Positions 1 to 64,000 of a DNA stretch of 64,000 nucleotides are shown here, piece by piece. This DNA comes from Cyanophora paradoxa CCMP329 (lineage: Eukaryota > Plantae > Glaucophyta), in assembly GCA_004431415.1 (NCBI GenBank), contig QPMI01000657.1, positions 124,001 through 188,000 of the forward strand, read 5' to 3'. The notes beneath the pieces are model-generated. The model made no database searches and was not told the origin of the DNA. It saw only the letters and a list, made by a program, of their open reading frames with translations. How positions within the stretch are numbered: the stretch's first letter is position 1; every line of letters begins with the position of its first letter. Made by a program: the position numbers and the translations under genes.

Positions 1-540
1 AACCAGACCGAGCGGATCTAGACGGAAGACGTCGACGCGGTAATTTGTGGTGCTGGTGTCTAGATCGAGACTGTACATGTGGCCGGTAATTCACCAAAAA
101 CAAAACATTTGTGCATGGCGCGGTATTTAAATTTAAGTTGTCTTATACTATGATACACGGTGCAGCTGCATATATATATACAAATATGGGCCAGCTAAAT
201 TGGAAGCTAATTAAAGCCAGCTACATATTAATTGGCAGCTATATCGCTAGTGCGCTAGCTTCAGCTGGCTTCAGCTTGGGCTTGAGCTTTTCTGACATCG
301 CGTCGATGGCCCATTGATGGGTAGAGGTATCGCGGCATACTAGTACTGGTAATAGTCTGGTATAAACATTATGTGTCATTTTACCCTCGCCGCTGTACCC
401 CCGCCGCTCTTTAATATTTAAATTTTAACCCCGCATGCGGATTGGGCGTAGTCTCCATGAATGCCAAATAGTGAAAGTCACGGGTGACTCACGCAGCGAG
501 TCACGCGCGGTCATGCATATTTGGGATCCGGAGTCGGGAC

Positions 541-1043
541 TAGGGCTGGGTCCAGTGAGATCAGTGGAGGGTCGAGGGTCTCACTCTACTCACTGAGTGA
601 GGATTTTGGCTCACTCGTACAAAGAAAAATGTATGGGGCGAGTGAGCCGGACCTCAGCCCGCGCAGCGCGGGGGGGTATCTGGCGCCATAAAATCACGAC
701 CCAGGCGCCCCACCTAACGATTTGGGGGTACTTTTGAGTCAGATCTACATGCGTATAGCGTAGCGCTAGCAGCACCGCGCGCGATGCTGACCATGACCAA
801 TTTGAAATTCGAAACGACCTCTCAGAGTCTCGACATTTTAAAAGCCCGCGGAAACAGCTGGCAGTTACGGCACGTATACGTAGCGCCTGAAAACACGGCG
901 AAATCTGGGTCGTTTTAGGTCGTTTTAGGTCGTTTTTCGCGTATACGAAAACGTACCCCCTGCTCACTACAGTGACTGAGTGAGTGGGACGCAAAAAGCT
1001 CACTCACAAAGTGAGCCCGCGGACCTCACTGGGCGCAGCCCTA
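541..1043. mobile_element. hAT-type MITE (503 bp)
   Basis: TIRs TAGGGCTGGGTCCAGTGAG (541-559) and CTCACTGGGCGCAGCCCTA (1025-1043) match at 17/19. Exact 8-bp TSD GTCGGGAC at 533-540 and 1044-1051. Subterminal CTCACT/AGTGAG motifs. Confidence 0.9.
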
Positions 1044-1155
1044 GTCGGGACTCGGGAGTCGGTACTACTCGGTAGTAACTCGGTACGACTCGGGTCGCTC
1101 GGTAGGCGAGTCGGGACTCGGGAGTCGGGACTCGGGACTCGGGAGTCAGACTCAC
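1044..1155. repeat. GGGA(C/G)TC-type short tandem repeat array belonging to a dispersed repeat family
   Basis: Repeated GTCGGGACTCGGGA units. The same array occurs at ~15676-15835 and ~30271-30428. Upstream 430-520 also resembles 15259-15310 (CCATGAATGCCAAA...GTCACGGGTGACTCACGC). Confidence 0.7.
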
Positions 1156-2124
1156 TCAGTCAGTCACTGAGTCATTCATTAATTCTGAATCATGCAGGTC
1201 CACTGGGCCACTGCCAGTCTGCCAGCGACTGCAGCTGGCCCGCGGCCGCCGGGGGCCCGGGGCCGGCCGGCGCCGGGCAGTCACAGACCGTCGGACTGCG
1301 CACGGCGCACAGGCTGCGCACAGCTGCGCACTGCGCCGTGACTGCGGCAGTCTAGATCTGCCACAGACTGCCAGCCTGGCAGTGCCGCAGACTGCCCGCA
1401 GTGCATGCGCAGCCTGCTGGTCCGGGTCCGATGATCCGTGGGCCGTGGCACCACTGGCACGCGCACGGTGCAGCTGACTGGCACCTGGACCTGAGGAAAT
1501 GACCCGGAATTTACTAAGTAACGGCCGGAAATGCCCCAGATGCGATCCATCTAGATCTAAGTTGCTGTGGCCCAAGCACAGTGCCACGGTGCGCCGCGGG
1601 CCCGCGGCGCCGGCGCGGGCGGTATACGTAGCGACGAACACTGGAGAAAGGAATTCGGCCCCTGGCACCCCTGCCACAGGCTGCCAGGCGATTTCTTGAA
1701 GATTTCGACGACATGTACAGAAGATCATTTTTCGGTCGACCCAAGTCAAGCTTCAGATCATGAGATTGGGGAAAAGCCTGCAGGGGGGCACGGCGGCACG
1801 TCCCCAGCTGTGTACATGTGTTGTATCAACTTGTATGCATATGGGACTGAGATCACAGAGAACCTCAGTCGGCCAATTTGGTGACTCAGTCGGGTCAGTC
1901 AGTCGCCGAGTCGGGTCAGTCAGGAGACTGAACCGGGGTCCGGCCGCGGGGCGAGTCGACGATCGCCGCGGATCGCGACGTCGACGTCGACTCGACGTCG
2001 ACCGTCGGACGTTCGCCGCTGCGCATGCGGCCCAGCGCGAGCGGCGCGAGTACCGGAATACCCCGAATCCCGATCATCGGATTCCCGAATCCCGATACCG
2101 ACCGGGAGCGTACTATTATCAGCA

Positions 2125-4165
2125 ATGTATCCCCAGCAACCGTATGGAGGCGCTCCTCAGCAGCCCTACGGAGCCGGAGGCGCTCAAATGCAACCGTATG
2201 GAGGGGCCGGCGCCCCGTACGGATCAGGCCCGGGGGGCGCCCCGCAGCAGGTTGCGAGCAGCACGGTGGTCGTAACGCAGGGTGGCCAGTCCGCAGTGCC
2301 TCTTAACCCACTTGGCTTCACAGTGCCGCTTTGCCTTTGTTGCTACAATCCAGGGTGCGCGCGGCCTGTCTTCACACATGATGAGGCCGGCCGGCGCCGT
2401 TGCCTTCATCAGTTTATATAATATCAATTAGTTTGACATCGGCGCATGTGCCAGGAACTGCATCTGCGCGTTTTGCTGTCCAGGCAGCACTGCGGCTAGC
2501 ACGCGCATCAAGCTGGAGGGCCGGTCGATGGAAATTTGCGACTGCTGGGTGGTGCGTTAGGGCGTGTATACACGAACACACACACACACACACACACGCA
2601 TATCCACATTTAAATTTATAATTATATCCATGGTCGCTAACTCTCATAAGCCGCGTACCGCCATCTTCACGCGCAGTATTTTGACTGCTGCATCTGCTGG
2701 CAAGTGTCAAGCGCACTAAATTATGGAAACCGGACGCTGCTTCGGGCTCTCTACGGGCTTCCCGTGAGTAGTCGTTTATAACTGAGTGATCATGATCATG
2801 AATATAACTATAAGTAGAAAATCCCAAGCTGCACCTGCGTCTGACGCCAAGGCCCGCGTTCGCAGCAACACACGTGCCTGGATTATTTCGCTTCTTACTG
2901 TGCGCGAACGCTAGCCCGCCCCTTCCTCTACCTCTTTCCAAGATTCCGCCCCCCCCCCTCCCCCCCACCTCCCCTCCCCCCTCCGATCCCGCCACCCTTC
3001 CCGTCCCCCCCCCCCCCGGCCCCCTCTTTGCGCTAAATATAAATTATCCTAGAATTCGAATATCCTAGTGTCCTCCCACCCCCTACCCCCGGGCCGCCCA
3101 ACCTCCACCGGAACCTCCCGTCTACAATTTAACTATCAAAACACCCCCCGTTTGCAATTGCGCGATTTAGGCCTGCAGCTGATCATGAAGATGTGGTGCA
3201 ACGGTGAATTAAAGAGCACCGATATCGCGATCGGACCGGCCACGCGCTGGGGCCTGATTGCACGTCGATCTCGTGCAGGTTGCACGTGCTGTGCGATCGC
3301 CCAAACGGCCAACGAGGCCGATCTCCGCACGAAGCACGACACCGTGAAGCTGGGCCGTCCGCAGGCATGCCCTGGAGTTCCTCATGATCGATTCTCGAAT
3401 GATCCGCTTTCTGGCAACGTTAACGTCGAATTTCTACGCAGATGGGCCCGATCATCGTTACGAACACCATGCAGGTGCATGTGCTTCGTTTCGTCGAACT
3501 TGCTGATTCGTACAAACAATATCAATATATTATTTTTATTGCAGGTCGCTCCCGCGGCACCGCCGCCGATCATGATGGCGCAGCCTGTGCAGCCGATGCC
3601 GCTGGCCATGGGGCCGATGCCCGGCCAACCCCAGCCCTCCAACATGCACATGGCGCCCCCGCCGATGACGATGCAAATGCCCGGCCAAGTACCAAGCCCC
3701 GACGTTGCAGCCGGTGCGGCTGCGTGTTTCTTGCGACCTCGAATATCAAACCGCGACTTTAATTTAACTAAACTAAAGATCTACGGGTACGCACAGATCT
3801 GAGGGCCTTCCTTGAACGAGCTGGGGCCGAGAAGTGCGTGTACCCTCGGACTCTGGAGGACGCCGGGCCGCTCCCAAACTCAAGCTTACCATATGCATAA
3901 ATTAAACCTAAGCTCTATATATATAATCACTCTTAATGCATTTTCATTCCGCTTGTCGATCTAGATCTGCAGGTACCTCGGGTTTTTCATGGCAAATGAG
4001 ATCGGGATGGCCGAAATGCGGGCTATTACGGAGGAGGTGCGATCGCGAGCGCGAGATGAACTGTTCTGAGACATGCGCCCCCCGCAGGAGCTGCGGGACG
4101 CCATTGGCGTGGCGGAGATTGGGACGCGGAAGCGCATCCTCGCCGCCGCCCAGCAGCTCCGCTAG
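2125..4165 (+). CDS. Multi-exon gene: Pro/Gln/Tyr-rich N-terminus + PLAC8 (cysteine-rich) domain + Pro/Met linker + C-terminal SAM domain
   Basis: Hand-spliced exons read MYPQQPYGG...VPLCLCCYNPG|NCICAFCCP...|YFDCCICWQ...RTLLRALYGLP|QHTCLDYFASY|CCTCCAIAQTANEADLR...|...|DLRAFLERAGAEK|YLGFFMANEIGMAEMRAITEE|ELRDAIGVAEIGTRKRILAAAQQLR*. Introns are GT/GC-AG; stop TAG at 4163-4165. Confidence 0.8.
2576..2597. repeat. (CA)n microsatellite inside an intron
   Basis: Directly visible ACACAC run. Confidence 0.9.
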
Positions 4166-5283
4166 CGCCGCGGCGCTAGCTAGAGCTCAGGCTTGCTTGC
4201 GATTTTCAGTCGAATTTAACAATGGAAGACGTTCCGAATGATTTTCACTTTTCGACTCCTGAGCCTCCCGCCGCACTTCACCCGCACGTGCACTCACTTC
4301 CGGTCGTTGGCGGGGACTGTCCCCATCAGGACCTCCGGGTCTCGGAGGAGGGCTGCCCAGCGCTCGCGATAAATGGGCGAGTGAAAGGGTATTGCAATTG
4401 GACGGCCTCTCCCTTTGCCGTATAGATGGACTTCCTCGCCTCGGCCGATGAATTCGGCATGGACGACTCTCCAGTGCGAACTCTTCTCCGGCGTTTATAA
4501 TCAGCTATAGAACGACTAAAAATGTCACTGTTGAACTATTGATCGACCCCCGATACCTACTGCTGTCTGCAGACCCTTACAAATAGGAAACCAAGGAGGC
4601 GCGCATGGCCCTGAAGCAGGGACGGATAGCGCACTCCGACCTGCAAACCCCGAGCGCCCCCAACATGAGCCGCGCGCCATGTGGCCAACGTGCGCGCCAC
4701 GTACTCACAGACACAGCGCAAACCGAAAGCAATCTGATCCGTTCCTTTGCAGGCGCAGGTTCTCGGGGAGCGAGGGCTCGCGGGTCTGTGGATGCTCCAC
4801 CGCACGAAGGACGGAATTCGAACGCCCGTTGCAGAAGCCGGGAGACGCGGCCGGCGTCCCTGTTCCTACCACGCCTTTAGCTTGCTAACGCTAATGTTTT
4901 GGAATGTGAAGCTTTGATGTTTTGTAGATCCAGATCTAGAAAGCTGTAAGCCAATGCGAATATGAAATAATTTAATGTGAACTACGCTTTGAATTCCGCT
5001 TCCTTGCAATTGTATTTGCAATGGCCTTGCCCAAAATTGCAATCACCGTGCACGTGTTAAACGTTGCAATCAACGCTCGCACATGCATGCGCAGTATTCA
5101 ATTCCATTTCCAGGATCCCGGAGTGCCCTCATGATCGATCATTTATAAAATTATGTATATCCCATGCAACGATCTGATACCGGGGGGGCCTCGAGCTCCT
5201 TGAAGCTTCAATTGCAATGATCGAGTGAATATTTATAGCTTCGAATTCATCGGATATCATGGCACAAAGCTGCGTACGCGTAG

Positions 5284-6671
5284 CTAGCGCTTTGCCTTGC
5301 GGAGAGGCGCGGCGGCGGCGAGGATGCGCTTGCGGACGCCGAGCTCGGCGACGCCGACCGAGTCGCGCAGCTCTGCGTCCGACAGGGACGGGAGGAGGAC
5401 CAGGTCCACGTCGGCGTTCACGAACGCCGGAAGGTACCTGTCGACCCTCGCGTATCGTCCATGTCCAGGTGTTGCTAAATGGAAAATTTGCGAACCGTTC
5501 AGCGTCAGTCTTCTGGAGGAATTCTCGGAGGGGGGCCCACTTGCCGTCTGCGCAGCACGCGGTGTTGACGTTGCGTTGCGTTAGATCAAATGTAAAAGTA
5601 GATTTAAATGCATATGCATTTACGTGTAGGCATGTTAACTTAAAATCAAAGGTGTGGCGGCCGACGCCGCGCGCCACCCGGCCCACGAGCCCTGGCATGC
5701 ATATATATGGCGGCTGGCGGGGTGTCCTAAGGGCGGGTGCCGACGAGGTCCGGCAGGCGTTTATGAGGTTCCCGCTTCCTGTCAATTGTGATTGCATGCG
5801 CAAGAGGGACGACGCGGGGGTTGCAATAAACCGTTTACGTATATACGCTTTCGCAGAATATTGCGGCATGCGCACCATTGAGTTCCGCGATGTTCACAGC
5901 GGGCCGGGGGATCACGGCAGAGGCGGGGCCTGCCACAACGGAACTACTGCCCACCGCGAAAGCGGCCTGGGGGCTGCTCCACGATTGCAGCTGCGTAGGG
6001 GGCTGCTCCGCGTCTTGGGGCCGGACGCGTTCGGTGGCGCCGGATCCGGATCGGACGAGGTGGCGGGTCGCATACACAAGGTCGGCCCCGACCGCCAAGG
6101 AAGCAACAGCGGAGATGACGCACAGCCCGAACGACGCTCCTGGCGTACGCGTGTTGATGTCGAATCTCATATAAATTGGGGCTATAATGAGACAGAGAAC
6201 GACGGAAACGACCGCGGCCGCCTGCATGCCCCACGACACAAAGATAACCATGCGAGCGGAGGCCTTTGCTGCGATGCGGCTACGCGGGAAGAGCAGAGCT
6301 GCTGAGTGGGCGAGCTGGAGAAGCGCCAACGCCGCTGAGAGGACTCCGAAGGCAAGGGCTGCTTCCAGTGCTGCTGCGACGTGGCATAGAGATGATCCTA
6401 GCACGCGGCATCCGTCCGCGTACGAGACCGCAGCTTCAGGCAAGTTGACAGATACAGTTTCGAAGAGGCCATGGCCATATGTCCGTTCAGTGCCAAATCT
6501 CACAATTCTGGAAAGACCGAATCCGTAACGAAATGAAACTTCCACATCAGTAAAGCTTAGTATTCTTTTCACGGAAGCCCATTCCGGCAGGCCGACGGCG
6601 ATAAGGATCAAGATTACATGCACGAAGCTGAGGGCGACGCGAGCCGCTGCGTGCAGGTCGAAGGCTGGCAT
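5284..6671 (-). CDS. Claudin/PMP22-like four-TM membrane protein with spliced C-terminal SAM domain
   Basis: ORF 5835-6671 has four hydrophobic segments, W after TM1 (AVGLPEW), a GL motif and two Cys in the first loop. Downstream exons read WAPLREFLQKTDAER|YLPAFVNADVDLVLLPSLSDAELRDSVGVAELGVRKRILAAAAPLRKAKR* (last exon 5437-5284). The linking exons are not fully resolved. Confidence 0.65.
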
Positions 6672-7736
6672 TCTCGCCGCTGCTTAAAGCTTCGAATTCT
6701 TACCGACTGCAGCGGATTGCAACTTGAATTGCTAGCGCTATAACTGTATATACGAACGGTACTACGTATACGGTATTGCTAGCGCTATACCGGTAGCTGT
6801 ATTAGCCTTTTTATATATTCGAACGGCAGGTTTAATTATAAGGCGGCTGTGACTCCCGCGCCAGCCCGACGGGCCGCGGCCCGCGGGCCGCGGCCGGCAA
6901 CTTGTCGACGTCGGCCATGCCAGCCGGACCATGCAGGCCGCTACTATATATAGTAGTACTAGTTGCGATTAATATTGTCAGCCCGGCATGCGCAACCGGT
7001 AGGTCCGGTACCAGCCTGAGACTACCAGTGCGGCTGGCCGGCCGGCGCCGCGGCGCGCGGCCAGCCGCTGAGCGGCCGCGCCGGCGCGACGTCGACCGAG
7101 CCGGCCGCCGGCCGGGCGCCCGGGCCGCGCGCGGCCGGGCCGGGGCCGCCGGGCCAGCCGGGCCCGCCTGAGCCACTGGGCCAGCTAGCTATCATAGTAT
7201 AGAGCCATTCTCTGGCTTAAGCTTGGGCTTGAGCTTGTCTGATGGGTAGAGGTACGTATACATATTAGATATAAAAATCTAAAATTATGTGCGCCGGCAT
7301 TGGCCCGGCTCATTGAACTCATTTTGTTTGGTGAATTACCGGCCACAGCCTCTAGCTATAGTCTACTCCAGCACCGTGGCACTGTCACAGTGTGGGGGCG
7401 TATATATACAGGCACGGCGTGGCGCCGGCATGATCGATCGGAAGTATGTGGAACTGTGGCACTGTGGCCATGGGGCACTGTGATCGATATCGATATCGAA
7501 GGCGGGGCACTGTGGGGGCGTATACGGGCGCCGGCAACTCACCAGTGTTGTCAATTATGTGCGTCGGTACCGTGATACAGGCCATAGGCTATAGCATACA
7601 CGTGCACCGTGCACGTGATACATGTACACGCTGTCTAATTCATGATCATGCCTTCCGTGTTCGAATCGCCCTGCGATGAGAATCACGCCTTCCACGTGCA
7701 CAGTGCTGGAGTAACTATAATACAACTTATAATTAT

Positions 7737-9643
7737 GTCGCCCCCGGGGGTACATCAGCCGGGCGGCAGCGTGCGCCCCCCGCTGCAAAGGCGGCATAGG
7801 CGCCCTGGATATTGAGACTCGCATGAAGAGCTGCGCCGCAATCATGTTCCGCGACCTCCTCGACCCCACCTATGAGCAGTGGAAACCATTCGTGCTGGCG
7901 GAGATACAGGACATCCTGAGGGGCCCACCAGCCACTGTAGTCGGGCTACAGGGCGTGTCCATCCTGGGCTGCTCGGACACACTAGCGGCCCGCCGGGGTA
8001 CAGACAAAACGGCGTGGGGGGTCCTCCCCCTCGCGCTCACCGCTGCCCAGACCCTCGGCCGCCATCGATTGGCATCGTCACTCCCCACGACCTGGGCAAC
8101 CGTGCTCGCTGAACCCCTTTGGCTCAATGCCCTCCTGGCCTTCCCGGAATCTCCCTGGGGGGAATCCAGGGAGGCTAGGGCCCTTGCGTCAGCGGGCATC
8201 ATGACTATCGGTCACCTATTCGAGCGGCTCGCCCGCCCAGCCCCGGAGATCCCGGAAATCGCGATTCCCCTCGCCTACCGCCTCCAGCGTCTCTTCCGCT
8301 GCCGCCTCGCAGCCCAGGCCATCCGAGTCCCGGCGCCCCTGACAGTAGCCTCCCCAACAGCGGGGCCTGCGCAGGACCACACCCAGCTGCACTATCGGAC
8401 CCTCCTCTCCTCCGGACGGGCTCCCGCGAGCCCCCCGGCCCTCATCCTCGAGACCCGGGACCCGTCCAGCGAAACAGGAACCATCCTGATCTGCCGTACC
8501 GACGGCACCCTCCGCAGGACGGCCACAGTTACCACGGCCCCCCGGGACGCGGCCCCGGTCGCCGTAGTACGCGTACCGCCGATATCACGCTCACAACGTC
8601 GCCGCCTCCCCGACGGGCGCCTCGTTGTAGCTGCCCTCGCACCGGCCGCCCCCTGGGTACACGCTGGCCTTGCCTTCGGTCCCCAGGACAGCCGCCGCCC
8701 CTGGCTCGAGTACACAGTAGCGCGAGGCTACCCCCTGCTGCTGGCGCACGACCGCCCCGAAGGCCCCGACCCCCTGGCCCGCCTGAGCGGCGGCAACGAG
8801 GGCCCGGCGCAGCCGCGGTGGGCACTCGTCTGGACGCGCGGCCTCCGCCAGACGTACCTCACAGGGCCCGAGAGACAAACTTGGCACCGCGCCCTGCACG
8901 ACCGCCTCCCGACGCTCTATCGAGCTTACCGCTGGCTCCCGGTGAGCTCGCAGCGCTGCCTGCTCTGCGGAGCAGAGCAGGAAACCTCGGACCACTGTCT
9001 CGTCGACTGTTACGCCGCGAAACAGTTCTGGAGCGAGTTCATAGCCGCCTGGAACGCGAGCTGGGGCTCACGCCTGCACCTTGACTCCCGCCATATCCTC
9101 ACAGGCTACTCAGCGTACCCCTCGGGCAGCCGCAGCTCCAGCGGGCGCGTGCAGCGGGCCCTCCTAGCCACCTGCATAGGCATCGGCATCCATGCTATTT
9201 GGAGGCTGCGTAGCTCGTACGTCTCCCGAGTCATCCAACACAGTGAAGCTGGCGATGAGGCAGGCCCTCCGCCGGTGCCCCCCACGGCTGAAGTCATCCT
9301 CCGCTTCTTCTTGGCGGTTCTTTGGACCCGGGTAACCGACTCCTGCTTCCTTGCTGCGTCGCAACGCGTGTCTCTCCACCCCCGAAACCTCCCTACCCCG
9401 TCACTAGCAGAAGACTCCAACTCCGACTCCGACCCGGACCTCGCGCCCCCGCCCGACCGCCAAGCTCGCACATCTGCCCGCCCCCCGGCGGCGTTCTGGG
9501 GCGCCGGCGGCGTGATTGCCCTCTTCGACCCAGACAGAACCCGGCTAGTCCCGCGCCTGCACCCCGGCCCGCTCCTGCGTGCCCTCGGCTTCCAGCCCCG
9601 TGACCCACAGTCGCGCCCAAATATCGATACAGACAGCGACTAG
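7737..9643 (+). pseudogene. C-terminal part of LINE ORF2 (post-RT region + zf-RVT CCHC knuckle)
   Basis: CKGGIGALDI motif; WHRALHDRLPT...CLLCGAEQETSDHCLVDC...FWSEF; HAIWRLR. No RT core is present. Confidence 0.85.
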
Positions 9644-9659
9644 CTACGCCGGTCACTAC

Positions 9660-11367
9660 CTACTCGCTCTCCAGCACAAGAGCGCGGAAGGCATGGCCCA
9701 GCTGAGAGGCGTGCGCCCAGCTGCGCCCCATGAGCCCGGCCACCGATTAGCGGGGGAGCGGCCCGAGCCGGCCCACGCCGGCGACGACGTACTTGGACAC
9801 CTCGTCGAGGCCGAGACGTACGAGCTCGATCTCGGAGAGCAGCTCCCCCCCCTCCGCGGGCGGTCCCCCCCGCCACTCCCGAGGTCGCCCCGGGCGTGTC
9901 CGCCGCTCCAGCACCGAGGATGCCTGTACCCCCCAGCGTCAGCACTGGCCCCCCGCCCCCCTGGGGGGGGTAGAGGCCGGGCGGAGTAACAGAGGGGGAC
10001 CGGGGAGGGGAAGGAAAGCTCCGGCGCCCCCCCCGCACAGCTCGCACCATGGCATCCATCGCCTCCAACAGCGTTCGGTACTTGCGCAAGCGCGCGCCAC
10101 TGACCCCGCATACGACGCTCTCCGCTGGAGGCCCCGGCACCCACCGCGAGTCCGGGTCGTCAACCCTGCTCGCCCCGGCCGCAGTCAACTCCCGCATACT
10201 CCCCGCCGGCCCAGCGGCGTACCCCCGAAAATAGATGCCAGGGGCGCGCCCCACGGTGACGGCGTAAAACCCAGTGCGCCCGCCCAGCGCCCCTCCGGGC
10301 GCCTCCACGAACGGGATCGGCCCCGGGATGTAGTACTCCCGCCACGCCCCGTCGGCCCACCAAGCCCCCGGCGGCCGCGGCAGTAGACCAGCTCGGAAAT
10401 CCATTAGCCCACACAACAGGAGCGCAGCGGCAGTACAGTGAGACAAACCGCGCTTGGGAGCGAGCCAGTAGTCGTGCACGCGGCACAGCTCCCTCGCCGC
10501 CTGCGGCCGCCCCCGCCCCGCCGTCACGCCTACTCGTCAACCCTCTCAAGCGGCCGCCGCTCCTGCCCGGAGGCCCGGGTCGGACGCGCGCGGCACGCGC
10601 GGCCCCCGGTCACGGCGTACCATCGCATCCATCGCAGCCTCGATCGTCTCAAACCGCTTGAACGCGCTCCGGCACTGGTACACCTGGTCCCGCGCGGTCG
10701 GCCCCGGCGCCTCGTTCGCGCCGCGCTCGTCCCTGCGACGCCGCTCAGCATCCGCCCTAAACCGACGACCAAGCCCCGAACAAAGACGTAGCAAAGCGCA
10801 CCACATGAAGTAGATGCCCGGGTCGCGCCCGACGAAAACGGCGTAGAAGGCGAGGTACTTGCCCCGAGCGCCCGCGGGCGAGCGACCGCCCCACGGCGTC
10901 ACAACCCCGGGGACAGTGTACCGCCGGAGTGTACCGTCTGCCCAGAGAGCCTGCGCTGCCCGAAGCGAGCCGTCCCGTAGCTGCACGGGACGCCCGGGCG
11001 GTCCCGTGAGCGCGGGCAGAACGGGCCCGGGCGCAACCGGCACGGCAGCGGCCGCGGGACCCACAGGAGCTAGTGCAGGCCCAGGCGCAACGGAAACGGG
11101 CCCGGTCGCGGCCGGGACCGGAGCGGAGATCGGCATCCCAGGAGCGGCGGCCGGAGCATCCAGAGCGACCGGCCCAGCCGACTCCGAGGCAACAGACACA
11201 GGCTCCGCGACGCCGGACACAGGCGCTGGCTCGCTGCCGGCCGCCTCGCTGGCCCCCAGGCCAGGGGCGGCGGAAGAGGCCTCGCCACCACCGTCAGGCC
11301 CCTCCCGGCCCCGCTTCGCGTCCGCCGAGCCGGACGAAGCATCCTCCTCGCGAGCGCGTTTCTCCAT
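9660..11367 (-). CDS. Spliced antisense gene with two tandem RNase H1 N-terminal RNA:DNA hybrid-binding (Cauli_VI/viroplasmin-like) domains
   Basis: MEKRAREE start at 11367. Repeat 1: WADG...FYAVFVGRDPGIYFMW|DE...QVYQCRSAFKRFETIEAAMDAM. Repeat 2: WADG...FYAVTVGRAPGIYFRG|V...VCGVSGARLRKYRTLLEAMDAM. Introns 10733-10801 and 10166-10222 lie at the same position in each repeat. About six introns are predicted; stop at 9660-9662. Confidence 0.7.
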
Positions 11368-11488
11368 GGCGCACACTGTACCCGGCGGCCCGGGCCCCCG
11401 GGGGGGCAAAGTGTGAAAATACTACGGTAGCCGGCGGCCCCGGGGGGAGCCGACTAACAACGGGTACACCACTCGCCGCGGTGCAGGC

Positions 11489-13084
11489 ATGGACCCCTCC
11501 GTCCTTCAGCAGCAGCAAGCATCCAGCGCCACTAGTGGCCTCCGGCAGACTCACATGGACCGGTACCTCCAGCGCCCGAATGGCCGGCAGCAGAATCCGC
11601 AGGCGGCCGCCCCGGCAGCACGGGCGGAGGACAGGCTGATGCCCGACCTCGAAATCCTAGCAGAACTCGACCTCGGCGTCATCGTGAACATCGATGGCGT
11701 GCCGACGTTCGTCCCGTACCGCCCGGAAGGCGGTGACGTGGAAGAAACCATCGAGGCCGAAACTGGCGCGGTACCTGGCCGCCCCCTTCCTGCGCAAAAG
11801 ATCGAAACAGATAGACAGGAAACCAGAGCTTGGCTCACTCGCCAGCCCGCCGCAGTTCCGCCTGTACAGCAACGTGCCCTCGGAAGCCGACTTCCTCGCG
11901 GAGATCCGGCGCGTTCTCCCCGACGAGAGCTCGCGCCGCCACCCCGACCTGAACAACAAGCTCCTTTACGTCAACAACATGAAGAAGGAGTGCATGGCGA
12001 AGCAGGCCCTGGACACGCTGCTCGTCGACTGGTACCGCGTCCGCGCCAACGGCGGCGCCGTCGACAACATCATGTCCCGCGAGGAGGCGAGCAAGTACAT
12101 CTTCGTCGCCCGTGTGGGCGCCGCGGCGCGGCGCCAGACTATCGTCGTCAGGCTGCTCTCCCTGGGCGACGTCGAGGAGGTCTTCGACAACAGGGCCGAC
12201 GTCGTTGAGGCCACCCTGCAGCTCCCCGTCATCATCGAAGGTGGCATCGCGGGCACTATCCCGTTCACCGTCGCCCGCGACCAGCCCCGCGAAATCCGCG
12301 GTCTAAAATTTTTCGGCCTGACGTTCGCGGAGATCCGCGCGCACCCGGACATCACGGCGGCGGGCCTGCGTGGCTTCGACGGCACGCTGTCACCGACGGG
12401 GACCCGCCAGCTCGCCGCCGCGGCGGGCATCAAGCCCGCCGCCGACCCGTCCGACCCCAACAAGCTCTGGACGCGCCAGGTGGTCCCGGCCGCCGGGGGC
12501 CGGGTCACCATCGGCATGTTCGTCGTGTACGGCACCCGGGCCGGCGCCCAGGTCCGGGCGGAGGAGTTCACCATCCTCACGGCCATCGAGGGCCAGTCCC
12601 AGGTCAAGGCCGCCCTCCCAATCGCGTACCCCACCGGCGAGCAGCCCAAGAAGAAGGGCCGCAAGGGACGCCTCGGCGAGATCGACCGCCGGCTCGAGGC
12701 CGTCCAGGCGGCGGTGTCGGCGCTCTACCGCGGCCTCCCCGCCCCCGCCCCCGCAGCGGCCGCGGCGCCCGCGGCCGCCGCGGCTCCCCCCCGGCCCCCG
12801 CCCCGTCAGCGCCCCGACAGCAGGCACGAAGCGGACGCACGAGGAGGGCCCGGGAGCCCCGCGGGCCCAGCCCGCCCTCCCCGCGGACGTCCCCTACCGC
12901 CCCTGGCCCCTCCATCTCGCTCGCGGCCCCCGCCAGCGGCGCCCCCGGGCCCAGCAGTTCGGCTTCGCCCCGCCCCTGACCGCCGCGTCCCAGACCGCGG
13001 CGCAGATGGGGACAACATCGATGCGGCCGACCTTCAGCATCCAGCCCCGTACGCCCCCTCCCGGCTACCCACCCCTCCGCCGCT

Positions 13085-13122
<38 letters not shown>

Positions 13123-13691
13123 GGCCGCTACCGCCTCGGCGGCCGCCGCCGCCCCCCGCCCTCGCCGCCGCCGCCGGCGCCGCCGCCCCCGCCGCCGGCG
13201 CGACCGGAGCGGGGGGCAGGGGCAGGGCGCCCCCAGCGCAGCGGACGTTCTGGGGTCGTGGCGGAGTACGGCCTCCAGGCCGCGGGCCTCACGGGCCCGG
13301 GCCTCGCCCCCTCCCCGACGTCTACGCCGGCTCCATGGCCGGGGCCATCAGCCCCGCGGCCGCCGCCGCCCTCCGGGCCTCCCTCGCCGCCCAGCGCGCC
13401 GCCACGGGCACCGAGCTGCCCGCCGGCGCCCCGCCGGCCCCGACTGCCCCGACGGGAGCCCCGCCCCAGCCCTCCCGCCCCGCGCCCGCCCCGGCCGGAG
13501 CCGGGGCGGCCGCCGGCGGAACCCCGGCCTCCCCCCCCTCCGAGCAGAACATCGCCGACATCCTCGGCCTCATCCAGACCCTCACGGCGCCGGCCGCGGC
13601 CGCCGGGTCGGCGCCGCCGGCGCCAGGCACCCAAAGTACTAAGGATAAGGTCCTGCGGGGCCTTGCCGCCCTCCTCGGCCTCGGCGAGTAG
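11489..13691 (+). CDS. Spliced gene of unknown function (possibly LINE ORF1-like RNA-binding protein) with Pro/Ala-rich C-terminus
   Basis: Intron 11771-11855 (GTACCT...GCTCAC...CCGCAG, 85 nt) joins ORF 11489 to ORF 11694-13691 in frame. The globular part includes IFVARVGAAARRQTIVVRLLSLGDVEEVF. Frame ambiguity in the low-complexity tail. Confidence 0.65.
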
Positions 13692-14529
13692 AACCGTACC
13701 CCGTCCGGCCCCCCGGCCCTCGAGAGCTCCCCGATGTCGGTTACCGGTTCTTTTCCCTCCCTCGCCTAGCTCGCCAGCAAGTAGCATCGCCCTCTTATCC
13801 CCGCGTTCCGAGCTAGATAGTGGTGGACAGATACCGCAGCATCCCGGCACCGGGCCGGCCCTAGGGCAAGAACCACGTAGTCTAGACCTGGATTTACCCC
13901 TTCCCCTTAGCTTGATGTCGGCGCCTAGCGCCTCCGCACCGCCAGGTCTCTGTCCGTCCCACTGGGCGGGGGGGCCGAATGAGCAATTTACACCGTGGGG
14001 GCGATGCCCTCACCCCTCCTGAAAAAACTTATAATTATACCGGTAGTAGTAGTACTAGTACTAGGGGTGGGCCGCACCGTGGGCGTAGTGAGGGCCGCGG
14101 CCGGGTCCGACCCCGGTCCACTGAGTCAGTGCCCCCCCCCCCCCCCCCCCCACTGGCACCCCATGGCCACTCATGATCAGTGGCGCCAGTGGGAGGGGGG
14201 TACCTGTACATGTGATTCTGAAGCAAAATTAAAAACGACCTAAACTAAGCGAAAATGCGCCGAGCTTCGAATTCCAGGCGCTTCGCGCCGTCGATTTTAC
14301 AGCTGCAGCGTGTTTTGGCAACAATTGGAACCTTCGTCGAGGAAAGTGCAAGCCCGACCCTAGGCCTTCTGTAACTAAGGGTTTTCGACTCCCGACGATG
14401 CGAAAATCGCACTAGTACGTATACTGCGGGCAGTCTGCGGCACCGATCGCGAATATGGAGAAGATCGGCTCAAACGACAAGAGCCTACCCCCATGGCCAC
14501 CCCCGCGATTTTCCGTCGTCCCCCCTAAT

Positions 14530-14613
14530 TTGTATGTAGTGGCGAAAAATCCCCACTGAGTCAGTCCATGGGCCAGTGGCGGGGTGACTGGGGATTTTCG
14601 CCACTACATACAA
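14530..14613. repeat. Short inverted repeat (~25-bp arms); second copy at ~29136-29219
   Basis: TTGTATGTAGTGGCGAAAAATCCCCA ... TGGGGATTTTCGCCACTACATACAA. Confidence 0.8.
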
Positions 14614-14637
14614 CAGACTCGGTCATGATCGTCAGAC

Positions 14638-14986
14638 TAAAGATGGGGCTCGAGCCGGGCCCGGGCCGGCTCGAGCCGGGCCGGGCCGAGCCGAGGGGCC
14701 GGCCGGCTCGAGCCGGCCCTCTGGCCACGCGGGCCGGCTCGAGCAAGCCGGCTCGAGGTGTATGGCGCGGCTGGCTCGAGCCGGGTCGGTTTTTGTTATG
14801 GGCGAGCCGGCGAGCCGGCGAGCCGGCTAGCTATTTTATATAGTTTACTATTATATATATCGAATATTATATTAGACAAGGACTGTGTACCCCCCACCTC
14901 GGGCCGGCTCGAGCCGGCCCGCGGCTCGAGGGGTGCTGGCTCGAGCCCGGCTCGAGCCGCCGATTTGCGCTCGAGCCCCATCTCTA
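14638..14986. mobile_element. hAT-type MITE (349 bp) rich in GGCTCGAGCC subterminal repeats
   Basis: TIRs TAAAGATGGGGCTCGAGC and GCTCGAGCCCCATCTCTA match at 17/18. 8-bp TSD CGTCAGAC at 14630-14637 and 14987-14994. Confidence 0.92.
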
Positions 14987-15840
14987 CGTCAGACTCGGTC
15001 ATGATCAGATCTAGAGTGATTGGTTGAGTAGTTAAAAATCTGGCTGTGCCAGCCAAAAAGAGACTAGGCCATCATGTACCCATGTGTCAGTTACTCTGAA
15101 CACGTTTCACATGCAAGTTCCTCGATGGCAGTTCCCTGGGGCAGTGACTCGAGTCAAAAAGCCCCAGACTGGCCCCCAGAGGCTCCTAAATTTTAACTCC
15201 GAAATGAGTCCGCATCATGAATCGTGATGGGACGCATCATCGTCACGCATGCGCATGCCCATGAATGCCAAACACTGGGAAGTCACGGGTGACTCACGCG
15301 CTTGTCACGCATGTTACTAGTTATTAGTTAATACTGTAATTCGGGTAATATTTAAGACCCCAAAATAATATTTAATTAGTAATCCCGGGGTTTGGTAGGT
15401 TTAGTAGGCTGAAAATAATTAAGAGTTGGCCGCGCGGCCCGGCGGAGCGCTTTAGTAGCGGCCTTTAGAAGAGGGGAGGGCGCGGTGCGCGCTATAGCTA
15501 GGGGGTCTAGATCTGTTGGAGCGTCCGAGAGCCCCCTCGCACTACGCACTACAGCTAGCTTCTCCCGCGCTGCAACTAAGGCTGCGCTACGTACCCCCCC
15601 CAGCACCTCATGTTTAATTTAGTGTACGATAAAACTTTAGTAGTCGGGCCAAGTTGGGCGGCAACTTGGGCCCGGGGAGTCGGGACTCGGGAGTCGGGAC
15701 TCGGGAGTCGGGACTTGGGAGTCGGGAGTCGGGACTCGGGCCCGGCCCGGCCGCGGGGAGTCGGCCCCGGGCCCGCTGGACTCGCGATCGGAGTCTCGGG
15801 GCCGTCGGACTCGCCGAGTCGGGAGTCGGGACTCACGCAG

Positions 15841-17344
15841 TATTTTGACTGCTGCATCTGCTGGCAAGTGTCAAGCGCACTAAATTATGGAAACCGGACG
15901 CTGCTTCGGGCTCTCTACGGGCTTCCCGTGAGTAGTCGTTTATAACTGAGTGATCATGATCATGATTATATATATAACTATACGTAGAAAATCCCAAGCT
16001 GCACCTGCGTCTGACGCCAAGGCCCGCGTTCGCAGCAACACACGTGCCTGGATTATTTCGCTTCTTACTGTGCGCGAACGCTAGCCCGCCCCTTCCTCTC
16101 CCCCGCCCCCACGCACACATACCCCGTTGCAACCCCGGCGCCCCCGGCCCCGAGATCCCCCCCCCCCTCCCTTTTCCGAAGTTCCCCCCTAGGCCCTCCC
16201 CTTCCCTCCCGGAGCCGCGAACCCTCTATTCCCCCCCCTCCCCCGCCCCCTCCCTGCCGCCCCCCCTCCGGCCCCATAATTATAAAATATCCTAGAATTC
16301 GAATATCCTAGTGTTTCCCCCCCGTGTCCACCCTGCACCTCCACCGGTGCCCCCGCTTCCAATTTGAATATCAATTAAAATATCCCCCGTTTGCAACTGT
16401 GCTATTTAGGCCTGCAGCTGCAGCTGATCACTGAATCATGAAGATGTGGTGCAACTTGAAGATCTGTTATCTAGAGCATCGATCTCGCGATCGGACCCGC
16501 CACGGGCCTGATCATGATCGCACGTCGACGTCGATCTCGTGCAGGTTGCACGTGCTGTGCGATCGCCCAAACGGCCAACGAGGCCGATCTCCGCACGAAG
16601 CACGACACCGTGAAGCTGGGCCGTCCGCAGGCATGCCCTGGAGATCCTCATGATCGATTCTCGAATGATCCGCTTTCTGGCAACGTTAACGTCGAATTTC
16701 TACGCAGATGGGCCCGATCATCGTTACGAACACCATGCAGGTGCATGTGCTTCGTTTCGTCGAACTTGCTGATTCGTACAAACAATATCAATATATTATT
16801 TTTATTGCAGGTCGCTCCCGCGGCACCGCCGCCGATCATGATGGCGCAGCCTGTGCAGCCGATGCCGCTGGCCATGGGGCCGATGCCCGGCCAACCCCAG
16901 CCCTCCAACATGCACATGGCGCCCCCGCCGATGACGATGCAAATGCCCGGCCAAGTACCAAGCCCCGACGATGCAGTCGGTGCGGCTGCGTGTTTCTTGC
17001 GACCTCGAATATCAAACCGCGACTTTAATTTAACTAAACTAAAGATCTACGGGTACGCACAGATCTGAGGGCCTTCCTTGAACGAGCTGGGGCCGAGAAG
17101 TGCGTGTACCCTCGGACTCTGGAGGACGCCGGGCCGCTCCCAAACTCAAGCTTACCATATGCATAATTTAAACCTAAGCTTTATATATATATATAATCGC
17201 TCTTAATGCATTTTCATTCTGCTTGTCGATCTGCAGGTACCTCGGGTCTTTCATGGCAAATGAGATCGGGATGGCCGAAATGCGGACGATTACGGAGGAG
17301 GTGCGATTGCGAGCTCAAGGCTAGCGCTGTTCAAGTGCTAGATG
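15841..17344 (+). pseudogene. PLAC8-SAM gene copy lacking the 5' exons and the last SAM exon
   Basis: Homologous to the intact gene from ~2670 onward. Starts at the YFDCC exon fused to the GGGAGTC array and is cut in the last intron by the LINE 5' junction. Confidence 0.85.
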
Positions 17345-18475
17345 ACATGGCATGCCTCTCCGTACAATTGGCCCTACAGATCGGATCACTACCCCGTGTT
17401 CGCCGACTTTAATGAAGAGGACCTCGGCATATATAGCCCCAGCCAAAACTCCTCCCCAGCCAATTCTAAGCCCGCCCGTCTTCTCATACTCAAACCTTCC
17501 CCCCCTCCAACGCATTAACTTCAAAGACGAAGTGGAGTCCATATTGGCGGAAGGCAGATAGTATAGCTGGTGCGGGGGGGTACGTCGATCGAGTGCGCGC
17601 CTGGCGAGTAGGGCGGCGGCAGCCCTGGGCTTCCTCCTGTGAGGTGCCCGTGTGCTGCCACGTGAGCCGTTCCCAAAGCCCGCGACCCGACCGCGCCCCG
17701 ACCCCTGTAGCCTGAGATCGCAATCGGCGCCATGCCGCCGCACGCAAAGGACCCCAGCACACGGCTAGCATCAGCCTCTGTACATCGGACGCGCGACTGC
17801 CCGCCCGCGCGGTCGACCGCCCACCGCCGCGCCTCTCCAGCGCGCCGAACCCCAGCTCGACCCGCCCGCCATCCCGAGCTCATCCCCGAGCTAAGCACAA
17901 GCGGGCCAGGCGGATCACCGCCTCGCTCCCCCAGCTGCAGGACCACGCGCTCTCGCGCGCGCGCGCGGGGCCAGGCCTCACCGACACACTCTCATTCTCG
18001 AGCTCCCGACTGCGCAGTTGCTCGCTCCCAGAGCTCCCGGCGGCCCTTACGCTCACCTCGACGTCGCCCGCTAAGTCGAAGTCTCTGGGCATCGAAGCCG
18101 CTGTGAACAACGCTAGCCGAAGCCAGCGCCGCCTTGCCGAGTCGACCCCGCGCGCGCGGCGCTGGCGCAAACGCGCTCAAACGCCGCGCGGCAGCACCTC
18201 GACGCGCTCTCCCCCGTCGCTCATATGCCGCCGCTAGTCTACGGTGCACCCGTCCCTCGTGCACCGCCTCTCAGTCACTGATCATACCATGCGCGCCCCC
18301 CGCCCGGACCCCGCGAGGGAGGGCGCGCCCGCCAGCATGGACCCCGTGGACATCAAGGCGCATGCCCGCGCCTTCCTTACATCCCTCCTACAGGCAGCAC
18401 GCCCCCTCCCGCCCCCCCCTGCGCCCGCCACCACCGCCGCCCGCGCCGCCGCAGACAAACCGGGCACCCAAGACA

Positions 18476-18741
18476 GCCGCCTCGAGTCGCGGGTCACAGG
18501 CTTCTCCGCCGCCGGCCGCCTCGGCGAGCATGATAAAGGCCGCCTCGAGTCGCGGGTCACAGGCTTCTCCGCCGCCGGCCGCCTCGGCGAGCTTAACAAC
18601 GGCCGCCTCGGCGAGCTTAACAACGGCCGCCTCGAGTCGCGGGTCACAGGCTTCTCCGCCGCCGGCCGCCTCGGCGAGCTTAACAACGGCCGCCTCGAGT
18701 CGCGGGTCACAGGCTTCTCCGCCGCCGGCCGCCTCGGCGAG
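18476..18741. repeat. 63-bp GC-rich VNTR (~4 units plus a 24-bp subunit)
   Basis: Unit GGCCGCCTCGAGTCGCGGGTCACAGGCTTCTCCGCCGCCGGCCGCCTCGGCGAGCTTAACAAC. Confidence 0.9.
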
Positions 18742-19074
18742 CCCGCCTCTACAAGCTCCCCCCCCCCCCCCTGGGCGACCCGGGGGCAGGGTACGCGACG
18801 CCCCCATGTCCCCCCCGACGCCGCCGCGCGCTCGGCCGCTACTGCCACCGCCCCGCGCCTCGCTGCAGCAGCTACGCACTCTCGAAACGGCGCGTGCGCC
18901 GTGCTGCCGCCCTTCTCGACCACGAACAGGCGCCCGACACCCTCGCCGAACGTGGCCGCGGCCGCGAGCGCGCTGCCCCCGCCGCCCCCGGCCCCGACGA
19001 TGATGCCTACGGCCCCGAGGCCGCCGGCGAGGACGAAGCCAGTGGCGGCGCGTATCCCGGGACTTTTGTGCCAC

Positions 19075-19286
19075 CGAGTCATTGACTCGAAACCCGAGTC
19101 ATTGACTCGAAAAATGACTCGAACCCGAGTCATTGACTCGAAACCCGAGTCACTCCGGAAATGACTCGAAATCCGAGTCAGCCCGAGTCAGCCCGAGTCA
19201 CTCCGAGTCACTCCGGGTCGGTGAAAATTTGTTCGAGTCAGCCCGAGTCAGCCCGAGTCACTCCGAGTCACTCCGAGTCACTCCGA
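19075..19286. repeat. CCGAGTCA/TGACTCG palindromic and tandem motif array
   Basis: Repeated CGAGTCATTGACTCG palindromes followed by 10-bp tandem CCGAGTCA(GC/CT) units. Confidence 0.8.
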
Positions 19287-20440
19287 TTAATTATAAAATT
19301 AAATATATATATTTATAAATCGAGAGCCCCGAATGCGCACGCCCTGCCAGGCTGGCACGGCCGCCGAGCTAGCGCTGGGCAGCCTGGGCTCGACCACGCC
19401 GCCACGGCGCCACCGGCGCCACGTTATATTTATATCATAGTATAATTGAAAACGTTCAACGGTTGCGCATGCCGCGATGCGCGCGCCCCGGGCCCCGCCC
19501 TGGCTCGGATCGTGCGGCCGCCGGGCCGCGGGCCGGGCGCCGTCCAGACGGTCCTGGACCTGGCTCGCCTGCCGGTGCACTGCATGCGCTGGGTTATTCA
19601 CGACGAGCTGCGTAATAGCCTGCAATCCGCCAACGAGAGAAAAACATTATAAGCCACTGAAAACAGACTGCATATAGCTAATTATAACTATATCTGGGGG
19701 CTAGCGCTTGACTGCGAAATCGCGCCTAGCTGCCTAGCAGATAAAGCTGCACGTCGCCTTCTGCCCCTCGCCCCTGCTGCTCAGAAGCCTCTCCACTCCG
19801 GACCAGGCGCTATGTGGGGATTCCATCGGCACTTGCAGCAGCACGTTCCCGCACTCGCCGCGCTGCGCGCGCCACGGTGAGCGGGCGGATCAAAGGAAGA
19901 TAAGCGAGCAGCGAGCGGCAAGCGGGCGGCTGTGCACCGTGGACGAGGACGAGGCCGGTGGCGAGGACGAGGCCGGTGGCGCGGATGCCGCCGGGGCAGA
20001 CGCCGACACCACCCAGTAGATCCCTCTTCATGGGCCGCTCCCCTCCCAATGTTAATAGTGCCCTCTTTCCACCCCGCCCCCTGCGCAGCCATTCCCCCTT
20101 CCCTTCGCAGCCATTCCCCTTTGCAGCCATTCCCCCTTCAGGTCCACCTCTCCCTACATACCCGATCTACCGCTACCCCCCCCCCCCCCCCCCCCCCGCC
20201 TCTCCGCCCCGCCTCAATACTGCAACCTCACGACCGCAACCACCTCCCCCCTCCATATCCACCCACCCGCATCTGTACCTTCGTGGCCCGCACCTCCTTG
20301 TAGCTACTGTAGTACTCGCTCTTAGGCTCCACAGCACCCTTAGCATGTCCATAGTCCGTCCTTTGTGGCCCCCCAGCGGGATCATACGCGGGGCTGGCCT
20401 AACTAATATATTGATATGCCCTTGGGGCTTTTTCAAAAAA

Positions 20441-23400
20441 TTGGCGGAAGGCAGGGCCAGGGAACTCGTTCGGGGGCTTGAACTCTTGAACCGAGCGCAC
20501 GAGTCTGAACCCCCGCCTCCCGCCCAACTAGCGACTGCCCACTCAATGCTCGAACAGCTTCACGAAATAATGCTATCTGCAATTGTTGCTGTAGGTTCCA
20601 GTAAAGAGCACCAATGCTACAAGGGGGAGCGTCCCCGGGTAAAATTTAGCGCCAAGGGGCGGCCCGAATCTCGCATCCTCCGGAAAGCCGAGCAACTTGT
20701 TCATGTCTGGCGGAACTCAGCCCCCGTTCCGCACCTGGCACCCCCGGCGGCGCACCTCGTGACAGCCTTTCACCGACTGCGTACACTTATCGAAGACCAC
20801 AGCCGATTCGTAGAAATGATTCCGCCCCACAAGAAGAAGGGCTATCTGCAGCTGGCGGCGATTCCAGCCCCGGCCGACGAGACCTCACCGGGAGCCTGGG
20901 ACACGGCGCTGGAACAACTCACGGGCTGGACGACGTACTGGCGTGTCCGATTCCAAAAACTCGTTCAACATTTGTCCACGGGAGCTATAAGCGAACGACT
21001 CGCGCACCGTCGCTCCCTATTCAAGCGCAACCTCGGCCGATACCTCCAATCCGTGCTGGAAAAGCCCCCACGGGCTCCGATTTCTTCCATCTGCATTGAA
21101 CGTGAGAACAACCGAGCAGTCGTCTTCCGCCCTGCTTCAGTCAAAAGCCACCTTCGCGATCATTTCTATAAATGGACAGCCACTCGACGCCCTTGCTTCC
21201 AGGGCACCCGGCCGAGTACGCTTCCCGACTGCTCCATCCCTGGCCTCACCAAGGACCTGTGGCGTCGAGTGCACGACGTCGACCCGTCAGTGGATCCCGA
21301 CATCCACTCCAATATCATGAATTTACCAGAGGACGAGGAGCTCGCTATCACCATCGGCGGCCTTCGAAACGGCGCCCCGGGACCCTCAGGGTTTTCTAAC
21401 GAAATGCTCAAAATGCTCTTCCTTCCTGTCTCTTTACCGAAGAAACTGAGCAAGGAAATTGCGGCGGCCGGACTCGACCCCGCCTCTATCGATGGCAAAG
21501 TACACCCCCTGAGTAGAGCATGCGTCCGCACTCTCGTGCATTCTATTTTGCGGCTTGGGAAGGCCCCGCCGTCCTTCCTCCGCAGTACAGTCTGCCCCAT
21601 TCCCAAAGGCGGCGCCTGGGACGGCTCCCTCGACAACCTTCGACCTATCTCACTGCAGGAGTGTGTCTTCAAGCTCACCACTACAGTCCTCACCAACCGG
21701 CTCTCCCACACCATAGGTTCCCAAGCCGTTCTCAAAGGCGATAATTTTGCTTTTATGAAAGGCAAATCGACAGACGAGCCCCTTTACATCATATGCATGC
21801 GCGCGGTCTTGGAAGACGCCAACCAATTTAAAAAACCGCTCTACTTGCTTTTGCTAGATATCAAACGAGCCTACGACAGCGTCAGCTGGTCCAGCATGGA
21901 AATGGCCCTGCGCCGCAAGCGCCTGCCCGAAGCGTACATTCGCTTCTACGCTCATGTTGCTGAGAACCGCACCGCCTGCGTTGCGTCCGGCCATGGCCCG
22001 ACCAGCTACTTCCCAGTTGAATGTGGCCTAGCCCAGGGCGGCCCCGAGTCGCCTATTCACTGGCTAATTTTCTACGACGTCTTTCTCTCATGATCAGCGT
22101 TACGCGAGGCCAGCGCAGCACAGCGTACGAGCTACGCGATGGGCCCACCCCGAAGCCCAGCGGATGCACCTCGACCCCAGCGCGCCCTCCGCGGTGCCCT
22201 CCCCCGGGTACATATACCGGGATTCGCATTTGCAGACTCTGAGATGACACTACGCTTTTTAGCTCTACATCCCATGGCATCCAGCTTCACGCCAATCTCG
22301 CCGCGGAATTCTTCTCTATTCACGATATCGAACTTAATGCACGAAAAACAGAGTTCACCTACGTAAACGTTGCCTCCCCCACTCCACCCTCCCTTGGCGC
22401 CTCTCCCATTGATAAGAAGAATATTCTTCAACCGTCGCAACCATTCAAGCTCCTTGGCATTCAAATGACAGCCAACCTCAACCGCGCACCCCAGCTGCAA
22501 CACCTGCGGGCAGTCAGCAAAACCACGGCGGCCATTATTGCGAGAAAACCGCTCACTGCAGCTGAGAGCATTTACATTGTGAACCATATCATCCAGGCTC
22601 GTATAGCGTACTGCTTCAAAGCGTTTACGCTCACGCGTGCCGAAGCCAAATCCCTAGATGCCATCTGGCTTGCCACCGTGAAGCATCACGCGGGGCTCAG
22701 CCGCTCCACTCCAAACGCCGCCCTTTTCTGTCGCGGACTCTACGGACTGCACCGCATCGAAGACGTGCAGGCGCGGCACCAGCTCCTTGACGAGAACATC
22801 CGTTTTCTCCACCCTGTTCTCGCTCCGTTTCTGCAACACCGTATTGCAGCGGCGCAAGAGAAGCTCGGCCTCCCGCTGCTGCCCCACACGTACACGCAGC
22901 TCGCCCCCACGAAAGCTCTACACCGACATCACTTCTGCCTAAGTATAATTCCGCAATTCCACAGACGCGGGTACGCATTTGACACGATAAAAACAGAGCC
23001 CTGGTCCGCAGCCCTGCCCTCCCCAAAACTACAACGCCAGTATGTGGTTACAGCGCACCTGCCTTGGCCCCTTCTTCGCCAAGCGGCCCCTCTCCTCTGG
23101 AACTACGACATCCTCACGATGGCTGATCTCACAGGCGTGACGACATCTCCTCTCAGCTGGTCCACGCTCTGGGCGTCAGGCCGCCTCCCACGCATAGCCC
23201 GCACCGAACCCAAGTGGTACAGCCTTGTCCTCCAGGCTATAAGCACCGACCCCGAGGCCAAGCCGCTTCAACTTAAGCACCCCATGCCCCTTGATCCCCG
23301 AGACCGGCCCCGGGGCCAGCCCCGCAACGGCGGCCAAACATCGCTGGAGGCCACCGGCTTCTTTACCCCCACTATCCGGCCCCCGATGCTAGTCTGGACC

Positions 23401-26400
23401 TCCTCGCATCTTCTCGCCGAGGTAAAACGGTTCTGCACGATCATTGACGAAGACGGCGAGCAGAAGGAAGGTGTAGTGCTGCACCACTTTAACCCGCCCA
23501 CCAACCCCCGATACGACGGGTATTCTTGGACGTTCCGACGCTGCACGGCCGACGCGCGCTGCGAGTGGGAATTCTGGGAAGATTCTGAGGGGGCCGCTGC
23601 TCAACGGCGCCAGCTAGGCCACTCCAACCGTGGATCTGGGGCATGCACCTGGGAAGAATACCTGACCCATGTGACCCCAGCTAGAACGAGACGCCGCCCT
23701 GATAAATCCACAGCGCGCACCGGGGAACTCATCGATGTCGAACTCGAGGACGACGCGTGGTGGGATGAGTTCGAAGACACACTATTTCTCCCACCCTGGA
23801 AACAAACGTGGAAATTCCCGGAGGATGCTCCGCCCCCTAGCCCCCCTGCAGACTACGAAGAAGCCGGCCCCGGACTCCGTTACCGTGCCGGGCTGCAAAC
23901 CCAACGCCTTGAGAACTTCCTGATCCCCGAGTCTGATGACGCATTTTGGAAAACTCTATCGAAAGCGCTGCAGTGCTCTCAGACGCCCGATCGTTGCCGA
24001 GTTCCCGTCTCCTACTCCGACGCTAGTACCTTAGAGGCCGGCACCCCAGCTGGGCGCAGCTCCGTCGCAGTCATCTGGCCCGCTCCCCTTCAACATGACA
24101 CCCGCAAGGCCCGGCAACGGCTTCCGGGCGCAGCCGACTCGACTCCACTAGCCGATCCCGCCCAACGCGCCAAGTGGATCCGGGCGGCCGATGACCTGCG
24201 CCGTGAGCACGGCCCCTTCTCACGCAACCAAGATCCGTTCCCAAAAGATGGCTCTAAATTCATATTCGTGCACGCGCACGGAGAAGTCAACAATAACAAA
24301 TCAGAGGCTCGAGGGGGGCTGCTAGCCGAAGCCCTTAATGTCGATGGACTGTGGCACTTCACGGACTCCGAATTTCTGTGCCGTGGGCACCGTAAACTTG
24401 TTACCTTCTGGGGAGGAACGACAATTCGTCAGCGCCTTCGCACTGACTGCGCACACGAATTCGAAGCGTGGCGGCGCCTGCGTGAACACCGAGAATCGTT
24501 GCAAGCACAGGCCTGGCATTCCGACCCCCGGGGACCCCCGATCTCGCAGACCGCCCGGTACAGTATTGGACACGTCCGCCTGTTCAAGGTCCGCGCTCAT
24601 CAGTTCAAAACCAAGAAGGTCACCCGTCCGAAACGGCGCCCCCCGGCCCCCTACCGGCCGCCTCGTAACTGGGCCGATCCTGCATTCGACGAACAAGCGC
24701 AGTACCCGTCATCGGAATCTCGTAACGCCTCCTCTAGCTCGGACGAGCCCAGGCCAACGCCGCGCTCTCCCCGCGTACCCCAAACGCCCAGCCCGCCACG
24801 GTCTCCGCCCTTCCCCGCCACCCCCCCACGTCGGGCCCCTCCACCTCCCCCAAATCTTTCCCCAACATCGCTTGCAAAATTCCGCGAAACCCTCCCGCAC
24901 CTCCCAGCCTCGACACAACGAGCCCCTCAAATTGAACTCGAGACCGTCACAGTGCCCAATCCCGACTATGATGAGTACAACCATGCCGTCGACCGCCTCT
25001 CCAGATGGGCCTCGGAACACGACCACCCGCTAATCCCTACTTCCGATTGGGCCGTCTCTCACCCTGAGCTCGTTCAGTGGGACCCGTCCCCTGCTTTCCC
25101 AGCCCACCAAGCTGCCTCAATCGAAGAGCGTCGAGCGCTTATGACAAGAAACGAGCCCCTATTCCCGCCCGGTGGCCTCCCCGTCTCTGTTATTAAATAT
25201 CGACGCTCAGCAGTGGACACCTGCTACAACATGATCTCAAGTATTCCGGGACACGCCCTTCGCATCGAAGGCGACCCATACAAGCACATGGGTGCTACAT
25301 GCGAAATATTAAATTTCAACCGACTTATCCGTACCTCCGGCGGCGGCGTGCTGCGCCTCCGGGTGGACCGATCGCGAGGGCGGTTCTTTAAACAAACCGG
25401 CCTCCGATTTCATGGCAGGGCACGCGAAGCGGACCCGGACGCTAATCGCCGGATGAAGCAATGCACTCAAATTCTGCTGCGCCTCCTCCCAACGTACCAA
25501 AGACGAGCTCGAGACGCGCCGCACGTCTACGGGGCGATAAATCCCGACGGACGCTGCATCCGCTGCGCGGTCTCGACCAACGCACTGGCTCCGGGCTCTG
25601 CCCCCCGCGAGACGAATCTACATGCCCTGATCTATTGCCCCCACCCTAGCACCCAGCAAGCCCGCCGAAACCTCCACCAACAATTCCAAAAAATTCTCTC
25701 CGAGACCCTAGACTCCGGCCGGGAGGAAGGACGCGAAGGTAAGAAATGGGACGAGGACGCGGCGCTCCGAGAACTCTTCCGCGCTCTCAACTTTGAGCGG
25801 ACCGACCTCTGGGGCTCTAGCGAACAAGATCTGGCGCGGTGCTACAACAACACTCGGCGCGACGTGCTGTTTCCCGCCCCGGAAGGATCCTCCCGCCAGA
25901 GCGCCACCGGCCGACACTGGAGCCCAGCAGAACGACGAATTCTAATCGATCTAGCCACCTGCAGCCCTCTCCCACTAGCCTCGGGGCTCCTCCCCGCCGC
26001 CCTCGTCCCCGCCCTCCGAACTCTCGGAGTCCGCAAGACGGCAGCGGCCCGCTGTGCCTCACAACTCCAGCAACTCCTCGACCGCGAACTGCGGGCCCTC
26101 TGGGCCGCCAGGTGCGAAGAAGTGCAGCCGTGGGAAAAAGCTCGGGGCATCACAGCCGCGCTTAAACGCATGTCCCGCCCTCGGGGCTGGACCGGTCCCA
26201 GCCATAGTAGCGCCGACGTCGACGCTGACTCCTCCCCGTCGCCTCCCCCAATGTTTGGTTCCGACACTGCAACTGCAGCTGCCCCCGACCCAGGCCCGGA
26301 CGAGGGGCTCGAGCGCAGCAGCTCCACAGCTAGCGACCAGAGCCTCAGTCCCCGCGCCAGCACTCAGACCCCCGCTTCAAGCCCTGCCCTTTCATCACGG

Positions 26401-28908
26401 AGTTCGAGCTTGGGCCTGGATATACAAGTAGCCTCACCCACGCAGCCGCAGCCCGATGCAGTGGACTTGCCGCCGCCAAGGCCGCCGCCTGCCCGGCCAC
26501 CCGACTCTAGATCTATTTCCGGACCGGCACAAGAGGAATCGGCAACACCAAACCCAGGGAGCCCACGCTCAACAAGTGCAAGCCTAAGCGAAGCCGACGC
26601 TAATACTCAGTGGCCGTCACCCGCCCAATGGGCGGCCGCAGGCATCGACGACCAGCTAGCGCATGGGCCGGCGGACGAAATACTGGCGCGCCTACCATTC
26701 TCGCGCCTGTTTGGTGCCCTCAGCGTCAAACGCGACTCGATGAAACGAATTGTACAAGGTGCATGGATAAACGATGAAGCTATCAATGCATTCTTCGCGC
26801 TTCTGCAGTCACAGCCCCGGCGCCCTGCGACGCCCCGCTGCTTTATCTGGAATACGTTCTATTATTCAAAGCTCACCGACGACGGCAAGGGCTATGCATA
26901 TAACGCAGTCAAACGATGGGGCTCACGTAACGGCTTTGTAATGGACGAGTACGACCACATTCTCATCCCCATCAACCACAACGGAAAGCACTGGACCCTT
27001 GCTGTTATCTCGCCGTGCCTCCGGCGCTTCGAGCACTACGACGGTTTCGCAGCCTCGAGCTCGGACCGCGCTGCCGGCGTCCCCCGCCAGATCCTGCGCA
27101 ATCTCCAACGCCTAGTCGCGGACGAAAGCAAGAGGACAGGGACCGCCAATCTCCAGCCCGAGAGATGGGCCTCCACCCCGGCCTGCCCCCCCATCCCAAT
27201 CCAGGACGACGGGACAAACTGCGGCATCTTCGCCTGCGAATTCGCAGAACAAATAATGCTGGGCCCTGCCCACACCCCCGAGCCGTTCCGTGGAACGGCA
27301 GATGAGTGCAATCAGCGCCGCCGGCGGATGGCGCTCTCCATCGTCCGCGGATCCCTTCCGCCCTCGCATAGTGCCCTCTCCCCTCCCCCTCCCCCGGAGC
27401 CTCCCGCAGCTGCAGCTGCGCATGCTCCGCCGCCGCTGGCGGCGCCCCACGGCCTCCGTCCAATCTTGCATCTGCAAACCCCGGACTCTACGCCAGATAC
27501 AGAATTGCAATTGCAAAGGCACCCTGGAAACGACGAGCCCACAGTCAGGCTACATTCGACCGATTCCACGGCCGAGGGGGACCCTAGGCCTGACTCGGCC
27601 CCAGCACCTCGCCAACTACCCCCTCAGCCCCTCCCCTTCGCGCCTGCCTCAGCAAACGGAAACTCACGTACAACCTTTGCAGACTTAGCGCCACCTATCC
27701 CATGGCCCGCCAGTGCCCACCACCCCGCCGCCCCTGAGTCCAACCCCCCTACTGCACAGGCGGCCCGGCCCCCCTCCTCGTGCTCCACTAGTACCCCGCA
27801 GCAAACCTGCTCAGCCTCTACATCCAGCGATAGCGACAGCGCCGACTCTTGGGCCGCCACCCGCCCCCCCTCTCAATCTCTTGCTAGCGCCAGCGCCCGA
27901 CTCTGGCCCAACTCTAGATCTCGACCTCCGGCTGACCCCGAAATCACCGACATCCTGCTTCAAAATCGCGCGACGACAGGACTCGCCGCCCTCTCTCTCT
28001 TGTCAGACTCGGAGCCAGAGGCCGCAAGTGCACCAGCAGCTGCAGCTGCAGCGCTCGCTGGCAACTCAGACTCTGGCAGCGACTGGAGCGACTACCAGAT
28101 AGGAGACGCCAGTACACCGCCAATCTCGGCTATAGAGTGGACGGAACTCGACTATGAACTACTCGCACTCCAACACAAGCGGCGCGGGTTCCAGACCCCG
28201 CCCCCCCTCCGCCGCCCGAAGGCCCGCCCTCCTCGCCGACGCCAAGTTCGGACCGCCCCTGCTAGTCCGCCCCCGCCCCCGCCGAGGCGTTGCCCCACCT
28301 CCGGATCCGTCGACCCCGATATCGGGGCTCGCTCTAGCGCTAGAACCAGTCCCCTAGCTAGGCCTCCAGCTGCAATCCGCCTCGCCCCCATATTTTCCCG
28401 CCGAACCCAGCCTCGCCCTATCGTCGACCCTAGCCCTACCGCAGACTCGCCCCCACGCTCTCCCCCTGCGGCACCAGGGCCCGCAGGTCCCCCTCCCATT
28501 GCCTCCCGCACCCGGTCTCGGACGGGCACATTGCCCCCACCGCGCGCCCCCACGCCCCCGCCCGCCCCCCCTCAGCCCCGCGGCCCCAAAGCCCGACCGA
28601 ACCGGCCCCGACCTGCGCCCCGACCCCCTGATCCTACCATGCCCCCGCCTGCTCGCCCCTCGCCGGCCCCTCCGCCTCTTCTCGCTCCTCAACCCCACAG
28701 CGCCAGACCTACCAGCTCACACCAATGCCCCTGGTGCCGCCGCCCTCTAGAGGCCCACCCCTCTATGCGACACCCTATAGCCCTTGCCTCATACTCTGAA
28801 CCTGGCTGCCGCCCCGACGATTTTGAATTCCTTGCCTCCCCTGACCTCATCCTCGACTACCATCTCTGGGGGGCATCCCCCCTCGGCTTCTCTCTGCGCA
28901 GGTTCTGA
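20441..28908 (+). pseudogene. LINE polyprotein: RT (frameshifted at ~22090-22460), RNase H, zinc knuckle, Ulp1/SENP-family (C48) cysteine protease, Pro-rich tail
   Basis: RNase H: YSDAS...NNNKSEARG...FTDSE...KVRAH...YNHAVDRLS. Knuckle: CIRC...ETNLHALIYC. Protease: WINDEAINAFF...IPINHNGKHWTL...YDG...QDDGTNCGIF (~26730-27345). Confidence 0.88.
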
Positions 28909-29091
28909 GGATCGCGACCTCACTTTCAACTACCGCCGGTCCCGCCTACCCCCGCTGCGTCTTAGCCCTGGCCACGTCGGGGCTGGTGGGGGTAGGTGCC
29001 TTAGGCAAGCTAGTATATTTGGCCACTCAGGGAGGTAGCGGAGACTGTACCGCGGTGTTACCAAATATACGAGGGCTTACGGGAAAAAAAA

Positions 29092-31936
29092 TACCCCCAT
29101 GGCCACCCCCGCGATTTTCCGTCGTCCCCCCTAATTTGTATGTAGTGGCGAAAAATCCCCACTGAGTCAGTCCATGGGCCAGTGGCGGGGTGACTGGGGA
29201 TTTTCGCCACTACATACAACAGACTCGGTCATGATCGTCAGACTAAAGATGGGGCTCGAGCCGGGCCCGGGCCGGCTCGAGCCGGGCCGGGCCGAGCCGA
29301 GGGGCCGGCCGGCTCGAGCCGGCCCTCTGCCACGCGGGCCGGCTCGAGCAAGCCGGCTCGAGGTGTATGGCGCGGCTGGCTCGAGCCGGGTCGGTTTTTG
29401 TTATGGGCGAGCCGGCGAGCCGGCGAGCCGGCTAGCTATTTTATATAGTTTACTATTATATATATCGAATATTATATTAGACAAGGACTGTGTACCCCCC
29501 ACCTCGGGCCGGCTCGAGCCGGCCCGCGGCTCGAGGGGTGCTGGCTCGAGCCCGGCTCGAGCCGCCGATTTGCGCTCGAGCCCCATCTCTACGTCAGACT
29601 CGGTCATGATCAGATCTAGAGTGATTGGTTGAGTAGTTAAAAATCTGGCTGTGCCAGACAAAAAGAGACTAGGCCATCATGTACCCATGTGTCAGTTACT
29701 CTGAACACGTTTCACATGCAAGTTCCTCGATGGCAGTTCCCTGGGGCAGTGACTCGAGTCAAAAAGCCCCAGACTGGCCCCCAGAGGCTCCTAAATTTTA
29801 ACTCCGAAATGAGTCCGCATCATGAATCGTGATGGGACGCATCATCGTCACGCATGCGCATGCCCATGAATGCCAAACACTGGGAAGTCACGGGTGACTC
29901 ACGCGCTTGTCACGCATGTTACTAGTTATTAGTTAATACTGTAATTCGGGTAATATTTAAGACCCAAAATAATATTTAATTAGTAATCCCGGGTTTGGTA
30001 GGTTTAGTAGGCTGAAAATAATTAAGAGTTGGCCGCGCGGCCCGGCGGAGCGCTTTAGCAGCGGCCTTTAGAAGAGGGAGGGCGCGGTGCGCGCTATAGC
30101 TAGGGGTCTAGATCTGTTGGAGCGTCCGAGAGCCCCTCGCACTACGCACTACAGCTAGCTTCTCCCGCGCTGCAACTAAGGCTGCGCTACGTACCCCCCC
30201 AGCACCTCATGTTTAATTTAGTGTACGATAAAACTTTAGTAGTCGGGCCAAGTTGGGCGGCAACTTGGGCCGGGAGTCGGGACTCGGGAGTCGGGACTCG
30301 GGAGTCGGGACTTGGGAGTCGGGAGTCGGGACTCGGGCCCGTCCGGCCGCGGGGAGTCGGCCCGGGCCCGCTGGACTCGCGATCGGAGTCTCGGGCCGTC
30401 GGACTCGCCGAGTCGGGAGTCGGGACTCACGCAGTATTTTGACTGCTGCATCTGCTGGCAAGTGTCAAGCGCACTAAATTATGGAAACCGGACGCTGCTT
30501 CGGGCTCTCTACGGGCTTCCCGTGAGTAGTCGTTTATAACTGAGTGATCATGATCATGAATATAACTATAAGTAGAAAATCCCAAGCTGCACCTGCGTCT
30601 GACGCCAAGGCCCGCGTTCGCAGCAACACACGTGCCTGGATTATTTCGCTTCTTACTGTGCGCGAACGCTAGCCCGCCCCTTCCTCTCCCCCGCCCCCAC
30701 GCACACATACCCCGTTGCAACCCCGGCGCCCCCGGCCCCGAGATCCCCCCCCCCCCTCCTTTTCCGAAGTTCCCCCTAGGCCCTCCCCTTCCCTCCCGGA
30801 GCCGCGAACCCTCTATTCCCCCCCCCTCCCCGCCCCCTCCCTGCCCCCCCCCCCCCCCCGGCCCCATAATTATAAAATATCCTAGAATTCGAATATCCTA
30901 GTGTTTCCCCCCCCGTGTCCACCCTGCACCTCCACCGGTGCCCCCCGCTTCCAATTTGAATATCAATTAAAATATCCCCCGTTTGCAACTGTGCTATTTA
31001 GGCCTGCAGCTGCAGCTGATCACTGAATCATGAAGATGTGGTGCAACTTGAAGATCTGTTATCTAGAGCATCGATCTCGCGATCGGACCCGCCACGGGCC
31101 TGATCATGATCGCACGTCGACGTCGATCTCGTGCAGGTTGCACGTGCTGTGCGATCGCCCAAACGGCCAACGAGGCCGATCTCCGCACGAAGCACGACAC
31201 CGTGAAGCTGGGCCGTCCGCAGGCATGCCCTGGAGATCCTCATGATCGATTCTCGAATGATCCGCTTTCTGGCAACGTTAACGTCGAATTTCTACGCAGA
31301 TGGGCCCGATCATCGTTACGAACACCATGCAGGTGCATGTGCTTCGTTTCGTCGAACTTGCTGATTCGTACAAACAATATCAATATATTATTTTTATTGC
31401 AGGTCGCTCCCGCGGCACCGCCGCCGATCATGATGGCGCAGCCTGTGCAGCCGATGCCGCTGGCCATGGGGCCGATGCCCGGCCAACCCCAGCCCTCCAA
31501 CATGCACATGGCGCCCCCGCCGATGACGATGCAAATGCCCGGCCAAGTACCAAGCCCCGACGTTGCAGTCGGTGCGGCTGCGTGTTTCTTGCGACCTCGA
31601 ATATCAAACCGCGACTTTAATTTAACTAAACTAAAGATCTACGGGTACGCACAGATCTGAGGGCCTTCCTTGAACGAGCTGGGGCCGAGAAGTGCGTGTA
31701 CCCTCGGACTCTGGAGGACGCCGGGCCGCTCCCAAACTCAAGCTTACCATATGCATAATTTAAACCTAAGCTTTATATATATATATAATCACTCTTAATG
31801 CATTTTCATTCTGCTTGTCGATCTGCAGGTACCTCGGGTCTTTCATGGCAAATGAGATCGGGATGGCCGAAATGCGGACGATTACGGAGGAGGTGCGATT
31901 GCGAGCTCAAGGCTAGCGCTGTTCAAGTGCTAGATG
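29092..31936 (+). repeat. Right copy of the ~2.85-kb direct duplication
   Basis: Begins immediately after the LINE A-tail and matches 14486-17344. Confidence 0.95.
29244..29591. mobile_element. hAT-type MITE (duplicate of 14638-14986)
   Basis: Same TIRs and CGTCAGAC TSD (29236-29243 and 29592-29599). Confidence 0.92.
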
Positions 31937-32042
31937 GCATGTTCTAAGACCTGCATCCCCGCAGGAGCTGCGGGACGCGATTGGCGTGGCGGAGATTGGG
32001 ACGCGCAAGCGCATCCTCGCCGCCGCCCAGCAGCTCCGCTAG
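30435..32042 (+). pseudogene. 5'-truncated PLAC8-SAM gene copy that retains the final SAM exon
   Basis: Runs from the YFDCC exon to ...GTRKRILAAAQQLR* (TAG 32040-32042). No equivalent of the first exons (2125-2550) is present upstream. Confidence 0.85.
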
Positions 32043-32396
32043 CGCTAGCTGTAGCTCAAGCTTGCGATTTGCAGTCGAATTTAACAGTGGAGATTATAAG
32101 ACTTTCAGATTAGTTTTACTCTCCGACTCCAAAGCCCCCGCCGGGGGCCGCCGCACTTCATGATCTCCCCGCACTTCACAGCACCCCTAGGCCTCGCTTC
32201 CTTGCAAAAATTATCATCGCTTGCTCCCCAAATTTCCCTTACGAGAACTCGTTGCTCCTTGCACAGTCAGGACACATGCACATCGCCCTTCTTAATTTGC
32301 AGTTCTGAACAAAACCGGTCCCTCATAACCCGTTCCTTCGAATTCGAATTCCTTGTCCAACTTGCACAATCTTGCTGCCTGCAGCTACCCGCCGCC

Positions 32397-35300
32397 TCAC
32401 TTGCGGGGGGAGGGCCCGCCCTTGCGGGCGCTGTGGCTGGCGCTGCCGCTGACGCTGTGCCCGCCGCCGGCGCCGGCGCCGGCCAGGCCGGGGAGCTTGA
32501 GGCTCGCCCCCGCGGAGAGGCCCGGCGGGAGCAGCGAGTCGTGCCCCTCCACGCCCTGCCCCCCGCCCCCGTCAGCTTCCTCCTCACCCCCGCCTCTTCT
32601 CCCTCCTCCCAGAAGCGGCGCACGGGGGTCGGGGCGAGCGGGTTGCCGTGCTCGTCCACCAGCTCCCCCTCCGCCCCCGGCGGCGGGGGTACGCGGATCT
32701 CCGCCGTCTCCCCCTCAAACATCATCCGCAGCACCTGGCGGGGGGACGGTCGGCCCCGCGCGGATCCGAACCCGCGGGCACCTTGCCCGCCTGCCCCGCA
32801 CCTTCGCGACGCGCTCCTCGAGGGGGTACTCGGGCGGCGCGTCGAAGAACCGCACGTTCGCGAGTCGAACCAGGTTCTCCAGGAACTCGGGGAACAGCAT
32901 CTGCGGGAACGAAGGCGTCGGTACCCCTGGGCGCGAGGGCGAATCGGGTACCCCCTACCTCCAGGAAGAGGGCGTCGTCCTCGTCGACGGGGAGCGACGC
33001 GCCGGCGGCCGCCCGCGCCGCCTCCACCACCACAGCGATCGCCAGCTGCGGGGGGCGCGGCGCGTCAGGCGGGGGGAGGCGGGGCGCCGCATCCGCGGGG
33101 GCTGCCTTGGCCGTGAAGCGGGGCCGGGGCGGCTCCGGGGGCGGCGGCGGCGGGGGCAGCTCTGCGGGCGGCCCTCCGTCAGACGAAAGCACCGGCGCCG
33201 CCCCACGGGAGCTCACCGAGGGGCTCGTGCGGGGTGGGGTCCGGCGGGGGCTCCTTCGCCTCCTTGCCGCCCTTGGCGGCGCCCTTGGCCCCCGCGGCGG
33301 CGGCGGCGGCCTTGTCGTCCTTCTTCGGGTCCTTCTTGGGGTCCTCCTTCTCCTTGGCGCCGGCCTTGGGTTCGGGGTGCTTGGGGTCCGGGTGGTGCTT
33401 CCCGTCCTTGCCCTTCGCGTCCGCCCCGTGGTGCTTCTTGTCGTCCTTGGCGCCCTTCTCGCCCGCCTTCGGGGGCGGCGCTGCGGCCCGGCGCGGCGCG
33501 GCGTCGGCGATGGCGTCGGCGGCCTCGGAGGAGAAAGGGGGGGGAGGGGGGCGGACCGGGCGGCTCGGGGGGCAGGAACTCGATGGGCGTTGGGGCCGGC
33601 TCCGGGGGCGGCGGGGGCGGCGGCGGGTGCTCGTCCTCCACTACCCCTACACGCTGCGGGGGGGGGGGGGGTGATGAGGCCGCGCCAAGGGAGGGGGGGG
33701 AAAGCGGCGCGGGGGTACCCTGAGCATGCGGAGGAAGTCCTTAAGGGCGAGGGTGCGGTCCGAGACGCCCCTCTCGGCGCAGAAATCGGCGTACGCCTCC
33801 TGCAGCTCCTCGTTGCGCTCCCGCAGCACCGCCTGCGCCGAAAATCAGGCGTGGGCGGGGGGGGGGGGCGAGCGGGGGGGGGGGGCGGACCTCGACGGCG
33901 GGGGGAAGGACTCAAAGCGGAGGGCGGCGTCGGGGGGTACGGGGGCGGCGGGGTCCGGGGGCCGGTAGGCGAGGACGTTGGAGGAGAGGAGGAGGGCGAC
34001 GCGGGCCGGGGGCGGGAGGAGGGGGTACCGGGGCAGGGCGGCCCGCACGAGGGCCTCCAGGAATTCCCGGTAGAGCAGGGGCCGCCCCGGGTCGTGCGGG
34101 TCGAAGGGGTCGAGCCCGGGCGAGGCGGCCGCCGCAGACGGGCTCCGCCCCTGCACCCGCCGGACGATGCGGTCCAGCTGGGCCAGCGTGAGCTGCGGGC
34201 CCGCGACGCCCGTGGCGCGGCAGAGGTGCCAGAGCTGGCGGAGGAGGAGCGCGTTGGCGCGGGAGGCCTCGCCGGCCCCCAGCTGCGGGTCCGGCAGCGC
34301 CCCCGCCTCCCGCTCCGCCACCGCGCACAGCGAGCGGTACAGCTTCCTCAGCTCCGCTGCGGGGCGCGCGGCGGTGAGGCCGGCTCGGCGCACGCGCGGG
34401 CGCAGGCGGGCCGGGTCGGAGAGGAGGGGAGACGGGGGCGGGGCGCACAGTTGTAGCGGGTGATGGTCTGCTGGACCTGCTTCACCGCCGCCGCGCGCTC
34501 CTGGGGGCCCCCGTCAGTCAGTCAGCGCCGCGGTCGGCGCGGGAGGAGCGGGGCGCACTGCTTCGGAGAGGCGGGCGCCGCCGCCCTCGTCCTCGTCGTA
34601 CAGGTCGTCCGCGTCGAACTGCAGCACCGGCGCTGCCCCCGCCGCGAGCGACGTCGGCGCGCCGCGCAGGGCGCGGGGCGGGGCGGGGCGGACCCTTCTG
34701 GGCCTCCTCGGCGCGGCGCTGGCCCTCGGGGTCCGCCATGCGGTCCGCCTCGAAGGGCCCCACGTACACCGTCCCGTTCTCCGACCGGTACAGCCCCGTC
34801 CCCGCCTGCCCGCCCCGTCGGCCCCGCCCCGTCGGCCCCCGCGGCGCGCGCAGGCGAGCCGCTAGCGCGCCCCGCACCTTCTGGTTGCCCCTCCAGTCCC
34901 CCTCGTAGCGCGCGCCGCTCGCGTAGAGGAACGTTCCCCTCCCCTCCCGCACGCCGTTCGCGAACTGGCCTGCGGGCGCGCCGGCAACGTCGTCGGTCGA
35001 CGGGGCGAGCGGGCCGGGCGGGCGGGCGGGGCGGGGAGCGCGTGTGCGCCCGCACCCTCGTAGCGGTTGGGGAGCTGGAGCGCGAGCGTCTCAGGGCCCT
35101 CGGGTATGGCGTACAAGTGCTCGCCGCGTCCCGTCTGCACGCCGTCCTGCGCGCGCCCCGGCTCGCGGGGGGTACGCGAGCGCGAGCGAGAGGGGTACGG
35201 GCTCGCTCGCCTTCCACTCGCCGGTGTAGCGCTCGCGGGAAGCCTTCCAGACCATCGTCCCGTGCCCGTTCTTCAGGTCGTTCGCCCACTGCCCCTCGTA

Positions 35301-36100
35301 CGTGTTCCCGGAGGGGTACACCATCACGCCGAAGCCGTGCTTCCGGTCCCCCTGCCACTCCCCGCGGTAGTACGCCTTCCCTTCCGGATCGTAGTACAGT
35401 GTGCCCTGCCGGCCGCGCGTCAGGACGGGGCCGGCGGGGCGCGGGCGGGGCGTGGGCGGGAGCGGGGGCGGCTCGCCTGGCCCTCCCTCCTCCCTTGCAC
35501 GAAGTTGCCCTCGTACCGGGACGGGCACGATGCAACTTTCAGGACGCCGTACCCGTTCCTCACGCCGTTCAGCACCTCCCCTTCGTAAGTCGAGCCGTCC
35601 GGCCTGCGCGCGGCCAGTTCGAGAGGGCCGCGCGGGGCGGCGCGGGCGCCCGGCGGCGTGCCACATGTAGCTGCCAAGGCCCGTGATCTTGTTAAAGTAG
35701 AAGTCGCCCTCGTAGCGCACGCCCGAGGCCCACGTGAAGACACCCTTCCCGTGCATGAAGCCGTCCTGCGAGCGCGGCGCGTTCGCCGCATGGCGGGCCG
35801 CGAGATCGGCCGCGACGCACATGAAACTCTCCGGCATAGACGTGGCCGCCCCGGAAGTATGCCACGCCGCTGCCCTCGTAGCGCCCATCGACATCGCCGC
35901 CTGCACAACGCGGCGCACAGTCAGCGGGGCGCAGCTAAGCGATAGGACGCAAACGAAGGCTCGGGGCACCTTCATAGTCCTCCACAATTGTCTCCACGAC
36001 CACAGGCTCCAGCGGGATGACGAAGGGGTCGAGCACTGGCGGCGTGGGAGCAGCTGGCGCCGGAGCTAAACCCCCGGCGCCATTCGCATGCGCTGGCTCG
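32397..36100 (-). CDS. RSPH10B: MORN-repeat protein, radial spoke head 10B-like (multi-exon; start approximate)
   Basis: Multiple MORN repeats (YEGDF..NKITGLGSY, YRGEWQGDRKHGFGVMVYPSGNTYEGQWANDLKNGHGTMVW). C-terminal YREFLEALVRAA and FPEFLENLVRLA motifs and a Lys-rich region. Confidence 0.7.
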
Positions 36101-36339
36101 CTGCTCGGCTCCAGGGTCGCGCGCTCTGGTTCACGCTTTGTTTGTCCCTTTTTTCGTGGATAGGGGTACGTTTGCTACGGGGCAAAACTTACCCAAGGAA
36201 GCTCACAAGGCCCGCCGTCGTGCAGGGTGGTGCCGCGCGCATCTAGGACACTCGTTTACGCCGTCTGCGCCTCCTCCGGGCGCGTCGCAATTGCCACACA
36301 GCACATTTGCGGCGAAGCGGAAGAACACTAGTACACGGC

Positions 36340-37426
36340 ATGCTGCGAATTCTCGGCGCCGCCGCGGCGGGCGCGGCCATCGCGCTGGGCGCGCGCGAGG
36401 CGGATCTGCTGCCGGCGGCCAGGCCGCCCACAGTCGCACACGCAGAAGGTGCGGTCCTTAAGTTTGGCCGCAATTAGATCGGTTCGGAGCCCGTTTTACT
36501 CGAGCCTTGCCTTCTCCCTGCCGGGCCGTGCGCGTACGTTCCGGTCGACCGCTCCGCGGCCGAGCTGAGCTTGATGCGCCGACTGTTGCCAGACGCGTGC
36601 CCGGCGCGCTTGCGCAGATCTCGAGGGGAATGAGGTGGTAGGACGCTTCAAGAGCAGCGGGCTCCTCTTTAAGGCGCGTATGCGAGACGTTAGCTATAGC
36701 TATATATAGCCGCGCGGGCGCGCCGCGTGCTAACGTCTTGGGGTGCAGGATACTGTGAAAGTCTCAGCTTTCCCTGATCCGAAGGTCAGCGGCCTCACCC
36801 TTCACCTCAGCTACGTCGGTGCGGCCGCGGCCCCGCGCGCGCCGCCTCGCCGCGGCCCTCGGCCTAGGCCTCACGCCGGCGCCGCGCGCGGGGCAGACCG
36901 GGCGCTGGACCCGTTCGGCGACAGCAGCATCGCGTCCCTCAGCCTCGCGCAGGCGGCGGCCCCGCGCGCGCTCCGCTCCTCCCGCCCCCTGTCTGACAGG
37001 CCGCGCGGGCGCAGACGGGCCCGCTGCGGATCCTGGAGCCGCTGGACACGAGCCTGGAGGGCGAGGAGGTCTTCAGCAAGAGGCGGAACTGGCTCTTCAA
37101 GGACATCCGCGTTCGCCGCATCTACGACAGGTCCGCCCTCGCCGCGCGCGCGGCCGCCGGCCGCCGGCCCGGTCGCAGCGGACGCGGTTGAACGGAGCCT
37201 GTGATGGACGACCCGGCAGGAAGACGAACAGCCTGGTGTACGTGAGCTACTCCACGAGGATCTTCAAGGAAATTAACGTGCGCTCCCCCTCCTCTTCCAC
37301 AGCCTCGAACTCGCGCGAGACTGATTTCGAGCCCCCCCCACGCAGACACCGCACAGCCTGTACAAGACGTCCATCGCGGCGGTGGGCCTCTGGGACAAGG
37401 ACGTGCACCCCGACGCGAAGAAGTAG
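36340..37426 (+). CDS. creA: CreA-family protein (multi-exon) with N-terminal targeting-like peptide
   Basis: Spliced: MLRILGAAAAG...AHAE|DLEGNEVVGRFKSSGLLFK|DTVKVSAFPDPKV...|TGPL...GEEVFSKRRNWLFKDIRVRRIYD|RKTNSLVYVSYS...KTSIAAV. This follows the bacterial CreA pattern (AFxDP; GExVF..R...FK...V.R.YD...N.L.Y..YS). Confidence 0.8.
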
Positions 37427-37773
37427 CGCGCGGGCTCCGATTCGCGGCGGGCCGTTCCCCGCCTCTGCCCCACCACGCGGCCCTCTGCGCCCCCCTCCTC
37501 CCCATCGTCCCCCTCCTCGAGTCCCTCGATCGCTCCCCCCACCCCCCGCAGCGCCACGATGCCGCACGCGCAATCAAAAGCGTACTTCTCAGAGCCGCGC
37601 GCTCCTCTCGTTGAGCGGGGGTGCGGGGCGCGGCCTTAACTTCACCAGGGGACGTCGAGGGCGAGGGCGTCGGTCTCGGACCAGGGGCGGCTGGGGACAA
37701 GGTGCTCCTCGGCCGTCGCGCGCCCCAGGCCCTCGCTCCAGACCCGGCCGTCCCCCCGGAAGAGCGGGTTCAG

Positions 37774-38590
37774 CTAGAGCAGGCTCTCCAGCGCCGCCCG
37801 GGCCCGCAGCGCGCTCAACTCCGCGTCCTGCAGGCACGCCTCCACCCCGACGCTCAGGTCCGGCGTGTGCCGCGCCGCCTCCACCGCCCCCCGCCGCTCC
37901 CGCACGAGCGCCACGAAGCGCGCGTTCTCCTCCGCCCGGCTCGACCACATCGGCTTGCCCCGGAGCGCCGGCTCCGTGGACCACCGCGCGTGGTGGCCCG
38001 CGCTGGCGGCCAGCGGCAGGACCCGCTCGATCACGGTGTCCCTGCGCGCGAGGCGGCTGCAGTGAGCGCGGGGCAGGGCGTTGAGCTCGGGCCGGGCAGC
38101 GCACCAGGTCGCCAGCGTGGCCTCGCTCAGCGGCTCGCTCGTCCAGACGACGGCCTTGACCTGGGATGGACGCACGCGCCGTCCGCGCGCGTGTGCTCAG
38201 CGGCTACGCGCGCCCTAAAGCTTTACAGCGAGCATTTGCAGCTCAGCGGCTGGCGGGACTTCGAACCTGCTTGCGAGCAGTCCTCTGTTGCTCCACGTCG
38301 GCAGCCGGCCAGCCGAGGAAGTCCAGGAGCGCAGCTGCGCGTAACTCCGATGCTCCGGCTCCAGCTGCAGCTGCGGCCGCGCTGGCAGCGAAGTCGAGCA
38401 GCGCGTCGGCTCGAGCTGCGAATGCGAACTGCTTCGTGTTGATGGGCCCGGACCGCCAGCTGCCCCAATCCGCCTCGGACTTCGACATGACGCGGAGGGC
38501 GAGGGCGGCGGTTCGGCCTGCCGCGCTGGCCTCGCGCAGCGCGGCGTGCTCGCCGCGCTCGAAGGCCGCGGCGAACTCCGCGGGCGTCAT
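37774..38590 (-). CDS. Hypothetical spliced protein
   Basis: ORFs 38243-38617 and 37774-38175 can be joined by a GTTCG...CCCAG intron and have coding-like composition. No recognisable domain; the 3' end is uncertain. Confidence 0.45.
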
Positions 38591-39268
38591 CGGGGCGGCC
38601 AAAGGCGTCTGCAGCAAAATGGACGCTCGGCGCGAGCGCTAGCTGCTAGCCTGCGCGGCTGCGCGCCTACCAGCCGGCCAAATTAAAGCCTCACTAGCTG
38701 CGCGCTATAGCTCGCGCTCGGGCTCGCCTGCCTATAGCTAGTGCGCATGCCTCTCGTATACCCCCCCTCATCTCGCCTGAGTCGCCTGAGAGTCGCCTCA
38801 AGCTTGCCATCAATGCCTCTTTGATTTTTGTGGTTTTCGCTTCTCTTGCCACGTGATTTGCTTCTCTTTGATTTTGTGGTTTTCGCGGGATATCGATCGA
38901 GGATCTCTTGGAGGGGCCCCCTTGGGCCTAGAAAAAAATGCCCCGCGCTGTTGCCAGCCGGGGACAGGTGACAGGATGTAGGGTGTCGGCAATGGGCCCT
39001 CTCTTGCGATCCTTGGACCCACACCTCCTCCCAGACAGAAACGTGAGGCTCGACCGCCCCCACAAACAACTTAGATGGTTCGCGATCGAAGCCGATTTAA
39101 ATCGGCTTTAAACGCGACGACTGCGCCGAAACTGGGACCGCGGATCGCGGATCCCGGATTGCGGATCTGGACCGCGGCCGATCGACCACACCAGCAAACC
39201 AGCGTAGCTTAGCACAAATCAGCGTGTACGTAGCTCAGCGCATCCCGATCGCCCAGCAGAACCTCGGA

Positions 39269-41484
39269 ATGTCCGATCGGCCCGAGGACCACAGCGGGAG
39301 CGCGCTTCACGGCCTCCCCGATGATCTCCTCTCCCGCGTCTTCGTCTTCGTTGCCACGGCCCTCGATCCGCCTCGCGATCCCGACTGGCTGCAGAACCCA
39401 GCGCCTCCGCTCTGTTGCGGGCAACTTGAGGCGGATGTCTGCCCGGAGCTGGCGATCGAGCCGGATGCCATGCTCGACAAGCTCGCCCCGCTCCGCGCGG
39501 TGTGCCGGCGATTCAAGAGGCTGGTGCGATCGTAGCTGCGCGCGTGATCCTTGCCGTCTGCCTGGTGGCCCGCTCATCTGTACGTACGAGCGCAGGTCGA
39601 CGGAGCGACCTGGGAGCGCGTGCTCCTAAACTGCGTCCCCGACAGCGGAGAGGCCCCGGGCGAAGCGGACGACGACTTCGGCGTGGCCTCCCCCACCGCC
39701 GCGGGCCCCGCGCCCTCCTCGTCCCAATCGGCCCCGGCGGCCCCGGCCCCGGCGGCCGCCCCGCGGGGTGCGGACGACCCCGGCGCCCGCCTCTCGCGGC
39801 TCCTGGGTCGGCCGGAGAGCTTCAAGCGCGGCGTGCGGCGGCTGCGGCTGGTGCTGGACCGCTTCCCGGCGCTGTGCGGGGCGCAGCTGCGGGCGCTCGC
39901 CGGCGACGGGGCCCTGGCGCAGGGCCTCGTGGAGCTCGACCTGCTCGTCCTGCGGCAGCCCGACCAGTCGCACCCCGTCCGCTGCCTCTCCGTCCTCCCG
40001 GGCCTCCCCGCCCTCCGCGCCCTCCGCGTCGCCGCCCACGAGGTGGATTCCGACCGCGAGCGCCCCCGGCGGCCGCTCCGCCTCCGCGGGGGCGCGCGGA
40101 CGAAGCAGACGGCGCGCAAGAGCACGGGCGGGGAGGACCCTCGCAAGCGATACCGCGCGGAGGCGGCGGCGGTGGAGGAGGCGGCGGCGGCGATCGCCGG
40201 GGCGGGCGGGGGCGGGCTCGAGCTCCTCGACCTCCCCGCCCTCCCCCTGACGCGGGAGGGCGTGCGCGCGCTGCGGCGCCTCCCGCTCCGCGCCCTGCGC
40301 CTCGCCTCCTTCAGCCCGGCGGTCTCCCGCGAGGTCCTCCTCGCCGCAGCGACCGCCTTCCCCGCCCTCCACCGCCTCCACTTCCGCGGGTACGACGTGG
40401 AGTCCTACCTCGAGGACCCCCCGCCGGATCTGGTCGCGGACTCGGAGGAGTTTGCGCTGTACGAGGCCCTCGGCGACATGGCCGAGCTCCGCTGTGCGCC
40501 GCCCGCCCCGGCCCCTGGGCGCCGCCGCTCGCTCGCTCGCTCGCTCACCCATGCGGCGCCGGCGCAGCGCTCGGCGTGGACACGCGCCTCCGCTCTCTCG
40601 AGTTCCTGCGGCGGCTCCCGAGGCTCGAACACTTCTCGGCGATGCTCGCCGCCCGGGCTGACCCGGCGCCCCTCGCCGAGCTCGGCCCCCGCCTCCGCAC
40701 CCTCGGCGCCGCCCGCACGGAGCTCACGGAGCGGGAGTGGCGCCGCCTCACCGGCAACGAAGTAGACAGGACCCGCCGCCTCGTCGGGGTCGACGCGATC
40801 GAGGGCGACGAGGGCGAGCGGACCAGCGGCCTGCGGGAGACCTCCCGCGCCGCCCTCGTCGCCGCCCTCGAGCGCATGTCCGCCCTCGAGGTGCCCTCTA
40901 CCCCCCCCTCTCCCCCCCTCTTACCTCGGCGCCGGTACCCCCAGGGCCTGCACCTGCACGTGAGCAACGCGGCGATGCTGGCGCTCTCGGAGGCGGCGCT
41001 GGGGGGCCTGCCCCGCCTCCGCGTCCTCTCCCTCTCCTGCGAGGACGCCCCCTTCGCGCCCCTCGCCGTCCTCGCCGTGCGCACGCGTACCCCCGCCCGC
41101 GTCCCGTCCCGCCGGGCCGGGCGGGCGCGCAGGGGGCGGCGGCGGGCCTGGCGGGCCTGCAGGACCTCCGCCTCGACGCCCTGCCGCTGCCGCTCCCCGA
41201 GGAGGTCCTCGCGCCGCTCGCCGCCCGCCGCCTGCGCCGCCTGCGGGCGACGCTCTTCACGCCCTCGCGCGGGGGCGCCGGACTGGCCGGCGGGGCGCGA
41301 GGCCGACGCGGCGGCGCGCATGCGCTCGGACCTCGAGGCGCGCCTCGGCGTGCGCGTCGGGCCCGCCGCCGTGTACGGGCCCCCGCTGGGGCGCGGCCGG
41401 CGCGTTTTCGGGCATTGGGTGGACCCGCACCTCCGCCAGCCCGACTACAACGAGAAGCTCGCGCAGTTCTTCGACGCCGCGTAG
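39269..41484 (+). CDS. F-box / leucine-rich-repeat protein containing an internal LRLRGG-histone H3 tail motif
   Basis: LHGLPDDLLSRVF...LRAVCRRFKRL|VD (F-box-like with insert). LRR units LVELDL, LPALRALRV, LELLDL, FPALHRLHF, LPRLEHF, LPRLRVLSL. Motif at 40076-40147. Confidence 0.8.
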
Positions 41485-42170
41485 CTGTAGCTCGCGCCGC
41501 GCCTGCTGGAAGTTCAATTCTAGATCTCTCGATCGCGAGCTCCCAGATCTAGATCTAGCTGACAGCACGTTTATAGGTTTTTCGATTCGGGTCAGCGGCT
41601 AGCGCCTCGTTCAAACCTGCAGCTGCACGGTTCATTGCAGGACATTCCCATTTGCAAGTACTATTCAGGGCTTACAATGCGCGATCGCGACAAATATTAG
41701 TCGTACGCGTGTTCATGGTTACGTTTACCGGTGTCTGTTTTGAAAAGTCTGTAAGTGCAAATCCAAATCGCTTTGAATCTACGCGGCTACCTGTATGGGA
41801 ATATATACGAAGGAACGCTGATGTGCCTCTCAGCGGAAAGGTCTCTCTGGCGGCGCGGGTCCCGCACTCACGGGGAAAAGGCGGCCTCTTTTCGCACCGG
41901 CAGCGCCGAAAAATTATAGAGAGGCACATGAACTGGGGAATCCAAACTATGACGAACAGGGCGATTAAAACTCCAGCTATTATACTGATAGGCTATATTG
42001 TACAACGCAAGAGGCGGAGGGACGAATTCGAATGAGAATTTAAAGGTCCTGGAGGGGGGTCTGCGAACGCAAGAAGACTCTGTGCAGGCGAAATTCAAAG
42101 CGGGCTACGATAAACACACGAGTGTCCGGGGGGCAGTCCGGGGGTCCCTGGGCCGGTCGGGCCCGATCAA

Positions 42171-45100
42171 TCAGTCCGTGGGGGGGCAGGGGTAGTCGTC
42201 GTCCATCGGGTCGCCCTCGAGCTCGCGGCCGCGCTTGTGGCCGGAGAGGGAGGCCCCCTCGCCGGGCCCCGGCGAGGCGCTGAGCCCGGCGGCGAAGGGC
42301 GACTGCGCGCTCAGCCCGAAGTCGAAGGGGCCCCCGAAGAGGAGCGAGGCCGGCACGCCGCCGCCTCCGCCGCCGGAGCCGTCGCTGGCGCCCGGGGGCG
42401 GCGCCAGGGCGGAGAGGGCGGCGGCGCCGTAGAGGCCGGCGAGCGGGTCCTCCCAGTCGAAGGCGGCGCCCCCGAGGAACGCGTCGTAGGGGGCGGCGCC
42501 GCCGGGGAAGGCGAGGCCGAGGCCGGGGCCGCCGGGGCCCGGGGCGTCGGGCCCGGGGCCGAGCTGGACGCCCTGCTCCCGCATCAGCTCGAGGTGCTCG
42601 CGCAGCTGCTCGCTGACGACGCGCGCCATCGCCGGCGAGGGCGCCGGCGACGACCCCGAGCTCGTCCCCTGCTGCTGCTGCTGCTCCGGCGGCGAGAGGC
42701 CCGCCGCCGCCGCCGCCGCCGCCGCCTGCGCCGCGGCAGCCGCCTGCGCCGCCTGCACGTGCGGCATCGCGAGGCGCGCCTGCTGCGCGATGGCGGCGGC
42801 CGCCGCCGCGAGGCTCGCCGCCTCCGCCGCCGAGCGCGCCGGCGGCTGCGGGTGCGCGTGGGCGGCGGGGGAAGGAGCGGGGGACTGGGCGGGGGCGGCG
42901 GGGCCGGGGCGACGGGGATGGCGGAGGGAGGGAGGAGGAACGATGCGAGGGAGGCGAGGAGCGTGTAGTCGGGCCCGCCGCCCTGGGCGAGGAGCCCCGA
43001 GGCGAGGAGGGCAGCGGCGAGGTTCGCCGGGATCTGCGGCGTCGCAGAGGGCGGCGACTCGCCCTGCACCACCGGCGGCGGGCTCGGCGCCTGCGCCTGC
43101 GCCTGCCCCTGCGCCGCCGGGTGCGGCGCGGGGCCGCCGCCGCGCTTGACGAGGCGGCCGCCGCGCGCTGCTGCGCGGCCGACGCGGCGGCCGACGCGGC
43201 GGCGAGCCGCAGCTGCGCGGGGGAGGGCCGGCGGGGCGCCCACGGCGGGGCCGCCGGGGGCCTCGCGGGGGCCGGAGGGAGACGGGGTGCCGAGGGCGCG
43301 GAGGAGCGAGGCGGGGGAGGTGGAGCCGGACCAGAGGCCGGCGCCCCGGGCCCCCGCGGCGGCAGACCCGGGGGCGGCCAGCGCCGGGCCGCAGGGCGCG
43401 CCGGCGCGGCGGCGGCGAGGGGCGGCTCCTGCGGGCTGGGCGTGGAGGGCGCCGGCGGCTGGTGCGCGGCCTGCGCGGCCTGCTGCGCGTGCTGCTGCTG
43501 CAGCTGGGCGATGGCGGCCTGCTGCGCCTGCTGCAGCTGCGCCACCGCCGCCTGCTGGGCCGCCTGCAGCTGCTGCGTCTGCGCCGCCTGGCTCGCCTGG
43601 AGCTGCTGGGTCTGCTGCGCCTGGCTCGCCTGCAGCAGCTGCTGCGCGAGCGCGACGGCGCCCTGCGCGGCGGCCGGGACGCGGGCGCCGGGGCGAGCGG
43701 AGAGACGGCGGAGGCGGCGAGCATCGGCGAGAGCGCCGCGCCGAGGTACTGGAGCAGGCTCGGGTGCACCCCGCCAACGCCGGCTGCTGCGCCCGCGCCC
43801 CGCCTGCGGCTCCGCCGGCGCCTGGGCCGGGGCCGGCGGGGCGGGGGCGGGGGCGGCGCCTGCGGGCGGCGGGCGGGGCCGGGCCGGGGCCTGGGCCGCA
43901 GGGCGGCGGCGGCCGCCATCAGAGAGGCGGCCTGCAGGAGCGGGGGCAAGGGCCCGCTGGGGGCAGCGGCGCGCTGGGGTACGGCGCCACGTGCCCGGGC
44001 CCGGACGCCGGGATGGGCTGCACGGCGGGGTCCGACTTGCGCTTCCGCTGCAGCCGCGAGGCGGCGACGGCGCCCGGGCGGGGGCGCCGGGCCCGGCGGG
44101 GAGGGGACGGGGAGGGGCACGGCCCCCGCCTGGGCCTGCATCTGGTGGAGCTGCTGGAGGGCCCGGGACTGCGGGCTCCCCGCCGGGTTCGCCACCCCGG
44201 GGGCCCCGGGGAAGGTCGCGTGGGGCCCCAGCCGCGGCGAGACGTGCCGCGCGCCGACCGCCGGCGGCAGCGGCTGCAGCGGGGACCCCTGCGGGACCGG
44301 CACCGACGGGCGCATCGTCTGCCCCGGGGAGGGCATGGGCGCGGCCGGCGTGGCGAAGAGGGAGGCGGGGGTCTGGCCCTGGGCGGGCGTCTGCGGGGGC
44401 GCGGGGGCGAGGGGGCGAGTGCGGTTGGTGGAGAGCTGCGGGGAGGTCTGGTGGCTGCCCCCGCCAGCGCGGGCGAGGCCGGCGAGCAGCGTCTGCTGCG
44501 AGGGCGTCTGCGGTGGCTGCGGCGACGCCTGCGGCAGCGCCGCCCCGTGCGGGTGCAGCTGCGGCGTCCCCGGGGCGTGCGCCCGCGCCGCCTGCGCCTC
44601 GCCGGCGCCCGCGGCATCCTGCGGGTGCGGCGGCTGCGGCTGGTGCTGCGGCTGCGGCTGCGGCGCGAAGGGCAGCGGGGCGGCCGGCGGGGCGAGGGCC
44701 GGCGAGGGGGTCACGAGGGTCGCCGAGACGGGCGGCGTGGGCCCGCTGAGGATGGCCGGTGGGGGGCGCCCAGGGAGGCGGCGGGGGAGGGCTGGCCCGG
44801 CCCCGCCCCAGGCCCCGCCGGCGCCGCCGCCGATGGCCGGCATCTGCAGGGCGGCCAGCGTCGAGTCGGAGGCGGCGGTGCTGCCGACGGAGCGGGGCGG
44901 GGCCGGCGGGGCCGCCGCGCGGGCCGCCCCGGCGCCGGTGCCGGCCTCGAACGAGGCGCGACGGGCCTCGCGTGGCTCCGATCCGTCGTCCCCGCCCGCC
45001 ACGGAGCCGGCGGCCTCCTCCTCGGAGCCCTCGCCGCCGGCCCCGCCGCCCGCCGCCCACTCCTCCCCCGCCTCCGCCGCCCGTGCCGCCTCGCCGTACT

Positions 45101-48100
45101 CCTCCAGCAGCGCCCGCGCGCCCACAGAGTCCAGCGCCGCCTGCGAGGCCCCGGCTCGAATCCGGGCGGGAGGGCTCGGCTGAGCGGGGGGTACCTGCAG
45201 CTTGGGGTCCGCCGAGGCTGCGACCCGGTACAGGACGAAGGCGGCCCGCCGCGACCCGCCGTCCCACCGCTGCGCCGGCAGCGGCGGCGGAGGGTCACGG
45301 GGGGGAGCGCTGGAGGGGGGTACGGGGGCGGACCTCGAGGCGGAGGACGGGGCCGAGGCGGGATCCGTCGCCCTCGTCGCCGCCGCGGAAGCGGAGGCCG
45401 CGGGTGGACTCGAGGAGGGACACGAGCCCCGCCAGCGCCTGCGCGCCCGTCAGAAAGGAACCGAAAAGGAAGGGAAAGGAGGGGCGGGGGCGGACGGAGG
45501 ACTCGGAGATCCAGAAGCCGCCGGAGGGGGTCTTGGAGAGGCAGAAGGCCGCCGTCACCGAGAGGGCCGCCAGGCGCGTCGCCGGATCGATCAGCAGCCG
45601 CGCCATCTGAGCCGTCTGAGCCGCCGGGGCGGGGGGGGGGGGGGGGGGGGGGGGGCGGGTACCCGGGAGAAGTCGGGAGGGTGGAGTGGCAGGTCCCCGA
45701 ACGTCCCCAGCACCCGCACCGCCAGGTCCGCCACGATCCTGTACCCCCCAGGAAACGTCAGGGGGGTTGCTGGGATCTATCTGGAGGGGTCGGACGGGCG
45801 CACGGGTCGAGGCTGAGGTTGTCGAGGAGGAGGGGTATGACGCCCATGCGGATGACGGAGACGCGGGATCGGATCCCGCCGCGCTCGCAGATGACGAGCA
45901 GGGCGAGGAGGGCGCCCACGATGCCGCACGCCGCCTCCCGCGCCTCGCTGTCCTCCGCGGGGTACAGCACCCGCGCGAACTTGCCGGGGAACGAGTGCGC
46001 CGGCGGCGGCCGGTTCTCCGGCCGCAGCAGCGCGACCTGCGCGGGGGTACGCGATCAATCGAAAGGCGACGGAGGGGTACGTGGGTGGCGCACGAGGTGG
46101 GGAATGGCGCCGAGGTCGAGGAGCCAGCCGAGGAGCCGGGGGTCCCTCGCCACCTGGGCGGGCGCGGGTTCGAGCCCGGAGGGGTACACTTCCGAAAGGG
46201 GCGGGCGGGGGCGGACCTCGGCAATGGCGAAGGATGCGGAGGAGCGGGAGTGGGGGGCGGAGGCGAGGGCGGCGAGGGCGCCCACCTCGCCCGCCGAGAG
46301 GTGCGCCGAGAGGGTCCGCAGCAGCCGGCTCGCCAGCAGGGGGTACCCCTCCCGGATCGAGGTGAGCAGGGGCGGCACGAGGCCGCAGGCCACGGCGCGG
46401 GCCTGGCACGCCGCGTCACCCTCGATCAGCCGCAGCAGCGCCCTGCGAACGGAGGTGAGCGCGGCGCGTCCCTCCGCCTGTCTGTCTCGCGCGGCTGCGG
46501 CGGCGCACCGGGCGGCCTCCGGGGCGAGGGGGAGGGAGGGCGGGCGGGTGACGGCCTCCACGATGGCGTCGAGGGCGCCGCTCTGGAGCAGCGCCGCCCG
46601 CACGTCCGCCCCGGCCGGGCCCTCCGCCAGGTCCGCCAGCGCCGAGATCGCCTCCCGCGCCACCGGCCGCGCCACCGACGCCGGCGCCGGCACCGCCGCC
46701 CGCGCGCCTCGGCCGCGCCGGGGCCGGCGGCGCCGGGGACGGTCCCCGGGAGGGCTCCCCCATGACGAGGCCGGCGAGGCAGGCGAGGGCGCCGTCGGCG
46801 ATGAGGGCCGTGCGGCCGGCCGGCCCCGCCGCCGCCGCGAGGCGCCGGATGGCCGAGACGGCCGAGGAGGCCCGCGGCGGGTCCCGCGCCGCCTGCGCCA
46901 GGAGCCGCGCGCCGCCGCCGGCGCACACGAACTCGTCGGCGAAGGCGCGCGACTGGTTCGCGAGCGTCGCGACGAGCTGGGCGGCGCCGGCGCGGGGCGC
47001 GCGCCCGGCGCCGCAGCCGTCGACGAGGCGGGCCATGGCGAGGGCGTAGAGGCCGCCGCCGGTGCCGTAGGCGAGGAGCTGGTGGACGGCGGCGAAGCGG
47101 GCGACGCCGAGGGCGAGGGGCGCCGCGTCGGCCGCCGTCCCGTCCGTGGAGCGCAGCAGCGAGGCGAGCAGCGCCGTCACGCCGGCGTGGCAGGCGCGCT
47201 CCGCGGCCACGCGCCGCGGCGGCGGGGGCGTGAAGGGCGCCGAGCCCTCGTCCAGCATCGCCAGCGCCGCCGCCGCCGCCCCGGCCGCCGCCGGGATCCC
47301 CGCCAGCCGGTCCCCGGCCGCGAGGGCCGCCGCCGCCGACGCCGCGGCGGCCGGGGAGCGGCGGTGGCCCGGCAGGGGCGCCGCCGGGTCGGGAATGCCC
47401 CAGAAGGAGAGGCTGGTGGCGAGGTCGACGGCGAGCGAGGCGAGGAGAAGGCGGGCGCCGCGGGGCCACCAGGCCGGCCCCAGCTTGGCGCTGGGCGACC
47501 AGGGCAGCTCGCTGCCGAGCACCTCGCCCACGGCCGCCGCGAGCGAGGCCGAGGGCAGGCCCGTGAGGGGGCCCGATGGGCCCTTGCCCAGGTACGCGTT
47601 CCGCGCCAGCGAGAGCGGGCTCGGCTCCCTGCGGGGCAGCTTAGGGACCGGGGAGGGAGGAGGGGCGGGGCGGAGGGCGTCGCGCACTCGGGGGCGAGGG
47701 AGGCGGCGGAGGCGCCGGCGCCGGCGTCGGAGGCGTGCGCGCCGCCGGCGGCGGCCGCCTTGGCCAGGTGCACCAGGTCCGTCAGCAGGTCGTTCGCGAT
47801 GCCGCTCTGCGCGCCCCCGCCGCTCGGGACGGTCCGGGGGAGTGGGGTCGGGGCCGGCGCGGGGCACGGCACCTTGGAGACGAAGGATGCGACGCGGTGG
47901 ACGAAGGCGGCGTCGCTGGCGGAGGCGGGGCCGGCGCCCGGGGCGGCGGCCGAGGGCGAGGAGGGCTCGGGCGAGGGCCGCGGCGAGAGCGACGCCAGCG
48001 GGAGCATGTCCGAGGGGACGAGCAGCGAGCGCAGCCGCTGGCCGATCCGGTACCGCGTGTGCTGGTCCACGTCCGTCCCCAGCAGCTCCAGCTCCAGCAT

Positions 48101-50572
48101 CCTGTACCCCGTGAGGAACGTGGGAGGGGGGGGGGGGGGAAGAGCGGGGCACCTTAGAAGGACGAGAGAGGCGGGGTCGGGGCGGGGGGCGTCCGCCCCC
48201 GGGGCGCTCCAGGAGATGGCGGCGAGGGCGGCGGCGCGCTGCTCCGGGGAGAGGGGCGGGTCGTCGGGGCGGCGGCAGCGCAGGGCGGAGAGGGCGGCGG
48301 CGCGCTCGAGGTAGGAGGGGGAGGCGAGGGCGGCGAGGAGCGCCCCGGGGCTCGCCGAGGACTCCCCGAGCTGGGCCAGGCGCCCAGCGACGGATGCCGG
48401 CAGCCGCGGCGAGGGCGGCGCCGCGGTCTCCTCGCAGCAGGACGAGGCCGGCGAGGAGGCCCGGCCGGTCACCTCCAGCGAGGGCCGCCGCGCCGACCCC
48501 GAGGAGAGGCGCGAGGGGGCCGGCGGGGCCACCCCCGGCGCCCCCGGCGGGGCGAACTCGACGCACTCGAAGAGGGAGAGGTGGCGGGCGAGGTTGGGGC
48601 CGAGCCCCGCGGCCGCCGCGAGGTCGGCGACCGAGGCGAACGAGGCGCCGCGGGCCCTCGCCTCGGCGATGGCGCGGGCGGCCTCGGGCGTGATGCCCCG
48701 CAGCAGCAGCAGCTCCCACTCCTCCGCCCGGTTCACGTCCACCGCCGGGCGCCCGCGAAGGCCGACGACGAGGCCGCCGGCGCCGCCGGCGCCTCCCCGC
48801 GCGGCGGCAGCGTCGACTCGACCGCCTCCGCCCGCGCCAGCGACTCGAGGGCGGGGAGGGCCGCCGGGAAGGGGTACGCCGCCGGGGGGCCCGGGCCCGT
48901 CCCCGCGAGCAGCCGGTTCAGGAAGCCGAAGAGGGCGAGGGCGGGGGTGCGGGAGGCGTCGCGGGGCTGCTCGGCGGGGAGCTCGGCGGGGAGCTCGGCG
49001 GGGAGGGGCAGGGGGGAGAGGGCGGAGGCGGGGAGGAAGGCGCCGAAGAGGCTGTCGGGGTCCTTGCTGCCGCTCACGAGCTGCACGACGATGCGGCCCA
49101 GCGCCGCCACGTCAGAGCCGGCCGCGTCCTGCTCCCCGCCGCCCGGCCCCGCCGCCCCGCCCTCGCTCGGCGACGCCGACGGGACGGCGCCCGTCCCCGG
49201 CGGGGAGAAGTTCAGCGCCGCGGGGCCCGAGCCGGCGGAGGAGGTGGAGGAGGCGGCGGAGGAGGGGACGGGGAGGGAGAAGGCGGAGCCGGCGAAGCGG
49301 GCGGGCGGGGAGGGCGCCGGGCCGGCCGGCAGGGAGGACGGGGAGCGCCGGAGGGCCGGCGGGGCGGCGAGGAGGTCGAAGTCCGACATGAGGTAGCGCC
49401 CGTCGGAGAGCCTGCGCGGTCGGCGACTCAGCGGGCGCCGCAAAGCGGGGCGGGCGGGGCGGGGCGGGGCGGGGCGGGGCGGGGCGGGGCGGGCCTGCGG
49501 CGGATGGAGCAGGGGTTGGCGTCGCCGACGAAGACGCCGCAGGAGTGGAGGACGTGGAGCGCGGAGAGCAGGTCCCGCGCGCAGGCCGCCCCCTCCGCCG
49601 GCGTCAGGGAGCCCAGCTGGCACGAGATCCCCTCCACCAGCTCGGTCACCACGAAGGCCTGGCCGCCGCGGGGGGTCGGGGCGAGCACGCGAAGGAGCGG
49701 GGGGAGGGGTGCGGGCGCACGCTGCCGGGGTACCCCGGGACGTCGGAGAAGGTGTCGAGGACCTTGGGGAGGGGCCCCTCGCCGGGCCCGAGGGGCTCGG
49801 TCGCGGCCCGGAGGAGCGTCGCCCGCCTCAGGAAGAGCTCCGCGAGCCGCTCCCGCTGCAGGCTGCCCCGCCGGGACCCCGGGCACGAGCCGGCCGGGTC
49901 GTCCGCGACCGGCACGACCGCCCCGGCGCCGGCCTCGCCGGCCTCGCCGTCCCCGCGCTCCTCCCCCTCAGAGAGGAACTGGAACGCAATGACGGCCCCC
50001 TGCGACGCCGAGTCCGCCGCCGGGTACGCCAGCAGCGTCCTCGAGCGCGCCCGCGTGCTCAGCACCAGGCTCGGGAAGTACCGGCCTGCGCGCGGGGCGG
50101 GTGAGGCGCTGGATACGAGAGCGCTTCCCATGCGCCCGTAGCGTTCTGGGTGCGCGCAAGAGCCTCCCTCTAGCCCCCGCCCCGCGGAGAATCTCTGCAG
50201 CTGGCGAACCGGCGATCGAGCGCGGTTTCCCGCACGTCGGGCAGAGGAGTTCGAGGACGCTGCATGGGGCCGTGCAGGGACAGCGCTCGTCGAGGCAGCA
50301 CGCCCGAGGGCCCGCCTGCAGGCATTCGAAGGTCGCCGGCGAGATCCTGTCGCCTGCGACCCGAGTCAATCGGATCCGCCTCCGAACGGGCAAGCGCCCC
50401 CGCCAAGTGCACCGCCGGGCGATCCTTGCGACTGTGAGAGACTACCGAGTTGCTCCATGCAAGCAGACCAGGGGCGGATCGTGGCCTGCATCAGAACGTC
50501 AGCCCGATGTTTCAGACGGAATCCGTCGAGACGTGCGAGGCCTCTGCGTGCGACAGAAGCGTACGTTGCCAT
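42171..50572 (-). CDS. Large multi-exon protein: Cys-rich N-terminus, degenerate protein-kinase-like domain, helix-hairpin-helix (ComEA/HhH_3-like), ARM-like repeats, Q/P/A-rich tail
   Basis: FVVTELVEG...ARDLLSALHVLHSCGVFVGDANP...YLMSDFD; DVNRAEEWELLLLRGITPEAARAIAEAR..G.SFASVADL...GLG; ALLQSGALDAIV, VACGLVPPLL, IRMGVIPLLL. The single-gene model is an inference. Confidence 0.55.
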
Positions 50573-51940
50573 CTATGCATCTCTAAGCGCTTTTCTTATG
50601 CTCCCAACGTTCACGCCTCACCTCCTTTTGGGGCGACCATGAGTCGGCTGCTAGCGCTTCGGATGTCAATATACGCGCCGTGACTGAGCGCGCTCCTGCA
50701 CGACGCTAGCTCGCTTATGTGCTCGCCGCCGCGGTCGCTACTGCAGCTGCGGGTGCAAGCAAGCAACTGAAGTAGAGGATCTGTAGAAAAGCGACGAATT
50801 TGTGCCCGGTACCCCCCCTGTATCTTGTTGGCCGGCGATCATCGGATTCCGCTATCTCGTCCGCAAGCGAGACAACAGCACGGAAATGACGGCAGTCAGG
50901 TTTTCGTTCCGTTCTGCGAGCTCGAGGCGCGGTGACGCCGCTGGATCGCCGTCCCGCATCGTTCTCGTCGGCGCCAAGCACTTGCAATCACGCTCGTTAC
51001 AACCCAGGGCGAGAAGCGCGCGAGATGGTACGAAAAGCATTGGCGTGACCTGCGCTGGATCTGCGAACCACGGCAAGCAGCTGTCTCAACTTACTTGACT
51101 CGCAAGCGCTAGCCCGTACGTATACGCGTCGACGTTGTTGCAAGCTCAAGGCGCGTGAGGGTCGACGTCCGCAGCCGTGAGCGGTGCGTATATATGTATC
51201 GTCGCAAATGATAAGCGCTGAAACCAGCGACACAGGCCTGGAGCTCGAGGCCGCGGCCGCGGCTGGTACCGGTGGAGCCCTAGCACGGAAGAGGCCTGCC
51301 CGGGCCAAGCTCGGAAGAGGTCTGTCCTGTATATTCAGAAATTCCTGAGCCCCGGCTCAGCCCACTCATGATCTCACGCCCCCGGCAGGTTTCTCCCGGC
51401 CGGCGCCCGGCCCCCAGCTTTCGAGCTTCAGCTTTCCCCTTTAATTTGGAGCCAGGCCATGAGGGAGCACGCCTTCGGCGCGGGGAAGAGAGGTGCTCTT
51501 TATTACTGCAGGTTTAACGCAACTGCTGACGCTAAGGCGCGGATCGGCAGGCACCACGTGCGCATGCACGGGGACCTGTGGGAAGTCTCGATCTGGGAGG
51601 GCTGCGAAACGCTCGAGCCGCCGCTAGCTAGCCCATGGGCACATCTTCTCTCAAGCTTAAGCGTTTGCTTCCCAGGACCCAGCTTCCCCGACTCGCACTT
51701 CGACGCGTGTAAGAAATTCGAACAGCGTAGCTATAGAGCACGCGAGCACGATCGTCAAACTCGGAAGAGCCTACTGTGCCGCAGAGATAGAATAAATCCA
51801 TGCCACCGCAAGGGGTTTGAATGCGCTTCGGACGAGCGCGGGTCCTGTGTGGGGACGAGGCGCCGGCTTCGCGGGAAGGGCGGGGCGGCGGGGGGGCGGC
51901 GGGAAGGAACGGGAAGAGGGGAAAAAGGAAGCGGGGGCGG

Positions 51941-52843
51941 CTAGCCGAGCTTGCCGAGCTCGGCGGAGCGCTGGGAGGCGGCGAGGACGGCGTTCATGAG
52001 GCTGGCGCGGAAGCCGGCCTTCTCGAGCTCGTGGATGCCGGCGATGGTCGTCCCGCCGGGGCTCGCCACCGCGTCCTTCAGCAGGCCCGGGTGCTTCCCC
52101 GTCTCCAGCACCATCTTCGCCGCGCCGAGCACGGTTTGCGCGGCGAGCTTGAGCGCCACGTCGCGCGAGAGGCCCGCCCGCACGCCGCCGTCCGCCATCG
52201 CCTCGATCATGAGGAAGACGTACGCCGGCCCGCTGCCGCTGAGACCCGTCACCGCGTCCAGGAGCTTCTCCTTCACGCAGATGGCCGTGCCGAGGGTCCC
52301 GAACATTACGCCGACGGTCTCCTTGTCGTGGCTGGTCGCCTCCGAGCCGAGAGAGAAGGCCGCCGCGCACTCGCCGACGAGGCACGGCGTGTTGGGCATC
52401 ACGCGGACGACGCGGGAGCCCGGCGGCAGCTCGCGCTCGATCTGCGCAATCGACACGCCGGCGGCGATGGAGACGATGAGGTGCCGGGCCGGCTCGATGC
52501 ACGGGCGCAGGTCTTGGAGCACGTCGGGGATCACGTCGGGCTTGACTGCAAGGACGATGACATCCGAGTGCTTCGCCACTTCCTGATTGCCGTTCCTGAA
52601 GGTCTTAATGCCACTGTCCCGCAGCGGGGTCAGCGCTTGCTCGTAGCCGTCGCTGGCAACGATCCGGTCCGCCTGGATGATCGTGCTCTTCAGCAGGCCG
52701 CTGCGCGCGAGGGGGCGCGGCAGAGGCGCGAGGAGTCAGCGGTGGGGCACGCGCGCGGCAGCGCGCGCCGCGGGGACTGACCGAATGATGGCGGCTGCCA
52801 TCTGCCCTGCTCCAACGAAGCCATAAACGCGCGAATCTTCCAT
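51941..52843 (-). CDS. proC: Pyrroline-5-carboxylate reductase
   Basis: GFVGAGQMA Rossmann motif, LAVKP, VSIAAGV, RVMPNTP, TGLSGSGPAY, VASPGGTTIAG; short introns near the 5' end. Confidence 0.97.
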
Positions 52844-53077
52844 CTCGCCCGAGCTGTGTCGAATCTGCTGGCCTCGCCCGACCTTGCCTTCGCTTCTGAT
52901 GCTGCGTGCGACTCGCTTCGCTGAAGTGAACTCGAATCGCTCGCGTGTGAACCGGGCGGCCGCTGCTCGTGATCTTTGTACCCCCTCCCACTTTTTTTCG
53001 AGCGCTGCCCTTCAGCTGCAGAGCTGTGACGGCCCGGCGGTGGACTGGAAATCCATGCATATGTTCGGCGCTACATA

Positions 53078-56000
53078 ATAGCGCACGCTTTGGAGCTCGA
53101 GCCGTCGCCCCGCGACTGGGCTCGAGGCTGCGGCCGCAGGGGCGCCGCGGCCGGCGCCGCGTGCGCCGCGGCGCGCGCCGCCTGGGGCGGGGCCGTGGGG
53201 GGCGCCCCGGGGCCCGTGTCGGCCGCTATCTCCAGTTCCCGGAGCCTCGCCTCGAGCTGCGAGAGGGCGGATCAATTGCAAACCGGTACCGAGGTCGCTG
53301 GGCGCGCGGGCCCGGGGAGGTCTAGGCGGCCGCACCCGGGCGTGCTCGGCGTCGAGCTTGGCCGCCTCCCTCTTCGCCGCCGCCTCCGACGCCGCCGCCT
53401 CCGCCTTTGCTGCCGGCGCTGCCGCCGGCTTCGGGTCTGGATCCGTCGCGGCCGAGTGCACTTGCGAGTGGTCCGCCCGGGGGGCCGGCGCCGGTTTCGC
53501 GGCCGCGGGGGGGCCCGCGGAAGCCAAGAGGGAGTCCAGGACCTGAGCCGGGGCCGGGTGAGAGGCGGCCTCGGGAAGGGAGGCGGGGGCCGCAGGCCGG
53601 AGGCCTGGGGCGGGGCGGACCGGGGCGAGCGCCGCGTCCGAGGCGCCGGCGGCGAGGAGGGGGAAGCCGCGGGTGCGGGCCAGCGAGTACTCCAGGGCAA
53701 ACGGGACCTGGACGCCGGGCGCTCAGCCGTGCAAATCTGAGGCTTCGATCCGTATGCTGGCGAGCCCCGCGGGGGGTACCTGGATGTCGGAGAGGACGAG
53801 GGGGCGGACGGGTACAGGGCGCGTGGCGGCCGCCTGTGGGGCCCGGCCCGGGCGTATCGAACCCCGGACCCGCTCCGCCGGGGGCGCCTCTGGGGCCCCG
53901 CGCGGACCTTGAGGCGGGCGGCGAGGGCGGGGGAGGCGGCGGAGGAGGGGCCGAGGAGGGGCACGAGGGCCGAGCAGGCCGCCAGCGCCCGCGAGGCCTC
54001 GGCGTCCGGCGCGCCGTCCTGCCCAGGCAGGCTTCGGCTCGGGCGCGGCCGGGGAGGGGGAGGGGGGTACGCTGGAACGCACCGAGCAGTCGAGGAAGCA
54101 GCGGACGCCGCGGAGGGCCATCGCGTCGAGCACGGGCGCCGCCCGCGGCGCGTCCTGGGTACATGTTCGAGCTGTAGGTTAGGAGGGGGAGGGGGGGAAG
54201 CTGCGGGCGGGGCGGGGGCGGACCTCGGGGAGGCACCAGACGAGGCAGAAGGGGCCGCCGGCGGGCTCGCAGCGGGCCCCGGGGCGGGCCAGCAGCGCGC
54301 GGGCGACCGCCTCGGGCCCCGCCTCTGCCGCGCCCCGTCGGCCCCGAGGGGGGGCGGAGAAGGAGGGAGAGGGGGGAGCACCGGCGGCCTCGTCGCTGGC
54401 GCCGGCGGCGGCGAGGGCGGCGCGGAGGCCCGCGAGGAAGGCGGGGTACCCCGCCTCAAAGAGCTCGTCCCTGCGGGGGCGTGAGCCCCGAGGGCTCGGA
54501 GAAAGGAGGGGGGAGGGGATGGGCACGCGCGTGGTGAAGTCGGAGAAGGCGAGGCCGGAGAGGAGGCCCTAAGAAGAGCATGAGAGAAGAGCGGAGGTGC
54601 GGCGCGCCGCTGAGCGGGGCGGGGCGGACGGCGGCGCGGGGGTCGAGCTCGGAGCGGAGGCGCCAGACGGGGGCGACGGCCTTGCCCAGGTCCCGCGCCC
54701 GCGAGAGCTCCAGCATGCTGCGCGCCTGCTCGGGGCGGGGCGGGGCGGGGCGGGGCGGGGCGGGGCGGGGAGGAGGGAGGGGCCCTGGGGGCGCGCTCAC
54801 CACCAGTCGGAGGCCACGGAGTGCTGCCGGCGACGGCGACGGGGCGGCGTGAGGGGAGAAGAAGGGCGGGAGGGGAGGCGGGGCGGGGGTACCGGGGAGG
54901 CGATGAAGACGACCGCCTTGGCGGTGCGCAGGCCCCGCCCGATCTCCTCCCGCCACTGCCCGCACCGCCCCCGCCGCGCCCGGCCGGGTCAAGTCAGACG
55001 AGTCAGGGGTGCGGGGGGCGGGGGCGGGGAGGGGAGGGGAGGGGGGCGCCTCGGTGCCGGCCTGGATGCCCGTCGCCTTCATCTCGTCCATCTGCACGCG
55101 CCCCAGGCGCTGAGGGCGGGGCCGGCCCCGCCCCGCCCCGCTCCCGCGCTAGGATATCGATCCGGCGCGGCGCGCACCCAGCACTGCGTGGCGACGCGCG
55201 CGCGGGGGGCATCAGGCGGGGACATCGTCCAAGGGGCTCGCACCGAAAGCGCGGGGCGGACGGACCATGATGCCGTCGGCCTGGAGGCGGTCGCGCAGGC
55301 GCACCGCAAAGCGCGCCACCTCGGCGGGGTGGTGCCCGTAGCTGCGCATGCCGGGGCGTGAGCCCCGGAGGGGGCGGCAGAGGGGGGGAAGCGCGCCTGA
55401 TGAAGACCTGGCGGGAGGCGGCGAGCTGCTTGAGGGCGCGGCGGAGGGCCCCGTCCCGCGTCGCGTCCAGCGCCCGCGACGTCAGCTCCGCCCCTGAAGG
55501 ACGAAGGGAGTGAGCGAGCCGGGGCGGGGCGCGCCGGTCGGAGGGCGAAGGAGGGAGTGGGAGGGGCGCGCCGCGCTCGAAGAGGGCCCCGCAGACGTCG
55601 AGCATCGCCGGCCCCGCCCCGATCGCCAGCTCCAGCGCCGTCCGCCCCTCCCCGTCCGCCCCGCTGAGCCCGCCCGCGCCTCAGCGAGAGGGCGGTCGGG
55701 CCGGCGAGGGGCGGGCGGCCGGGCGCGCTCGACGGAGGGGAGGGAACGGGCGAGGCGGAGGGCGGTGACGCGGAGGCCGAGGCGGCAGGCCTCGCGGAGG
55801 GCCTCGGGGGGGTCGGGCCCCGGCCCCGCGGGGCCGCCCCCCGGGACCGCGCCCTCGAGGCGGCCCTCGAGGGCGGCGAGGCGCATGGCGCCCCGCCAGA
55901 GGCGCGCCGCCTCCTCCTTGCTCGAGAGGATGCCCCCGACCTGCGCCGGCCCCGCCTCAGCCGTCGCCCTACAAACCATCCGGGCCACCCTCGCCTTGGG

Positions 56001-59000
56001 GTGGTCGAGGAGGAAGTCGCGGGCGCGGAGGCGGCCCTCGCAGCAGAGCATCAGGTCCATCGCCAGCCTGCCGCCCCAGCGTCAGCGCGCCCCGCGGGGC
56101 GGGGGAACGGGGAGGGCGAGGGGCGGGGGTGCGGGCTCGCCCGGCGAGGCTCTCTTCGCCCTCGACAGCGGAGCTGAAGGCCGCCATGAAGAAGCTGAGG
56201 CCGGCCGGGCGGGGGCGGGCGGGTGAGGAACGGGGCGGAGCGGGGCTAAGACCCGTGGATCCGGGGCCCCGCGCACCCGGCGGCGGCCCCGACGAGCAGC
56301 TCGGGGTCCTGCCGGGCCGCCGCCGCGTCAGCGCCGGCGCCGGCGCCGCGCGGAGCGGGGCAGAGGGGGCGGGGCGGGCCTGCTCCTTGTCGAAGAAGGG
56401 GTTGGGCCCCGCGACGCGCTCCACCCGCGGGCGCTCCGCTCCGGGCGCGCTCAGCCGCTCCCCCTCCCTCTTCAGCAGTACCCTGCCGCTTGGATTAAGA
56501 GGGGGAAGCACGAGGCGGGGCGGGGCGGGGCGGAGCGGGCGGGGCGGGGCACCCGAGGGCGGGCCCGCGGGCGAGGGCGACGGGGGGCAGCGGGGGGAAG
56601 TCGCGGCCGAAGGGGGACTCGCCCACGCAGTCGGACGAGGCCCCGCGTCCAGCAGCGCCTTCCGCCCGCGCGCCCGTCAGCGGCGCCGCTAGGCTTTTGA
56701 GAGGGCGGCGGGGCGGCGCCGGCACCTCGACGACGGCGGCGTCTTCGCGGCTCTTGCGCGCGGCGGCGGCGAGCGGGCGCGCCGTCCGGGGGCCGGCGTT
56801 GGGGTCGGCGCCCTCGCGAGGAGCAGCTTGACGGCGGGCAGCGCCGCCTTGGGCGCCAGCCCCGCCGCCACCGCCAGCGCCGTCCCTGCGAACGAAGTGA
56901 GGGGGGGGCGGGCGGGCGCGGGGTACGCCGCCGCGGGCCTTGTCGGGACAGGCGGCGTTGGGGTCGGCGCCGCGGTCGAGGAGGGCGGCGAGGAAGCCGG
57001 GGTCGCAGCCGGGGGCCGCCTCGAGAGCCGCGTGGAGGAACGTTCGCCCGGCGTTGTCCGCCACGTTGAGGTCGGCGCCGCCGGCGAGGAGCGCGTTGAC
57101 GGCGGCGAGGACGGCCCGCGCCGCGCCTCCTCCGCGTCGCCGACCTGGCGGTCGCTGAGGCCACTGAGCGCGCGGGCCTGCCCCTCCAGCGCCTCGGCGC
57201 AGCGGTGGAGGGGCGCCGCCCCGCGCAGGTCCCGCGCGTTCGCGTCGGCCCCGCGCTCCAGCAGCAGCCGCGCCGCCGCCAGGTCCAGCGCCCCGGCCGC
57301 CGCGTGCAGCGCCGTCGCCCCGTCCTCCGCCGGCGCCGACGGGTCCGCCCCGCCATCCAGCAGCGCCCTGCCACGCGGCGCGGTGAGGCGGCGCGGGCAG
57401 AGGCCGCAGACAAGGCCCGGGGCAGAGGGGCACCGGAGGGCGTCGATGGAGGCGGAGGCGGCGGCGACGTGGAGCGGGGCGCGGCCGTCCCTGTCCAGCG
57501 CCCCCAGGTCGCTCCCCGCCTCCACCAGCGCCCTGCAGGAGGATCGGAGTCGGTCCCCGCGTCGGAGGGCGGGAAGGGAAGCGGCGCCGGGCAGCACCGG
57601 ATGACGCCGATGTGCGGTTGCGCCTGCGGCCCGGCCGGCGTCAGCGACGGAGAGATAGGGGCGGGGGGGGGCTGGCGGGGACCGTGGAGCAGGCGGCGTG
57701 CAGCGGGGTGCGGAGTGTGCGGTCCCGCACGGGGCGCGAGGGGTCGAGCAGGGCGGGGTCCCCGACCCCGGCCCCCAGCTCCAGCAGCGTCCTGTGGGGG
57801 CGCCCGTCAGAGGGGGAGCTCGGCTCCCGTGCGGCTCGGGGCCGGCGAGCGCGCGCGCGCACTGGACGGCCTCGAGGCGGCGGTCGGGGCGGCCGGGGCC
57901 GGGCGCGGGGGCGGGGCGCCGGCGGCGCGGAGGAGCGCCTCGTCGCGGCCGGCCTCGAAGGCCTCGGGTCGAGCTCGCGGAGGGCCCGCAGCGCCTCCGC
58001 GTGGCACCCGGCGGCCGCCGCCTGCAGCGGCGACGCCGGCGCCTCCTCGAACGGATCCTTCCGGTCCCACCGAGACACCCGCCCCCCTTCGCCTGCCCGG
58101 CCCGTAAGAGGCGGGCGGAGGAGCGGGCCGAGGCCGATGAGGCGCACGGGGGCGGGGCGGGGCGGCGAGGGGACGCCGCGGGCTGCGAGGTAGCGCAGGC
58201 AGCCGGCGCTGCCGCCGCCGGCCGCCCAGAGCGCCGCCTCGGGGCCCCCCGGGTCGGCCCCCAGCTCCTCCACGAGGTACCTGAGCCCTGCAGTCAGCGG
58301 CGCCCCCGCCGCCCTCGCGAGTCTCAGCCTTCGTCGCGGGGCGCACCGGAGGGTGTCGAGCTGGCCGAGGGCGGCGCAGACGCGGGCGAGGTCCTTCGTG
58401 TCGGGCGCCGGCCCCTCCAGCGACGCCAGGAGCCTGCCCGCCCCAGGATCAGAACGCTGAAGGGCGGGCAAGGGCGGGGCGCGCCTGCAGGCGTTGAGGC
58501 GGCCGTGGACGGCGGCGGCGCGGAAGGCCGCCGGGTCCCTCGCCCCGGCCTCCGCCAGCAGCCTGCGCCGGGGTCAAGGGGCCGAAGCAGGGCGCGGAGG
58601 GGCGGGGCGGGGAGCGCCTGAGGGCGTCCGTGTGGCCGCGCCAGGCGGCGGCGCTGAGGGGCGTCTTCTGCCCGTGCGCCGCGAGGACCGCCTCCAGCGC
58701 GTCGGACGACGCCAGCGGGCTGCCCGCGCAGGAGCAGCGGGTCGGAGAATATCAATCAGCCGTCGGCGTCGGGCACGGGAGGGGGGAGGGGAGGGGACGC
58801 GGAGGGAGGGGAGGGGACGCCGCCGCAGCGCACCCGATCTCGTCGAGGAAGCAGGTGGGGGCCGAGAGGATGGCGCGCTCGGCGTCGCTGGGCGGTCCTC
58901 GGCCGCGCCGGCCGGACGTCGGGACCGAGTGCTGCCAGCGCGCCGCCCCGCGCTCCTCGAGCAAGTACCTGCGATCGAATCTGAGCCACAGGCGACGAGG

Positions 59001-59605
59001 CTTTGTCGGGCCGCGCACTTGAGGACGGGGAGCGAGCCGCCGAGCGCCGCGTAGTAGAGCACGTGGGGGTGTTCCCTGGGCCCTGTCGGCGCCGCCGCCG
59101 CGGCCCCGGGGCGGGCCGGCGCCTCCTTCTCCGGGCGCTCGTCCAGGAGCGCGAGGAGCCGCTGCACCGTCTCCAGGCGCCCGCCCTCGGCCGCCGCGCA
59201 CGCCGCCCGCTGCAGAAGGTGCGCCTGGAGCCCGGCCGCCGGCGTGGCCTCCACCACGTGCCTGCGGCGCCCCGGCGCCCCGGCGCCCTCAGCGCTCGCG
59301 CCGCTCCGCCGAGGCGCGGCGAGCGCACTCGACGAGCTGCAGGCTGCAGAAGCGCGCGGCCGCCGGCAGCAGATCCGCATCCTTCGCGCCGGCACCGTCC
59401 GCCAGGAGTCGCCTGCGGGAATCGAATTCTCGGCGGGTCAGCGCGCGCAAGGCAGAAGCTGCGTGCTGCAGCTGTGCAAAGGGCCTCACTTCACTTCCTC
59501 TTCGTCACCTCGCAGCGCGGCCTGAATGATGGGCGGCGTGCTCGGCGGCGCGTCCGGCATGTCGTCGTCGGCCGTCGCGGGCCGCGCCCGGCGTCGATCC
59601 TCCAT
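53078..59605 (-). CDS. Ankyrin-repeat protein (multi-exon) with an uncharacterised helical C-terminal half; may be more than one gene
   Basis: DRDGRAPLHVAA, EDGATALHAAAG..LLLERGADANARD..GAAPLH, DNAGRTFLHAAL, RTPLHAAC. Splice signals continue through the apparent stop at 56689. Confidence 0.65.
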
Positions 59606-59729
59606 CCTGGAGGTCTCTGACGGTCTCCCGCGCGCCCCGCCGCCGGGCCGCCGTGTCGGATAGCCGCGTACACAAGTGCAGGCTGCCCCTCCGATCAAAC
59701 GCTCGGGGGTACCCGAGATCGGCTTATCT

Positions 59730-62700
59730 ATGGCGGCAGCCGCGCCGGGCCAGGGCGCCGACGTCGACGGCGACGACGACGCATACGATCATGAGGAGCC
59801 TCAGGAGGAGGAGGAGCCGCTGAGCCCGAGGCGCTCCCTCGTGCGGGCGGCGGCGGGGGACGATGTGGCGCGGCTCGGGTGCGCGCGCGCGCTGCCTCCA
59901 GCGCCAGCCGCGCCTAACTCTGCGAGTGCAACCGCAGGGAGCTCCTGGCAGGCAAGAGCTCAGACGCCGCATCGCTGTCGGCGGCCGGATACGCGGCCGC
60001 GGAGGCCGGAGCCCTGGCCGCTCTCAGGTGCGCCCCCAGTGGCGCTCCGCGCACGTAGCCGGCACGCACGTGCGGTGCAAACGCACATGCACAGCTGCAA
60101 TCTCGCCCCCGCGCGCTCGGGCTCGGCTTCTTTAGCGCCCAGTACTAGTCCAATTGCAATCCGCCCGCCGCCTGATCATGAGTCGCCGCCCGCGGCAGGG
60201 CCCTGGCCGCCGCGGGACTGGACCTTACCGCGCCGGTCTCGCGGCTGCCGGAGCCGGACCCTTGGACGCGCGCCCTCCGGCAGGAGCCCCCCGCCCCGCC
60301 GATCCGCCTCGCCGCGGGGCGCGGCCACGCCGCCGCCGTGCGCGAGCTCGTGGAGCTCGGCGCCCGCCTGGACGGGTACACGGATCCTTCGGGTCGCCCT
60401 GAGCCCTCCCCCCTCCACGCCGCCGCCGCGGGGGGGTACGCCGACCTCGTGAGGCTGCTCCTTGACCTCGGCGCCGACATCGAGGTACCCCCGCCCCCTT
60501 CACCCCCCGGCCCACAGGTCCTGAGCCGGGCGCAGGCGAAGGACGAGTGGAGCCGCAGCCCGCTGCTGGTGGCGGCGGGGGGCGGCCACCGGGATCTGAA
60601 CGCGGCGCCGGCCTGCCACCCCGACGCCTTCCTGACCCTGGCCGAGCGCGGCGCCGACCTGAGGGCGACAGACTACGCTGGGCAGGGGGTGCTCCGGTGC
60701 CCCGCCATCCTCTCCCACGAGCGCATCATCCGGTGCGCGCGGAGGGGGGTATGCCTTCAGGGGAGCCCGACGGATTTCGGGGGTACAGGTTCCTGGAGTC
60801 GAAAGGCCTGCCGGCCGCCCGGAGCGCGGCCAAGGGGCCCTGGGGCAAGGACTCCCCGCCGCTCGTGCGGGCCGCCGAGAGGGGGGATACCGCCTCCGTC
60901 GAGTGCGTACCCCCTCCCCCCTCCCCCTACCCCCCCGCCCTTGCCTCACGTCCCGCGAGGTTCCTGCTGGGGGCCGGGGCGAGCGCGGACGCGAGCGACC
61001 GGGGCGAGTGCCGGACGGCGCTCTTTGCCGCGGCGGCGGGGGCGCACGCCGGCGCGGCGCGGCTGCTGGCGGAGGCCGGGGCGAGGCTCGACGCCCCCTC
61101 CCGCGCCCTCGTGCCGCCGGCGAGGGCCGAGCCGTATCTCTGGGAGGCGGTGCTGGACGCGGAGGAGGGGGACCCGGCGGACCCGCGCGCCCCCTTCCGG
61201 GCCTCCCCCGACCACGAGGAGCCCAGGGAGGCGAGCGTTCCCCCGCGCCCCTCCGAAGCAGCAGCCTCACGCCGGCCTCGGATGGGCGCTCCTGACGCGC
61301 GGGCGGCAGGTGGCGGCGCGGGCGGTGGAGGCGGCGGCGGGGGCGGGCAGCGTCGAGATCGTCGGCCTCCTCCTCGACCGGGTGCGGCGCGGCCCGGCGC
61401 CCCCGCCGCACTCGAAGAGCCGAAGGCAGAGGCAGAGGCTGAGGCGCCCTCGGACTCGCCTTCTTCGCTCGCAGGGGTGCGACGCGGCGGACCTGAAGGC
61501 GCGCCGCCCGATACCGGCCCCCTCCCCCGCCCCGATCTCGGGCCGGCCCCGGCCGCTGACCGCCTCGCTGCAGGGCCGCCTCGCGCAGTTCTCGGCGCTG
61601 CAGTTCGCGGCGATGGGCGGGCACGCCCCCGTCGTCCGCCTCCTCCTCGGGCGCTGCCCGTCCCCGCCCGAGGCGCGCCGCGGGCCCTACGCGAGCCCCC
61701 TCGAGATCGCGGCGGCCGGCGGGCACGCCGAGGCCCTCGCGCTGCTCCTCGAGCGCTGCGCCGCGCCGCCGGCCGGCCTGCTCGACGTCTGCCTCGCCCT
61801 CGCCGCCCGCGCCGGCTCCCCCGACTGCGCCCGGTGCGCCGCGCTGCCGGCCTCCGATCGCGACCCGGTGCCTTCCCTTCCCTTCTCTGACGCGCAGCCG
61901 TCGCCGTCGCTGGCGCAGGCTGCTGCTGGAGCGGGGGGCGCGCCCCTCGGCCCGCATCGTCGACGCCGCCGACAGGGGCAAGGAGCGCGGCGTCGGCGGC
62001 CCTGCCACGGCCCTCCTGATCACGGTCCGGTCCCCTCGTCTGCTCCAAGCTTAAATTAAACGTAGAGCCTGATTCGGGGCAGACGCCGCTGCTGGCGGCG
62101 TGCGCGCGGGGCCACTACGAGTGCGCGGCGCTGCTGCTCGAGCGGGGCGCGGACGCGCGGGAGGCGGCGGCGCGGCGGGAGGGCCCCGGCGGCCTCGCCC
62201 CGCTCCCCGCCGCCCTGGAGGGCCTGGGGCTGGCCGAGGACGGGCGGGAGGAGGCGGGGCGCTCGGCCCTGGAGCTCGCGGCGGCCGCCGGCTCCGCGCG
62301 GCTCGTGCGGCTCCTCGCAAGGCACGGCGCCCCCGCCGAGCGCCCCGCGCCCCGGAGCCCGAGCCCGACCCCGCGAAGCCAAAGCCGAAGAGGCAGGCGC
62401 CGCCGCCGCCGCGGTGCGCGCACAGCTCGGCGCTGGGGCTCGCCGTCGCGCGCGGCCACGCGGCGGCGGCGCGGGCGCTGCTCGCCCTGGGGGCCGACCC
62501 CGCGAACCCCCTCGCCCTCGCCTGGCGCGACCCGAGCCGCGGCTTCTACGGGCCGGGGCCCGTCAAGGGCCGCTCGGCCCTGCAGGCCGCCGTGCAGCGG
62601 CGGGACCTGCCGCTCCTCGTGGCGCTGCTCGAGCGGCTCGGGCCGGACGGCGGCGAGGCGAAGCGGGCCGCCGTGTGCCTCACGGGGGACGACGGGCAGA

Positions 62701-64000
62701 GCTGCCTCTACCAGGTCCTCGCCGGGGAGGACGGCCGCCGCTCCGGGGCCGGAAAGGGCGGCGCCGCATTTGCGGCCGAGGCCCCGCGGCTGCTGCTGGC
62801 GGCGGGGGCGGATCCCTTCCGCGTGGAGAACGCCCCCGAGCGGGGCGAGGCGCGGGGCAGGCGGCCCGAGAGCTGCCTCGCCCGCGCCGCCGCCGCCGGC
62901 CCCGCCGGGACCGCCCTCCTCCGGCGAGCCCTCCCCTTCCTCCCTTTCTCTCGTCCGCCTCTCATCCCGGGCCGCTCCCAGGGCGCTGAAGGACGCCGGA
63001 GTGGCGGCCCCGCGGACCCCCGACTCGACGGCGGCCCTCGCCGCCGCCGTCTCCGCACGCTCCCTCGAGTTCGTCAGGTGTGCCCCAGGCGCCCTCGCCT
63101 CTTTAGTTCGAACTCTGAAGTTACCTCCAATCTTTAGGCTGGCGCTGGAGCTGGGCGTCTGCCCCTCGTTCGCCCTTCTCGGCGAGGAGGCCATGCGGGG
63201 CCGCGGGGCGGAGACGCCGCCCCTCCTCGCCGCGGCGATGTGCCTGCGGCGGGGCAACCGCGGGGCCGACGCCGAGGCCCCCGACGAGCAGCAGGCCGCC
63301 GAGTGCCCTCCACCCCTTTCCCTCCAATCTACGTCTCCGCCTGACTTCCCTTATAAATTAGCGCGCTGGAGATGGCGCGGCTGCTGCTGGAGGCGGGGGC
63401 GCCCCCCGACGAGGCGGCCCCCGAGCAGGAGTCCGGCTGGGGCCGGCGCAGCGACGAGCCGCGGACGCCCCTGCAGGCCGCCCTCGAGTCGCCGCTGGGC
63501 CTGCCCCTCGCCGAGCTGCTCATGGCGCGGGGCGCCCCGCTGGACGCCGCCGCCCTCCGCTACGCCGTCCGCTCGCGCTTCGAGCCCCTCGCCCGCGCCG
63601 TCTTCGCCCGCGCCTCCCCCGAGACCGTGCGTGCACCCCCTCAATTATTCGGGTCTCGGCCGGACTCGAACCCGCGGCCTCGGATTCGAAGATGGCGGAG
63701 TTTGTGCGGGGGGCGCCCAAGGCGGCGGCGGAGCTGGTGAAGGGCATCCGCATGGAGGACCCCAGCCCGCTCCCCGTCCTCCAGGCCCGCCCCAAGAATC
63801 GCGGCATGATTTGTTTTGAGTGATCTGTACCCGGCAGGTGCTGCGGGAACTGGCCGGGGACGGCGTGCTGGGCCACGGGCAGGTCCTCCTCCAGGTCGGC
63901 CCCGCCCTCGGAATTAGATCTCGCGGGTGGCTATGGCTCCCCGGCCCGGCTGCTCTGTATCTGATCGCATCTATACACCCCGGGGCGGGGCGGCAGGTGG
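59730..64000 (+). CDS. Ankyrin-repeat protein (multi-exon; ends near or beyond the window end)
   Basis: SPLHAAAAGGYADLVRLLLDLGADIE, DEWSRSPLLVAAGGGH, SALQFAAMGGHAPVVRLLL, GRSALQAAV. Confidence 0.8.

What the first reader, a model, noticed from the sequence alone, without database searches (positions are those of the whole stretch)
40076..40147. Cryptic histone H3 tail behind a ubiquitin C-terminus (LRLRGG|ARTKQTARKSTGG) inside an F-box/LRR protein
Seen: CTC CGC CTC CGC GGG GGC GCG CGG ACG AAG CAG ACG GCG CGC AAG AGC ACG GGC GGG GAG GAC CCT CGC AAG = LRLRGG ARTKQTARKSTGG EDPRK. It is in frame within an exon, in a loop between LRR units. Known: LRLRGG is the exact ubiquitin C-terminus cut by deubiquitinases after GG. 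ARTKQTARKSTGG is H3 residues 1-13 exactly (native continuation KAPRK). PHD/WDR5-type readers and many K4 enzymes need a free Ala1 amine. Inference: cleavage would expose a true H3 N-terminus, giving a protease-activated histone mimic with K4, K9 and S10 on an SCF adaptor. It could bait chromatin readers/writers or separate the F-box from the C-terminal LRRs.
Basis: partly seen in the sequence, partly recalled or inferred. Interest (0 to 1): 0.93.

Follow-up and report, generated by a model that had tools for sequence, protein, structure and literature searches.

The report
Hidden histone tail behind cut site
An algal F-box protein carries, in a floppy loop, the tail end of ubiquitin joined directly to the first 13 residues of histone H3. 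The same pairing recurs in unrelated ciliate and other protist proteins, which suggests that a protease cut unmasks a histone look-alike; the cut itself is untested.

Summary
Window 40076-40132 (+) encodes LRLRGG followed directly by H3 residues 1-13, in exon 2 of the Cyanophora paradoxa F-box/LRR gene tig00021571_g22375. It sits in a predicted disordered loop of an LRR solenoid.

A paralogue about 50% identical keeps 18/19 motif residues but only 4/27 flanking residues; a third paralogue lacks the motif. This argues for selection. The scan noted the motif on another piece of this genome (s1-525001), probably that paralogue.

The pairing is not unique. LxGG|ARTKQTAR also occurs in different loops of ciliate ankyrin-WGR-PARPs (including Paramecium), in ASF1-H3 fusions and in true ubiquitin-H3-tail fusions. 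A Willaertia PARP carries the tail at its real N-terminus, and internal fungal tails without LxGG mostly lose Ala1.

Best reading (about 0.55): a portable, cleavage-gated histone mimic, in which a deubiquitinase-type cut exposes a free Ala1. Against it: there is no ubiquitin fold, deubiquitinases cut bare LRGG peptides poorly, no RNA contig covered the motif, and nothing shows cleavage. No paper was found.

The parts
40076..40093 (+). LRLRGG, identical to ubiquitin residues 71-76, with no ubiquitin fold upstream; predicted cut after 40093 (protein G251|A252)
   Evidence: no ubiquitin Pfam hit in P0006; 6/6 conserved in paralogue P0014
40094..40132 (+). Histone H3 residues 1-13 (A1, R2, K4, K9, S10 present)
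   Evidence: 12/13 conserved in P0014, which has T3A
40133..40156 (+). EDPRKRYR: decayed H3 14-18 (K14 lost here, kept in P0014) running into a short basic stretch that could act as an NLS
   Evidence: the NLS role is inference
40055..40138 (+). Predicted disordered loop (residues 239-266) between an LRR strand and helix; holds the cassette
   Evidence: pLDDT below 50 against 85-90 in the neighbouring repeats
39269..39523 (+). Exon 1: ATG and a divergent F-box with a roughly 40-residue Cys-containing insert
   Evidence: Pfam F-box-like E 0.006; RNA-like contigs over 39213-39522
39524..39595 (+). Intron 1 (GTGCGA...CGCAG)
   Evidence: depth of an X20 contig fits splicing 39523 to 39596 (0.66 predicted, 0.66 observed)
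39596..40493 (+). Exon 2: low-complexity linker, first LRRs, cassette loop, further LRRs
   Evidence: aligns with both paralogues on either side of the loop
40568..40890 (+). Exon 3 (LRRs and a helical insert)
40945..41076 (+). Exon 4 (LRR)
   Evidence: Pfam LRR_8 E 0.019
41133..41484 (+). Last exon and stop. The acceptor at 41132 follows P0006 and the paralogues; a DNA contig has one extra base after 41261 and one after 41270, which gives a single frame

Best explanation
The 19 residues form a portable, cleavage-gated histone H3 mimic. Shown: the cassette lies in an exposed loop of an F-box/LRR protein, is retained in a diverged paralogue, and recurs as LxGG|ARTKQTAR in unrelated proteins. 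Inferred steps: (1) a deubiquitinase-type cysteine protease cuts after Gly-Gly; (2) the new N-terminus is Ala1-Arg2-Thr3-Lys4, chemically like real H3, so readers and K4 enzymes that need the free amine can now bind or modify it; (3) because the cut is in a loop of a continuous solenoid, the halves probably stay associated, and the SCF adaptor displays the tail as bait that brings H3-tail binders to the ligase. Step 3 is the weakest (about 0.3 on its own). LxGG would be the way to obtain a free Ala1 when the tail is not at the start of a protein.
For: Paralogue P0014: motif 18/19 identical, flanks 4/27; at columns where the third paralogue differs, 13/14 against a background of 93/257 (p about 2e-5). 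The LRLRGG half is as conserved (6/6) as the H3 half. Disordered, accessible loop. Ciliate ankyrin-WGR-PARPs at 34-49% identity to the Paramecium protein carry LRGG, LKGG, LFGG or LYGG directly before Ala1, in at least two different loops: Leu at P4 and GG are fixed while P3 varies. A Willaertia PARP of the same architecture has the tail at its true N-terminus instead. ASF1-H3 fusions, 32-50% identical in the ASF1 part, all keep L[AS]GG before a full H3. True ubiquitin-H3-tail fusions exist (P0023, P0049, P0052). Internal tails without LxGG, mostly fungal, usually replace Ala1. In the PARPs the tail decays from its far end and keeps residues 1-8. PHD readers need the unblocked H3 start (PMC8166343). 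Internal Gly-Gly cleavage has a precedent in USP1 (PMC8024992).
Against: There is no ubiquitin fold upstream, and DUBs need a second binding site on the fold and hydrolyse LRGG tetrapeptides very poorly (PMC7477763). There is no biochemical evidence of a cut, modification or binding. No RNA contig covers the motif, and the gene looks weakly expressed. Only two Cyanophora proteins carry it, the third paralogue lacks it, and no orthologue in another species was found. The outside examples were found with motif-based queries, so their conservation is partly built in. In the less biased DNA scan, which fixed only GG before the tail, LxGG made up 8 of 29 loci from 2 families. Tetrahymena PARP6 is detected at about full length with a C-terminal tag (PMC6502085), but whether it has the cassette was not tested.
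Confidence: 0.55

Rival explanations
1. Uncleaved internal mimic or targeting signal. The loop works intact, as an internal H3K9/S10-type site (like the automethylated mimics of G9a or SetDB1), an importin-binding basic signal or a DUB-docking peptide. LRLRGG is kept for binding, or is a leftover of the donor fusion gene.
For: DUBs are inefficient on fold-free LRGG (PMC7477763). K9, S10 and T11 are kept in both paralogues. The loop is basic and is followed by PRKRYR. Internal tails without a cut site are common in fungi.
Against: It does not explain why LxGG sits in exact register before Ala1 in several unrelated families and loops, with Ala1 kept there but lost in other internal tails. K9 is often lost in the PARP copies while residues 1-8 stay.
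Confidence: 0.22
2. Tripwire or turnover switch. The cut is the point: a host or mobile-element (OTU-like) protease nicks the adaptor and leaves an F-box half ending in free LRLRGG. From my own knowledge, such an end binds ZnF-UBP domains and is a di-Gly C-degron in animals. The cut would switch the ligase on or off, and the H3 piece would mainly attract chromatin enzymes of invading elements.
For: Unverified scan notes report LRLRGG sites in Gypsy polyproteins and OTU-like proteases in elements of this genome. The family is lineage-specific and diverges fast. USP1 offers a precedent for an internal GG cut (PMC8024992).
Against: The element proteases were not examined here. The gene lies among host-like genes with no terminal repeats around it, and exact-pattern scans found no such junction in viral contigs. 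ASF1-H3 and PARP copies point to ordinary host processing.
Confidence: 0.15
3. Functionless relic: a fragment of a ubiquitin-H3 fusion gene captured into a tolerant loop before the duplication.
For: Ubiquitin-H3-tail fusions exist as possible donors. The genome appears rich in H3-tail fragments (scan notes). The third paralogue does without it.
Against: The motif ties with the best-conserved 19-residue window of the whole protein while its flanks have decayed. No abundant H3 transcript aligned to it at 90% in runs X18 and X19, so it is probably not a recent copy.
Confidence: 0.08

Closest known systems
H3 N-terminal mimicry proteins (H3TMs such as VRK1; PMC8166343)
   Same: An H3-like A-R-x-K start on a non-histone protein that binds PHD or Tudor readers and needs an unblocked N-terminus.
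   Different: H3TMs carry the mimic at the natural N-terminus, exposed by Met removal. Here it is at residue 252 behind a ubiquitin-type cut site and is an exact 13-residue H3 copy.
Ubiquitin fusion precursors (Ub-L40, Ub-S27a, algal Ub-NiSOD and Ub-actin; PMC6332867)
   Same: LRLRGG directly precedes the first residue of a partner.
   Different: Those carry the 76-residue fold. Here only the last six residues are present, inside another protein's loop.
Internal histone mimics (G9a and SetDB1 automethylation sites, viral ARKS/ARSK motifs; reviews listed, details from own knowledge)
   Same: An H3-like sequence inside a non-histone protein.
   Different: Those are short K9- or K27-type motifs that work without cleavage. 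This one keeps Ala1-Lys4 and a protease-type site.
USP1 autocleavage at internal Gly670-Gly671 (PMC8024992)
   Same: An internal di-Gly in an insert, cut by a DUB, with no ubiquitin fold.
   Different: USP1 cuts itself. The F-box protein has no protease domain and would release a histone-tail N-terminus.
FBXL-type F-box/LRR SCF adaptors (4i6j_B, which is FBXL3 by my recall; TIR1, D3/MAX2)
   Same: N-terminal F-box-like segment followed by an LRR solenoid.
   Different: The F-box is split by a roughly 40-residue insert and scores below the Pfam cut-off; Skp1 binding is untested. I know of no adaptor carrying a histone tail.
Clade 1A ankyrin-WGR-PARPs of ciliates (PMC2964712; Tetrahymena PARP6, PMC6502085)
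   Same: They carry the same LxGG|H3 cassette, and PARP6 is nuclear and co-purifies with histones.
   Different: Unrelated host protein. My term searches of those two papers found no mention of an H3-tail copy.

Membership tests
F-box/LRR (FBXL) SCF adaptor | N-terminal F-box motif | tested here: inconclusive
   F-box-like E 0.004, 4e-4 and 0.024 in the three paralogues, all below the Pfam cut-off; split by an insert. Atlas neighbours are F-box clusters.
F-box/LRR (FBXL) SCF adaptor | LRR solenoid downstream | tested here: met
   Model pLDDT 73, pTM 0.74; Foldseek top hits are all LRR proteins, best E 8e-8.
F-box/LRR (FBXL) SCF adaptor | Binds Skp1-Cul1 | not testable with these tools
   Needs a pull-down.
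Ubiquitin fusion precursor | Ubiquitin beta-grasp domain before the GG | tested here: not met
   No ubiquitin hit in P0006 or P0014, while P0023 and P0052 hit at E 1e-20 to 1e-18. The upstream region is LRR plus disordered loop.
Ubiquitin fusion precursor | LRLRGG directly before the partner's first residue | tested here: met
Ubiquitin fusion precursor | Cleaved by deubiquitinases | not testable with these tools
   Needs biochemistry or N-terminomics.
H3 N-terminal mimicry protein (H3TM) | A-R-x-K motif | tested here: met
   ARTK here, ARAK in P0014.
H3 N-terminal mimicry protein (H3TM) | Motif at the translated N-terminus after Met removal | tested here: not met
   Ala1 is residue 252; it would be met only after a cut.
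H3 N-terminal mimicry protein (H3TM) | Bound or methylated by H3K4 factors | not testable with these tools
   Needs binding and methylation assays.
Histone H3 or H3 variant | Histone fold | tested here: not met
   No Histone Pfam hit; similarity ends by H3 residue 18.

The most novel reading that the evidence does not exclude
Diverse protists use a portable LxGG|ARTKQTAR cassette, with no ubiquitin fold, as a protease-unmasked histone H3 N-terminus. It has been placed independently into loops of an F-box/LRR adaptor and of ankyrin-PARPs, and between ASF1 and H3. This would imply a fold-independent LxGG-cutting protease and a switchable histone decoy coupled to ubiquitylation or ADP-ribosylation.
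Probability: 0.45. Interest if true: 0.9.

Novelty: new variant of a known kind. Interest (0 to 1): 0.78.

Why it matters
Known histone mimics are constitutive: they sit at a protein's start or act internally. A mimic unmasked by a ubiquitin-type cut would tie deubiquitinase activity directly to chromatin-reader capture, and on an SCF adaptor possibly to reader destruction. It would also mean that some eukaryotes process bare LxGG sites in host proteins, against the usual view that deubiquitinases need the ubiquitin fold. The idea can be tested directly in a tractable ciliate (Paramecium PARP CAD8180328.1, site at about residue 1603|1604) and with short recombinant loops.

Tried and rejected
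Searches that found nothing: a homologue search with exon 2 alone (it was limited to proteins of 165-525 aa, so it could not see the full-length paralogues); encoding-contig look-ups for the window ORF and P0014, so no paralogue DNA and no dN/dS; two exact-pattern scans of viral contigs. None of ten literature searches found a paper describing the junction; the library lacks most subscription papers.

The full-length AlphaFold model was poor (pLDDT 37) and was replaced by a model of residues 145-560.

Rejected: chance or wrong frame; sequencing artefact; a histone gene or pseudogene (no fold); a classical ubiquitin fusion (no fold); cargo of a terminal-repeat element (no flanking repeats). An intron that removes the motif is unlikely: acceptor-like sites after it lie at 40314 and 40349, and using them would delete LRRs shared with both paralogues. 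It is not excluded by RNA.

Following the operators' note, my own joined gene model was used only locally and was not sent to any search; exons were searched by reference and the database model P0006 by id.

Full report
OBSERVATION. Window 40076-40147 (+) reads LRLRGG, then ARTKQTARKSTGG, then EDPRK. It is the only such junction in the window's six frames. A DNA contig spans 39818-40708 without a difference (the run may be the window's own source). The codon-position GC pattern of the exon (0.85/0.57/0.96) identifies this frame as coding, and the motif's GC3 (0.96) matches the rest of the exon. In 200,000 shuffles of the exon's residues, LRLRGG arose 123 times and ARTKQ 12 times; the joined 19-mer has a per-position probability of about 1e-23. 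The feature is real.

THE GENE. The ATG is at 39269. Exons are 39269-39523, 39596-40493, 40568-40890, 40945-41076 and 41133-41484, separated by short GT-AG introns. The database holds this gene as P0006, EukProt Cyanophora paradoxa tig00021571_g22375.t1, with the motif at residues 246-264. A DNA contig has one extra base after 41261 and one after 41270. With them the last exon is a single frame that matches the paralogue, so the protein is about 653 aa rather than the annotated 620. RNA-like contigs of three runs cover 39213-39522 at low depth. The depth of one of them fits splicing from 39523 to 39596 exactly (0.66 predicted, 0.66 observed). No RNA contig covered the motif, so its presence in the mRNA rests on the open frame, the annotation and the paralogue. 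My joined model was used only locally; searches went exon by exon or through P0006.

HOST PROTEIN. An F-box-like match (E 0.004, below the cut-off, split by a conserved insert) appears in all three paralogues, and the Atlas neighbours are F-box/FBXL clusters. A model of residues 145-560 (pLDDT 73, pTM 0.74) is a strand-helix solenoid whose Foldseek hits are LRR proteins, including several F-box ligases. Residues 239-266 are disordered between repeats that score 85-90. There is no ubiquitin fold and no histone fold.

SELECTION. Only two relatives were found, both in Cyanophora. P0014 (tig00021318_g20181, 49% identical by BLAST) has LRLRGG then ARAKQTARKSTGG then KAPRR in the same loop. That is 18/19 identity in the motif against 4/27 in the flanks. 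At columns where the third paralogue differs, identity is 13/14 against a background of 93/257 (p about 2e-5). The motif ties for the best-conserved 19-residue window of the protein. P0054 (tig00020572_g11559) has a loop of the same length without the motif; whether this is a gain or a loss cannot be decided. The ubiquitin half (6/6) is as conserved as the H3 half (12/13). No paralogue DNA was available, so dN/dS was not computed.

THE PAIRING RECURS. A DNA scan that fixed only GG before ARTKQTARK found 29 metagenome loci. Six are giant ankyrin-WGR-PARPs, all with LRGG, and several of them read best in the ciliate code. Two are ASF1-H3 fusions with LAGG or LSGG. Eighteen are H3 genes with a short MGxGG leader, and three are other. 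A profile search of 1.84 billion representatives added more PARP fragments with LKGG, LFGG and LYGG. One of them clusters with Paramecium pentaurelia PARP CAD8180328.1, where the cassette lies at residue 1600. Mapped on that protein, the cassette of the other PARPs (34-49% identity) lies between about 1020 and 1390, a different loop, yet always with LxGG in register before Ala1. A Willaertia magna PARP of the same architecture has the tail at its true N-terminus. Three ASF1-H3 fusions are only 32-50% identical in the ASF1 part but keep L[AS]GG before a complete H3. True ubiquitin-H3-tail fusions also exist (P0023, P0049, P0052) and are plausible donors. By contrast, internal tails in fungal VIT/vWA and other proteins lack LxGG and usually replace Ala1 with G, Q, K, V, T or R. 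Among the 36 retrieved sequences with GG before a tail, 26 of 27 with Leu at P4 keep Ala1, against 5 of 9 without. These counts are inflated by relatedness and by motif-based retrieval; they are a pattern, not a test. Two viral-contig scans were blank.

MECHANISM. The simplest account is that these proteins need a free H3 Ala1 and get it either by Met removal at the start or by a cut after LxGG when the tail is internal. PHD readers require the unblocked start (PMC8166343). In the PARP copies the tail decays from its far end and keeps residues 1-8, the part read together with the amine. For this protein, the cut would fall in an exposed loop of a continuous solenoid. The halves may therefore stay together and present the tail on an SCF adaptor as bait (inference). 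The main objection is enzymatic: DUBs use a second site on the ubiquitin fold and hydrolyse LRGG tetrapeptides very poorly (PMC7477763). USP1 shows that an internal di-Gly can be cut, but it cuts itself (PMC8024992). Tetrahymena PARP6 is seen at about full length (PMC6502085), though I could not check whether it has the cassette. Unverified scan notes report further bare LRLRGG sites in Gypsy polyproteins and OTU-like proteases in this genome, which would offer candidate enzymes. My odds: cleavage-gated mimic 0.55, intact internal mimic or signal 0.22, tripwire or turnover switch 0.15, relic 0.08.

COMPARISON AND NOVELTY. It works like an H3TM (PMC8166343) combined with a ubiquitin-fusion junction (PMC6332867), but fails a defining test of each: the mimic is not N-terminal, and the ubiquitin fold is missing. 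Searches for the joined strings found no relevant paper, and my term searches of the two PARP papers found no mention of the cassette. The library omits most subscription journals, so an earlier mention is possible. The scan noted the motif on another piece of this genome (s1-525001), most likely P0014. Verdict: a real, selected and recurrent feature; a new variant of histone mimicry whose central step is untested. Interest 0.78.

Noticed in passing
L006, L011, L036:5001-5969 (P0046): Natural ASF1-chaperone-to-full-H3 fusions joined by L[AS]GG; the ASF1 parts are only 32-50% identical. L036 is gene-dense. Organism unknown.
   Followed up: partly
L001-L003, L007-L010, L014, L017, L018, L020-L024, L026, L027, L029: Eighteen histone H3 genes with a short MGxGG leader (x = L, Q, C, Y) before Ala1; they would need processing after GG to give a normal N-terminus.
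   Followed up: no
P0044: H4, acidic linker, RRGG, then a full H3 in one 317-aa protein.
   Followed up: no
P0162 (CAD8180328.1), L004, L005, L013, L015, L025, L028, L032-L035, P0142: Clade 1A ankyrin-WGR-PARPs carry the H3 tail internally behind LxGG in ciliate-like genes and at the N-terminus in Willaertia; the best system for testing the cut.
   Followed up: partly
P0023 (L030:1237-1806), P0049, P0052 (L031:874-1401): Ubiquitin domain fused to an H3 tail with no histone fold.
   Followed up: partly
P0024: Bacteriocin-like double-glycine leader (ends ELVSGG) followed by H3 1-16 in a 61-aa protein from a JGI contig; natural or synthetic is unknown.
   Followed up: no
P0070-P0155: Fungal VIT/vWA and uncharacterised proteins carry long internal H3 tails with Ala1 replaced; vWA/U-box proteins carry the tail at the N-terminus.
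   Followed up: partly
window 39365-39485: The F-box is split by a roughly 40-residue insert with a conserved Cys-Cys...Cys motif in all three paralogues.
   Followed up: no
window 41261 and 41270: Probable single-base deletions in the assembly; the public gene model skips this stretch with an apparently false intron.
   Followed up: yes
window 39080-39117: A 38-nt imperfect palindrome about 100 nt upstream of the 5'-most RNA contig.
   Followed up: no
window 37774-38175 and 38243-38617 (-): Two upstream ORFs of 133 and 124 aa with no Pfam match.
   Followed up: partly
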